Source: a virus
Taxonomy: Duplodnaviria > Caudoviricetes
Strand: one strand, 5' to 3'
Length of the DNA stretch: 34,371 nucleotides
IMG/VR virus record: IMGVR_UViG_3300022670_000465
Coordinates: 1 to 34,371 of that record
Under the pieces are notes generated by a model that searched no databases, had not been told where the DNA came from, and was given only the letters and a program-made list of their open reading frames with translations. Of the stretch, positions 1 to 34,371 are shown piece by piece; position 1 is the first letter of the stretch, and the number at the start of each line of letters is the position of its first letter. Made by a program: the position numbers and the translations under genes.

Positions 1-37
1 TTCTGGTACGCCTACCCGATGCCGCAGGCCTATCTCT

Positions 38-436
38 ATGTCCGGGATCCACTGCGGTACGCGCTGTGGAGCGCGCATTACGGTGATCGCCAGGCTTACG
101 TGCCGGCTCGATATCCGATCTATTCGCCTGTCGTGTTGCACCATGATCGCAGCAGACTCCGCCGTCGAGAATGCGAGATCCGGATTCTGGCTGGTGTCCG
201 TTGACCAGGGCGATTTCTTTGGTGGCGGCAAGAAGCTCAGCCGCGGCTATGCAGGCCATCCAGGCGCCGGACCCAATGGCGAGACCTGCGGATCCTGCAC
301 GCACGTGAGGCTGCAGAGCAACACCACCCGGCGCTACTACAAGTGCGGCATCGGGAACGTCACGCGGGGACCAGGGACAGATATTCGATTGAAGACACCA
401 GCATGCGAATTTTGGAAGAGCGATACCGATGAGTGA
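38..436 (+). CDS. Cys-rich putative Zn-binding phage protein (start uncertain)
   Basis: GYAGHPGAGPNGETCGSCTH...YYKC...DIRLKTPAC pattern; stop overlaps the next ORF start. Confidence 0.55.
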   Translation: MSGIHCGTRCGARITVIARLTCRLDIRSIRLSCCTMIAADSAVENARSGFWLVSVDQGDFFGGGKKLSRGYAGHPGAGPNGETCGSCTHVRLQSNTTRRYYKCGIGNVTRGPGTDIRLKTPACEFWKSDTDE

Positions 437-854
437 CCACGGCACATTCGAAAAAGCAGCAGATCTAGTCTCGAGAGAGACAAGAGCAGATCGAGCCTGG
501 ATCCGGGAATATGTAGGTGAACTGAAGGCGCCGGAACCGATAACGCTCCAGGAATTTGTGCATGTCCTCAAGCACAAAGGACGCCATGATCGCGGAATAA
601 ACGTCAGCACCATTGACTGGATTTTTAGGGATCAGCCTATCGACTACTTGGAGATGCTGCTGGAGAAAGCCCAGGAAGAAGGGCTGATGATCAGGTACAA
701 GGGCAACTGGTTTACCTTTGGCATGTCGGTGGCCGAGTCCAAAACAGTCTGTACCCTGGATGTCGATTCCATTGGAAATTTGCACACGTCCGGTGAGACA
801 GGAAGAGGCCGAATACTCCAAAGTATTTCAGGCCTTCATCGTATCAGCTGGTGA
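429..854 (+). CDS. Hypothetical protein
   Basis: 141-aa ORF whose start overlaps the previous gene; upstream GGAAGAG. Confidence 0.6.
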   Translation: MSDHGTFEKAADLVSRETRADRAWIREYVGELKAPEPITLQEFVHVLKHKGRHDRGINVSTIDWIFRDQPIDYLEMLLEKAQEEGLMIRYKGNWFTFGMSVAESKTVCTLDVDSIGNLHTSGETGRGRILQSISGLHRISW

Positions 855-930
855 ACGAGCCAAGCAGACACGACGCGATTGATGAATGAAATTGTTAGAC
901 TCCACGAATTGGACGTGGAGGGTAACCGCG

Positions 931-1104
931 ATGCCGAGCAGATCGATGAAGCAAGCTCGCTATATGGCGATGATAGCGCACAATCCTGAAGCCGCTCGCA
1001 AAGAGGGTGGCCCGTCCAAAGCTGTCGCCGAAGAATTCACCGAAGCAGATGCCGCCTCAGGCCTGCTATCCAAAGCAATGAAGAAGAAAAATCGTGGGCG
1101 TTAG
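931..1104 (+). CDS. Small conserved basic phage protein (MPSxSxKQxRxMA..AHNP type)
   Basis: GGAGGG RBS before ATG 931; MPSRSMKQARYMAMIAHNP...VAEEF..AD resembles a recurrent small phage protein. Confidence 0.7.
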   Translation: MPSRSMKQARYMAMIAHNPEAARKEGGPSKAVAEEFTEADAASGLLSKAMKKKNRGR

Positions 1105-1402
1105 ACGCGACTGCGGCAAGTTTGCCTTGAGCGTGTCCATCTCTGCCGGCATACACCGGGCCAGTCGCAAGGACCGGCACCCAGACCCCAAACTCGTAAA
1201 GCGCGCACACAAAGCGATCGTGAAACTGCGCGAGAAATACGAAGAGAAAATCATGGAGGAACTGGGCAAGGCGATCGGCTGGGGCAAGGAAGCAGCCGAG
1301 GAGGCAGCCGCCGCAGCTAAGGCAGAGCGCCAGGCGCTGCTTGATGCAGATACCGAAGGCAGGGAGGAGAAGCAGAAGCGACGAGTAGCTGCTCGAGTTT
1401 AG
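1094..1402 (+). CDS. Hypothetical helical protein
   Basis: Overlaps the upstream stop; Ala/Glu/Lys-rich. Confidence 0.55.
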   Translation: MGVRRDCGKFALSVSISAGIHRASRKDRHPDPKLVKRAHKAIVKLREKYEEKIMEELGKAIGWGKEAAEEAAAAAKAERQALLDADTEGREEKQKRRVAARV

Positions 1403-1439
1403 CGCGTTGACGCAGTGCTCAGTACTGCGTGAGCGCGTT
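1401..1439. promoter_or_regulatory. Long inverted repeat / hairpin
   Basis: ACGCAGT 1410-1416 pairs with ACTGCGT 1424-1430; outer AGCGCGTT arms pair with G-U; no U-tract. Confidence 0.55.
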
Positions 1440-1443
1440 CGGC

Positions 1444-1596
1444 GAGAGGCAAACAACTGCATCGGGCGATGAAGGGAACGAGTAGTTCCTGGTAAAGAAC
1501 GGCTCGGGTGACGTAGTGCCACCCGCGAGAGGCCGCTGGGGAAGCGAGGCCGTAGAGTACCCAGCACATCAGCCCACCTGGGACACATAGGCTCTC
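1444..1596 (+). ncRNA. Candidate multi-branched structured RNA
   Basis: Nested pairings GAGAGGC/GCTCTC, GGGCGATG/CATC-A-GCCC, GGGAAC/GTTCCT, CGGGTG/CACCCG and GCTGGG/CCCAGC in a ~240-nt intergenic gap. Confidence 0.45.
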
Positions 1597-1639
1597 ATAC
1601 GTCGGACGTGCTCTTCGATCATTGAGAGGAGGACACGTT

Positions 1640-1828
1640 ATGGACTTTCTCAAGAAGATGGGCAAGCAAGCGATACTCGCTGGCATCGTGGCCCTGGTAC
1701 TGTTTTTCGTGTGGCCTGGAGCCACGACATTATTCTTCGGAGGCATGGCCGCGGGCATCATCATCGGCAACCTCTATGATCCCGTCGAGAAAATGGCTGA
1801 GAAAATCATCGACAAAATACCAGCTTAG
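1640..1828 (+). CDS. Small membrane protein (two hydrophobic segments, possibly holin-like)
   Basis: GAGGAGGA RBS; AILAGIVALVLFFVW and LFFGGMAAGIIIG segments. Confidence 0.7.
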   Translation: MDFLKKMGKQAILAGIVALVLFFVWPGATTLFFGGMAAGIIIGNLYDPVEKMAEKIIDKIPA

Positions 1829-1837
1829 GAGACCGCC

Positions 1838-2056
1838 ATGGGCCGCAGGAAAGATCTCAAACGCAGGCAGGGAAATCGTGCCGGCATAGCGCGCAACAGA
1901 CTGCGCGAGGCACAAGCAACGAACGGAGGCGGCGCCACTGCAGCCGTGGATCCAGCGACAGACAAAGAATGCCCGAGGTGCGGAGCGAAACCTGGCGAGG
2001 TTTGCGTGACGCCCAGCGGTAACCCGGCAGCCAAGACACACGCCGCTCGAGGGTGA
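1838..2056 (+). CDS. Zinc-finger protein (CPxCxAxPGxxC...HxxR)
   Basis: AGGAG RBS; ECPRCGAKPGEVC...THAAR. Confidence 0.75.
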   Translation: MGRRKDLKRRQGNRAGIARNRLREAQATNGGGATAAVDPATDKECPRCGAKPGEVCVTPSGNPAAKTHAARG

Positions 2057-2107
2057 TAGACTCCGCGAGCAGCAATAGCCGCAGATAACCATTGTTGGAG
2101 GGCTTCA

Positions 2108-2380
2108 ATGGACGAGCGATTAAAACCAGGGCAGCTACACGAGACGCCCACGGAGAATAATCCTGCTGACACCTATCCCGATGAAGGCGATGTCGAATTC
2201 GGGCTGCGTGAGATGGAGGACTATCCACACTTCCCACCGTATGACCCGCCCAAAGCTACCCGAGCGGCCGATGAAGGCTCCTCTTCTGAACTGCGTAGCG
2301 AAAGGCAGGCCGATGCGGAGAGCGGCGGCTACGACGATCCTGGCTATGGCAAGGTTCGTACGTTCCCATCGCAGAAGTAG
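2108..2380 (+). CDS. Hypothetical acidic protein
   Basis: GGAGGG RBS; TAGTG overlap with the next ORF. Confidence 0.65.
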   Translation: MDERLKPGQLHETPTENNPADTYPDEGDVEFGLREMEDYPHFPPYDPPKATRAADEGSSSELRSERQADAESGGYDDPGYGKVRTFPSQK

Positions 2381-2715
2381 TGGCCGATCGAAGGGCAGAT
2401 CGTAGGGCGAATGCAGGCAGGCCTGATAAGCCGAAGCCAGTTGTTGCTCACGGTGCGCCGCTATCAACACCGAAGCCGAGCACACGGCCGCGCCCCAAAG
2501 TGGGTCCAGCCGATGCTGCAACCAGGCGCCGCGAGATTGAACGTCGCGTCCAGGAAGGCAAAGACGCCAGCGAGAAAGCACGCGATAAACCGGTCACGAA
2601 AGCAGCGTCACCCAAGCCACCGCCGAGGACTATCGGCAAGCCTGGTCGGTCCACGTACGATGTACTACGAGACCGAGGCAAGGACACGGATGTAGCCGTG
2701 GAGAGGGAGCAGTAG
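2380..2715 (+). CDS. Hypothetical basic, Pro-rich protein
   Basis: TAGTG-coupled at both ends. Confidence 0.6.
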   Translation: MADRRADRRANAGRPDKPKPVVAHGAPLSTPKPSTRPRPKVGPADAATRRREIERRVQEGKDASEKARDKPVTKAASPKPPPRTIGKPGRSTYDVLRDRGKDTDVAVEREQ

Positions 2716-2954
2716 TGCCCTCTTCGCGGTCAGCCAAAGAGATCTGCCGCGAGGATCCGCATGGCATCTCCTGCAAGGTAGCAACGAAGCGCGAGGCGCG
2801 ACGTAAGCGCCGCGAGGAGGAGTACGGCGAAGCGCCGGCACCCAAGCCACCGCCAAAGAAGCCAGAGAAAAAGAAGCCAACGAAGCCAGCTACCCAGCGC
2901 CGCAAGTATCTCGAAGAGAAGATCCGCGAGGCCGAGGGCGGCAAGCCAAGCTGA
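2715..2954 (+). CDS. Hypothetical basic protein
   Basis: GGAG RBS, TAGTG coupling; K/P/E-rich. Confidence 0.6.
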   Translation: MPSSRSAKEICREDPHGISCKVATKREARRKRREEEYGEAPAPKPPPKKPEKKKPTKPATQRRKYLEEKIREAEGGKPS

Positions 2955-2997
2955 ACGAGACGCGAACGAAACACGAACGAGAAACGAACGGTCGTTC
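2953..2997. repeat. 11-bp-period direct repeat array (GAACGA(G/A)A..C) ending in the inverted repeat GAAC-GGTC-GTTC
   Basis: GAACGAGACGC / GAACGAAACAC / GAACGAGAAAC / GAACG followed by GTCGTTC. Confidence 0.8.
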
Positions 2998-3018
2998 AAG
3001 TCCAGACGAGGTCACGAC

Positions 3019-3402
3019 ATGAAGAGACGAGGATTCCTGAAGCGCCTAGCCGGCGTAGCCACTGCAGCTGTAATTAGCGAGAAGCTCATTCCTGATGACG
3101 GTGTGGCGCTGGGCAGCATGAAGCATCCGGTCCTGCTGCACGATGCCGCGCATCATGACCTGACCGAAGGCTTCGGCCTGGCGCAGGCAAAGGTCGAGGG
3201 CAGCACCATGCTCTACGACGAACTGGCTGCACCTGATCTCACCGAGGCATCGCTCGAGCAGGCGTGCATCGAAATCAAGAAGCGCGGCGGTATCATGACC
3301 AGGGCCGAGTTCTCTGAGCAGCTGGCCGATGGCCTGAATAAAGCATTCAAGGACGTGTACGCAGAGTACGAGCCTGGCGGCTGGGACGATGACAACGCAT
3401 GA
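3019..3402 (+). CDS. Twin-arginine-signal protein made of shuffled major-capsid-like segments
   Basis: GAGG RBS; MKRRGFLKRLAGVATAAV N-terminus; four blocks match MCP aa 138-148, 52-69, 164-177 and 3-27. Confidence 0.85.
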   Translation: MKRRGFLKRLAGVATAAVISEKLIPDDGVALGSMKHPVLLHDAAHHDLTEGFGLAQAKVEGSTMLYDELAAPDLTEASLEQACIEIKKRGGIMTRAEFSEQLADGLNKAFKDVYAEYEPGGWDDDNA

Positions 3403-3508
3403 CGAGCGACCGCCGGCACTAGCGGGGATCCCCCTGCGCACGTGGCTCATGTTGGTGATAGGCATGATCTTGGTCTGGGTAGCGCTGGGCTACCTGGTGC
3501 TTGGGTGA
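3389..3508 (+). CDS. 39-aa membrane peptide (not in ORF track)
   Basis: MTTHDERPPALAGIPLRTWLMLVIGMILVWVALGYLVLG; overlaps both neighbours (GTGA junction at 3505-3508). Confidence 0.55.
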   Translation: MTTHDERPPALAGIPLRTWLMLVIGMILVWVALGYLVLG

Positions 3509-3963
3509 ATCCGAAGCTGCTTGGTACCGTGACGACTCCAAAAGTGCTGATATACGTTGACGACGGGCACATCGACGTCATGCATACACGTGGCGTCGAG
3601 GTCGCTGTGATCGTTGAGGGGGAGGACGTAGAGATCCCTGACGACTGGCGCGGACTCATGGGCAGGCAGCATCATTCGCTCCCAATCACCGTAAATCGGG
3701 CAGAATTGCCTCAAAAGCGGGCACTACAGTGCGATTCTACGTCACTCGCGGCACCCAACACCCAAGTACATCACTCTACGGCACGTAATGGAGGGATGAA
3801 AGCGCCGTATTGCTATGACTGCGATGGCAACCATCCAGTCAGCATAGGCTGCGATGGCCTGCCGAAGACCTGCAGCTGCTGCGGTGCGAGCTACGGACAG
3901 TTGCACAGCACTGGCTGCGCTGACCAGAACCCGCTCGCCGAAGGCGGGAACATAGTGCAGTGA
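3505..3963 (+). CDS. Hypothetical protein with C-terminal Cys/His Zn-binding region
   Basis: GTG start coupled to the previous stop; CYDC...H...C and CSCC...H...C motifs. Confidence 0.55.
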   Translation: MNPKLLGTVTTPKVLIYVDDGHIDVMHTRGVEVAVIVEGEDVEIPDDWRGLMGRQHHSLPITVNRAELPQKRALQCDSTSLAAPNTQVHHSTARNGGMKAPYCYDCDGNHPVSIGCDGLPKTCSCCGASYGQLHSTGCADQNPLAEGGNIVQ

Positions 3964-4157
3964 ACTGGCTCAAGGTTGTCGTGGTCTATTACATCCTGGT
4001 CTACCTATTGATCGGCCGTATCGCCGTCGACGTTTTCGACCTGGTCACCTGGGGGAATATGATCGGCTTATTCTTTGGTTGTTGTATCGGCCATTACTTG
4101 GGTAAAATAGACAGCGGTGGGTTACAGGTAGGCAGCGGTAGGAGCCGGAAAGCGTGA
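3960..4157 (+). CDS. Small membrane protein
   Basis: GTGA overlap; two hydrophobic stretches. Confidence 0.55.
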   Translation: MNWLKVVVVYYILVYLLIGRIAVDVFDLVTWGNMIGLFFGCCIGHYLGKIDSGGLQVGSGRSRKA

Positions 4158-4176
4158 AGCGGACCACAGGAATACG

Positions 4177-4353
4177 ATGGAAGTACGAGGCAACGATCAG
4201 CGCAGGGCTGAGCTAAGCGAACTGAGCAAGCTGCTCGGAGGGTACGATATTGTCATCGACAACGAGATTCCGGAGGACGAGATCCACGTCATCGAAAAGC
4301 TCAACGGTGGTCTGCCGGCCAAGCAGGTCGTCTACCTCGACGAGTGTGCCTGA
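4177..4353 (+). CDS. 58-aa hypothetical protein (not in ORF track)
   Basis: AGGA RBS; MEVRGNDQRRAELSELSKLLGGYDIVIDNEIPEDEIHVIE...; GC3-rich codons. Confidence 0.55.
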   Translation: MEVRGNDQRRAELSELSKLLGGYDIVIDNEIPEDEIHVIEKLNGGLPAKQVVYLDECA

Positions 4354-4456
4354 GCGATACCAGTACGGGTGGCGGGATCCGCGGATCATGTCGCAGGAGG
4401 AACTCAAAAGCTGGTGGATGAGATCCATGCTCGATTGCGCCAGGCTCCAGCTGTGA
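4346..4456 (+). CDS. 36-aa peptide beginning with an MCP C-terminus-like motif
   Basis: MPERYQYGWRDPRIMSQEELKSWW...; overlaps both neighbours; same frame as ORF-track 4250..4456. Confidence 0.45.
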   Translation: MPERYQYGWRDPRIMSQEELKSWWMRSMLDCARLQL

Positions 4457-4644
4457 ACGCCATCAACGAATTGCCGTCGATCGACTACAGTGACCTGATC
4501 GAGAAGTGGGGCGGTCAGCGCGTCGAAAAGACGATGATCTTCATCGAGCTATCGGAGGATGCCCGCGGTCTGCTGGTCAGCATTCCCTGCACGCAAGAGC
4601 GAGTCGAAGCGGTCCTCGAGGCCGTGTATGGTGAGTACGAATAG
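4453..4644 (+). CDS. Hypothetical protein
   Basis: GTGA coupling; MNAINELPSIDYSDLIEKWGG... Confidence 0.55.
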   Translation: MNAINELPSIDYSDLIEKWGGQRVEKTMIFIELSEDARGLLVSIPCTQERVEAVLEAVYGEYE

Positions 4645-4648
4645 GCCG

Positions 4649-4936
4649 ATGCCAAGAATGGCACTGGGTCCGGTTGAGAACGCACGAGTTGAGATTGGAG
4701 GGGAAATCATGGCTGACGATTTAACATGGATCCGGGTGACCGATCGCTTACCGGCCTTCGGCGACAAGGTGATGGTGACCAGAGACACTGGTGGTCCCAG
4801 GCGGTTGGTCGAGCAGGCGTCACGCAAATGCATCGACTCCCGCGGCGAGGTCTGGGATGCCGCCGACCGGAATTCAGAACTGACTGACGTGATTGCCTGG
4901 GCACTGATTCCGAACGCGGCAGCAGCGAACCCATGA
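4649..4936 (+). CDS. DUF551-like protein (core from ATG 4709) with in-frame N-terminal LGPVENARVE extension
   Basis: WIRVTDRLP...VMV...W...V.AW..IP pattern; GGAGGG RBS before 4709. Confidence 0.65.
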   Translation: MPRMALGPVENARVEIGGEIMADDLTWIRVTDRLPAFGDKVMVTRDTGGPRRLVEQASRKCIDSRGEVWDAADRNSELTDVIAWALIPNAAAANP

Positions 4937-5142
4937 AGGCTTACATCGGCACGAAGATCGTCCAGGCAGAGCCTGAAGAAAAGCGCAGCGACCTGGCCAC
5001 CGGTCGTGTCATTGAGCAGGGCTACAAAGTCGTGTACGAGGATGGATACACATCCTGGTCGCCGAAGGATGTCTTCGAGCGCTGCTATCGCGAAGTGACA
5101 GAGGACGAGTACGAGCTTGTTTCCACCGGAGATGAATCATGA
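4933..5142 (+). CDS. YIGTK/GYxSWSP-family small phage protein
   Basis: MKAYIGTKIVQAEP...GYKVVYEDGYTSWSPKDVFERCY. Confidence 0.8.
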   Translation: MKAYIGTKIVQAEPEEKRSDLATGRVIEQGYKVVYEDGYTSWSPKDVFERCYREVTEDEYELVSTGDES

Positions 5143-5780
5143 TCAGTTACGGAGACCGCGATAAGCGGATGCTTGAACGATGGACAGACTGGCGCCGCCG
5201 GCTACGAGCGCCCAGCTGGGTGCCGATGCTGATGTATGCCGGCGTGATCATCATGGCGCTGCTGTTGTCCATGCAGGCCAAAGCTGGCGAGGCAACGCTG
5301 TCCTGGACGGCGCCGACGCAGAACACGGATGGATCGGCGCTGACTGACCTGGCCGGCTTCAAGATCTACGCCGGCCTCGTGCAAGGTGGACCGTACGGAG
5401 ACGTCAGCATCACGATCAACAATCCGACGACGACGACATTCGTGGTGCCAGGCCTCGCCGAGGGGACAACGTACTTTTTCGTAACGACGGCATTCAATAG
5501 CGCGAACCCGGTGCAGGAGAGCGACTTCAGCAACGAGGTCAGCAAACTCATTCCGCCGCTGGTCCCGGCGCCGCCGACCATGCTGACAGTGCAGAATCTG
5601 CTGGTCTGGGATGTCCTCAAGGAGGATGATCACTTCAAGTTCCTGGGTGTTGGCACGGTGCCAGGCGGCACTGCGTGTGATCCAACACAGACCGTGAACG
5701 GCAGGTATGTGGTGCCTAACGATCTGGTGGAATGGTTCGGCAACGTCCAGCCGCCAGTGGTGGTCGCCGACTGTTCATGA
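5139..5780 (+). CDS. Exported fibronectin type III-like protein
   Basis: Hydrophobic segment ending QAKA/GE; ATLSWTAP...GFKIY...GLAEGTTYFFVTTAFN...ESDFSNEV. Confidence 0.8.
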   Translation: MISYGDRDKRMLERWTDWRRRLRAPSWVPMLMYAGVIIMALLLSMQAKAGEATLSWTAPTQNTDGSALTDLAGFKIYAGLVQGGPYGDVSITINNPTTTTFVVPGLAEGTTYFFVTTAFNSANPVQESDFSNEVSKLIPPLVPAPPTMLTVQNLLVWDVLKEDDHFKFLGVGTVPGGTACDPTQTVNGRYVVPNDLVEWFGNVQPPVVVADCS

Positions 5781-5893
5781 GATGGTGGCGTCGATTACGG
5801 GCCTGGCTATGTCGAAGGTTCGGATGGTTTTGCAAGAAGGATCCGCTGGGTCCTGTGGAGAATGCGAGGGTTGAGGTTTCTAATGCGGGCTGA
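5777..5893 (+). CDS. 38-aa Trp/Arg-rich peptide with LGPVENARVE motif (not in ORF track)
   Basis: ATGA coupling; MRWWRRLRAWLCRRFGWFCKKDPLGPVENARVEVSNAG. Confidence 0.6.
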   Translation: MRWWRRLRAWLCRRFGWFCKKDPLGPVENARVEVSNAG

Positions 5894-5911
5894 TCCCGCA
5901 AGGAGCGAAAG

Positions 5912-6070
5912 ATGGACGAGAAAAAGAGGGAAGATCGAGGCGTAGCATTGAATGAAGCCGCAAGGCATCGGCTGGCAAACGAGGATGCCGATGCAGTGGT
6001 CAGCAACGCGGAGAAATACTTCAAGTTTCTGCAAGGCGATGGAGAGAGCGATGACGACAGCGACAGCTAA
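5912..6070 (+). CDS. 52-aa hypothetical protein (not in ORF track)
   Basis: AAGGAG RBS; MDEKKREDRGVALNEAA...VVSNAEKYFKFLQG. Confidence 0.65.
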   Translation: MDEKKREDRGVALNEAARHRLANEDADAVVSNAEKYFKFLQGDGESDDDSDS

Positions 6071-6368
6071 GTGGGGAATACCAACGAAGCGGCAGAGCGG
6101 CTTGCCGGCGGATCCTGCAGACTACAAGGGCTGCGAGATTGCGCTGGCGGTTGCCGGCGGCCCGTTCACTGTACTGTCGGCCTTGGTGCCGGCTGACACG
6201 TTCGAGCGGGTGATGCCGCCTGACCTGACGCCGGGTGATTACCTGTGCCGATACGTGCCGATCGATATAGACGATGTCCGCGGCAAGGCGACCGCGGTGC
6301 CGTTCAAGATCGCAGACGAGACGCCGCTGGATGTGGTCGACAATCCGACGGTAGAGATCAGCCCGTGA
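6051..6368 (+). CDS. Second FN3-like protein, no signal peptide
   Basis: GGAGAG RBS; TATAKWGIPTKRQSG...DYKGCEI...DLTPGDYLCRY aligns with the 5139 protein. Confidence 0.6.
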   Translation: MTTATAKWGIPTKRQSGLPADPADYKGCEIALAVAGGPFTVLSALVPADTFERVMPPDLTPGDYLCRYVPIDIDDVRGKATAVPFKIADETPLDVVDNPTVEISP

Positions 6369-6688
6369 ACGCGCTGAAGTGGGCAATCATAGCGGCGCTG
6401 GTGCTGGTCGCATCGCTGGTGATAACTTACCTGCAGCACGACGATCACTGGAGCATGGTGTACGAGGCGATCCAGACGCCCGAGCAACCGGGTGGACAGA
6501 AGCGCTTCGTGCTATTCAATGAGGACGGGCTGACGCTGCAGGCCTGCACTGACCTGTACGACGAGCACTTGCGCCGGCTGAACAACAACGGCGCGGTGAT
6601 CGAGTATGAGATCCAGTGCGAGCACCTGATGACCAAGGGCCACGGCTATCTCTTCCAGTATCAGAACCAGTGGCTGATAGGCCCATGA
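6365..6688 (+). CDS. Membrane-anchored hypothetical protein
   Basis: GTGA coupling; N-terminal WAIIAALVLVASLVITYL. Confidence 0.7.
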   Translation: MNALKWAIIAALVLVASLVITYLQHDDHWSMVYEAIQTPEQPGGQKRFVLFNEDGLTLQACTDLYDEHLRRLNNNGAVIEYEIQCEHLMTKGHGYLFQYQNQWLIGP

Positions 6689-7092
6689 TCACACCGATGC
6701 CTGACAAGAAAGAGCCACTAGCGCAGCCGCTGATCGATTACTGCGAAGAGCATTTCGATTGCGAGCTTGGACCGCCGCGGGCGTTCTTCGAGCTTCCGCA
6801 ACGCGAAGGCAAAGATCCGGTGCGTGTGATCTATCACGTGTACGCGGTTCAGGGTCCGACGTACGAGGACTGCGAGGCATGGCTGCTCGAGCACGTGTTC
6901 GAGCCGCTGCAGCAGCGAGCCGGCGACGAGGCGCGGCTGTACTGGAGAAGCGAAGACAAGATCTCGGTCGAGCCGATGCGTGACCGGGTGAAGGTTCGCA
7001 CGCGCTTGGCCGTGCTCAAAAAGATAGAGCAGGTGATCCTCGAGGAGCAGGTCATACGCGAAGGCACGCCGTGTCCGAGCACCGAGCCGTGA
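6685..7092 (+). CDS. Hypothetical protein
   Basis: ATGA coupling; GC3-rich. Confidence 0.7.
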   Translation: MITPMPDKKEPLAQPLIDYCEEHFDCELGPPRAFFELPQREGKDPVRVIYHVYAVQGPTYEDCEAWLLEHVFEPLQQRAGDEARLYWRSEDKISVEPMRDRVKVRTRLAVLKKIEQVILEEQVIREGTPCPSTEP

Positions 7093-7277
7093 ACATACCG
7101 GCCATCAGTGGTCACTGCACTCGAGGCCGAGCGCTCGAGTATGATAGCGTGATGCTGTTCACTGCCTATGGTCGCAGTTTTGCTGTGGTCGGATCTTATG
7201 ATGGCGCTGAGTGGGGGCTGTTCCTGGTGGTCAGCGATGAAGAATACGATGACTGGGCGAATCACTTTTGCAGATGA
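7089..7277 (+). CDS. Hypothetical protein
   Basis: GTGA and ATGA coupling at both ends. Confidence 0.5.
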   Translation: MNIPAISGHCTRGRALEYDSVMLFTAYGRSFAVVGSYDGAEWGLFLVVSDEEYDDWANHFCR

Positions 7278-7567
7278 AGAGACGCACATTCATTTTGGGC
7301 GCGGTCGCTGCTGCGGTCAGCGCCGCTCTGCCGGCACTGCCGAGCTACGAGTACAAGACGTATCGCATGGCCTTCAACTTCACACGCGAAACGGTCGGCA
7401 GGAATGAGTATTCTGAGATCGGTGATCGAATGGCTAAGGCGCTGGCCAGGTCGATGATGCAGACCAAGGAGCGAGTCATCGCGGACACGTTGAACCAGAT
7501 GTTTCCAGATTCGGGCGAGGGCGCACGGAGATCGGTCGGGGTCGAGGGCAGTCCTGATCGTATTTAA
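7274..7567 (+). CDS. Twin-arginine-signal protein carrying an MCP-homologous segment
   Basis: MKRRTFILGAVAAAVSAALP; aa 25-77 align without gaps to MCP aa 78-130. Confidence 0.85.
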   Translation: MKRRTFILGAVAAAVSAALPALPSYEYKTYRMAFNFTRETVGRNEYSEIGDRMAKALARSMMQTKERVIADTLNQMFPDSGEGARRSVGVEGSPDRI

Positions 7568-9174
7568 TGATGGCAATGAGCTTGTCGCATCAGCAGGCGA
7601 CCTTCACAGAGATGGAGGCCGAATGGCTGCGTCGAGATCTCAGGCGCTATGTGCCGGCGGTCTGGCCGCTGGTCGAATCCAGGGAGTTCAAAAACAACTG
7701 GCACATTGATGCCATCTGCGACCACCTGGCGTACGTCACGCTGGGAGACATCCGCAACCTGATCATCAACGTACCGCCGCGGCAAACGAAGTCGCTGACG
7801 GTCTCGGTCATCTGGCCTACCTGGTGGTGGGCCGAGGAACCCGAGATCCAGTTCATGTACGCCAGCTACTCGCATGACCTGGCGCTGCGTGATGCGGTCA
7901 AGGCCAGGGACATCATCCAGTCGGGCTGGTACCAGGAACGCTACGGCGGCAAGTTCTACCTGGATCCCGGGCAGAATCAGAAGGCCCGCTACGTCAACGA
8001 CAAGCACGGCTATCGGATCTCGACGTCCTGCCTCGGCAAGACCACGGGCGAAGGCGGCGACGTGCTGTGCATCGATGACCCGCACAACATGGCAGACGTG
8101 CACTCGGATCCGAAGCGCCACTCCACCCTCAGCTGGTACGACAACAGCTGGCGGTCACGTCTTAATGACCCAACCACAGGCCAGAAGGTCATCATCTGTC
8201 AGCGGTCTCACGACATGGACCTGGTCGGGCATATCCTCGACGGCGAAGCCGGCCGCTGGGTAGTGCTGATGCTGCCGAATGAGTACGACACGAAGCGCCA
8301 CTGCCGGACGTTCATCAATCCGAAGGGCCGCGATCTTGACTACAAGGAAATGCTCGAGAAGAAGGTCGAGCCGCTGTACGAGGACCAGCGCACGAAACCT
8401 CGAGACCTGCTCAATCCGCAGCGCTTTGGTGACGAGGAGACCAAGACCGAGAAGGCCGGCATGGGCACGGTCGACTACGAGGCCCAGTACAACCAGGACC
8501 CGGAGGCCGGCGGCGGTCTGATCCTGAAGCGCAAGTGGTGGCAGAACTGGGCGTACCCGCCGAACCACCCGAAGCAGGGCGAGCAGATGCCATACCCTGA
8601 GTGGGAGCAGATCATTTCGGTCTACGACACTGCGTTCAAGAAAGGCCAGGAGAACGATTACTCAGCGCGCACCAGCTGGGGACTGTTCTGGCATTCGATC
8701 ACCGGCCGCAAGGAAGACAACTGCCTCAACGCGATGCTGCTCGAGCGCATGAATGAGCGGATGGAGTTCGGCGAGCTTCGCGAGGCAGCGATCCGGCACG
8801 AGAAGGGCTGGGATCCGGACCACACGCTGATCGAAGACAAGGCCTCCGGCATCAGCCTGATCCAGGAGTTCGAGGCCGGCGGCATCCCGGTGTGGAAAGT
8901 GAAGGCGGGACCTGAGGACCTGGCGTATCGAGCGCACATGGTCTCGGGGATCCTGCGTGCCGGCAGGATCTGGTACGTCTCGAGGGACTGGGCGTTCGAC
9001 GTCATCAGCCAGTGCGCCAAGTTCCCGCTGGTCGAGCATGACGACCTGGTCGCCACCTGCGTGATCGCCTGGGCGTTCATGCGGCGGATGGGCGACATGG
9101 AGCTACCGGACGACGAGAAGGCCAACGAACTTGCGCTCTGGACCAGGCCGAAGCCCAAGTCGCCATATGGCTAA
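7567..9174 (+). CDS. terL: Terminase large subunit
   Basis: Walker A-like NVPPRQTKS, Walker B LCIDDPH, QYNQDP, nuclease motifs YDTA..DYSA, IEDKASG and HDDLV. Confidence 0.97.
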   Translation: MMAMSLSHQQATFTEMEAEWLRRDLRRYVPAVWPLVESREFKNNWHIDAICDHLAYVTLGDIRNLIINVPPRQTKSLTVSVIWPTWWWAEEPEIQFMYASYSHDLALRDAVKARDIIQSGWYQERYGGKFYLDPGQNQKARYVNDKHGYRISTSCLGKTTGEGGDVLCIDDPHNMADVHSDPKRHSTLSWYDNSWRSRLNDPTTGQKVIICQRSHDMDLVGHILDGEAGRWVVLMLPNEYDTKRHCRTFINPKGRDLDYKEMLEKKVEPLYEDQRTKPRDLLNPQRFGDEETKTEKAGMGTVDYEAQYNQDPEAGGGLILKRKWWQNWAYPPNHPKQGEQMPYPEWEQIISVYDTAFKKGQENDYSARTSWGLFWHSITGRKEDNCLNAMLLERMNERMEFGELREAAIRHEKGWDPDHTLIEDKASGISLIQEFEAGGIPVWKVKAGPEDLAYRAHMVSGILRAGRIWYVSRDWAFDVISQCAKFPLVEHDDLVATCVIAWAFMRRMGDMELPDDEKANELALWTRPKPKSPYG

Positions 9175-9613
9175 TCGAGCGAGCTACGATTTCCTGGTGC
9201 TCGATGTACCGACAATCGGAGAGCGGAAGTTCGTTAAATATCGGCGAGGTCCCTGCGGGGTCAATTCGCGATTGCGTCGGCGGTTCGGACTAGAAATGGT
9301 TCTGATCAAGGCTGAGGACTTTGAGGCTGGATGGTCTATTGATGCAGGGTATATCCCAGAAGACTTGTCGACGGGCAGAAGAGCCAGGAACGTAGAGGTA
9401 TCGGACCATCGATTCGAACGGTTTGAAAAGTTCCTTGCTGAGAATGGAGCCATCGAAACCGCCAATGTAGGCATCCATGCAGGTGGGCATATCGGCGTTA
9501 GGGATGGTCGCCACAGGACTCGCGTACTGTTGAATCTGGGAATGGAAGCCATACCAGTGACCATGACAAAGGAATCTGTGGATCTTTTCGAGCGGTACCG
9601 CGAACTATTGTGA
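9167..9613 (+). CDS. ParB/Sulfiredoxin-fold protein (Osa/fertility-inhibition-like)
   Basis: DGRHR motif followed by VLLNLGMEAIPV; visibly more AT-rich than its flanks. Confidence 0.6.
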   Translation: MANRASYDFLVLDVPTIGERKFVKYRRGPCGVNSRLRRRFGLEMVLIKAEDFEAGWSIDAGYIPEDLSTGRRARNVEVSDHRFERFEKFLAENGAIETANVGIHAGGHIGVRDGRHRTRVLLNLGMEAIPVTMTKESVDLFERYRELL

Positions 9614-9617
9614 GCGG

Positions 9618-9626
9618 TGCTATACT
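9618..9626 (+). promoter_or_regulatory. Extended -10 promoter candidate
   Basis: TG-c-TATACT in an intergenic gap. Confidence 0.45.
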
Positions 9627-9706
9627 TGGCCTGCCCAAGCGAAGTGGGTGGCCTCCATCGAAGATCGCGCCCAGTGATCTTAGACGCCAGGGCCACCGTG
9701 GACGAA

Positions 9707-9744
9707 GTGGCGCCGGGTTTTTCGAATGACCGGCGCTGCTTTTT
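9707..9744 (+). terminator. Intrinsic terminator candidate
   Basis: GTGGCGCCGG/CCGGCGCTGC stem followed by TTTTT. Confidence 0.6.
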
Positions 9745-9770
9745 GAATCACGCCTGAGAGGTCTGATGCA

Positions 9771-10082
9771 ATGAAAATTGGCCTGGTCAAGAACTGGGAC
9801 GGCCCGCGGAGACGATTCGTTTATCTCTTCACGCCGGGCGACAATGACTCGCTCGAAATCATCGAGCTTGAACACGAGAGAGATTTTCAAGAAGGCCTGC
9901 CATGCAATCGTGAGCTTCACGAATTGCCTGCCGAGGTAGCGGCCGAGATCAATATCTCGATGGGCGGCGCCGGCATGCTGGCGCTGAAGCCGAACTGGTG
10001 GGGCAGGCGTAAGGCCAGCTTCTGGCTCTTCAAGAATCGCTGGCACCTGCGCTGGATTAAGCTGACGCGAAAGCCGGTATGA
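9771..10082 (+). CDS. Hypothetical protein
   Basis: GAGG RBS; ATGA coupling downstream. Confidence 0.65.
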   Translation: MKIGLVKNWDGPRRRFVYLFTPGDNDSLEIIELEHERDFQEGLPCNRELHELPAEVAAEINISMGGAGMLALKPNWWGRRKASFWLFKNRWHLRWIKLTRKPV

Positions 10083-10318
10083 GCCGGACCACCAAGATGA
10101 TCAGTGACGCTGAGATCATGTTCGCGAGGAGCGATGCGTGCGTGGCGATGGAATCGCTGCGCGGTCGCTGGCATGAGATGTCTGATGACTGGCGCGCTTT
10201 CACCGGGGGCTGGTGCCTTGCCTACAGCCTTAAGCTTGACAAGGTGCTGGCCAGGCACGGCATTAAGCTTGACAACGATCCAGAGCTTGAGCGTTTATTG
10301 GCGAAGCGCTATGAGTAG
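10079..10318 (+). CDS. Hypothetical protein
   Basis: ATGA coupling. Confidence 0.55.
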   Translation: MSRTTKMISDAEIMFARSDACVAMESLRGRWHEMSDDWRAFTGGWCLAYSLKLDKVLARHGIKLDNDPELERLLAKRYE

Positions 10319-10502
10319 GTGGAGTCATTTGATCTGCGATGGTTGCTGGAGTGAGCGACATCCACATCGAGAGCCGATCAGAATAAAAGATCCCGAGACT
10401 GAGCCGTGCTGCTTTTGTGATATCCCGACGAGTTCAGGAGTCTGGCTACGTGCTGATCCTGCCAACATGTCATGCAGGCACGTGGAAGCGGTCGGTGGCT
10501 GA
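10311..10502 (+). CDS. Small Zn-finger protein
   Basis: HLICDGCW...EPCCFC; overlapping start. Confidence 0.65.
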   Translation: MSRWSHLICDGCWSERHPHREPIRIKDPETEPCCFCDIPTSSGVWLRADPANMSCRHVEAVGG

Positions 10503-10686
10503 AGAGGCAGATTTCGAGGGCGCGTTTCTGGCCTTTGCTACATTGCTCGATGCCATCGAGCGAGCAGTAGATGATGGCAGCCGGGAAGAGGTCGATCGCT
10601 TGGTTCACACTCGTTTCGAGCTAGTCGAGCAGTACGGCCTGACGGTCGAATTCACAGGGATGCTGGTCAGTGGCAAAAAGCACTGA
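10495..10686 (+). CDS. Hypothetical protein
   Basis: GTG start overlapping the previous stop. Confidence 0.55.
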   Translation: MAEEADFEGAFLAFATLLDAIERAVDDGSREEVDRLVHTRFELVEQYGLTVEFTGMLVSGKKH

Positions 10687-10915
10687 AGGCTCGGATCGGA
10701 TTTCGCAGAGGCATGGCGGCAAGGTCCCGCTGCAGTACTGGCAGAAGTCATTCCTGATCGACATCGAGCCGGACCCGACGGCGCCGTATGTCTCGAGGAT
10801 CGGCAAGACAACCTACATCGACACCAGGCACCCGGCGTACACCCGGTGGCTGGTCGGATTTGTGAAGGGCGCGGCGAAAGCCGTCGACCAGGCACTCAAG
10901 AGGAAAACACATTGA
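10670..10915 (+). CDS. Hypothetical protein
   Basis: Overlapping ORF; GC3-rich. Confidence 0.6.
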   Translation: MAKSTEGSDRISQRHGGKVPLQYWQKSFLIDIEPDPTAPYVSRIGKTTYIDTRHPAYTRWLVGFVKGAAKAVDQALKRKTH

Positions 10916-11271
10916 GCAATCAGATTGAGGAAACTTCGTGGGTTGAGCATCGCTGGCTTTGCGACCGGCAGCACAAGCATCTGTCGATTGACAAAGCTAT
11001 TGCTTGCAATGTGAGGTCTGAGAAAGCCAGAAATAAACGACGAGGCAAGGATGAAGGTCACCCAAGGCCTGGACATATCGACACCGAAACAGCGGTAAAG
11101 CGATTTCATAAGAACGACCTGAAGATGTCGACACAAATGATCGTAGGGCTATACACATATGGCTTTTTGCCTGGCTACAGAATGGGTGGTCATAGGGGCA
11201 GAGTTTATATTCGTGAGAAGGATCTCGATAGTTTCGGCGCGTTCCTCAAAACGATTTTGGAGAACCAATGA
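10912..11271 (+). CDS. Putative excisionase-like HTH DNA-binding protein
   Basis: GAGG RBS, TTGA coupling; C-terminal GFLPGYRMGG..RVYIREKDLDSF resembles the HTH_17/Xis wing. Confidence 0.5.
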   Translation: MSNQIEETSWVEHRWLCDRQHKHLSIDKAIACNVRSEKARNKRRGKDEGHPRPGHIDTETAVKRFHKNDLKMSTQMIVGLYTYGFLPGYRMGGHRGRVYIREKDLDSFGAFLKTILENQ

Positions 11272-11675
11272 TGGAAAGAGCCATGCACGCGAGCGCGCCT
11301 GAAGGCCATAAGTGCGCTGATTGCATGCTGGCCGAGCAACCATGCCCGACGTGTTACGGCCAGTGGTGGCAGAAGCAACACCCGAATTTCCGAGAGATCT
11401 CTGTGGTCACCGAGCTTCCCGTCGGTAAGTACGACGCTGTGAGGACGCTGCGGCATGCGTTGCAGCGGGCGGAAGCCGGTAAGATCAAGACGGTGATCTT
11501 AATCTTGACTGATGGCCTCGACGAGGACGATAAACATCCTGATGGCGTAGATCTGTCGGCGCTCTGGTCTGACATGACTCGTGAGCAGGTGCTGTGGTGC
11601 CAGCGCTGGTTCAACAGCTGGCTCAATAAGCGGTACTTCGGCAACTTTCACCCCGACCAGGAGGATGACGAGTGA
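11268..11675 (+). CDS. Hypothetical protein with N-terminal Cys cluster
   Basis: HKCADC..EQPCPTC; GGAG RBS. Confidence 0.7.
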   Translation: MMERAMHASAPEGHKCADCMLAEQPCPTCYGQWWQKQHPNFREISVVTELPVGKYDAVRTLRHALQRAEAGKIKTVILILTDGLDEDDKHPDGVDLSALWSDMTREQVLWCQRWFNSWLNKRYFGNFHPDQEDDE

Positions 11676-11875
11676 ACTCGACGGCCCCGCGCTCACTGAA
11701 AGGCTGGCTGGAAAGAAACCTCGCCATGTACATTGGCCTGATCGCTTTCTCCGGCGGCATTGCATTGATCACAAGCTGGAAGGCTGGTGTTGCTGTGTTC
11801 CTGATCATCTGGGGCGTGATCGCGTTTTTCGGTGCGATAGCCACGGAAAGCAAACGACAGGAGAAGGAGGACTAA
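11672..11875 (+). CDS. Small membrane protein
   Basis: GGAGG RBS; two TM-like segments. Confidence 0.7.
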   Translation: MNSTAPRSLKGWLERNLAMYIGLIAFSGGIALITSWKAGVAVFLIIWGVIAFFGAIATESKRQEKED

Positions 11876-12126
11876 TGAAAGCCGACGAGATCCCAGATTT
11901 TATTGTCGAGATGATGGAGAAGGTCGAGCTTGGCATCGATACTTTTAGTGCCAAGCGGTTGGGCGAGATTCCAGAGGATTCGATGCTGCAGGTTGCTTAC
12001 CCTGAGTTCCTGGAACTGATGCTGAGCATCGAGTATTACGACGACAACGACGAGTACATCGATCACCAGCAGGTCTGGATCAAGATCCCATGGCCGGAGG
12101 TGCACCATAGTGGGCGATCCAGTTAA
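11875..12126 (+). CDS. Hypothetical acidic protein
   Basis: AGGAGG RBS, TAATG coupling. Confidence 0.7.
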   Translation: MKADEIPDFIVEMMEKVELGIDTFSAKRLGEIPEDSMLQVAYPEFLELMLSIEYYDDNDEYIDHQQVWIKIPWPEVHHSGRSS

Positions 12127-12406
12127 GCAAGAGATCATCGAGGACGCCGAGTGGATCGAGTCCAAGGAATACACTGGTCTGCTCGACCTGCGCGCAGCTG
12201 ATGGCACGCTGCTGGCCTGGATCCAGCGCCGGAATAACTACTGCGACCGCGGCCACTACCAGGGACAGATTGAGTACAGCCCGGGCAATCCGATCGACGC
12301 GGCCGATGGCATGCCGCAGTACTACATGCGCGTCGAGGTCGCGAAGCAGGAGATCCGCGAGAAACTGCTCTGGCGATTGTGTAAGATTCGAGCCGGGACC
12401 GGCTGA
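12110..12406 (+). CDS. Hypothetical protein
   Basis: GGAGG RBS; YCDRGHY...YY pattern. Confidence 0.7.
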   Translation: MGDPVKQEIIEDAEWIESKEYTGLLDLRAADGTLLAWIQRRNNYCDRGHYQGQIEYSPGNPIDAADGMPQYYMRVEVAKQEIREKLLWRLCKIRAGTG

Positions 12407-12492
12407 CTGAACACCGCAATTAGACCGGCGGGCTTTGCGTCTTTGGACACATTTGGGATGGCTGCCGGTCCCACTTTCACAAGGAGAAATCG

Positions 12493-12714
12493 ATGAGCAC
12501 GATCTACTACTGTGACGCTGCAAGCTGCAACAAGAAAGAACCTGGCCGACCATCTAGCTCTGGCTGGGCACCGCCAGACGGCTGGTCGACTTTCGCGCAA
12601 GGAATGGACGTCGTCGACGCCTGCAGCCCGGAGCATCAGGAGGCGATCGAAGCCGCCAATACGCCTGAAGAGGAACCCGAAGAGGAAGCCGAGGCTGAGG
12701 CCGAAGAGAGTTGA
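12493..12714 (+). CDS. Small Cys-containing protein with acidic tail
   Basis: AAGGAG RBS; CDAASC...PPDGW...DACSPEH. Confidence 0.7.
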   Translation: MSTIYYCDAASCNKKEPGRPSSSGWAPPDGWSTFAQGMDVVDACSPEHQEAIEAANTPEEEPEEEAEAEAEES

Positions 12715-13178
12715 GTCGGCTGGTCCTGTGGCCTGACCCGCGACTGCGTGAGATCTGCGCGGAAGTGCGGGAGGACACGGACTGCAGCGAGATCATCGAT
12801 GCCCTGATCGAGGTGAAGGAAGAGCATCACGGCCTGGGCATCGCGGCTCCGCAGATCGGCGCGATGGTCCGCATCATCGTCGTCGAAGATTTGATCGTCA
12901 TCAATCCGCGCATCGTGAAGCGCTCCCAGCAAAGGCGTTGGGTCTGGGAGGGCTGTCTGTCATTCCCCGAGACCTTGCCGAAGTACGCCCAGGACATGGG
13001 TATGGTGCGCGATGGCGATCGAGTGCGCGTGCGCCGGCACAAGCGGATCCAGGTCGAAGGCTTTGACCGCAACTGGAAACCGTTCACAGCGAGAGGACGC
13101 GATTGGAAAGGCGCGTGCCTTGAACATGAGATCGAACATCTCGACGGCATCACGTTGAACGATCACCGTAGACGATAG
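12711..13178 (+). CDS. def: Peptide deformylase
   Basis: All three PDF motifs: GLGIAAPQIG, EGCLS, HEIEHLDG. Confidence 0.96.
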   Translation: MSRLVLWPDPRLREICAEVREDTDCSEIIDALIEVKEEHHGLGIAAPQIGAMVRIIVVEDLIVINPRIVKRSQQRRWVWEGCLSFPETLPKYAQDMGMVRDGDRVRVRRHKRIQVEGFDRNWKPFTARGRDWKGACLEHEIEHLDGITLNDHRRR

Positions 13179-13180
13179 AT

Positions 13181-13210
13181 TTGCTGCAGTACATTGCGTG
13201 CGTGTACACT
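13181..13210 (+). promoter_or_regulatory. Possible sigma70-type promoter for the head operon
   Basis: TTGCTG-18 nt-TACACT upstream of the portal RBS. Confidence 0.3.
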
Positions 13211-13239
13211 TCGCGAAACCGGTGCGGAGGGCGACCGCG

Positions 13240-15789
13240 ATGGCGCGTGAAGAACAGGTTGGCTCTTTTGTCGAAGAGCTACCAGCGACAACCCCTAAAG
13301 TTCAACGGGCGGGCAATGGCGCGCTAGTCACCCAGCAGGGTGAAGACACCATTGTCGACCTGAATCCTGCAACCGACACCGAACCATTCGAAGCACCCGA
13401 GATGGATCCGGACTGGCATGCGAATCTCGCTGACCAGTTGACGCCCACTAATCGCCACGCTATCGCCGACCAGCTGCTCGAGTACGTGGAACTCGACAAG
13501 CAGGTCCGCGAGCACCATTTCCGCCGCATCAAAGATGGCCTTGAGCTTCTCGGTCTCAAAGACCTTCCGGAATCTGACACTCCGTTCGACGGCGCTGCTT
13601 CCGTTACGGACCCGCTAATTGGCGAGGCAGTCGTGCAGTTCCAGTCGCGAGCGATCGAGGAGCTTTTTCCTGCCGATGGCCCAGTGAAGTCCTCTATCCT
13701 GGGCGAGGTCACCCAGGAGAAGGAAGAGCAAGCCGAGCGCCTCGAGGACTACATGAATTACCAGCTGACGGTCGAGGACCAGGGTTACTTCTGGGACGTC
13801 GATCAGATGCTGTTCTACCTGCCGATGTCAGGCTCGGCGTTCAAGAAAGTTTACATCGATCCGGTCACCGAGATGACCACCAGCCGCTACGTGACGGCCG
13901 AAGATTTCATCGTGCCGTACTACTGCAAGGACCTGAAGTCAGCCACCAGGTACGCGCACGAGTACACGATGGAGGGCAACAACATCAAGCGCGCCCAGGT
14001 CGACGGGCAGTTCCTGGCAGATGCATTCCTGATTCCCAGCCCGCAGATCATGTCGGACAAGAATGTCAGCTTCACCGACGAGAATATGGAGGACGTCGCC
14101 GACGATCGCGTGCCGATCGTTCACGAGGACGACGAGGTCTACAAGCTCTACGAGTACCACATCGATTACGAGATGCCGTTCAAGGATCCGGAGATCGGTG
14201 AGAACGATACCGACATCGCATGCCCGTACATCGTCACCATCGAGGAGGAGAGCCGTGAGGTCCTATCAGTCCGGCGCAACTGGAAGAAAGGCGACGAGAA
14301 ATACCGCAAGCGACTCTGGTTCTCGCACTACAAGTTCCTGCCAGGCCTCGGCTTCTACGGATTCGGCTACCTTCATATCATCGGTGCACTGGCGAAAGCT
14401 GCTTCAGGATCTCTGCGAGCGATCCTCGATACTGCGGCCCTGTCTAATCTCCCAGGTGGATTCAAGAGCAAGAAAGCCAAGATAAGCGGCGAGCACCGCT
14501 TCACGCTGGGTGAGTTCCGCGACGTCGATATGTCTCCTGAGGACCTGCAGCAAGCATTCCTGCCGCTGCCAGTCAACGAGCCAAGCCCAGCCCTGGCCAC
14601 TACCTACGAGAACCTGATCCAGCGCGGCAAGGAATTCATGGGCACGATAGAAGTGCTCACTGGCGGCGCCGACAACCGCGGACCCGTCGGCACTACGCTG
14701 GCGCTGATCGAGCAAGCCGGCAAGCCACAGTCAGCCATCCACAAGCGCCTGCACAAGGCGATGCGCGAAGAGTTGACGATGATGGCGCAGCTGAACTACG
14801 AGCTAATGGATCGGGACGAGTACCCGTACGAGCTTGGCGGCGAGAGCAAGGTAGTACTGAAGCAGGACTTCGACGGTCGCGTCGACGTCATCCCGGTATC
14901 GGATCCAAACATTTTCTCGAGCGTGCAGCGCATCGCCCAGTCGCAAGGCGTGCTCGAGCTTGTCGAGTCGGCGCCGGAGATGTACGGCGAGAAGGGACGC
15001 AAAGAAGCTCACCGCCGCATGCTGGCAGCGCTCAAGGTGCCGGAGGTTGACAAGCTACTGCCGGAGGAAACAACGCCGAAGAACCTGGATCCGGTCAGCG
15101 AGAATCAGATGATGGCCACCGGCCTGCCGGTGCAGGTGCGGACAACGCAGGACGACGAGTCGCACATCGCGGTGCACCAGGAGTTCGCCGAGATGATGGC
15201 GATCGGCGATCCGGATCTGTGGAAGCAGGTCGAGCCGGTGTTCATGTCACACAAGATGGAGCACCTGGTCAGCCAGTACCGCAAGGATGTCGAGCAGATG
15301 CTGGGCATGGAACTGCCGCCGTTCGATCTGTACGACGAGGCCGAGACCGAGGACTTGCCACCCGAGATCGAGACCATGCTTAGCCAGGCCATCGCTGCCA
15401 AGCAGCGCCAGGCGAAGCAGGAGAAGGAAGCTGCCGAGGGCGGCCCACCGCTCTCACCGGAAGAGGCCGAGGTCAAAGCGATCGAGGATGCCAAGGATGC
15501 CGAGACTATCGGCAAGCTCGAGCGCATGAAGGCCGAGCACCAGGAGAAGCAACGCCAGGCTGCCGAAGAGCATGCGCAGCAGATGACGCAAAAGCAGGAG
15601 GCATTCACTGCAGAGGAGACACGCAAAGATACCGAAAACGAAGCCGACATCGAGCGCGAGAAGAAGCTCGGTGCGGCTAAACGAGCAGCCCTGGTGAGCG
15701 CGCCGGCAAGCAGGTCACGGACACCGGAACGCGAGACCAACAGGCCGCCACCGAAGAAGAAGGCCGATGGCGGCGCCGACGCCCGCTGA
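13240..15789 (+). CDS. Portal protein
   Basis: GGAGG RBS; HANLA...GLELLG...PFDGA.SV..P.I.EA..QFQ..A..EL.PA.GPVK, GSAFKKVY.D, YKFLPGLGFYG.G, PVGTTLALIE, DFDGRVDVIPVSDPN; position after terL. Confidence 0.92.
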   Translation: MAREEQVGSFVEELPATTPKVQRAGNGALVTQQGEDTIVDLNPATDTEPFEAPEMDPDWHANLADQLTPTNRHAIADQLLEYVELDKQVREHHFRRIKDGLELLGLKDLPESDTPFDGAASVTDPLIGEAVVQFQSRAIEELFPADGPVKSSILGEVTQEKEEQAERLEDYMNYQLTVEDQGYFWDVDQMLFYLPMSGSAFKKVYIDPVTEMTTSRYVTAEDFIVPYYCKDLKSATRYAHEYTMEGNNIKRAQVDGQFLADAFLIPSPQIMSDKNVSFTDENMEDVADDRVPIVHEDDEVYKLYEYHIDYEMPFKDPEIGENDTDIACPYIVTIEEESREVLSVRRNWKKGDEKYRKRLWFSHYKFLPGLGFYGFGYLHIIGALAKAASGSLRAILDTAALSNLPGGFKSKKAKISGEHRFTLGEFRDVDMSPEDLQQAFLPLPVNEPSPALATTYENLIQRGKEFMGTIEVLTGGADNRGPVGTTLALIEQAGKPQSAIHKRLHKAMREELTMMAQLNYELMDRDEYPYELGGESKVVLKQDFDGRVDVIPVSDPNIFSSVQRIAQSQGVLELVESAPEMYGEKGRKEAHRRMLAALKVPEVDKLLPEETTPKNLDPVSENQMMATGLPVQVRTTQDDESHIAVHQEFAEMMAIGDPDLWKQVEPVFMSHKMEHLVSQYRKDVEQMLGMELPPFDLYDEAETEDLPPEIETMLSQAIAAKQRQAKQEKEAAEGGPPLSPEEAEVKAIEDAKDAETIGKLERMKAEHQEKQRQAAEEHAQQMTQKQEAFTAEETRKDTENEADIEREKKLGAAKRAALVSAPASRSRTPERETNRPPPKKKADGGADAR

Positions 15790-15985
15790 GATTAGAGCGG
15801 CCAGGGCATTCCTGCAGCGCAGGGGAGTGCGACCGCCGCTACAACCACGGCCATTCGCCGCGGCTGCGAAGGAATTGAATATGGGCTTTCGGGAACTGCT
15901 CGCCTACATCAGGCGACTGTATGCCGGAGGCCAGGGACAGCAGCAAGCGATCCACGAGTTGCTGCAACGAGAAGTTTCACGGTAA
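15767..15985 (+). CDS. Hypothetical protein
   Basis: Overlaps the portal end; AAGG RBS. Confidence 0.6.
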   Translation: MAAPTPAEIRAARAFLQRRGVRPPLQPRPFAAAAKELNMGFRELLAYIRRLYAGGQGQQQAIHELLQREVSR

Positions 15986-16030
15986 GCGCTGAGCCGGCAA
16001 AGATCAGCGCGCAACAGGAGGTAGTTGGTT

Positions 16031-16258
16031 ATGGGTACGACATATTTGCAACATCCAAAACCAAGTCCGGACATGGATGCCGGTCGTTCTGCCACGAAAG
16101 TCGGCGAGTCGATGAAGGCTGGCGGGCAGGATGCTGCTGCCGGTGCAATGGGTAAGAACACCCGGACTGGCGATGGCATGGAGAACGAGTCAGGTGTTGG
16201 CAAAGGGAAGAAGAAGGGAATGAAATACGGTTCCCACAATCCCGGCCACAAGGGTTAA
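16031..16258 (+). CDS. Small Gly/Lys-rich protein (GAMGKN motif)
   Basis: AGGAGG RBS; shares a motif with the next ORF. Confidence 0.7.
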   Translation: MGTTYLQHPKPSPDMDAGRSATKVGESMKAGGQDAAAGAMGKNTRTGDGMENESGVGKGKKKGMKYGSHNPGHKG

Positions 16259-16264
16259 TCAGTC

Positions 16265-16489
16265 ATGGCACACGTCAAAGCCACGCACAAGGCTGATAAG
16301 AAACCCTCGAAAAGCACCGAGATCCAAGGAGGGGGTGAGTCAGGCGAGGAGAAGTCGAAGCTTCATCACGGCAAACCGAGCTTGGCTCGCAATACGATGG
16401 GACACGGCGCCAAGTCATCTAATGACACGGCGATCGGTGCCATGGGGAAAAACCAACAGACCGGGGACGGTGGCGCATCCGATTGGTAA
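16265..16489 (+). CDS. Small Gly/Lys-rich protein (GAMGKN motif)
   Basis: DTAIGAMGKNQQTGDG vs DAAAGAMGKNTRTGDG in the upstream ORF. Confidence 0.7.
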   Translation: MAHVKATHKADKKPSKSTEIQGGGESGEEKSKLHHGKPSLARNTMGHGAKSSNDTAIGAMGKNQQTGDGGASDW

Positions 16490-16522
16490 CCGCCATCGCT
16501 CTAGTCACGAGGGCTATATGCA

Positions 16523-16720
16523 TTGAACAAACGGCAAATTCTGAATCGCATCGATGAAAAAGTCTCAGATGCCCACGACGCAATGGACACCGGGCTACCC
16601 GACGAAAAGTACAACCGCAAGGTTGGCGAAGTCGGCGCGCTCAAGGATCTACGTGATTTTGTCGTGGAACTCTCGGATGACGATGCCGATGATGATGAAC
16701 TGGAGGAACTACGAGCATGA
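16523..16720 (+). CDS. Small conserved head-module protein
   Basis: Y.RKVGEVGAL motif; ATGA-coupled to the GroES-like gene. Confidence 0.65.
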   Translation: MNKRQILNRIDEKVSDAHDAMDTGLPDEKYNRKVGEVGALKDLRDFVVELSDDDADDDELEELRA

Positions 16721-17235
16721 CCGAAACCGCTGAACGAGTCGTTGACCTGGTCGTCGCATCAGACACGAAAGCTAAGGCAGCTAATGCCAAATACGATGAA
16801 ATCGAAGCATGGTGCGCAGATCAAAGACGATGGCAAGTTCGGCTGCGGAATTTTTTGCGGCCCTGGCATACACCGCGGGCGCCGCACGTTCCGTTCAGAC
16901 CTTTGTACTGGCGATGCCTTGTCATGATTCGCGAACCAGACGAGACCACCGAGTGGGGGTTTCAACTGATGCGCGAGAGCATAGACATCGAATCGTATCT
17001 AACGTACGTGGGGATGGTGGTTGCGGTCGGCAAGCTCGCTTACAAGGCGAAGACTCGCTCAGGGCTTAAGCTCAGCGACGAGGACAATCCGAAGCTAGGC
17101 GACAAGGTAGTGTTCTACAAGAACGCCGGCACTCGTTTTCGAACGATTGACGGCATGCAGTTCGTACAAATCACCGACACCGAAATGTGGGGCGAGACAG
17201 ATCAGCCGGAGAGACTCGATACGTTAGCGATCTAA
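16717..17235 (+). CDS. GroES-like co-chaperonin
   Basis: RPLYWRCLV...ETTEWGF.L...GMVVAVG...KLGDKVVF.KNAGT...ITDTEM follows the Cpn10 pattern. Confidence 0.8.
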   Translation: MTETAERVVDLVVASDTKAKAANAKYDEIEAWCADQRRWQVRLRNFLRPWHTPRAPHVPFRPLYWRCLVMIREPDETTEWGFQLMRESIDIESYLTYVGMVVAVGKLAYKAKTRSGLKLSDEDNPKLGDKVVFYKNAGTRFRTIDGMQFVQITDTEMWGETDQPERLDTLAI

Positions 17236-17295
17236 TCATCGTGACAACGTGCACGTGACTCTGTAAGTTTCATGCACAGGCCGCTGGAGGGCAGC

Positions 17296-18345
17296 ATGCC
17301 TAAGAAAGATTTCGACTATCAGTTCGAAGATATCCGCCGTGAAGACACGCCGGTATCTGCCGCTGGGTTTGGCGACATTGTCGAAGAGCTAGAGGACCCA
17401 AGCGAGGCTTTTGTTGAGGTCGACCTCGAAGAGGAAGATCCCGGTAAAGCTGTGAGCGCCGCTACGTCAGTCGCCGATGAGGATACATCCGCGAACGATA
17501 AAGACGGTGGCTCGAAAGACCAACGACGCGCAGCGCTGGACGCCAGGCGCAAAACAGATCAGTTAGAGCAGGACCTCGATGAGCGAAGCACCGAGGTTGC
17601 CGGCGAGCTAAGCACCCTGAGACAGGAGGTTGCGGAACTCAAGGCAGTCAAGGAAATCGATGCCATCGAGGAAGAGTTCTCCGGCGAGGAAGCCGAGCTT
17701 ACCGTGAAGATGGAAGCGGCGATGGAGGAAGGCGATACCAAAGCCCAGTCCGCGCTGAACTCGCAACTGATCAAGCTCAACAGCGACAAGCAGGCCAAGC
17801 AGGCTGCTGCCGAGGCCTCTGTGACTATCATCGAGGACCTGGACGCTGGTGGCGCTGCAGATCAGCCCGCTAACAAGCGCGCTGTGCAATTCATTCGGGA
17901 CAACCAGGAATGGTGGTCGGATCCCGATCATGAAGATGCTGTCGTGTACGTCAGGAAACTTGACAAGAAGCTCGTTGCAATGGGCTTCGATCCAGACAGC
18001 GATGCCTACTGGACTCGCTTCAACCACAACTTTGACAAGAAGTACGACGGCCTCCGCGAGATGGACCCGGACGATATCGATGTCGATCTCGATCTTGGTC
18101 AGGACACGGGCAAGGGCCGCCGCAAGTCACATGTTGCTCCACCCGGCGGTGCCGGCGGGACGCGGCGTGGGACCAAGCGCGGCGACAACGGTCAAGGTAG
18201 TGGTTCGAAAGTTGTGCTGACCGCTCGGCATAAGCAGAACATGGTGCAATTCGGGCTAGACCCGCAAAACGCCGAACACTGCGCGAATTATGCCAAAGAG
18301 GTAGCAGCTACGCAGAAACGAGATGCGGAAAGGAGGGTGTCATGA
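17296..18345 (+). CDS. Putative capsid scaffolding protein
   Basis: GGAGG RBS; acidic coiled-coil; N.EWW...L...GFDPDSD.YW; located between portal and capsid genes. Confidence 0.7.
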   Translation: MPKKDFDYQFEDIRREDTPVSAAGFGDIVEELEDPSEAFVEVDLEEEDPGKAVSAATSVADEDTSANDKDGGSKDQRRAALDARRKTDQLEQDLDERSTEVAGELSTLRQEVAELKAVKEIDAIEEEFSGEEAELTVKMEAAMEEGDTKAQSALNSQLIKLNSDKQAKQAAAEASVTIIEDLDAGGAADQPANKRAVQFIRDNQEWWSDPDHEDAVVYVRKLDKKLVAMGFDPDSDAYWTRFNHNFDKKYDGLREMDPDDIDVDLDLGQDTGKGRRKSHVAPPGGAGGTRRGTKRGDNGQGSGSKVVLTARHKQNMVQFGLDPQNAEHCANYAKEVAATQKRDAERRVS

Positions 18346-19094
18346 ATCCTGGTCAAGGCGATAGCGTGTTTGATGTTGATGTCGATAGCTCTGAGGAGGA
18401 GTTCGATCCGCAGGCAGCCGAGGCATCAGCAGAGAAGAAAGCAAGAACTCCTGCCCAAGAGGCAGCGGTTGAGAAAATGCAGAAAGGCCGACGTGACGCT
18501 CTCGAGCGCCGCAAAGCCGAGAAGACTGGCCAGAGAAACACTGGCGATCAGATGGTGCACGCTGCCGGATCCGGCCACGAGGCACCGCATGATGAAAACA
18601 CCGATTCAGCGGCGGCAGCTGACTACACGGCCGATCTCGATAACGAGGTCACCGAGTGGTGCAGGCCGTCAGATCTCGAAGCTCCCCCGGCAAGGGGCGG
18701 CTACGTGCAGCGTTGGATTCGGATACGTCTTGGAAACGTCCGAGACACCGCTCGCCTAAGGAAGGCAATGCGTGAGGGATGGCGACCAGTCAAGGCTTCG
18801 GCCATTGGCGGTCTTTCACTGCCGATCATCCAACACGACAGCCTGGGCGACGGCGATTACATCGGCGCAGAGGACTTGATCCTGATGGAAATGCCCGAAC
18901 GTGTCGCTCAGCAACGCCATCGCTTTTACAAGCGTAAGCAAGCTCGGCAAACCGGCGCGGTCGAACGGCAAGTCAAGGGAGTGCACAGCGATGACCATAT
19001 TGGTTTCGGAGACATCCGATCGCGGTCGCATTCCAGGGTGAGAGTCGCCCAAGGTACAGCCAGGAACGTAGAGGCAGCCGACGACGACTTTTAA
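18342..19094 (+). CDS. Conserved head-module protein
   Basis: W.RPS.LEAPP...GY..RWIR...REGW.PV...L.LMEMP pattern. Confidence 0.7.
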   Translation: MNPGQGDSVFDVDVDSSEEEFDPQAAEASAEKKARTPAQEAAVEKMQKGRRDALERRKAEKTGQRNTGDQMVHAAGSGHEAPHDENTDSAAAADYTADLDNEVTEWCRPSDLEAPPARGGYVQRWIRIRLGNVRDTARLRKAMREGWRPVKASAIGGLSLPIIQHDSLGDGDYIGAEDLILMEMPERVAQQRHRFYKRKQARQTGAVERQVKGVHSDDHIGFGDIRSRSHSRVRVAQGTARNVEAADDDF

Positions 19095-19132
19095 TTAACT
19101 AACCATCACGTGATAGCGGAGGGCTTATCCGA

Positions 19133-19729
19133 ATGAACGTGGACAGACCAAACGGTCTCATTCCAAGAAGGCATGGAACGGGCGGTACACCTGGCAGGTT
19201 GACCGCTTACGCCATCGACGATCAGCATCCGAACGACATCTTTTCCGGTGACCCGGTAAAGACGTTGGGTTCGGCGAGTTTGCTGAATGGTCGAGCTTTT
19301 ATTGATGTAGTCGGAGCAAGCGATGTCGCCATAGGCGTATTCGCAGGGGTACGTTACGTCGACAGCAATGGCGAACAGCAGTTCCGGCCTCGATGGATTG
19401 GAGGCACAGTAGTACAAGAGGACCCCCGCAGCCCGGTTGAGGCTCTGGTATACGACGATCCCGATATGAGATTCGTGATCCAGGTATCAGGCGCCGCCGG
19501 ACTGGCAGCAGTCGATGTAGGCCAGATGATGGACTACTTGGTCGGTGCGGGGAATTCATTCACAGGTCGTAGTGCCTTCGAAGCTGACCAATCGACGCTT
19601 GGCGGAGTGGGCACACTGAAGGTCCTGGCGCTTGCCGGACCAACGGTCAACAACGACTTTGGCGAGTTTGCTGACGCCCTGGTTCTCATAAATCAACATG
19701 AGAACAGGTCCTCGGTAACTGTGATCTAA
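19133..19729 (+). CDS. Putative minor capsid/decoration protein
   Basis: N.D.P.GL.P...IF.GDPV...GVF.GV.Y.D...VYDDPD..F.IQ; immediately upstream of the MCP. Confidence 0.7.
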   Translation: MNVDRPNGLIPRRHGTGGTPGRLTAYAIDDQHPNDIFSGDPVKTLGSASLLNGRAFIDVVGASDVAIGVFAGVRYVDSNGEQQFRPRWIGGTVVQEDPRSPVEALVYDDPDMRFVIQVSGAAGLAAVDVGQMMDYLVGAGNSFTGRSAFEADQSTLGGVGTLKVLALAGPTVNNDFGEFADALVLINQHENRSSVTVI

Positions 19730-19744
19730 GGGAGCAAAAATCAT

Positions 19745-20659
19745 ATGGCTATGAATCGCGCTGACTTTAGAAAGCAGCTACAGGAAGGGCTGAACACGGT
19801 GTTCGGCATGGAGTACGCACGCTACCCAGAAGAGTGGAAATATCTTTTCGCAATCGAACGGTCGGTCAAGGCCTTCGAGGAAGATGTCCTGCTCGCTGGC
19901 TTCGACGCAGCACCGGTCAAGCCTGAAGGGGAGGGTGTCGCGTACGACGAGGGGGCAGAGAGTTACGTTGCCCGATATACGCATGAGACGATCGCATTGG
20001 CTTTCTCAATAACCGAGGAAGCTGAAGAGGACGGCTTATACGGCTCTATCGGTAGCAAGTACGCTCGAGCGCTCGCTCGCTCACTACAACAGACCAAAGA
20101 AGTTAAGGGCGCTGACGTCCTGAATAACGGCTTCGACGCTACCTTCCCAGGTGGCGACGGCGTGCCGCTGTTCAGTGCATCACATCCGCAGTTCGGCGGT
20201 GGCGTCCAGGCTAACACCCTGGCAGTCGCAGCTGATCTGTCCGAGGCTTCATTGGAGCAGGCAGCCATTGACATCTCTGAGTTTGACGATGACCGGGGAA
20301 TCCCGATCGCCTGTCAGATCAAGAAGATGGCAGTGCCGACGCAACTGCAGTTCGTGGCAACACGCATCCTGCAGTCGCCGTATCGCACGGGAACGGGCGA
20401 TAACGACATCAATGCAATCAACACGTTGGGAACTGTTGCTGATGGATTCTGTGTAAATCACCGATTTACCGATCCAGATGCTTGGTTTCTTTTAACGGAT
20501 TGCCCTGATGGGCTGAAGCATTTTGTGCGCAAGAACGTGCAGCGAGGAATCGAGGGCGACTTCGAGACCGGCAACCTGCGCTACAAGGCACGAGAGCGCT
20601 ACAGCTACGGCTTTTCTGACTGGCGTGGAGCTTACGGTTCACCAGGAGGTGGCACCTAA
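19745..20659 (+). CDS. Major capsid protein (HK97-like fold inferred)
   Basis: MAMNRADFRKQLQEGLNTVFGMEY, RYTHETIALAFSITEEA.ED, ALARS..QTK, GDFETGN.RYKARERYS.G..D.R; size and position. Confidence 0.93.
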   Translation: MAMNRADFRKQLQEGLNTVFGMEYARYPEEWKYLFAIERSVKAFEEDVLLAGFDAAPVKPEGEGVAYDEGAESYVARYTHETIALAFSITEEAEEDGLYGSIGSKYARALARSLQQTKEVKGADVLNNGFDATFPGGDGVPLFSASHPQFGGGVQANTLAVAADLSEASLEQAAIDISEFDDDRGIPIACQIKKMAVPTQLQFVATRILQSPYRTGTGDNDINAINTLGTVADGFCVNHRFTDPDAWFLLTDCPDGLKHFVRKNVQRGIEGDFETGNLRYKARERYSYGFSDWRGAYGSPGGGT

Positions 20660-20685
20660 GCAAGTAACCACGAGTAGGAAACAGT

Positions 20686-20716
20686 TCCCGGGGGGAATGG
20701 TCTCCCCGGGACCTTT
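20686..20716 (+). terminator. Strong hairpin after the MCP (terminator/attenuator)
   Basis: TCCCGGGGGGA-ATGG-TCTCCCCGGGA 11-bp stem, short CCTTT tail. Confidence 0.6.
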
Positions 20717-20766
20717 ACGACAACTGACGCGGCTTAAAAGCGCCGCTGCCCCTAAGGAGGGCTGTC

Positions 20767-21525
20767 ATGAGTAAACATACACTTTCCCATGCGTCACAAA
20801 TACTGGCCGGCGACGGCGTTGCCTTTAATCTCGGTGATGTCATTTTCGGGATGGGCGACGAGCTTGCGAACAGCTTGCGAGGAATACGCATTGCCATCCT
20901 GGTCACCGAATTTTTCGATCCTGGCAGCGTCGGCAATGCAATAGTTGCGGCCTCCCAGACACCAGCGGCTGGAACAGCAGACCAGGATCTGCTGATCAAC
21001 GGTACTGGTGTTGTCGATGGTGTTGGTATTTTGAGTTTTTGCGGTCGTGTGTCGATCACTGCGGCTGCCAACGAATCGGCAAGAACTTTCACGATTCTCG
21101 GTCGTGATGCCAACGGCAGACCACAGGCCGAAGAAATCGCTGGGCCGAACACGACCACGAGCGAGGGTGTTAAGCATTTCACCAAGATTGATCGCGTCAT
21201 CGTCGATGCCGATACAGCCGGTGTCGTGTCTGTCGGTCAACTGTCAAGCGGACCTCGTGGTCTGAGAAGGAAAGCGTTGGTCTTCCCAGACGGCGACCGC
21301 GCCCGAACCCACTTTGGTGTCGAGGGTAGTAGCCTCCAGCCTTCTGGCAGTTACAGTCCCGGCAGTTCAACTGTACAGACAGCGACGAACGATGATCAGC
21401 GAGCGGAGTATCAGCCTGTCTCCCTCACTCAAACGACCGAGGTAACGTATCTCGCGGATCTCAGCAAAGAGGGACTCGGCGAGAACTTCACTGACTCGAG
21501 ACAGCGCGTACCGTCAGCCATCTAA
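20767..21525 (+). CDS. Virion structural protein
   Basis: AAGGAGG RBS; beta-rich; shares a domain with the next gene. Confidence 0.7.
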   Translation: MSKHTLSHASQILAGDGVAFNLGDVIFGMGDELANSLRGIRIAILVTEFFDPGSVGNAIVAASQTPAAGTADQDLLINGTGVVDGVGILSFCGRVSITAAANESARTFTILGRDANGRPQAEEIAGPNTTTSEGVKHFTKIDRVIVDADTAGVVSVGQLSSGPRGLRRKALVFPDGDRARTHFGVEGSSLQPSGSYSPGSSTVQTATNDDQRAEYQPVSLTQTTEVTYLADLSKEGLGENFTDSRQRVPSAI

Positions 21526-21550
21526 TCACAGCGAATAGGAGGGCCGAATC

Positions 21551-22273
21551 ATGAGGCCAAGAGTATTACAAATCTCACCCTACGCGCTTGCTGCAGTTGA
21601 GGCCGTTGCTCAAGGACAGGCGGTCTCAGCCGGAGGTGTTCAGGAGCTAGTCATCGATGGCAGCTTTGTCGTGGATGGCGTGGCGATCATGGATGAGCCG
21701 CGTCAGGTGCAGTTCGCGTTAAGCTCCGACGAGACAGCGCGGGTCTTCGTTATCACGGGCACCGACTTGAAAGGCAATCTGCTTATCGAGGCACTGCGGG
21801 GCGTGGACAACACCACCGTGGATACAGTGAATCGCTTCGCAACAGTGACCTCGATCAAGGTCGATGACGATCTCGTGGGGGTTGTTGAGGTTGGCACAGG
21901 CAATATCGTGTCGACTGGCTGGCTGCCGCTTGATTACATGGTGGCTGATTTCGATGTGGCTCTCGGTCTGACGATCAATCCGAACCATACCGCAAGCATG
22001 ACGGTCGAGCTTACGCTGTCCAACCTCCTTGATCGCCGCGGCAATGCTCCAACGGCAGGTACCAGTCAGCATGTCAGGAGCGAGTTCGAACTGTTCTTCC
22101 CTGAGATCAACATTTTCGATCACGACAGCATGGTGGCCTTGGTCGCAAGTGCGACAGGCAACCTGGCGTTTCCGGTGAGGGCGATTCGACTGAAATCGAA
22201 TGGGCAATTGACCGGGGATGCTGGCGATCCTGTAGATCTCGAGGTCGTACAAGCCTCTCCAAGGACGTCCTAG
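21551..22273 (+). CDS. Virion structural protein (paralogous domain with 20767 protein)
   Basis: AGGAGG RBS; ARVFVITGTD..G...EAL.G....T...F..V..I. Confidence 0.7.
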   Translation: MRPRVLQISPYALAAVEAVAQGQAVSAGGVQELVIDGSFVVDGVAIMDEPRQVQFALSSDETARVFVITGTDLKGNLLIEALRGVDNTTVDTVNRFATVTSIKVDDDLVGVVEVGTGNIVSTGWLPLDYMVADFDVALGLTINPNHTASMTVELTLSNLLDRRGNAPTAGTSQHVRSEFELFFPEINIFDHDSMVALVASATGNLAFPVRAIRLKSNGQLTGDAGDPVDLEVVQASPRTS

Positions 22274-22275
22274 TC

Positions 22276-23217
22276 ATGGGTCTCGGTGGCGGAGGCCTCG
22301 AAGGACTCACATCTGGCGACATTGGTGGTGGACCTACTGCAGGCGCACCAGTCGCCGGCCTTGGCACGTGGAGGTTTCGCACGGAGACCAACTCGCCTCC
22401 AGCGACTGGGCAACTCAGGTTCAGTGCTGACCCGCCGGAGGCGGCGGGTCAAATTTTCCTGCATGAGACCAATGACGATGGCGCCGACATGGCGAACTTT
22501 CTCGACCAGTTGGGTGTCGGCTCGTTTCTCTACATCCAGGACCGGTCGAACTCTGACAACTTCATCGTTGTCCAGATCACTTCGAACACCGACAGCGGGG
22601 TCTTTCGCACCTTTGGCATTGACCAGATTGAAGTGCAGGGCGCTAAGCCTAACCAGAATACCGAGGTTGCAATCGTGGCGGTTGGCGATCCATCGCCAGC
22701 AGCAGCGACGGCATTCACAGACTTCCATTATGACCCTGATAACTTGATTCCCGGCGCTGCTGGCTGGTTAGAAACCACTCCGCCAGGTGGCCCAGTCGCG
22801 GACACAAACAACGCCGCGTTAAGGGTACTGCTGTTTGATGGATCTAACCTCCCCACGACAAGAGAGGGTGTTGGCTGGCAGCATGTCATTCCTGACGGCG
22901 CGACGAGCTTCACGATAACTTTCATAGGTCGCGCTGAAACCGCGCCAGCAGGTGCTCGTCAGATAGGAACACGGCTTGCAGTTCGGCAAGTTCCAGATAA
23001 CGGATCGGTCGCTGCCAACTTTTCACAGATCAATTCTGGCGATTTCGATATTCCGGCTAACGAGTTTTTCCAATACGATCAGTTGGGGTTCACTTTGGCG
23101 TTCTTTGGTCTCACAGCAGGTCGGCTAACCCAGTGGCAATTTATGAGAGATTCAGCGGCTGGCGCGAATCTGACTGGTGACTATGCCCTGGCAGAGATCA
23201 GGCACCAGTATTCGTAG
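22276..23217 (+). CDS. Putative fibre/spike-associated structural protein
   Basis: Gly/Thr/Asn-rich beta-type sequence in the structural module. Confidence 0.55.
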   Translation: MGLGGGGLEGLTSGDIGGGPTAGAPVAGLGTWRFRTETNSPPATGQLRFSADPPEAAGQIFLHETNDDGADMANFLDQLGVGSFLYIQDRSNSDNFIVVQITSNTDSGVFRTFGIDQIEVQGAKPNQNTEVAIVAVGDPSPAAATAFTDFHYDPDNLIPGAAGWLETTPPGGPVADTNNAALRVLLFDGSNLPTTREGVGWQHVIPDGATSFTITFIGRAETAPAGARQIGTRLAVRQVPDNGSVAANFSQINSGDFDIPANEFFQYDQLGFTLAFFGLTAGRLTQWQFMRDSAAGANLTGDYALAEIRHQYS

Positions 23218-23231
23218 ACTGGGGATAGCAG

Positions 23232-23930
23232 ATGGCAACCACAGGCTCATTTTTATTCGACCCGAACCTTGCGGTGATCTGCGACGAGGCGGTCGAGCGC
23301 GCCGGCATGAACCTGCAGGAGATCACGGGTACGCACATCATTTCGATCAGGCGCTCGTGTGGTTTCCTGCTGTCGTCCTGGTCCAACCGCGGACACCGGC
23401 AGTGGACGTTCGAACAAATTGAGCACACGGTCACGCCCGGTGAGGTCAGCTTTGATCTGCCGGTTGGTACGATCGAGGTCCAGTCTGCGGTGGTGCGCAG
23501 GAATGACGTCGACACCGAAATCTACCCGATTTCGAGGGAGGACTATCTGATCCTGCACGACAAGAACCTGATCGGGCGACCGGACAGATACTTCATTGAC
23601 CGTCGTCGCGATACTGATATCGGCGTTAACCAGGTCCAGGTGTTCTTCTGGCTGGCCGGCGAGAACACGACCGACATCATCATCATGAACGTCTACAAGC
23701 AGATCCAGGACGTCGGCAACGCACAGAACACGCTCGACATCCCATTCAGATTCCAGGAGGCCTTCGTTTCTGACCTGGCTGCCAGGGTGGCGCTGAAATA
23801 CAACGAGGCAAAATTCCCAGGACTGCAGGGACTTGCCGACAAAGAGTGGGTGTTGGCCCACGATGAAGACAGGGACACCGCACCGCTGGTGATATCCGCG
23901 AACTACTCACGATTGCACGGGAGACCGTAA
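23232..23930 (+). CDS. Head-tail adaptor / tail tubular protein
   Basis: MATTGS..F...I.DEA.ER.G...RRS...L...W.NRG...W, ISR.DY...GRP..Y, DIPFRF pattern. Confidence 0.75.
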   Translation: MATTGSFLFDPNLAVICDEAVERAGMNLQEITGTHIISIRRSCGFLLSSWSNRGHRQWTFEQIEHTVTPGEVSFDLPVGTIEVQSAVVRRNDVDTEIYPISREDYLILHDKNLIGRPDRYFIDRRRDTDIGVNQVQVFFWLAGENTTDIIIMNVYKQIQDVGNAQNTLDIPFRFQEAFVSDLAARVALKYNEAKFPGLQGLADKEWVLAHDEDRDTAPLVISANYSRLHGRP

Positions 23931-24676
23931 TGGCACTGTCACGATCAATGAAGAATCTTATGCACGACTCTGCCATGGCGAGGCGTGGAGGTGGGACTCA
24001 CAATCCAGATGGAGGCGGCAGGTCGGGCATGATTGGCCGAGCGATGCAGAAAGCCAGAGGTCAATACAATCCTGGTCCGAAGCTGCAGCGTGGCCCTTCT
24101 GGTCCTACCCGAGGTCCTCGAGGTCCGGTGAAGCCAGCTGGAGGAGGCCGTGCAAGCATGGTTTCTCAAGCGATGGAGCGATTTCAGCAGCAGCGAGGCG
24201 GTGCTGGTGGGCGCAATCCCGTGACTGGTGGCCCTGGCCTGCCGCCAAGGGCTGGTCCAAAGCCACGACGAGGTATGGCGCAGATTGCTGTTCCTGGTGG
24301 CAGGATGCCGAGAGGTGGGGTGATGGGTGGCCCGGCAGGCGGTGCGGGTAAGCCACGACCAGGTGCCGGCACATTCGGCTTCGCAAGTCGGGGCGGTGGC
24401 GGCACGCCGGCTCTGCAGGAGGCAACGGCCGGCGCCAGGTCGCAGGTCATGAGGCAAGCAGCGGCCAGACCTACTGGTTTACCTGGCGCCATGTCGGGAG
24501 CACAGCAGCAAGCCGCAATGCAGAGGTCGAGAGCGGCCGGACCTGCAGCGCTTGCTAAGCCACGAGGACAGTCTGTTGCGTCACGGATTGGTGGCCAACA
24601 GGGACCGCCGGCCCGTAGAGGCGGCATGGCTCGAGCTTTAGGTAGCGGTGGATCCAGACGTCGAATGCTGAGGTGA
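23930..24676 (+). CDS. Low-complexity Gly/Arg/Pro/Met-rich basic protein
   Basis: GGAG RBS, TAATG coupling; very few acidic residues. Confidence 0.65.
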   Translation: MALSRSMKNLMHDSAMARRGGGTHNPDGGGRSGMIGRAMQKARGQYNPGPKLQRGPSGPTRGPRGPVKPAGGGRASMVSQAMERFQQQRGGAGGRNPVTGGPGLPPRAGPKPRRGMAQIAVPGGRMPRGGVMGGPAGGAGKPRPGAGTFGFASRGGGGTPALQEATAGARSQVMRQAAARPTGLPGAMSGAQQQAAMQRSRAAGPAALAKPRGQSVASRIGGQQGPPARRGGMARALGSGGSRRRMLR

Positions 24677-24680
24677 ATAC

Positions 24681-25793
24681 GTGCCGAAGCGATACGCCAA
24701 GGGAAAATTTGCGGTAGGCGAATGTGCCAGATCAGGCAGAAAAATGCTGCTGCAAGACATGGTATCAGACGGTTACTACCCGAGCCTTGTCGTGGATCCG
24801 GCGTGGTACGAGGGCAAACATCCGCAGGAATCACTGCCTGAGATCGAGGACCCGGTAGCGCTGTGGCGGCCGGCGCCGGAGCGGGACCTGTCAGGTGGAA
24901 CGCTCCTTTTTCGACCAGGCGACGGGCTGTTCACCGGGTTCGCGGTACGGTGTCTTGCCGGGATTGATACGGTGGATGGTGTCTTCGACGCTGAAGATGC
25001 CGACCAGTACGCCCTCAAGTCAGATGACGTTACCCCGGAGTTTTTCAGCAGCCCAGGCGGCAGCCGGCGTGACGTTCGTTTCAGGCCTGATGGATTACGG
25101 GCATGGACTCACTGGACCATATCGGTCAGTGGCAACGACACGCACCAGTACGATCTGCCGGCGCCGTGGCAGCTTACTGGCTGGGTCAACAACGGCAATA
25201 TACTCCGCAGCCAAGCGCTTAACCGCTCGATGACATGGCACGACAACGGCACCAAGCTGACATTTCTCTCCCGCTGGTTCTCCAGTTTTCGGAGGGTAGA
25301 CACCTACGATCATTCAACGGCTCCCTACGATATTTCTGGCGGGCTTGGCCCAATATTCGCATCGTTTACAGCGCTCGTCGGCTCTGGCCAATACATGGCC
25401 CGGTACAGCCTCGATGGGTTCAATCTCTTTATTGATACTTCCGGTACTGTCATTCGGCGCTACAACCTGACGACTGCGCATGACATCTCGACCATCACCG
25501 GGTTTGATCAACTCTTTGATTTCGGGGCGGCTGGAGCAGGCAGCACCAATACGTGGGACTTCTCGGCCGACCATACCAAGCTTTACTTTTCCACTAGCGG
25601 CAACGACCTCGGTTCGATGGATCTCACAGCGCCGGATGATATCTCGGCACCGTTCAACTTCGTGACTGGCGTCGATGTGTTTATCCCCTCAAATTTAGGT
25701 GTCCCGAGGGGATTGAATTTCCGACCGGATACCGGCGACATCATCCTGCTGGGCGATCAGAATAATCAGCGGATCAGGTGTTGGGAAACTTAA
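24681..25793 (+). CDS. Conserved small tail-module domain fused to a beta-propeller-like repeat region
   Basis: YAKGKFAVGEC.RSG...KHPQ...DP.AL.RP.PE N-terminus; repeats YDLPAPWQL / YDHSTAPYDIS / YNLTTAHDIS / MDLTAPDDIS. Confidence 0.7.
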   Translation: MPKRYAKGKFAVGECARSGRKMLLQDMVSDGYYPSLVVDPAWYEGKHPQESLPEIEDPVALWRPAPERDLSGGTLLFRPGDGLFTGFAVRCLAGIDTVDGVFDAEDADQYALKSDDVTPEFFSSPGGSRRDVRFRPDGLRAWTHWTISVSGNDTHQYDLPAPWQLTGWVNNGNILRSQALNRSMTWHDNGTKLTFLSRWFSSFRRVDTYDHSTAPYDISGGLGPIFASFTALVGSGQYMARYSLDGFNLFIDTSGTVIRRYNLTTAHDISTITGFDQLFDFGAAGAGSTNTWDFSADHTKLYFSTSGNDLGSMDLTAPDDISAPFNFVTGVDVFIPSNLGVPRGLNFRPDTGDIILLGDQNNQRIRCWET

Positions 25794-25813
25794 TCACCCC
25801 ATGAGAATTTAAT

Positions 25814-27193
25814 ATGCCTTCATCGACATCATTTAGTTACGACGACCTGATCGCAGCCCTCAGTGCCTGGCTCGAGGAGACCAGTCAGGAGTTCATCGAC
25901 AATCAGAGCACGATCGTCTCACTCGGTGAGAGCCGGCTGACAACCGATCTGAACTTCGAAATCTTCGACCGGGTGATCACGGGCGATTTGACGCCGGATC
26001 AATACGTGCAGGCGATCAAGCCATCGGACTGGCAGGGAACCAGGTCGCTGCATCTTCGAGATCCCATCGCCAGTGTTGATGCTGACTTCGCCGACGTAGT
26101 GCTGTTGCTGAGCCTGGACGGTGTGGATGGTGCCACGGTTGCGGTCGATGACTCGCTGCTCAATAACGATGTGAATTTCCAGGGAGCCATAGTCTTAGAT
26201 ACCACAATCAAAAAATTCGGCACAGCGGCGCTCGATGCCGATACCGGCGATCCAACAGACTTTCTCGAAATTCCTCACAACGTAGCCTTTCCGGTGCTTG
26301 CCGGCGATTGGACGATTGAGATGTTTATCAACACATTCGACCAGGTTGGCGGCCATGGGTACATCAATCACGGCGATGGGGGTACCGGCACCACTAACTG
26401 GAATGTGGAAAGTGCGAACGGCTCTTTGACGTTTAATTATTCAACTGCAGGCGGTGGGTTGAATGTCTTCAGGACCTTTGGCTCGTTGGGTCCGAACAGC
26501 ACTTTTCAGCACATTGCCATCACGCGGCTAGGCAACGATCTGTTCGCGCATGTAGACGGCGTGAAATCTGGTGCCACTTTTGATGTAACGGGAATAACGA
26601 TCGGAGGCACTGGCGCCGTGCCGATCAACATCGGCTCAAGAAATGAAAGTGGCGCGAGTCCAAACATCGCAGATGCAAATGCGTCTATCGATGAAGTCCG
26701 CGTTACGGTCGGCACGGCTCGATACACGACAGCCAATTTCACGGCTCCGACTCAGGCATTTCCAACCGGTGCCTCTGCTGGCCTGAGACGCTACCTTGAG
26801 CGCAGGACTTACGAGTGGTGCCTGGACTTCGAGCCTGACGAGACAGCGACGGCCGAACCGCAATTCTACGCTGAGTTAACCGAGACCGAGTTCTTCATGG
26901 TGCCGCCACCGAATCTCGCGTTTGGATTCGAACTGCGCCAGATTCAATCAGCTGACGCCTTGGCGCCGGGTAACCAGAACACATGGCTTGGTGACAATGC
27001 CGGCGACCTGCTCTTGTACGCTTGCCTGCTTGCCTCTGACGAGTTCCTGATCTCCGATGCTGCAGACCTCGAGACATGGCGGCAGAGCTACGGTGAATTG
27101 ATGCCGGCGAGAAAAATCGAACTCAGACGGCAGTGGCGTGGCGACTATGATCCGGTTCAGTCTGCAGCCACGACGACGAGTGTAACGGGATGA
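25814..27193 (+). CDS. Adaptor-type structural protein with an inserted LamG/ConA-like domain
   Basis: Adaptor halves (YDDLIAAL..WLE...ESRL; P.FYA...P.P...NTWLGDNA.DLLLYACL) flank VVLLLSLDG...DWTIEMF...HIAITR...IDEVRVTVG.ARYT.NFTAPT. Confidence 0.75.
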   Translation: MPSSTSFSYDDLIAALSAWLEETSQEFIDNQSTIVSLGESRLTTDLNFEIFDRVITGDLTPDQYVQAIKPSDWQGTRSLHLRDPIASVDADFADVVLLLSLDGVDGATVAVDDSLLNNDVNFQGAIVLDTTIKKFGTAALDADTGDPTDFLEIPHNVAFPVLAGDWTIEMFINTFDQVGGHGYINHGDGGTGTTNWNVESANGSLTFNYSTAGGGLNVFRTFGSLGPNSTFQHIAITRLGNDLFAHVDGVKSGATFDVTGITIGGTGAVPINIGSRNESGASPNIADANASIDEVRVTVGTARYTTANFTAPTQAFPTGASAGLRRYLERRTYEWCLDFEPDETATAEPQFYAELTETEFFMVPPPNLAFGFELRQIQSADALAPGNQNTWLGDNAGDLLLYACLLASDEFLISDAADLETWRQSYGELMPARKIELRRQWRGDYDPVQSAATTTSVTG

Positions 27194-27666
27194 GTATTTC
27201 AACCGGCACAGCGTTCCAGTTCCTCAACGATCAATGCATCGATGGCAACCATGATGTGCGGAACGATGTGCTGTTCTTCGCCATGTATACGACGCTGGCG
27301 GATATCGATCCGGTAACCGTCGATGACCAGGCATCGATCACTGACGAGCTTGTCGGCAACGGCTACACTGCCGGCGGCGAGCAACTGACGCAGACAATTA
27401 TCTACACTCCGGGTGAACCGGAGCGGCCAGCGATCGATTTCGCTGACTTGGTCTTCGGGCCAGGAGCGACCTGGGGAGTAGGCCCATCAAATCCTGGGGC
27501 CGCGCTGGGCGCCGTCATCTATAACACTACAGCAGGACCACAGCAGAACAAGGTCATGTGGGTCATCAACTTCCGATCGCCTCGCTCCATCAACAACGGG
27601 ACATTTACTGTGCGCTTTCCGGACCCGACTGATCCGACGCTCGCAATCATAAGGACATCAGGCTAA
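27190..27666 (+). CDS. Conserved virion structural protein
   Basis: AMYT...EL.GNGYTAGG.QL...GAVIYN...NGTFTV.FP pattern. Confidence 0.7.
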   Translation: MSISTGTAFQFLNDQCIDGNHDVRNDVLFFAMYTTLADIDPVTVDDQASITDELVGNGYTAGGEQLTQTIIYTPGEPERPAIDFADLVFGPGATWGVGPSNPGAALGAVIYNTTAGPQQNKVMWVINFRSPRSINNGTFTVRFPDPTDPTLAIIRTSG

Positions 27667-29009
27667 TGGCTGACACATTTACTTCATTACTACGGCTCGT
27701 CCTTCAGGAGACTGGCGGCAACCAGAATGTCTGGGGCGACATCAACAACGCGAGCGCCATCGACCTGCTCGAGGACGCGATCGCTGCTCGCCTGGACCTC
27801 GATGTCACGCCGGCCGGCACGGACAAAATTCTTACCGCGGCGAATGGTGCTGATGATCAGGCGAGGAACTCGGTCATTGCTCTTACCGGCGTCCCTGGCG
27901 AAGCGAAAAACATCATCGTACCGAGCACCGCGAAGCTCTACATCATATCGAACGAGACCGCCGACGTGATGACGATCAAAACCGTCGCCAATGCCGGCGT
28001 GGATGTCAGGGCTGGGACCAGGGTAGCGGTGATGGTGGACCCGGTTGCCGATGATGTTTTCGAAATTGGCTTCATTCCCGCAGCCACTGAGGATGAGGCC
28101 GGTATTCTTGAAGTCGCAACGCAGCCAGAGATGGACGCTGGTGTGCTTGACGACAAGATCGTCACGCCGCTGAAGTACGAAGGCCGCGCAACATCGGACT
28201 CCCTGTCCGGCCACATCGAACTCGCTGATCAGAGTGAGGTTGATGCCGGTACAGAAACCAATTTAGCGGTCACCCCGGAGACACTCGAGGGCCGGCAATC
28301 AACAGTCTTGCTCACTGGTCTTGCCAGGCGGGCAACTCAGGCAGAGGTTGATACTGGCACCGAGGATGCTGCGTTCGTTACTCCAGAGACCCTGGCAGGA
28401 CTGCCTTCGCCGGTTGGTATCTTGAATGGATGTAAGGCTTTTAAGACTGCTGCTTTCCGCGTAGCGAGAAATGACCAGCCAGATATAGGGCGCATCACTA
28501 ACGGCCCCGGCGATGGCTCCGGTGGTGGCAGCGCAGTGGGCGAGTTCATCGTTGATTTTGGTGGAGAAGTCTTCGACACCGATAACTACCATGACGTTTC
28601 TACCAACAACTCTCGCTTCGTTATTCCCGCTACTGGAGTCACTGCTGTCGAGTTCTTAATCGGTATGAGGTTCGATGACGAAACCAGCACCCCGCAGACC
28701 GGCGGGCTTCACGTTCGCCTGCGCAAAAATGGTGTACTCAATGGTGCGGTCGATTCTATATTCGTCGTCACGCACAACAACGGTGATCCGGGATGGATAC
28801 CGTGGAATACGGACGGCCTTGGCATGGCGACCCAAGATACGGGCGGTCCCAATGTCGGCGGCTCCGGTCAGGCTGCCACGCAGCAGTGGGCTTCCGGGAC
28901 AATCTTTGTCGATGGGGATGACTTCATAGAAGTTGCCATACTATCGCAGGCCGGTTTTCGAGACATACCCCAAAACGGGATTTGGGCTGAAATGAGGGTA
29001 CTAGGATGA
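27666..29009 (+). CDS. Tail fibre protein
   Basis: N-terminal L.L.LQ.TG.N...WG...N anchor; internal 36-aa repeats; variable C-terminus. Confidence 0.8.
   Translation: MADTFTSLLRLVLQETGGNQNVWGDINNASAIDLLEDAIAARLDLDVTPAGTDKILTAANGADDQARNSVIALTGVPGEAKNIIVPSTAKLYIISNETADVMTIKTVANAGVDVRAGTRVAVMVDPVADDVFEIGFIPAATEDEAGILEVATQPEMDAGVLDDKIVTPLKYEGRATSDSLSGHIELADQSEVDAGTETNLAVTPETLEGRQSTVLLTGLARRATQAEVDTGTEDAAFVTPETLAGLPSPVGILNGCKAFKTAAFRVARNDQPDIGRITNGPGDGSGGGSAVGEFIVDFGGEVFDTDNYHDVSTNNSRFVIPATGVTAVEFLIGMRFDDETSTPQTGGLHVRLRKNGVLNGAVDSIFVVTHNNGDPGWIPWNTDGLGMATQDTGGPNVGGSGQAATQQWASGTIFVDGDDFIEVAILSQAGFRDIPQNGIWAEMRVLG
28080..28400 (+). repeat. Three 36-aa (108-nt) tail-fibre repeats
   Basis: G..E.ATQ.E.DAG......VTP..L.GR repeated three times. 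Confidence 0.8.
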
Positions 29010-29386
29010 GAACGGTAATACTTCCGCCAGGGTCGCGTAGAAATGCCTTTAACTGGTTTATTGGCAACATCAATGGCCACAATCAAATAGAAGCCAACAA
29101 CGAATTTGGTGTCCTTGACAGCGCTATCACTCAGGCCGCGCTGGATCAAAAGCTCATTGACTACGCGGCAGACCTGGCAACGGTACATTCAGATTACGAT
29201 ACTTTCCTGGCAGACACCGCGGATGAAGAATTCAAAAAAAGAGACGTCGATAACAATGCCGGGGTGACTGCGCTCATCAAGGTCATGGTCGATGAGTTGA
29301 ACACGCTACGCGCCATAGAAGGCCTTCCGAATTTGGTTTTCGGCCCGGTGAATGCGGACGTTAGAAGTCGAGCAAAGCGGCCATAA
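29006..29386 (+). CDS. Hypothetical protein (possible fibre chaperone)
   Basis: ATGA-coupled to the fibre gene. Confidence 0.6.
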   Translation: MRTVILPPGSRRNAFNWFIGNINGHNQIEANNEFGVLDSAITQAALDQKLIDYAADLATVHSDYDTFLADTADEEFKKRDVDNNAGVTALIKVMVDELNTLRAIEGLPNLVFGPVNADVRSRAKRP

Positions 29387-29392
29387 GCCAGC

Positions 29393-32035
29393 ATGAGCAG
29401 ACTGCCTGACATCCCGCTCGATCTCCTCCCCGGCATCATGACCGAGGAGACAGACCGTGGCGCGAAAGGTCGGTACAAGGACGGCAACAAGATTCGCTTC
29501 AGGAAGCGCCTGCCTGAGAAGCTCGGCGGCTGGGTACTCAATTCGCTGGGCACCGAGGTCGACGGCATCAGTGAGGAGCTAAGCCAGCAGCGCACCGCGA
29601 ACGCTGGCTACTCCGCTGGGGCATCGACGATCGTTCTCGATATGGCGGTGACCTGCCTCGACCTGGATCCGGTCTGGCTGTTCGATGATTCCCTGGTTGG
29701 TGGTCTCGGCGGCCGTACCATCGACGATGCGACTGCGCTCCAGGATGAGTTCACGTTCGACCTGAACTCTGCGGTCACGGCCACAGCCGGCGATGCGTTC
29801 ATCATCAGTTACCCGGAAGAGTTTGGCGGCGGCGCCAACGTCAACAGTGGCGGAGTCAAAGACTCTGAGACCATCATGGTCTCGATCGCGGTGACAAAGT
29901 ACTTGCGCGAAGGAACGATCGTTCGATTGCTGACAAATTCCGGTGAGCAGATCAATTCGCTTGGCGCCAACCATTCAACTGGCGCGACTGTGTTCACGCT
30001 GACCGATCCCCTGATCGATGACATCCAGGCCGGCACGCCGAACGTATTCTTTTATGCCGACGAGTCTTTCATCAGGAGCGACACCCAGAGCTACGTCGTG
30101 CGGTTTTTGAATCTCGACATAGTAGCTGACACCGAGGTCATGCTCACCGAGTCGCTGCCTGAAGATGCCGATGGACTCGATATCGATATCCGGCCATTCC
30201 AGCTGACTAGCTGTGACAACAATCAGGGCAACGTCACCTCGCTTGATATCCTGCCGGTCACGGACTTTGCCACCGGAGCGCCGGCAGCATTCCCTGATGC
30301 CTTGGTGATCCTGCCAGCCCAGAATGTAGTGCAGATCTGCTACATCGGAGTGGCCAGGGCGCTGTGGGATTGGTCCAGCCTGGACAGCCAGAAGTGGCTG
30401 GCGATCGGTACCAATCTCAAGCTTTTCATAGTCAACAACAGTCAGCTGTTCGACATCACGCCGTTCCGTGAGGAAGGCACCCTGATCGATCCATTCGATA
30501 CTGACATCACCGGGGCGTTCGATCCGGATGGCGGCGATGATCCGACCTTCGTGCAGGTCACCGATGCGGCCCATGGCAATGCGGTTGGCAATTTTGTCCA
30601 CTTCGAGAACGCCGACATCGTTGGTGGCCTGGATCTTAATGACGAGTTTCGAGTCGAGTTCATCGTCGATGCCGACATGTACATCATTCGCTCCGATGTA
30701 CCGCCGACGTCAACCGAGACCGGCGGAGGGACTGTCGACTTTCAGTATGAGATCGGAGTCGGCTTGCAAGACACCCAGATTCTCTTGGGCTACGGTACCG
30801 GCGCCTATGGCCTGGGCGCCTATGGCATTGGCAGTTTTGTAGCCGGCGCCGGAATCTTGGGCAACCTGAGAACCTGGTCGCTGGATAATTTCGGTGAGGA
30901 CCTGCTGGCATCGCCGAATGGCCGACAGCTATTCCACTGGGATCGCAGCAGTGGACCGAACGTCAGGGCGGTGCTGGTTCCTGAGGCGCCGAACACCATC
31001 GAGCGTATGCTGATCTCGCCGCAAGCCAGGCATGTGATTGCCTTTGGTGCCGGCACTGGCTCAGCCGCGGCGCCAGGAGATCCGGATCCTTTGCTGATCA
31101 GGTGGGCAAGCTCGGAAGACTTCACCGACTGGACCCCGCTGTCCACGAACACTGCCGGCGATCTCCGGCTTGATGTTGGATCTGAGATTATCACCGCGAT
31201 CGAATCACGTGGCGATATCCTGGTCAACACCGACCAGTCACTGCATGCAATGCAGTTCATCTCGGGCGAGTTTGTTTTCGCCCTGCGGCACCTGGGACAG
31301 TCAGTCACGGTCATCGGGCCAAACGCTGCGATCGATGTGAACGGCATCATGTACTTCATGGGCGAGGACGATTTCCTGATGTACGACGGCGTGCTCCGGG
31401 TCATGGAGTGCGAGGTCCGCAACACGGTTTTCGATGACATCAACCTGGACCAGGGTCGGAAGTCCTACGCATCTATCAACAAGCTGTTCACGGAGATCTG
31501 GTGGGTCTACTCATCGGAAGGCGCGGAGTCCAATGACCGATACGTCAAATACAACTACTACGACAAGATCTGGGATTTCGGCACGATTGAGCGCAGCGCT
31601 TTCCACGATAGCTCGGCATTGTTTAATCAGAAGCCGTACGGCACCTTCGACGGTAAGATTTTTATTCACGAGACCGGCGTCGATGAGACTGACCCGGAGG
31701 ACAACGTCACGCCGATGTTGTCGTTCATCGACACCTACGACATGGATGTCGACGAGGGCACCTACCACGCGCTCATACGGAAGATGATTCCCGATTTCAA
31801 GAGGCTCGTTGGTTCGGTTGATCTATCGCTGACGGCGAAGGCCTACCCGTCGAGCGGTGGTGTGGAGGTGGTCAACAAGGGACCGTTCACGATCGCGCCG
31901 ACCACGGCCTTTGTGAATCCACGAATCAAGGGCCGGCAGGTATCGTTCCGGATTGAATCGGATGCGCTTGGTGACGACTGGCGCATGGGTACCTGGCGAG
32001 CACAATTCAAGCGGAAGGGGAGGCGCGGCAACTGA
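29393..32035 (+). CDS. Tail nozzle / DNA stabilisation protein (P22 gp10 / tail tubular B-like) with a large insertion
   Basis: PGI..E.T...GRY.DGNKIRFR..LPEKLGGW, WSLDNFGEDL, DPLLIRW.S.ED..DW.P..TNTAGDLRL, F.EIWW.Y, WRMG..R. Confidence 0.8.
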   Translation: MSRLPDIPLDLLPGIMTEETDRGAKGRYKDGNKIRFRKRLPEKLGGWVLNSLGTEVDGISEELSQQRTANAGYSAGASTIVLDMAVTCLDLDPVWLFDDSLVGGLGGRTIDDATALQDEFTFDLNSAVTATAGDAFIISYPEEFGGGANVNSGGVKDSETIMVSIAVTKYLREGTIVRLLTNSGEQINSLGANHSTGATVFTLTDPLIDDIQAGTPNVFFYADESFIRSDTQSYVVRFLNLDIVADTEVMLTESLPEDADGLDIDIRPFQLTSCDNNQGNVTSLDILPVTDFATGAPAAFPDALVILPAQNVVQICYIGVARALWDWSSLDSQKWLAIGTNLKLFIVNNSQLFDITPFREEGTLIDPFDTDITGAFDPDGGDDPTFVQVTDAAHGNAVGNFVHFENADIVGGLDLNDEFRVEFIVDADMYIIRSDVPPTSTETGGGTVDFQYEIGVGLQDTQILLGYGTGAYGLGAYGIGSFVAGAGILGNLRTWSLDNFGEDLLASPNGRQLFHWDRSSGPNVRAVLVPEAPNTIERMLISPQARHVIAFGAGTGSAAAPGDPDPLLIRWASSEDFTDWTPLSTNTAGDLRLDVGSEIITAIESRGDILVNTDQSLHAMQFISGEFVFALRHLGQSVTVIGPNAAIDVNGIMYFMGEDDFLMYDGVLRVMECEVRNTVFDDINLDQGRKSYASINKLFTEIWWVYSSEGAESNDRYVKYNYYDKIWDFGTIERSAFHDSSALFNQKPYGTFDGKIFIHETGVDETDPEDNVTPMLSFIDTYDMDVDEGTYHALIRKMIPDFKRLVGSVDLSLTAKAYPSSGGVEVVNKGPFTIAPTTAFVNPRIKGRQVSFRIESDALGDDWRMGTWRAQFKRKGRRGN

Positions 32036-32337
32036 TGACTGCTCCCTTCAACACTGTGCAATTCGAGCCGGACTACGATGTCTACAAGATGCGTGCCCTG
32101 GTCGACGATCTCACACGTCAGTTTGGCTCGACGCAGGCCGTACTCACAGCGCTTCTTGCTGTTGAACACAACGATCTGCCTGGCCGTAGCGCACCAGACG
32201 CACATCCGATCAGCGCGATTACCGGGCTGACGGCTGCGCTTGCCGCGATCGGCATAACCCTAGTTGATCACGAAACCAGGATCGCAATACTCGAGGCTCA
32301 AGACGAGTCCGATACCTTCCTCGAGTGGGCGATGTAA
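32035..32337 (+). CDS. Small structural protein
   Basis: TGATG coupling; HNDL.GR...DAHPISAITGL fibre-type motif. Confidence 0.65.
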   Translation: MTAPFNTVQFEPDYDVYKMRALVDDLTRQFGSTQAVLTALLAVEHNDLPGRSAPDAHPISAITGLTAALAAIGITLVDHETRIAILEAQDESDTFLEWAM

Positions 32338-32657
32338 TGCCATATGTTGGAGCATCACTTGCAGATGGGCAGCTTCCGACCGCGATTGGTACGCTGTTTA
32401 CCGCAACGGTGTCGACGATCATCAGGTCCTTCGATGTTTATAATGACGGCGGTTCGCAGCAGGATGTCATCGTCTACATTCTTCGCAATGGATCGACCAC
32501 CCGGAAGGTTGGCCGAGCCGAACTCAAGCAGGATGAGTTTGCAGAGATTCTATCGGATGCCAAGGTGTGGGTGTTGTCTGCCGGTGATGCGATCCAGGCG
32601 GAGACCACTGCCCCCAACCAGGTCGATTTCACGATCACCGGGGCGGAGTTAGCATGA
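32337..32657 (+). CDS. Small beta-rich structural protein
   Basis: TAATG coupling; LFTA..STII.S..V.N...VLSAGD.I pattern. Confidence 0.7.
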   Translation: MPYVGASLADGQLPTAIGTLFTATVSTIIRSFDVYNDGGSQQDVIVYILRNGSTTRKVGRAELKQDEFAEILSDAKVWVLSAGDAIQAETTAPNQVDFTITGAELA

Positions 32658-32839
32658 AGGTTTTTAATGCTCAAGGCATCGAGAAAGACGAGAATGAAGC
32701 TGTGCTGGCTGAACTCACGCGCACGAACACGACCCTTGAGAGATCTCGCACATTGCAAGAACTGACTGCGAGGCAAATGCAGATCATGAACCTGCATCTG
32801 GCAGTGCTGAACGACCAATTCATTGAGGAGCTACCATAA
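32654..32839 (+). CDS. Hypothetical coiled-coil protein
   Basis: GGAG RBS, ATGA coupling. Confidence 0.6.
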   Translation: MKVFNAQGIEKDENEAVLAELTRTNTTLERSRTLQELTARQMQIMNLHLAVLNDQFIEELP

Positions 32840-33390
32840 TGGGCATAGAAATTGAAAGTTCCAAAGACGGTAATAAACTGGTTATAGACGATCAGGGTAG
32901 GGCGCTCGTTGACTCGCAATCACGCAAACGAAGTTTCTATGTGTCGCGAGATGACCAGCGGGTTTTCAACGCGATATTTGAGGATGCCGCTGCGGTGGCC
33001 GGAGAGTTCGTGGGGTATTTCAGGAATACCTCACAAAGCCGCGTCTTTGTCGTGGAACTCGCTCGGCTCGGAGGCGAATTTCTATCAACCTGGAAAATTC
33101 ACAAGGTCACTGGTGCCGTGCCGGTATCTGATGGCGGAGCCGTACTGCCGGTTAATCTGAATTTCGGTTCAGGCATCCTGGCAGAAGCGGAAGCCTTGGA
33201 GGAAAACGTGACCGGAATAGTCTCGGCAGGTGAAACTGCGATAGCCGGTCATGGCAATGATAGTGGGGTGCTTGTCGTCTTAGATGACGCAGTAATCTTG
33301 CCACCTGATACCGCTATCGCTTTCCAGAAAGAGACCGGCGCAACGGGCGTATCAAATGTTGGAATGAGAGGCTACTACGAGGATCTGTAA
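32839..33390 (+). CDS. Hypothetical structural protein
   Basis: GAGGAG RBS, TAATG coupling. Confidence 0.65.
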   Translation: MGIEIESSKDGNKLVIDDQGRALVDSQSRKRSFYVSRDDQRVFNAIFEDAAAVAGEFVGYFRNTSQSRVFVVELARLGGEFLSTWKIHKVTGAVPVSDGGAVLPVNLNFGSGILAEAEALEENVTGIVSAGETAIAGHGNDSGVLVVLDDAVILPPDTAIAFQKETGATGVSNVGMRGYYEDL

Positions 33391-34044
33391 TTGATCAAAG
33401 CCAAGATAATTGGCTCCGGCCCTGAGCGCACCGAGGTCGATGTTGAAAAATCAGGTGCGATGAGCGTAGTCGAACGGCCGTTCCCGCCGTTCGGCGTGAT
33501 GCAGAACGTGCGTCCGTTTCGGGAGTTCCTGACAGACGATGGAACGCCGAGCGGCTCATCGGATATGCTTGTTGATGGCAGCGTAACGCCAGTCGATTTT
33601 TTTGTGGAAGCGCGACAGGACATAGATCTTTACATCACCAGGGTATCGTTCATCGTGGTCGATCAGAATATGTCGCTGAATACGTTCGGAAATATCTCAG
33701 CGCTGACCAATGGGCTACGATTGTTTTATACGGATGAGCTAGGAGAGGTCGACATTGCCGACTCATTGCAAACGAATTTCGACATTGTGCGGCTGTGTTC
33801 AGGCCTGCCGTCTTTTGGCGATGGGACGACTGCGTTCATCGCCAATAACGTAGATTTTATTTCAGAGGGTATTATCCCAATCCTGGATCTCAAGGACACT
33901 TTCGGATTCAGGTGGGGCTTGGAGTTTCGAAACGGATCGCTGCAAAGATTGGTCCTTAGAATACGGGATGACATCACCGGCATCGATGCGATGAATGTCA
34001 TCATTTACGGCTTCCTGAGACTGGAAGATGTGGTTGCTAACTAA
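33391..34044 (+). CDS. Hypothetical structural protein
   Basis: GAGG RBS; M.VDGSVTPVDF...FG.I.ALTNG pattern. Confidence 0.65.
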   Translation: MIKAKIIGSGPERTEVDVEKSGAMSVVERPFPPFGVMQNVRPFREFLTDDGTPSGSSDMLVDGSVTPVDFFVEARQDIDLYITRVSFIVVDQNMSLNTFGNISALTNGLRLFYTDELGEVDIADSLQTNFDIVRLCSGLPSFGDGTTAFIANNVDFISEGIIPILDLKDTFGFRWGLEFRNGSLQRLVLRIRDDITGIDAMNVIIYGFLRLEDVVAN

Positions 34045-34065
34045 AGGGTTGTACGGAGTATCACC

Positions 34066-34371
34066 ATGGAAAAGAGCGAACAAACTGAGCAGGCACGAAA
34101 GCTGCTTATTCGGAGAGCGGTCGCGTATGACGTCGTCAATCTCACTAAGATGCTGATCCAGGCTCGAGAGGAGAAGGGACAGCATATCTATTATCCGAGC
34201 GTGCCCGAGGGCGAGCTTGGCAAGCAGATGGTTTCCGATCATGTCAGAGGCATGACCAAGACCGGAGTTGTCTACGTTGCTGATCTCGATGGACGGTTGC
34301 TCGGCGCTATTGGAATGCACGTGACTCAGATGGCGGAGTGGAGTTTTGACTTCGGTCTGATCAATGAATGG
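34066..34371 (+). CDS. GNAT-like acetyltransferase, truncated at the window end (not in ORF track)
   Basis: GGAG RBS; open for 102 codons: LLIRRAVAYDVVNL...VVYVADLDGRLLGAIG...WS.D..L.NEW. Confidence 0.6.
   Translation, partial: MEKSEQTEQARKLLIRRAVAYDVVNLTKMLIQAREEKGQHIYYPSVPEGELGKQMVSDHVRGMTKTGVVYVADLDGRLLGAIGMHVTQMAEWSFDFGLINEW

Follow-up and report, generated by a model that had tools for sequence, protein, structure and literature searches.

Several bacterial immune systems recognize capsid proteins, which phages cannot easily change by mutation. Lit, with the T4 Gol peptide, is one defence that senses the major capsid protein (MCP). Capsid subunits are also the target in satellite and dominant-negative capsid interference, where PICI Cpm, P4 Sid, PLE TcaP and Fv1 act on or resemble these subunits, restricting another virus; unlike the proteins A and B described here, they are folded, carry no export leader and are not mosaics of short motifs. 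In a preprint, both the MCP and the portal are listed as triggers of STAND sensors, and Avs7 is described as enveloping the folded MCP, with 3,700 square angstroms buried, in a recognition said to depend on shape complementarity and not on single contacts (bioRxiv 10.64898/2026.01.04.697583). A precedent for the membrane sequestration of a capsid-triggered system is provided by FxsA and PifA (PMC8125068).

The window analysed here, a stretch of 34,371 nucleotides, comes from an uncultured sediment phage and holds three small MCP-related ORFs, named A, B and C (Table 1). All of them are found between terS and terL, in an accessory island; in the relative G001, terS is found directly before the part that corresponds to the window. 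A previous, sequence-only reading had recognized two accessory ORFs with MCP segments, and these (A and B) were confirmed, while ORF C had been overlooked. The same DNA was recovered in independent assemblies, with run X4 covering 2900-5422 (1 difference) and 5433-7700 (2 differences), so A and B are not an assembly artefact. No PDB sequence relative of the MCP was found, its family was located in mixed MAG contigs that are probably misbinned, and none of 174 stretches from prokaryote genomes gave a confirmed match to ORF B.

Table 1. Coordinates of the features discussed (module ranges are MCP residues).
Feature	Position	Strand	Description
ORF A	3019..3402	+	127 aa; twin-arginine leader and four scrambled MCP modules
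Leader of ORF A	3019..3084	+	RRGFLK, h-region rich in Ala and Val; neither an AxA c-region nor a lipobox
Module G of ORF A	3097..3129	+	MCP 138-148, loop after long helix (tblastn)
Module E of ORF A	3169..3222	+	MCP 52-69, putative E-loop (tblastn)
Module A of ORF A	3232..3282	+	MCP 163-179, helix 167-178 of the model (tblastn, model)
Module N of ORF A	3295..3369	+	MCP 3-27, putative N-arm helix (tblastn)
ORF C	4346..4456	+	36 aa, GTG start, leaderless; residues 3-13 correspond to MCP 284-294
ORF B	7274..7567	+	97 aa; twin-arginine leader and MCP 78-130
Leader of ORF B	7274..7333	+	RRTFIL, h-region ending at conserved Pro20
Modules S and H of ORF B	7346..7504	+	MCP 78-130, strand plus putative spine helix 99-127
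Conserved RNA hairpin	7533..7560	+	last codons of ORF B, just before the terL start
terL	7567..9174	+	terminase large subunit, bounding the accessory island on the right
MCP	19745..20659	+	HK97-fold protein akin to those of HTVC023P-type heads; its family is the source of the modules

The ORFs, their motifs and tblastn agree with the earlier description of A and B, in which a twin-arginine motif (residues 3-8 in both proteins) precedes segments of the MCP. ORF A has a GAGG 7 nt ahead of its start, whereas the start of B overlaps the upstream stop and its stop overlaps the terL ATG. When the MCP was compared with the window by tblastn, residues 25-77 of B aligned with MCP 78-130 (45% identity, E 2.5e-8), and in A residues 93-122 aligned with MCP 3-31 (E 0.002), residues 27-88 with MCP 138-179 (E 0.016) and residues 51-68 with MCP 52-69 (E 0.44 taken alone). 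As had been claimed, no two segments cover the same part of the MCP, and in A they follow one another in a scrambled order (138-148, 52-69, 163-179, 3-27). The alignments also stood up to shuffled controls, on which the sequence-only reading had made its case depend: the best local score of B was equalled in 0 of 2000 shuffles and those of A in 2 and 4 of 2000, and when the top segments against the MCP-family profile were summed, the totals for A, B and C were each equalled in 0 of 1000. The peak of this profile reached 34.5, 33.8 and 25.6 bits in A, B and C, versus 16.1 bits in the reversed six-frame window, and B matched PF25209 (E 0.0015). The complete set of HK97-fold elements (P-domain, A-domain, E-loop and N-arm, in order and folded) was not found in A or B, which are permuted fragments with low pTM; the predicted structure of A shows no fold (pLDDT 57, pTM 0.22), and the Atlas model of B has a pTM of 0.25. 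The tail of B is conserved without being MCP-derived, because what is kept there is the RNA hairpin and not the protein. The ESM Atlas gave only unnamed viral clusters for A and nothing usable for B, and no source for the LHDAAHHD segment of A was found among ten related genomes. An origin of the modules in the P0190-type MCP subfamily was also considered; it fits the E module only, and no RR ORF was found within 10 kb in 80 such loci.

The leader is a recurrent element. A [RK][RK]xF motif is present within the first 16 residues of 95 of 100 homologues, in all 95 as RR, and among a further 139 matches RRxF is found in 106, RK or KR in 3 and none of these in 28, the latter including true MCPs and fragments. 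The family displays the twin-arginine motif (S/T)RRxFLK and a moderately hydrophobic h-region (mean length 14, range 11-16; mean hydropathy 1.7-1.8). TIGR01409 was matched at E 0.1 by 38/47 and 33/55 family members, and ORF A scored 14.3 bits against it, below the 16.7 cut-off; ORF B had no NCBIfam match at E 0.1, and the PF10518 cut-off was passed by 1 of 22 further proteins. An AxA c-region occurs in 38 of the 229 leader-bearing proteins and a lipobox in none; judging from sequence, most leaders have no cleavage region. With a pN/pS of 0.23 in A and 0.16 in B, the leader belongs to the parts under the strongest constraint, and the S module of B shows a value of 1.08. A derivation of the leaders from the MCP N-terminus was unsupported, the score of 22 being at chance level.

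The profile of ORF B matches 232 clusters, some of them MCPs. MCP modules were recognized in 217 of the 229 leader-bearing relatives, in 24 arrangements (shuffled controls, 4/1145), so the pairing of a Tat motif with MCP segments, without which the sequence-only reading would have lost its ground, is well represented, and the modules appear to act as independent linear units. Seven distant MCP elements serve as modules, in any order. Module conservation tracks that of the MCP (rho 0.48 over 109 positions), with the MCP residue kept at 41 of 51 MCP-conserved positions versus 17 of 58 others, and the cargo retains MCP-invariant Gly, Asp, His, Pro, Lys and Glu although the stretches between them have been deleted; the third codon positions have diverged (0.28-0.64 identity). 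Cargo of the A and B type is also non-overlapping on the MCP in the co-occurring pairs of G001, G004, L003, L004 and L041. The modules seem to lean towards the phage's own capsid: among 103 MCPs, the own one was placed within the first 8 for 7 of 11 proteins and ranked 19, 28, 36 and 54 for the other four, the genomes compared being related and the cases thus not independent. With a smaller pool of 30, its ranks were 15-24 for 4 of the 11. Within ORF A, the own MCP was rank 1 of 103 for module N and rank 72 of 103 for module E.

Other virion proteins are represented as well. In G002 a portal piece stands behind a leader (E about 0.02, the top six matches being one portal stretch), and tail-fibre/virion pieces were found as well (P0176, E 2e-4). 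Fragments of P22 coat, terminase and tail nozzle that had been suspected in further RR ORFs (L098, L041, L086) were unsupported, and profiles of terL, portal and adaptor retrieved no short ORFs among 14,739, nine g19133 matches being full-length and filtered out. Several RR-leader ORFs of the same islands carry no recognizable MCP cargo, and detection is biased towards cargo that has kept its likeness to the MCP. The distribution is patchy: most searched phages of the same MCP family lack the small genes, and 7 of 10 phage records, 5 of 5 prokaryote genomes and every cultured relative gave no match other than the MCP itself.

Six pairs of A gave a dN/dS of 0.27-0.55, and 21 pairs of B gave 0.29-0.99, 17 of the latter lying within 0.39-0.62. 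Neighbouring accessory genes showed 0.15-0.39; selection on A and B is moderate and similar to that on these neighbours. Since the measured values are about 0.3-0.6, and not near 1, A and B are not the decaying duplicates that the earlier reading had considered, and neither broken frames nor a lack of orthologues was found. In the comparison with G001 the MCP is 98.7% identical (dN 0.009), versus 79% for A and 46% for B, and this fast turnover beside a static MCP suits a changing partner. These sequence data support a family of Tat leaders joined to MCP pieces that is real, selected, widespread and apparently undescribed; a literature search, mainly of openly available papers, found no described family of this kind, in agreement with the first impression.

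ORF C carries the C-terminal motif of the MCP as cargo, and its second half is common to syntenic ORFs whose first half differs. The terminase Walker-B region was tried as the source of this alternative first half and is a lead only (terL 159-199 in 3 of 5 ORFs, E of at least 11; PHROG terL, E 0.29). Leaderless ORFs with an MCP motif and a hydrophobic C-terminal segment were found in G002, G004 and L004, and one leaderless ORF shares 33 of 36 nt with the MCP gene of its own genome.

We propose, tentatively and at somewhat less than even confidence, that A and B are membrane-tethered decoys that bind host sensors of virion proteins. The mosaics would have arisen by repeated recombination from virion genes and would likely be produced together with the late genes, which for B is suggested by the overlap of its stop with the terL start; four RNA-labelled runs yielded only contigs of relatives, a B-like gene is joined to terL on one X19 contig, which as a contig shows neither strand nor transcription, and a promoter scan remained at chance level. 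The leader would bind TatBC and hold the mosaic at the host membrane, since its motif and helix length match those of the solved MdoD signal. Because in some relatives a hydrophobic segment at the C-terminus takes the place of the leader, membrane tethering may be the purpose common to both, and the displayed capsid pieces would then occupy host immune sensors without firing them. The decoy reading gains from the portal and tail-fibre cargo and from the leaderless versions with a hydrophobic C-terminus, and it is weakened by the fact that Avs7 reads the folded shape of the MCP while A has no predicted fold, scrambled peptides being poor mimics. Furthermore, a mimic of the trigger could activate a sensor instead of blocking it, finished Tat export would remove the cargo from the reach of cytoplasmic sensors, and the preference for the own MCP seems incomplete, with ranks to 54 of 103 for 4 of 11 proteins. 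A broader version, in which phages run a modular display platform whose Tat-targeting leader carries short, conserved epitopes from the phage's capsid, portal and tail proteins, picked up and shuffled by recombination, that bait pattern-recognition immune sensors, pinning them at Tat or pushing them through it, is in our view somewhat unlikely.

The conserved module residues are those that an MCP-binding peptide would also keep, and it is conceivable, if unlikely, that the modules bind the MCP, each docking at the site of the native element, so that the leader drags subunits to Tat and either poisons the heads of co-infecting relatives or clears misfolded or free MCP; in the latter variant, free MCP could also be hidden from sensors. 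A single partner offering many sites would explain why elements so far apart retain MCP-invariant residues whatever their order, bound partners can be exported along with a Tat substrate (hitchhikers), and both the non-overlap of A and B on the MCP, repeated in the pairs cited above, and the better fit of some modules to other MCP subfamilies than to the own MCP are in favour of such binding. However, B is coupled to terL and likely made with the own MCP, towards which the modules lean, and the outcome would be self-poisoning; the tail-fibre pieces would be left unexplained, and no integrase was found among 30 G001 proteins scanned, so a role in lysogen immunity is unsupported. It is quite unlikely that the leader alone matters, as a Tat-engaging peptide that jams or modulates the translocase or the membrane, with the cargo as filler from nearby virion genes kept for being amphipathic. 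The strong constraint on the leader, the RR-leader ORFs without recognizable cargo, the detection bias and the RecT and RecE-like proteins encoded by G001 would agree with this, as would the finding that Tat substrates which are unfolded and expose hydrophobic stretches become stalled at a late stage and are harmful to growth (PMC13673990). The invariant residues retained in the cargo and the existence of leaderless MCP-motif ORFs argue in the opposite direction.

Complete export of the peptides and an action outside the cytoplasm, for instance in superinfection exclusion or as capsid-derived cell-cell signals, is very unlikely considering how few leaders have an AxA c-region and that none has a lipobox; the cargo has amphipathic helices, and we know of no periplasmic partner for capsid-assembly elements. 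The homology to the own MCP and the one recent DNA-level copy would fit partial copies of the capsid gene in decay, or else an anchor at the membrane that the phage needs to assemble its proheads, an explanation that we regard as extremely improbable and that is largely refuted by the selection, homologue and shuffling data: dN/dS is below 1, frames are open in hundreds of members, third codon positions have diverged and only the MCP itself was matched in most of the records cited above. Likewise, the recruitment of own procapsids to the membrane, offered in the sequence-only reading, is unlikely because the genes are absent from most searched phages of the MCP family and the modules change while the MCP remains 99% identical.

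A family of hundreds of genes that places exactly those motifs that are invariant in the capsid, whatever their order, after a host export signal would be a novel counter-defence or else a novel way in which phages interfere with one another. Were the display platform true, it would constitute a new anti-defence class whose cargo maps the virion epitopes that bacteria read. The family offers small and cheap test constructs, together with a natural catalogue of important virion epitopes. It would be an instance of phages exploiting the Tat pathway, and it illustrates clearly how new genes are assembled from old pieces.

Compared with known systems, the leaders share R3, R4, F6, I/L7 and K8 with Tat signals (TIGR01409 / PF10518) and with the MdoD signal bound to TatBC, and likewise a helix to about residue 20 in the same register (PMC13323110). 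Unlike usual Tat signals, they are phage-encoded and mostly without a c-region or cleavage site, and whereas the Tat passenger is usually a folded enzyme, here it is a short unfolded mosaic. The HK97-fold MCP (PF25209 / phrog_371, HTVC023P-related) is the source of all MCP modules, yet these are pieces of 11-53 aa, permuted and without a fold, with most of the A-domain missing, and cannot build a shell. Among the MCP-sensing defences, all of them host sensors against which the literature search gave no capsid-derived phage decoy, Avs7, Avs8 and Avs10 (bioRxiv 10.64898/2026.01.04.697583), CapRel-SJ46 (PMC13728456) and Thoeris are a source of pressure that a capsid look-alike could answer, with the MCP and the portal, both found as cargo, among the triggers. 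FxsA, which is, unlike A and B, host-encoded and free of capsid homology and of a Tat leader, holds PifA in the F exclusion of T7 and, as in the decoy idea, is a membrane protein that neutralizes a capsid-triggered suicide system (PMC8125068).

ORFs A and B, two small ORFs with twin-arginine leaders, had been described in the sequence-only reading as carrying major capsid protein (MCP) segments, and this description was borne out. Residues 25-77 of B align without gaps to MCP 78-130 (45%, E 2.5e-8), a level reached by 0 of 2000 shuffles, and A contains four segments, in the order MCP 138-148, 52-69, 163-179 and 3-27; ORF C, which lacks a leader, carries MCP 284-294. When scored with an MCP-family profile, A, B and C each stood above 1000 of 1000 shuffles. 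At third codon positions the DNA of these modules has little identity with the MCP gene (0.28-0.64), indicating that the likeness is maintained at the protein level. Judging from the secondary structure of the MCP model and general knowledge of the HK97 fold, which that model displays, the pieces would correspond to the N-arm, E-loop, strand, spine helix, following loop, first A-domain helix and last strand. One further segment of A, LHDAAHHD, is unchanged at the amino-acid level across four orthologues and travels between mosaics like a module; no source for it was found. The first half of ORF C is swappable, being the MCP C-terminal motif in the window and in L003, and resembling weakly the terminase Walker B region in the relatives G001, G004 and L004.

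The window, 34 kb long, comes from a tailed phage and also includes tail genes; its DNA is present in sediment metagenomes from several studies. The nearest cultured relatives of its MCP (54-58%) are Roseobacter CRP-901/902, DSL-LC04 and Pelagibacter HTVC023P. The related genome G001 (68.6 kb, 99% complete), whose MCP is 98.7% identical, encodes a replication initiator, RecT, RecE-like and RusA proteins, and no integrase was found among 30 of its proteins scanned. Its terS lies just upstream of the point matching the window start, so that A and B fall within a small-gene island bounded by terS and terL. A protein of 3293 aa in G001 gave a weak endolysin-like match and is probably an ejected core protein.

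Positions of the features discussed, in the window unless a relative is named
Feature	Positions	Remarks
ORF A	3019-3402	
LHDAAHHD segment	3136-3162	within A
ORF C	4346-4456	
Fibronectin-type-III protein	5139-5780 and 5952-6368	same island, kept in relatives; N-terminal hydrophobic segment; covered better than any other stretch in two RNA-labelled runs, no proof of expression
ORF B	7274-7567	
RNA hairpin	7533-7560	
terL	7567-9174	
ORF between terL and portal	9131-9613	weak PF22162 match (plasmid fertility inhibition factor family), E 5.5e-4
Peptide deformylase (phage)	12711-13178	beside head genes
Portal	13198-15789	
GroES-like co-chaperonin	16717-17235	beside head genes
MCP	19745-20659	
ORF C relatives	G004 21335-21550; L004 4744-4986	
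RR ORF with portal piece	L082 9798-10004	G002
RR-leader family, 150-200 aa	L082 8923-9423; L041 1889-2494; L089 2529-2978; L060	
3293-aa protein	L120 10049-19930	G001

The pairing of an RR motif with MCP segments recurs in other phages. MCP modules are present in 217 of 229 distinct proteins of ≤200 aa that have RRxF within the first 25 residues, against 4 of 1145 shuffles; they occur in 24 arrangements, and A-type and B-type proteins exchange modules; MCP 185-270 is almost never used (one case, L097), the queries having lacked that region. For B the homology searches yielded 55 out of 85 candidates, and for A 47 out of 62, the window's own cluster being counted in each, and the B profile matched 232 clusters at 50% identity, some of the 150 listed being true MCPs or MCP fragments. 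The distribution is patchy: the B profile matches MCP only in 7 of 10 further phage records, in all five prokaryote genomes and in cultured phages, while G018 has a leader-plus-helix gene, G019 a bare helix module (44 aa) and G002 leaders; none of 80 loci of another MCP subfamily has an RR ORF. Members are named nothing beyond "hypothetical protein", no family for them exists in Pfam, PHROGs or NCBIfam, and no paper on such proteins was found in a literature search that covered mainly open-access papers.

The leader motif occurs in 95 of 100 homologues, always with RR (95/95) and never KR or RK, and its positions match those described for the TatBC-bound MdoD signal (PMC13323110). The h-region is roughly 14 residues long; of 229 proteins, 38 have an AxA c-region and none a lipobox. 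Against TIGR01409, A falls slightly short of the cut-off and B gives no match; at E 0.1 the model matches 38 of 47 (A search) and 33 of 55 (B search) family members. The leader thus looks Tat-like and is probably often uncleaved. The passages on "phage" in a 2026 Tat review name no phage-encoded substrates.

Own MCP ranks 2, 2, 3, 4, 6, 6, 8, 19, 28, 36 and 54 among 103 non-redundant MCPs for 11 mosaic proteins, and 1-24 among 30 MCPs, the ranked genomes being related and the cases not independent; the E module of A fits other subfamilies better (own MCP at rank 72). The modules lean towards their own lineage, though not strictly. In G002, a leaderless ORF shares 33 of 36 nt with the MCP gene of that genome and, on that match, is a recent capture from it. 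Other cargo includes a portal piece with an MCP C-terminal motif (a 68-aa RR ORF of G002) and a tail-fibre/virion piece (protein P0176); leaderless ORFs in G002, G004 and L004 join MCP end motifs to a C-terminal hydrophobic segment. A separate RR-leader family of the same islands has no clear MCP cargo and gave one weak match (E 0.4) to a possible scaffold of 300 aa. Inside the last codons of B, directly before the terL start, lies an RNA hairpin that may control terL translation; of the sequences searched, 12 keep it, paired changes being seen in G004 and L007, and it is also present in G003, a genome with A in which only the tail of B is left.

Decay, which like an essential assembly role is highly improbable, is contrary to the counting estimates of dN/dS, not near 1 overall (0.27-0.55 across four A orthologues, 0.29-0.99 across seven B genes). 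By the same estimates, leaders give 0.23 (A) and 0.16 (B), A modules 0.14-0.63, the B helix 0.50 and the B strand 1.08, where the alignment is poor; between the window and G001, values are 0.32 for A, 0.42 for B, 0.03 for MCP and 0.15-0.39 for seven island neighbours. Within modules, conservation tracks that of MCP (rho 0.48), the MCP residue being kept at 41 of 51 MCP-conserved positions vs 17 of 58 others, a match partly circular because homologues were picked by similarity. B variants from other samples break at fixed points, the leader end (7334) and the helix core (7439-7471), as module exchange would predict.

The mosaics can tentatively be read as membrane-held decoys for the host's virion-protein sensors. 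Each module acts as a linear unit of its own, usable in any order and, in the model of A, unfolded; the modules are selected for capsid-invariant residues and turn over fast vs a static MCP, in optional genes that link them to membrane-targeting ends, and these traits together suggest decoys. The main rival, that modules bind MCP itself, as a poison for competitors or a scavenger of free subunits, is rather unlikely; that B is coupled to terL and that modules lean towards own MCP argues against a poison. A role of the leader alone, which several RR ORFs with no recognisable cargo would fit, is less probable still, and an exported role slightly less so again.

Portal and tail pieces would suit a panel of sensors, and a bioRxiv preprint (10.64898/2026.01.04.697583) names MCP and portal as known sensor triggers. 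However, Avs7 is described there as reading folded MCP shape, which counts against decoys. Decoyed sensors would need linear or unfolded epitopes. Lit reads such an epitope, the Gol peptide. For membrane sequestration, FxsA, as described in PMC8125068, provides a precedent.

Follow-up and report, generated by a model that had tools for sequence, protein, structure and literature searches.

The window analyzed here, a 34-kb virus record (34,371 nucleotides) that encodes a terminase large subunit (TerL), a portal and a major capsid protein (MCP), carries two small genes, ORF-A and ORF-B, in which a twin-arginine leader is followed by pieces of the MCP. Leader-plus-capsid-fragment genes of this kind are real, selected, and modular, and they are apparently undescribed in print. 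A sequence-only reading had described ORF-A as a scrambled four-block mosaic of the MCP; it overlooked the leader, the sister gene at 7274-7567, and the modular family behind the mosaic. The explanation that we favor, tentatively and at less than even probability, is that both proteins are baits that bind host capsid sensors and move them to the membrane or periplasm.

Anatomy of the two genes

The MCP gene (19745..20659, +) encodes a 304-residue protein that matches PF25209 and phrog_371 and is 54-58% identical to the MCPs of Pelagibacter phage HTVC023P and Roseobacter phage CRP-901. On sequence grounds, the blocks of ORF-A and ORF-B derive from the MCP family of this HTVC023P/CRP-901 kind, and the two genes copy separate, non-overlapping parts of the first 180 MCP residues. 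Most rows of the sequencing runs holding window DNA are labeled sediment or marine sediment.

ORF-A (3019..3402, +) encodes 127 residues, with four MCP blocks in the order e-b-f-a behind the leader. The leader (aa1-25; 3019..3093, +) has an RRGFLK motif and then only 11 uncharged residues, and is followed by block e (aa27-37; 3097..3129, +; MCP 138-148), a His-rich module (aa39-47; 3133..3159, +), block b (aa48-68; 3160..3222, +; MCP 49-69), block f (aa73-86; 3235..3276, +; MCP 164-177), and block a (aa93-117; 3295..3369, +; MCP 3-27). The hand alignments on which the mosaic had been proposed were exact, with 7/11 identities for e, 9/18 for b (aa51-68 against MCP 52-69), 11/14 for f, and 13/25 for a. 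The four best ungapped segments between ORF-A and the MCP score 64, 57, 45, and 38 (BLOSUM62), and thus exceed rank by rank the maxima for segments ranked first to fourth in 300 composition-preserving shuffles (46, 34, 33, and 31). When the best segment of each shuffle is considered, 0/300 reach 57 or 64, 1/300 reaches 45, and 4% reach 38. Block e alone is weak.

The proposed non-collinearity also holds: ORF-A, which covers about 70 of the 304 MCP residues out of order, is neither a truncated duplicate nor the product of one permutation. It is not an assembly chimera, since an independent 4330-nt contig from a run without a possible-source flag spans 2500-5422 with 1 difference and so crosses the whole ORF. 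Synonymous divergence from the MCP gene is as had been claimed, with different codons at 6 of the 11 identical residues of block f and at 18 of 40 over all four blocks (DNA identity of the blocks, 125/204). Among the 20 largest direct-repeat families and the 25 longest inverted pairs, none joins ORF-A to the MCP gene. No Pfam, PHROG, or NCBIfam family covers ORF-A, and PF25209 itself does not match it; at 127 residues with reordered blocks, it is not the full-length collinear chain (~300 aa) of an HK97-type capsid protein. Homology of its segments to PF25209 MCPs holds, with a profile-profile E of 1.1e-8. For the His-rich module, which might bind metal, a search of 1380 long ORFs from the loci examined yielded no source. 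Two other candidate relationships were rejected. Derivation of the leader from the MCP N-terminus gives 5/10 identities and a score of 22, below the shuffle mean of 29, and similarity of ORF-A to the portal (z 4-5) lies near the shuffle maxima and was taken as chance.

ORF-B (7274..7567, +; 97 aa) joins a Tat-type leader (aa1-22) to blocks c and d (aa25-77), which correspond to MCP 78-130 with 24/53 identities and a score of 107 against a shuffle maximum of 44. Its profile matches are PF25209 (E=0.0015) and PF10518 (E=0.012, below the cut-off). The ORF-B stop codon overlaps the start of the TerL gene (7567..9174, +; phrog_38, E=1.5e-65), and a terminator-like 10-pair hairpin with a T-rich tail (7533..7570, +) lies inside the conserved ORF-B end, just 5' of TerL. 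This hairpin likely explains why the ORF-B tail is conserved at the DNA level (dS 0.105 vs. 0.46 across the whole gene), and it could limit TerL expression. The middle of ORF-B is swapped in co-occurring alleles, with joints at 7334/7345 to 7439. A promoter scan was at chance level (3 found vs. 2.9 expected). Four RNA-labeled runs hold contigs of relatives, which may stem from DNA in those samples and as contigs cannot show transcription.

ORF-A was modeled as three isolated helices without a compact fold (pLDDT 57, pTM 0.22, 48 sequences), and it is predicted to be unable to form the fold of its source family, the PF25209 Phage_capsid_4/phrog_371 MCPs. The earlier description of the protein as a string of epitopes fits this model and the variable block order in the family. 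Folded without an alignment, the MCP reached a pLDDT of 36; no solved relative was found by sequence, and the best by profile was a Mu gpT-domain protein (E=0.23). By our assignment of HK97-fold labels, a is presumably the N-arm helix, b the E-loop, c the following strand, d the spine helix, e the loop after the spine helix, and f the first A-domain helix. Since the blocks are thus spread over the monomer, their free order would fit separate binding words better than a rebuilt surface.

A modular family with twin-arginine leaders

Searches with ORF-A and ORF-B gave 47 relatives among 62 candidates and 55 among 85, respectively, while 32 proteins came from an index-free search over 1.84 billion representatives, of which 5 were repeats and 3 were dropped. 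Long repeat proteins (P0105, P0112, and P0127) were excluded before all counts. The resulting family comprises 126 short proteins with a median of 109 aa, including the clusters of the window's own two (P0001 and P0048). All are 62-136 aa long, including the 24 from the search without a length limit. Block parsing of these 126, together with the two window proteins, used a profile built from 82 MCPs and, as threshold, the 99th percentile of 300 shuffles. The same six blocks recur: e (MCP 138-148) is the commonest, with 75 occurrences in the 128 proteins, followed by b (51-68) with 72, d (99/103-130) with 59, a (1-27) with 41, f (162/164-177) with 40, and c (78-86 or longer) with 20. Block g (216-223) was found twice and h (238-251) once, and at this threshold blocks from beyond MCP 190 occur in only 3/128 short proteins. 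Edges are sharp, the ends falling at 148 for e (51 cases) and at 68 for b (48 cases). The 128 proteins show 29 block strings, some of which arise only because a weak block dropped below the threshold, and block order is non-collinear in 80 of 95 multi-block proteins. The ORF-A mosaic is therefore best regarded, from this comparison of homologs that the sequence-only reading had proposed, as one allele of a modular family.

Modules also cross between genes. The His-rich module is mobile between A and B genes, and in L128 a B-type leader and tail surround this module and block b. In 15 proteins b and f are joined via a shared Asp, a pattern expected from short-homology recombination, and RecT, which relatives of the window encode, is the likely agent of the reshuffling. 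Cargo is not limited to the MCP: P0046 and P0106 end in a copy of the C-terminus of the putative scaffold (aa309-354; window 18196-18333), a match that lies above all 200 shuffles (z 9.0 and 6.9, among 1980 pairs tested) and reaches E=8e-8 against a relative's copy. The putative scaffold gene (17272..18345, +) has no family match and is so labeled from its position and make-up. In P0036, P0038, P0039, P0041, and P0042, a different 45-residue C-terminal tail stands in place of block a, and a search found no source for it.

A profile search for longer proteins pulled 68 from 7997 scored candidates, 67 of which are PF25209 capsid proteins. The other, P0189, is a leader-bearing chain of 317 aa in which nine segments follow one another as h, a, i, e, f, b, c, d, d. 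Six of them exceed the 95th shuffle percentile, four outscore all 100 shuffles, and the number of blocks strung together is put at seven to nine. Among the segments of P0189 and P0198 (Logan, 317-319 aa), at most nine per chain, are C-terminal MCP ones that the short members lack. P0189 thus breaks two rules that we had considered, a strict length ceiling for the family and a complete avoidance of C-terminal MCP blocks. The idea that the blocks are the most conserved MCP parts was also rejected, since block coverage along the MCP is uncorrelated with conservation (Spearman -0.03, p=0.55) and almost nothing is taken from the well-conserved C-terminal third.

Genes of this type also occur in phages whose MCP is only 39% (G008) or 44% (G009) identical to that of the window. 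In the ESM Atlas the first matches were viral clusters at 0.90 and 0.87, and nothing was found for P0189. Cultured phage records gave no match to ORF-A and 13 to P0047, all at capsid genes, and a host scan of genome contigs gave 18 loci, all over the MCP-like part only (query residues 22-94) and none over the leader.

The motif RRxF[LI] reads RRGFLK in ORF-A and RRTFIL in ORF-B, and RRx[FL][LIM] is found near the start in 121/126 short relatives over 51 different leader texts; of the five without it, four start 3' of the expected leader and one has a variant motif. The uncharged h-region has 21 residues in ORF-B and 11 in ORF-A. At least 13 uncharged residues, about the threshold that we take to be the TATFIND criterion, are present in 53/53 B-type, 4/47 A-type, and 15/24 distant members. 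TIGR01409 matches at E<=0.01 in 16/56 B-type members and 1/48 A-type members, and in neither window protein. The ORF-A leader, with its short h-region, would thus be marginal as a Tat signal. Like known Tat signal peptides (PF10518/TIGR01409), these leaders combine an N-terminal RRxF[LI] with a following uncharged stretch and small acidic cargo (median net charge -5.5). They differ in being phage-encoded, in carrying capsid fragments rather than a folded cofactor enzyme, and, for the A type, in an h-region of 11 residues, and export is a prediction. In hitchhiker export, a partner is carried out through Tat together with a leader-bearing protein. Works with hitchhiker export in their titles are cited in PMC6708511, PMC13673990, and PMC9251779. 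PMC6708511 indicates that Tat tolerates unstructured cargo of 100-120 aa and, with PMC13673990, that exposed hydrophobic stretches stall it.

Similar leaders are also found on ORFs without MCP blocks (L007:1417-1800, L124:9798-10001, and L127:11825-12163). The one in L124 lies directly 5' of a mosaic gene and has a weak portal-motif resemblance (E=0.015), and a nozzle-like origin considered for the one in L127 gave no match. Tandem pairs of leader-bearing genes occur at L125:3970-4534, L126:880-1486, and L139:9552-10285.

Allegiance, selection, and position

The sequence-only reading had suggested capture from a related phage, and proposed asking block by block whether each is closer to another phage's MCP. 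This is so for some blocks only. When 124 MCPs are ranked against ORF-A, the window's own MCP comes first for block a (0/68 better), 5th for f, 18th for e, and 108th for b, and against ORF-B it comes 30th for c and 14th for d. Capture thus fits block b, which is nearer to other clades' MCPs, but not block a. Across the family, in counts that are mostly of proteins whose own MCP is unknown, the nearest MCP belongs to the window's clade for a (40/41), e (70/74), and f (35/42) but rarely for b (4/75) and d (5/58). In genomes where the mosaic gene and its phage's own MCP are both known, the own MCP ranks 7 (G009) and 3 (G011) for block b, and for block d it ranks 100 (G008), 107 (G010), 38 (G011), and 79 (G013) of 125. 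The ranks are thus mixed, and the cargo draws on the wider MCP family and not only on the phage's own gene.

Both genes are, as judged from substitution rates, under purifying selection, which agrees with the protein-level selection that had been proposed for ORF-A. In six non-independent pairs from four genomes, dN/dS is 0.43 for ORF-A (leader 0.18, e 0.13, His-rich module 0.19, and about 0.5 for b, f, and a) and 0.42 for ORF-B (leader 0.09 and d 0.37); it is below 1 in all 22 pairs computed, the highest being 0.95. The leader is therefore among the most constrained parts of ORF-A. Between the window and G002, a collinear 68.6-kb relative that is 99% complete, identity is 98.7% for the MCP, 78.7% for A, and 45.7% for B; among small neighbor genes, ORF-A is within range and ORF-B near the bottom. 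The cargo turns over while the capsid stays constant.

Their position is stable. Both genes lie between the terminase genes, from the TerS side to TerL, and the A and B slots are kept in six genomes or fragments within their reach, with only a tail match at the B slot of G005. G002 has TerS just 5' of the mosaic-gene region and also encodes RecT, YqaJ, SSB, RusA, and a methylase. In 14 further loci, the gene is upstream of TerL on the same strand in 11, TerL is on the opposite strand in 1, and 2 show no TerL.

What the genes might do

Leader and capsid words are both conserved, and the reading that needs both is a bait whose catch is moved. In the proposed mechanism, the Tat machinery would read the leader, the capsid words would bind putative host sensors, that is, defense proteins that recognize capsid motifs, and these would be held at the membrane or exported via Tat before the real MCP triggers them. 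The late transcript would yield the baits ahead of the MCP, and new block orders would arise by RecT-type recombination over short homologies. Several findings support this reading: 1) the cargo consists of free-standing words, with six sharp-edged blocks in varied order and no compact fold, 2) the blocks sample the wider MCP family, 3) the cargo changes while the capsid is constant, and 4) the twin-arginine motif is kept in 121/126 short relatives, whose 62-136 aa suit the length of unstructured cargo that Tat tolerates. The gene being upstream of TerL in 11 of the 14 loci, its product would be made alongside the phage's own MCP, which makes a shield likelier than a capsid poison.

Targets of the required kind exist. 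PMC13581612 describes hosts sensing MCP through short motifs (Lit and CapRel) or by wrapping the folded protein (Avs7, 8, and 10, with Avs7 mostly engaging the A-domain), and PMC12578639 names MCP as a trigger of Thoeris. ORF-A and ORF-B thus resemble a protein class that is a documented defense trigger. Lit and CapRel-SJ46 (short motifs), Thoeris ThsB, and Avs7/8/10 (whole fold) are the kind of target that a capsid bait might have; they are host-side proteins, and none is linked to the window phage. The nearest precedent in logic is DSAD1, an inhibitor of DSR2 which, as described in PMC10973363, mimics the phage tail tube and traps its sensor. By analogy, a phage mimic of a sensed structural protein would occupy the sensor. 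DSAD1 copies one tail-tube site for one sensor, whereas ORF-A and ORF-B hold several reshuffled literal copies of capsid segments plus an export leader.

Other observations count against sensor-catching baits. Linear pieces would be poor mimics of the folded MCP read by Avs7/8/10, and a motif presented alone might activate a sensor instead of silencing it. The T4 Gol peptide, for example, is a short capsid motif that activates its sensor. P0189, at 317 aa, is far above the limit for unstructured cargo, the ORF-A leader has a short h-region while Tat stalls on exposed hydrophobic stretches, and ORF-A, at 79% identity, is no outlier among neighboring small genes. A wider version, to which we give a lower probability and which we regard as doubtful, makes these genes a general counter-defense chassis: a Tat leader joined to recombined pieces of the most-sensed virion proteins (capsid, scaffold, and perhaps portal), forming multi-epitope baits that would catch immune sensors and ship them from the cytoplasm by hitchhiker export.

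Scaffold cargo points also in another direction. The scaffold C-terminus binds coat protein in other phages, and the copy of the putative scaffold's C-terminus in two members favors MCP capture. The corresponding explanation, which we consider unlikely though the strongest of the rivals, is that the blocks occupy the sites of neighboring subunits on the unassembled MCP of related phages that co-infect the cell. The leader would then pull the subunits caught in this way to the membrane or export them from the cytoplasm, and rival heads would fail. The N-arm, E-loop, and spine helix, which are presumably represented among the blocks, make subunit contacts in HK97-type shells, and b and d are nearer to other clades' MCPs, with the low own-MCP ranks for d in G008, G010, and G013 given above. 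However, a, e, and f are nearest to the window's own clade and the genes stand beside head genes, so that the phage's own capsid would be hit, and the 31 G002 proteins scanned include no integrase, so that nothing points to a lysogen that protects its host. Sid, CpmAB, TcaP, Ppi, and Tab are small accessory proteins of prophages or satellites that act on another element's assembly; they share the logic of subunit capture, and unlike the present proteins they are folded and are not known to consist of shuffled capsid pieces or to carry a Tat leader.

The remaining explanations dispense with one part of the design or place it elsewhere. That the leader is the working part, occupying TatBC or leader-binding chaperones or serving as membrane anchor, with capsid pieces as raw material for a soluble tail, would explain why leader dN/dS (0.09-0.18) is well below that of a, b, and f, and why similar leaders occur without MCP blocks. 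We find it distinctly unlikely, because six segments recur with identical edges, block e has a dN/dS of 0.13, and similar cargo is found in phages whose MCPs share only 39-44% identity; mere filler would hardly be so choosy. Improbable, too, is a role in assembling the phage's own heads, with the protein as a buffer or nucleator tethered to the membrane that would bind own MCP or scaffold and tune when, where, or at what size heads form. The position among head genes, the best match of block a to the own MCP, and the scaffold-like cargo would all suit it, but cargo changes wholesale between phages with 99% identical MCP, cultured phages with an MCP of the HTVC023P/CRP-901 kind show no such gene, and the G008 blocks do not follow their own MCP. 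Quite improbable is an exported signal or surface display. The pieces would then work in the periplasm or extracellularly, where their targets might be sensors in the envelope, proteases, or incoming virions, and no cytoplasmic partner would travel with them. B-type leaders look like full Tat signals (53/53) and the sizes fit export of unstructured cargo; free MCP, on the other hand, is cytoplasmic, and the literature examined holds no periplasmic MCP sensor. The block segments are presumably mostly buried in finished shells. Neutral recombination debris or assembly artifact is very improbable and already largely refuted, since the frame stays open in 126 relatives, each of the 22 pairs has a dN/dS under 1, the genes keep their position, and independent contigs support them, even though the phage clade encodes the RecT and YqaJ recombination proteins and three blocks have a dN/dS of only about 0.5.

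We found no description of leader-tagged capsid-fragment genes in the open full-text literature, which was covered mostly by title and abstract. Passages of a 2026 editorial (PMC13728456) and of an anti-defense database preprint (10.1101/2025.06.06.658234), in which "capsid" occurs 0 times, hold no such case. If the proteins are indeed baits for sensors, they would represent a new route to defeat bacterial immunity, sensor removal by a hijacked export pathway, and their favored blocks would point to capsid segments recognized by hosts, making sensing testable peptide by peptide. Under the wider chassis version, the recurring blocks would be a natural map of the capsid epitopes seen by bacterial immunity. 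If they instead trap capsid subunits of competitors, phages would be fighting one another by a previously unseen means. In both cases, they offer a clear natural case of genes built from reshuffled structural-protein pieces, with many intermediate block sets on record.

Several features of the neighborhood were noted in passing. G002 has a very large ORF with LPD38 and InPase polyvalent-protein domains (L019:10052-20000 and L020:1-3377), cut at the edge of the fetched sequence. In the window, a peptide deformylase gene (12711-13178) lies directly 5' of the portal gene (13198-15789). The window, G002, and G013 have 99% identical MCPs, yet their tail-side genes are only 32-60% identical. Finally, 5139-5780 encodes a fibronectin type III protein (PF00041, E=4e-5) whose N-terminal part includes a hydrophobic stretch; 9 of 14 loci have such a protein close to the mosaic gene.

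Follow-up and report, generated by a model that had tools for sequence, protein, structure and literature searches.

The window analysed here is the whole stretch of 34,371 nucleotides making up IMG/VR record IMGVR_UViG_3300022670_000465 (Caudoviricetes), and every feature of it described below lies on the plus strand. An accessory gene at 7274-7567 encodes a protein of 97 aa consisting of a leader, a segment derived from the major capsid protein (MCP) and a tail next to the terminase gene. The leader (aa 1-20, 7274-7333) is of the twin-arginine type, with a basic n-region, an RRxF-I-L motif, an alanine-rich h-region and Pro20. It is followed by an MCP strand module (aa 25-45, MCP residues 78-98; 7346-7408), which is variable and often replaced in relatives, by a module corresponding to the long (spine) helix of the MCP (aa 46-77, MCP 99-130; 7409-7504), and by a separate tail element (aa 78-97, 7505-7567) that forms a mini-ORF of 20-21 codons in relatives without the leader-MCP gene. 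Within the helix module a 33-nt block (7439-7471) is nearly invariant among relatives and matches the phage's own MCP gene at 21 of 33 positions; within the tail, a predicted RNA hairpin with a 9-bp core (7533-7560, possibly extending over 7529-7565) ends just before the start of the next gene. That gene is terL, the terminase large subunit (7570-9174; phrog_38, E 1.5e-65), whose conserved start is 7570 rather than 7567. Upstream lies a 62-aa ORF (7089-7277) whose stop overlaps the start of the 97-aa gene (ATGA) and which has no family match in PHROG or Pfam. The MCP, of the HK97 fold, is encoded at 19745-20659 (phrog_371, E 2e-17) and belongs to the same group as those of Roseobacter phage CRP-901 and Pelagibacter phage HTVC023P; among isolated phages, these two have the most similar MCPs (58% and 54.5%).

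The 97-aa protein has no PHROG match, the ESM Atlas gave nothing usable for it, and an Rfam scan of window positions 6800-8000 returned no match; a promoter scan found 3 sites against 2.6 expected. At least 11 sequencing runs from five studies contain half or more of the region's words, nine of them labelled sediment metagenomes, and one run may be the source; no RNA run is among the listed holders, three RNA-type runs with a small share having been left out. The gene is intact in contigs from two other studies (runs X3 and X4).

The first-pass annotation had aligned aa 25-77 without gaps to MCP residues 78-130 with 24 of 53 identities, and this alignment was confirmed (BLASTP E 1e-11): its score of 107 compares with a mean of 29 and a maximum of 56 for shuffled sequences, none of 2000 being as high. 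The accompanying assignment to the strand and long spine helix of the HK97 fold also holds, because a model of the MCP built from a 28-sequence alignment (pLDDT 85.5) places a strand at residues 81-89 and helices at 91-95 (short) and 99-127 (long) and structurally matches HK97-fold capsids; a sequence search with the MCP alignment found no solved structure. At the DNA level 70 of 159 nt of the segment are identical to the phage's own MCP gene and third codon positions are at background (15 of 53), so the likeness is either old or kept at the protein level, and the same figures rule out that the copy acts as a nucleic acid, whether as antisense or by recombining with the phage's MCP gene. The 97-aa protein is not a complete, ordered HK97-fold MCP, since it covers only 53 of 304 residues. 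Its single-sequence fold, computed without an alignment, reached a pLDDT of 53 and was set aside as unreliable.

The leader of the window protein, K-R-R-T-F-I, fits the Tat motif Z-R-R-x-phi-phi (PMC13673990) at the boundary of the n- and h-regions. Among 214 proteins with a basic pair, RR is found in 210, with F at +3 in 97% and L or I in 94%; these counts come from protein searches and are biased by the query, and a further 22 of 236 short matches had no basic pair, many of them being cut MCPs or late start calls. The fetched loci contain 31 unique short ORFs bearing the helix motif; 30 carry an RR leader and the remaining one is cut by the contig end, so that the RR motif, whose loss among homologues had been named beforehand as the result that would speak against the first reading, proved to be conserved. 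Against PF10518 the window leader scores E 0.012 and 15.9 bits, missing the curated cut-off of 22.7; 46 of 56 family members match this model at E<=0.05 (best E 4.5e-7), and 33 of 56 match TIGR01409 at E<=0.1. The best 12-residue hydropathy of the h-region is 2.3 in the window protein (family median 1.9), and A-x-A occurs 14-32 residues after RR in only 36 of the 214 proteins. The passenger of the window protein is 77 aa long with a maximum 19-residue hydropathy of -0.18, and family passengers, with a median of 80 aa, are hydrophilic. Tat can cope with hydrophilic passengers that lack structure over 100-120 aa (PMC6708511), and poorly folded ones can stall it (PMC13673990). The window protein has the sequence features of a Tat substrate apart from the curated score and an evident site of cleavage.

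The leader joined to an MCP segment, as first described, stands, but that description had missed a second copy and the modular shuffling of the whole family. The second member, at 3019-3402, encodes 127 aa with an RR leader and four MCP modules in permuted order (MCP 138-148, 52-69, 164-177 and 3-27), none overlapping those of the gene at 7274. Searches gave 55 homologues among 85 candidates for the 97-aa protein and 47 among 62 for the 127-aa protein, for which the ESM Atlas gave unnamed viral clusters; a profile search gave 215 clusters at E<=0.001, MCPs and some false matches included. Of 243 retrieved proteins, 210 are shorter than 200 aa with an early RRxF-type motif, and 207 of these carry at least one MCP module scoring above the 99th percentile of 300 shuffles. 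The 210 proteins show 37 module arrangements, many departing from MCP order, with modules drawn from MCP 1-31, 48-70, 76-98, 103-131, 135-148, 161-180, 205-230 and 267-304 and with coverage near zero over MCP 231-270; these figures come from related sequences, from searches that favour helix-bearing members and from module detection that favours conserved MCP regions. All mapped modules derive from HK97-fold MCPs of PHROG 371 / PF25209. A tblastn search of 50,697 phage records found no short gene of this kind in isolated phages, its 8 matches all lying within capsid genes; none of 174 pattern matches in prokaryote genomes was confirmed, and PADLOC gave no match for 56 family members.

RR leaders also carry passengers of no detectable virion-protein origin. 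ORFs of about 170 aa with an RR leader and one passenger in common directly follow helix-bearing genes on the plus strand of four contigs (L010 10421-10942, L085 1424-1930, L123 2367-2879 and L128 1340-1855), and for that of L010 neither a family nor a longer homologue was found. Another non-MCP passenger occurs in RR-leader ORFs of about 110 aa (L092 2913-3242 and L101 2780-3121, plus strand) that have no notable PHROG match. Tests of whether these other RR-leader ORFs are pieces of other virion proteins gave no support: there was no second match in five genomes, no PHROG match below E 0.04 and none in phage records, and the lack of a match to longer proteins is weak evidence. On contig L088 a 67-aa RR-leader ORF (843-1046, plus strand) carries an MCP C-terminal piece (272-301, 57%), and its stop overlaps the start of a helix-bearing family member.

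The tail element stands apart from the MCP copy. No MCP C-terminal module was called in it; in gene-less relatives the tail mini-ORF overlaps the stop of the upstream gene, and on contig L012 the tail forms the end of a different ORF. Its pS of 0.11 is a third of that of terL, and its pN/pS of 0.70 has an interval (0.28-2.39) that includes 1, so that a protein role for the tail is unsupported. In the hairpin, 126 of 126 cells are paired in 14 sequences, with compensatory change at 2 pairs; such pairing was reached in 3 of 500 shuffles, a figure that relatedness can inflate and for which the structure was read from the same sequences. The G-U pairs and compensatory changes point to RNA. Folded alone, the hairpin gave z values of -1.8 to -3.6 in 7 sequences, and in a 96-nt context it is not exceptional (z +1.5); it is also the best terminator-like site in window positions 1-9200. 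The overlap of stop and start (TAATG) that had been taken for translational coupling exists in the sequence, and is ruled out as a coupling signal kept by evolution. Of 14 loci, a set that leaves out L088 for want of a terL anchor, 13 have a terL start placed 2 nt beyond the stop (7570 in the window); the overlapping ATG occurs in the window's own locus only (1 of 14), being lost through T7568C in a co-occurring strain.

As a cis element distinct from the rest of the gene, the tail probably controls terL. The mini-ORF would be translated, and the predicted hairpin inside it would keep the terL start hidden until a ribosome passes, which would couple the two translationally; alternatively, the hairpin may be a weak terminator that the passage of a ribosome overrides. 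In the literature, with subscription journals thinly covered, we found no description of this hairpin, and the mini-ORF that contains it, for which Rfam has no match, is a candidate element for the control of terL. On contig L081 the tail element and terL are kept apart by an inserted 372-nt stretch (10291-10661) that holds an ORF.

A DNA pattern from the 3' end of the gene gave 25 matches, 15 of them followed by terL and 10 unrelated. The 15 terL-linked matches represent 10 distinct loci, of which 7 have an intact leader-MCP gene, 3 lack the gene and none has a broken copy; the frameshifts or stops in close relatives that had been put forward as evidence against a functional gene were thus absent. 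One of the gene-less genomes, G009, is complete (69.3 kb, with terminal repeats) and closely related to the window (MCP 99%, terL 89% and portal 89% identical), and it lacks both the gene at 7274 and the paralogue at 3019. Two other gene-less records are incomplete, and the paralogue is retained in G007 and G008. The leader-MCP gene is dispensable.

In G009 the terminase small subunit gene terS (G009 49674-50396, equivalent to 9674-10396 of contig L184; phrog_51, E 4e-13) precedes terL by about 6 kb and borders on the left the stretch that matches the window. The interval between them holds small variable genes and is where both leader genes lie in other genomes, so the two copies sit in a variable terS-terL island. 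Neither the terS-like position nor the TAATG overlap finds support as a clue to the role of the protein, given that terS lies elsewhere, the gene is absent from G009, family genes in distant phages are kilobases away from terL, and the link to terL rests on the separate tail, which persists where the gene is missing; a terS function for the 97-aa protein was rejected on the first two of these points and on its lack of a PHROG match. Expression together with the packaging genes remains likely and would be part of a late terS-terL run. The same island contains a gene at 5139-5780 encoding 213 aa with an N-terminal hydrophobic stretch and a weak fn3 match (E 4e-5, below cut-off), which is kept at 65-72% in relatives. 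Elsewhere in the window, a peptide deformylase gene (12711-13178) lies directly before the portal gene and a GroES-like gene (16717-17235) before the putative scaffold gene (17272-18345), both kept in close relatives, and a 248-aa low-complexity ORF rich in Gly, Arg, Pro and Ala (23930-24676) without a PHROG match lies inside the structural module.

In the close clade the family gene adjoins terL, and in distant phages it lies kilobases away. Among 78 pairs from 13 loci, the gene is only 37-40% identical in some pairs with terL at 91-94% (39% at 94%, 37% at 91%) and 49-55% identical in others with terL at 24-25% (55% at 24%); gene content shifts while terL stays 89-97% identical. In genome G001, with an MCP 99% identical, the 7274 gene is 46% identical in a local match, and the 3019-3402 paralogue, at 79% in G001, is steadier among relatives. 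These sequence comparisons show that variation in the gene is decoupled from the terL and MCP lineage. In runs X10 and X11 the leader and helix are kept and the middle is replaced, with joints from 7334 or 7345 to 7439; these are single contigs of depth 4-7 at an 85% threshold and serve as supporting evidence. The joints end at 7439, and loose ends fall at 7441 and 7470-7472 in other samples. Modules are swapped among close relatives, we infer by recombination in short shared DNA blocks, for which the 33-nt block at 7439-7471 and the leader are the likely exchange points.

Pooled over pairs, which are not independent, pN/pS is 0.31 (0.18-0.44) for the leader in 15 sequences and 0.45 (0.32-0.58) for the helix in 25, or 0.50 (0.35-0.66) for the helix without the codons of the search pattern; the value for terL is 0.08. 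By this measure, leader and helix are under purifying selection. In a 48-member paralogue family, column entropy follows that of the MCP (rho 0.52, 68 columns), with 0.62 bits for the leader, 1.14 for the modules and 1.21 for the linkers, the modules being hardly more conserved than the linkers; for the helix the correlation with the MCP is weak, at rho 0.43, and with the anchor motif removed it is 0.23, which is not significant.

As to whose capsid is copied, the window's helix module matches its own MCP at 18 of 32 residues (tied first of 28) and the strand module at 6 of 21 (rank 20 of 28), and for two modules of the window's paralogue the own MCP is again tied first of 28. Across six genomes that contain both genes, the rank of the own MCP out of 30 is 1 (tie), 10, 14, 27, 24 and 24. 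When 114 helix cores are compared, the carriers' own MCPs make up 5 of the bottom 6 of 44, and the cores fit another MCP sub-lineage best (16.5 against 11.5-13.7 of 26). The helix persists even between phages with an MCP identity of 38%. Tests of whether the own capsid or that of a rival is the one copied showed that neither idea applies in every case. A fair reading of the sequences is that the mimicry is family-generic rather than self-specific, which applies at the family level only because the window's own MCP is tied first for the helix and two paralogue modules.

The absence from G009, the selection and the intact copies exclude an essential assembly role and pseudogene decay, and what remains is a selected resemblance to conserved MCP parts, in changing combinations, behind a Tat-type leader. 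Our bioinformatic analysis leads us to propose, tentatively and with a confidence that stops short of calling it probable, that the protein is a Tat-targeted decoy for host sensors of unassembled MCP, acting through tethering or export. The gene would be an optional, exchangeable cassette; its leader is predicted to engage the host Tat translocase, the short conserved MCP pieces would bind a host protein that recognises unassembled MCP, and the bound protein would be held at the membrane or carried out of the cytoplasm. Since the N-arm and spine helix are largely buried in an assembled HK97-fold shell, what the target recognises is most likely cytoplasmic MCP that is not yet assembled. Partner proteins can be carried through Tat alongside a leader-bearing protein (hitchhiker export). 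A more elaborate version, which we regard as doubtful, is that the family constitutes a combinatorial library of self-derived decoys, in which conserved capsid epitopes shuffled through short homologies would be placed behind a Tat leader that drags or exports capsid sensors as hitchhikers; if so, it would represent anti-defence by targeted mislocalisation via a host export machine, and the repertoire of pieces would reveal the parts of the capsid that bacteria monitor. The main objection to the decoy is that the sensor Avs7 reads a whole fold, mainly the A-domain, which pieces of 10-30 residues may not mimic, and that the modules avoid the later part of the A-domain. A fragment could also trigger a sensor instead of blocking it.

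The pieces might instead poison assembly in co-infecting relatives by binding foreign MCP or scaffold and tethering or removing it via Tat, which we consider rather unlikely. The preference of the 114 cores for another MCP sub-lineage and the movement of the gene between phages with terL about 24% identical would suit such a weapon, and a satellite is described as redirecting helper assembly with a capsid homologue (Ccm; PMC8569155). The window's own MCP is, however, as close to the helix as any, so that self-poisoning would be expected for a gene placed between terS and terL, and Ccm, as described there, is a capsid-protein homologue occupying capsomers and not a fragment. If the gene does poison assembly, it would be a new phage-against-phage weapon.

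Full export, with the MCP pieces active periplasmically or once the cell has lysed, is to our mind unlikely; entry exclusion, a membrane-facing sensor or a released signal would be the conceivable modes. The canonical RR motif and the short hydrophilic passenger fit it as far as sequence goes, but mature shells largely bury the elements that are copied, capsids do not enter the cell, and we know of no periplasmic partner for these MCP elements. We find it similarly improbable that the leader alone matters, titrating or jamming TatBC with the MCP pieces as tolerated filler. The leader is indeed the most conserved part by both pN/pS and entropy, similar leaders carry unrelated passengers, and poorly folded passengers are described as able to stall Tat (PMC13673990). 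Against this, the helix is under purifying selection outside the search motif, conservation follows MCP-invariant residues, and the helix is kept across phages with widely different MCPs (38% identity).

A packaging or head-assembly factor of the phage itself, whether terS-like or a membrane tether for procapsids, would be in keeping with the position next to terL in the close clade and with the likeness of the window's helix to its own MCP; it is very improbable, being largely refuted by the absence of the gene from complete G009 with its 99% identical MCP, by the true terS elsewhere and by content that shifts at terL identities of 89-97%. Decay of a duplicated MCP gene, to which the background third-position identity, the short length and the pLDDT of 53 might point, is scarcely credible given 10 distinct DNA-anchored loci without a broken copy, pN/pS intervals that exclude 1 for leader and helix, and hundreds of intact homologues, and it is refuted at the family level.

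The gene is real, and its sequence architecture is one for which we found no described counterpart: the 97-aa protein is not an MCP, a terS or a Ccm, and we found no described gene class that would accommodate a mobile family in which conserved pieces of the capsid are reshuffled behind an export-type leader. No description of a Tat-type leader fused to capsid fragments was found in the literature, with subscription journals and preprint supplements little covered, and none of a fragment decoy against MCP sensors. The leader resembles Tat signal peptides (PF10518 / TIGR01409) in its basic n-region, RRxF-phi motif and alanine-rich h-region; it differs from them in being phage-encoded, with a very short n-region and without a clear cleavage site, and the passenger, unlike that of Tat substrates, is a string of capsid pieces and not a folded domain. 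HK97-fold MCPs are the source of every mapped module, whereas the family holds only pieces of 10-55 residues, often out of order. Ccm of SaPIbov5 is likewise a capsid-protein homologue turned against phage assembly, but it is described as satellite-encoded and built into capsids, whereas here fragments stand behind a leader in the phage's own genome; a Ccm-type capsid redirection protein was rejected as a candidate because the protein is only a fragment and the phage that encodes it has a portal, an MCP and a terL of its own. The closest functional model we can offer, by analogy, is DSAD1 of phage SPbeta, a small phage protein competing for the tail-tube sensor DSR2, which blocks the sensor's trigger site in competition with the virion protein (PMC11087589); the portion of text available does not describe it as a piece of the trigger or as carrying an export leader. 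Capsid proteins are known triggers of several bacterial immune systems. Avs7 binds newly made MCP monomer through whole-fold recognition, mainly of the A-domain with broad shape complementarity, and Avs8 and Avs10 also sense MCP (10.64898/2026.01.04.697583); CapRel and Thoeris are described as doing likewise (PMC13728456). The reviews that were searched describe phages escaping capsid-triggered immunity by mutating the capsid. These five systems are sensors and not decoys, and they represent the class of host targets that a capsid decoy would address. The genes of the family, at fewer than 130 codons, are testable in E. coli with published MCP sensors and Tat reporters. If the decoy reading is true, the family would embody a new anti-defence principle and provide a natural list of sensed epitopes.
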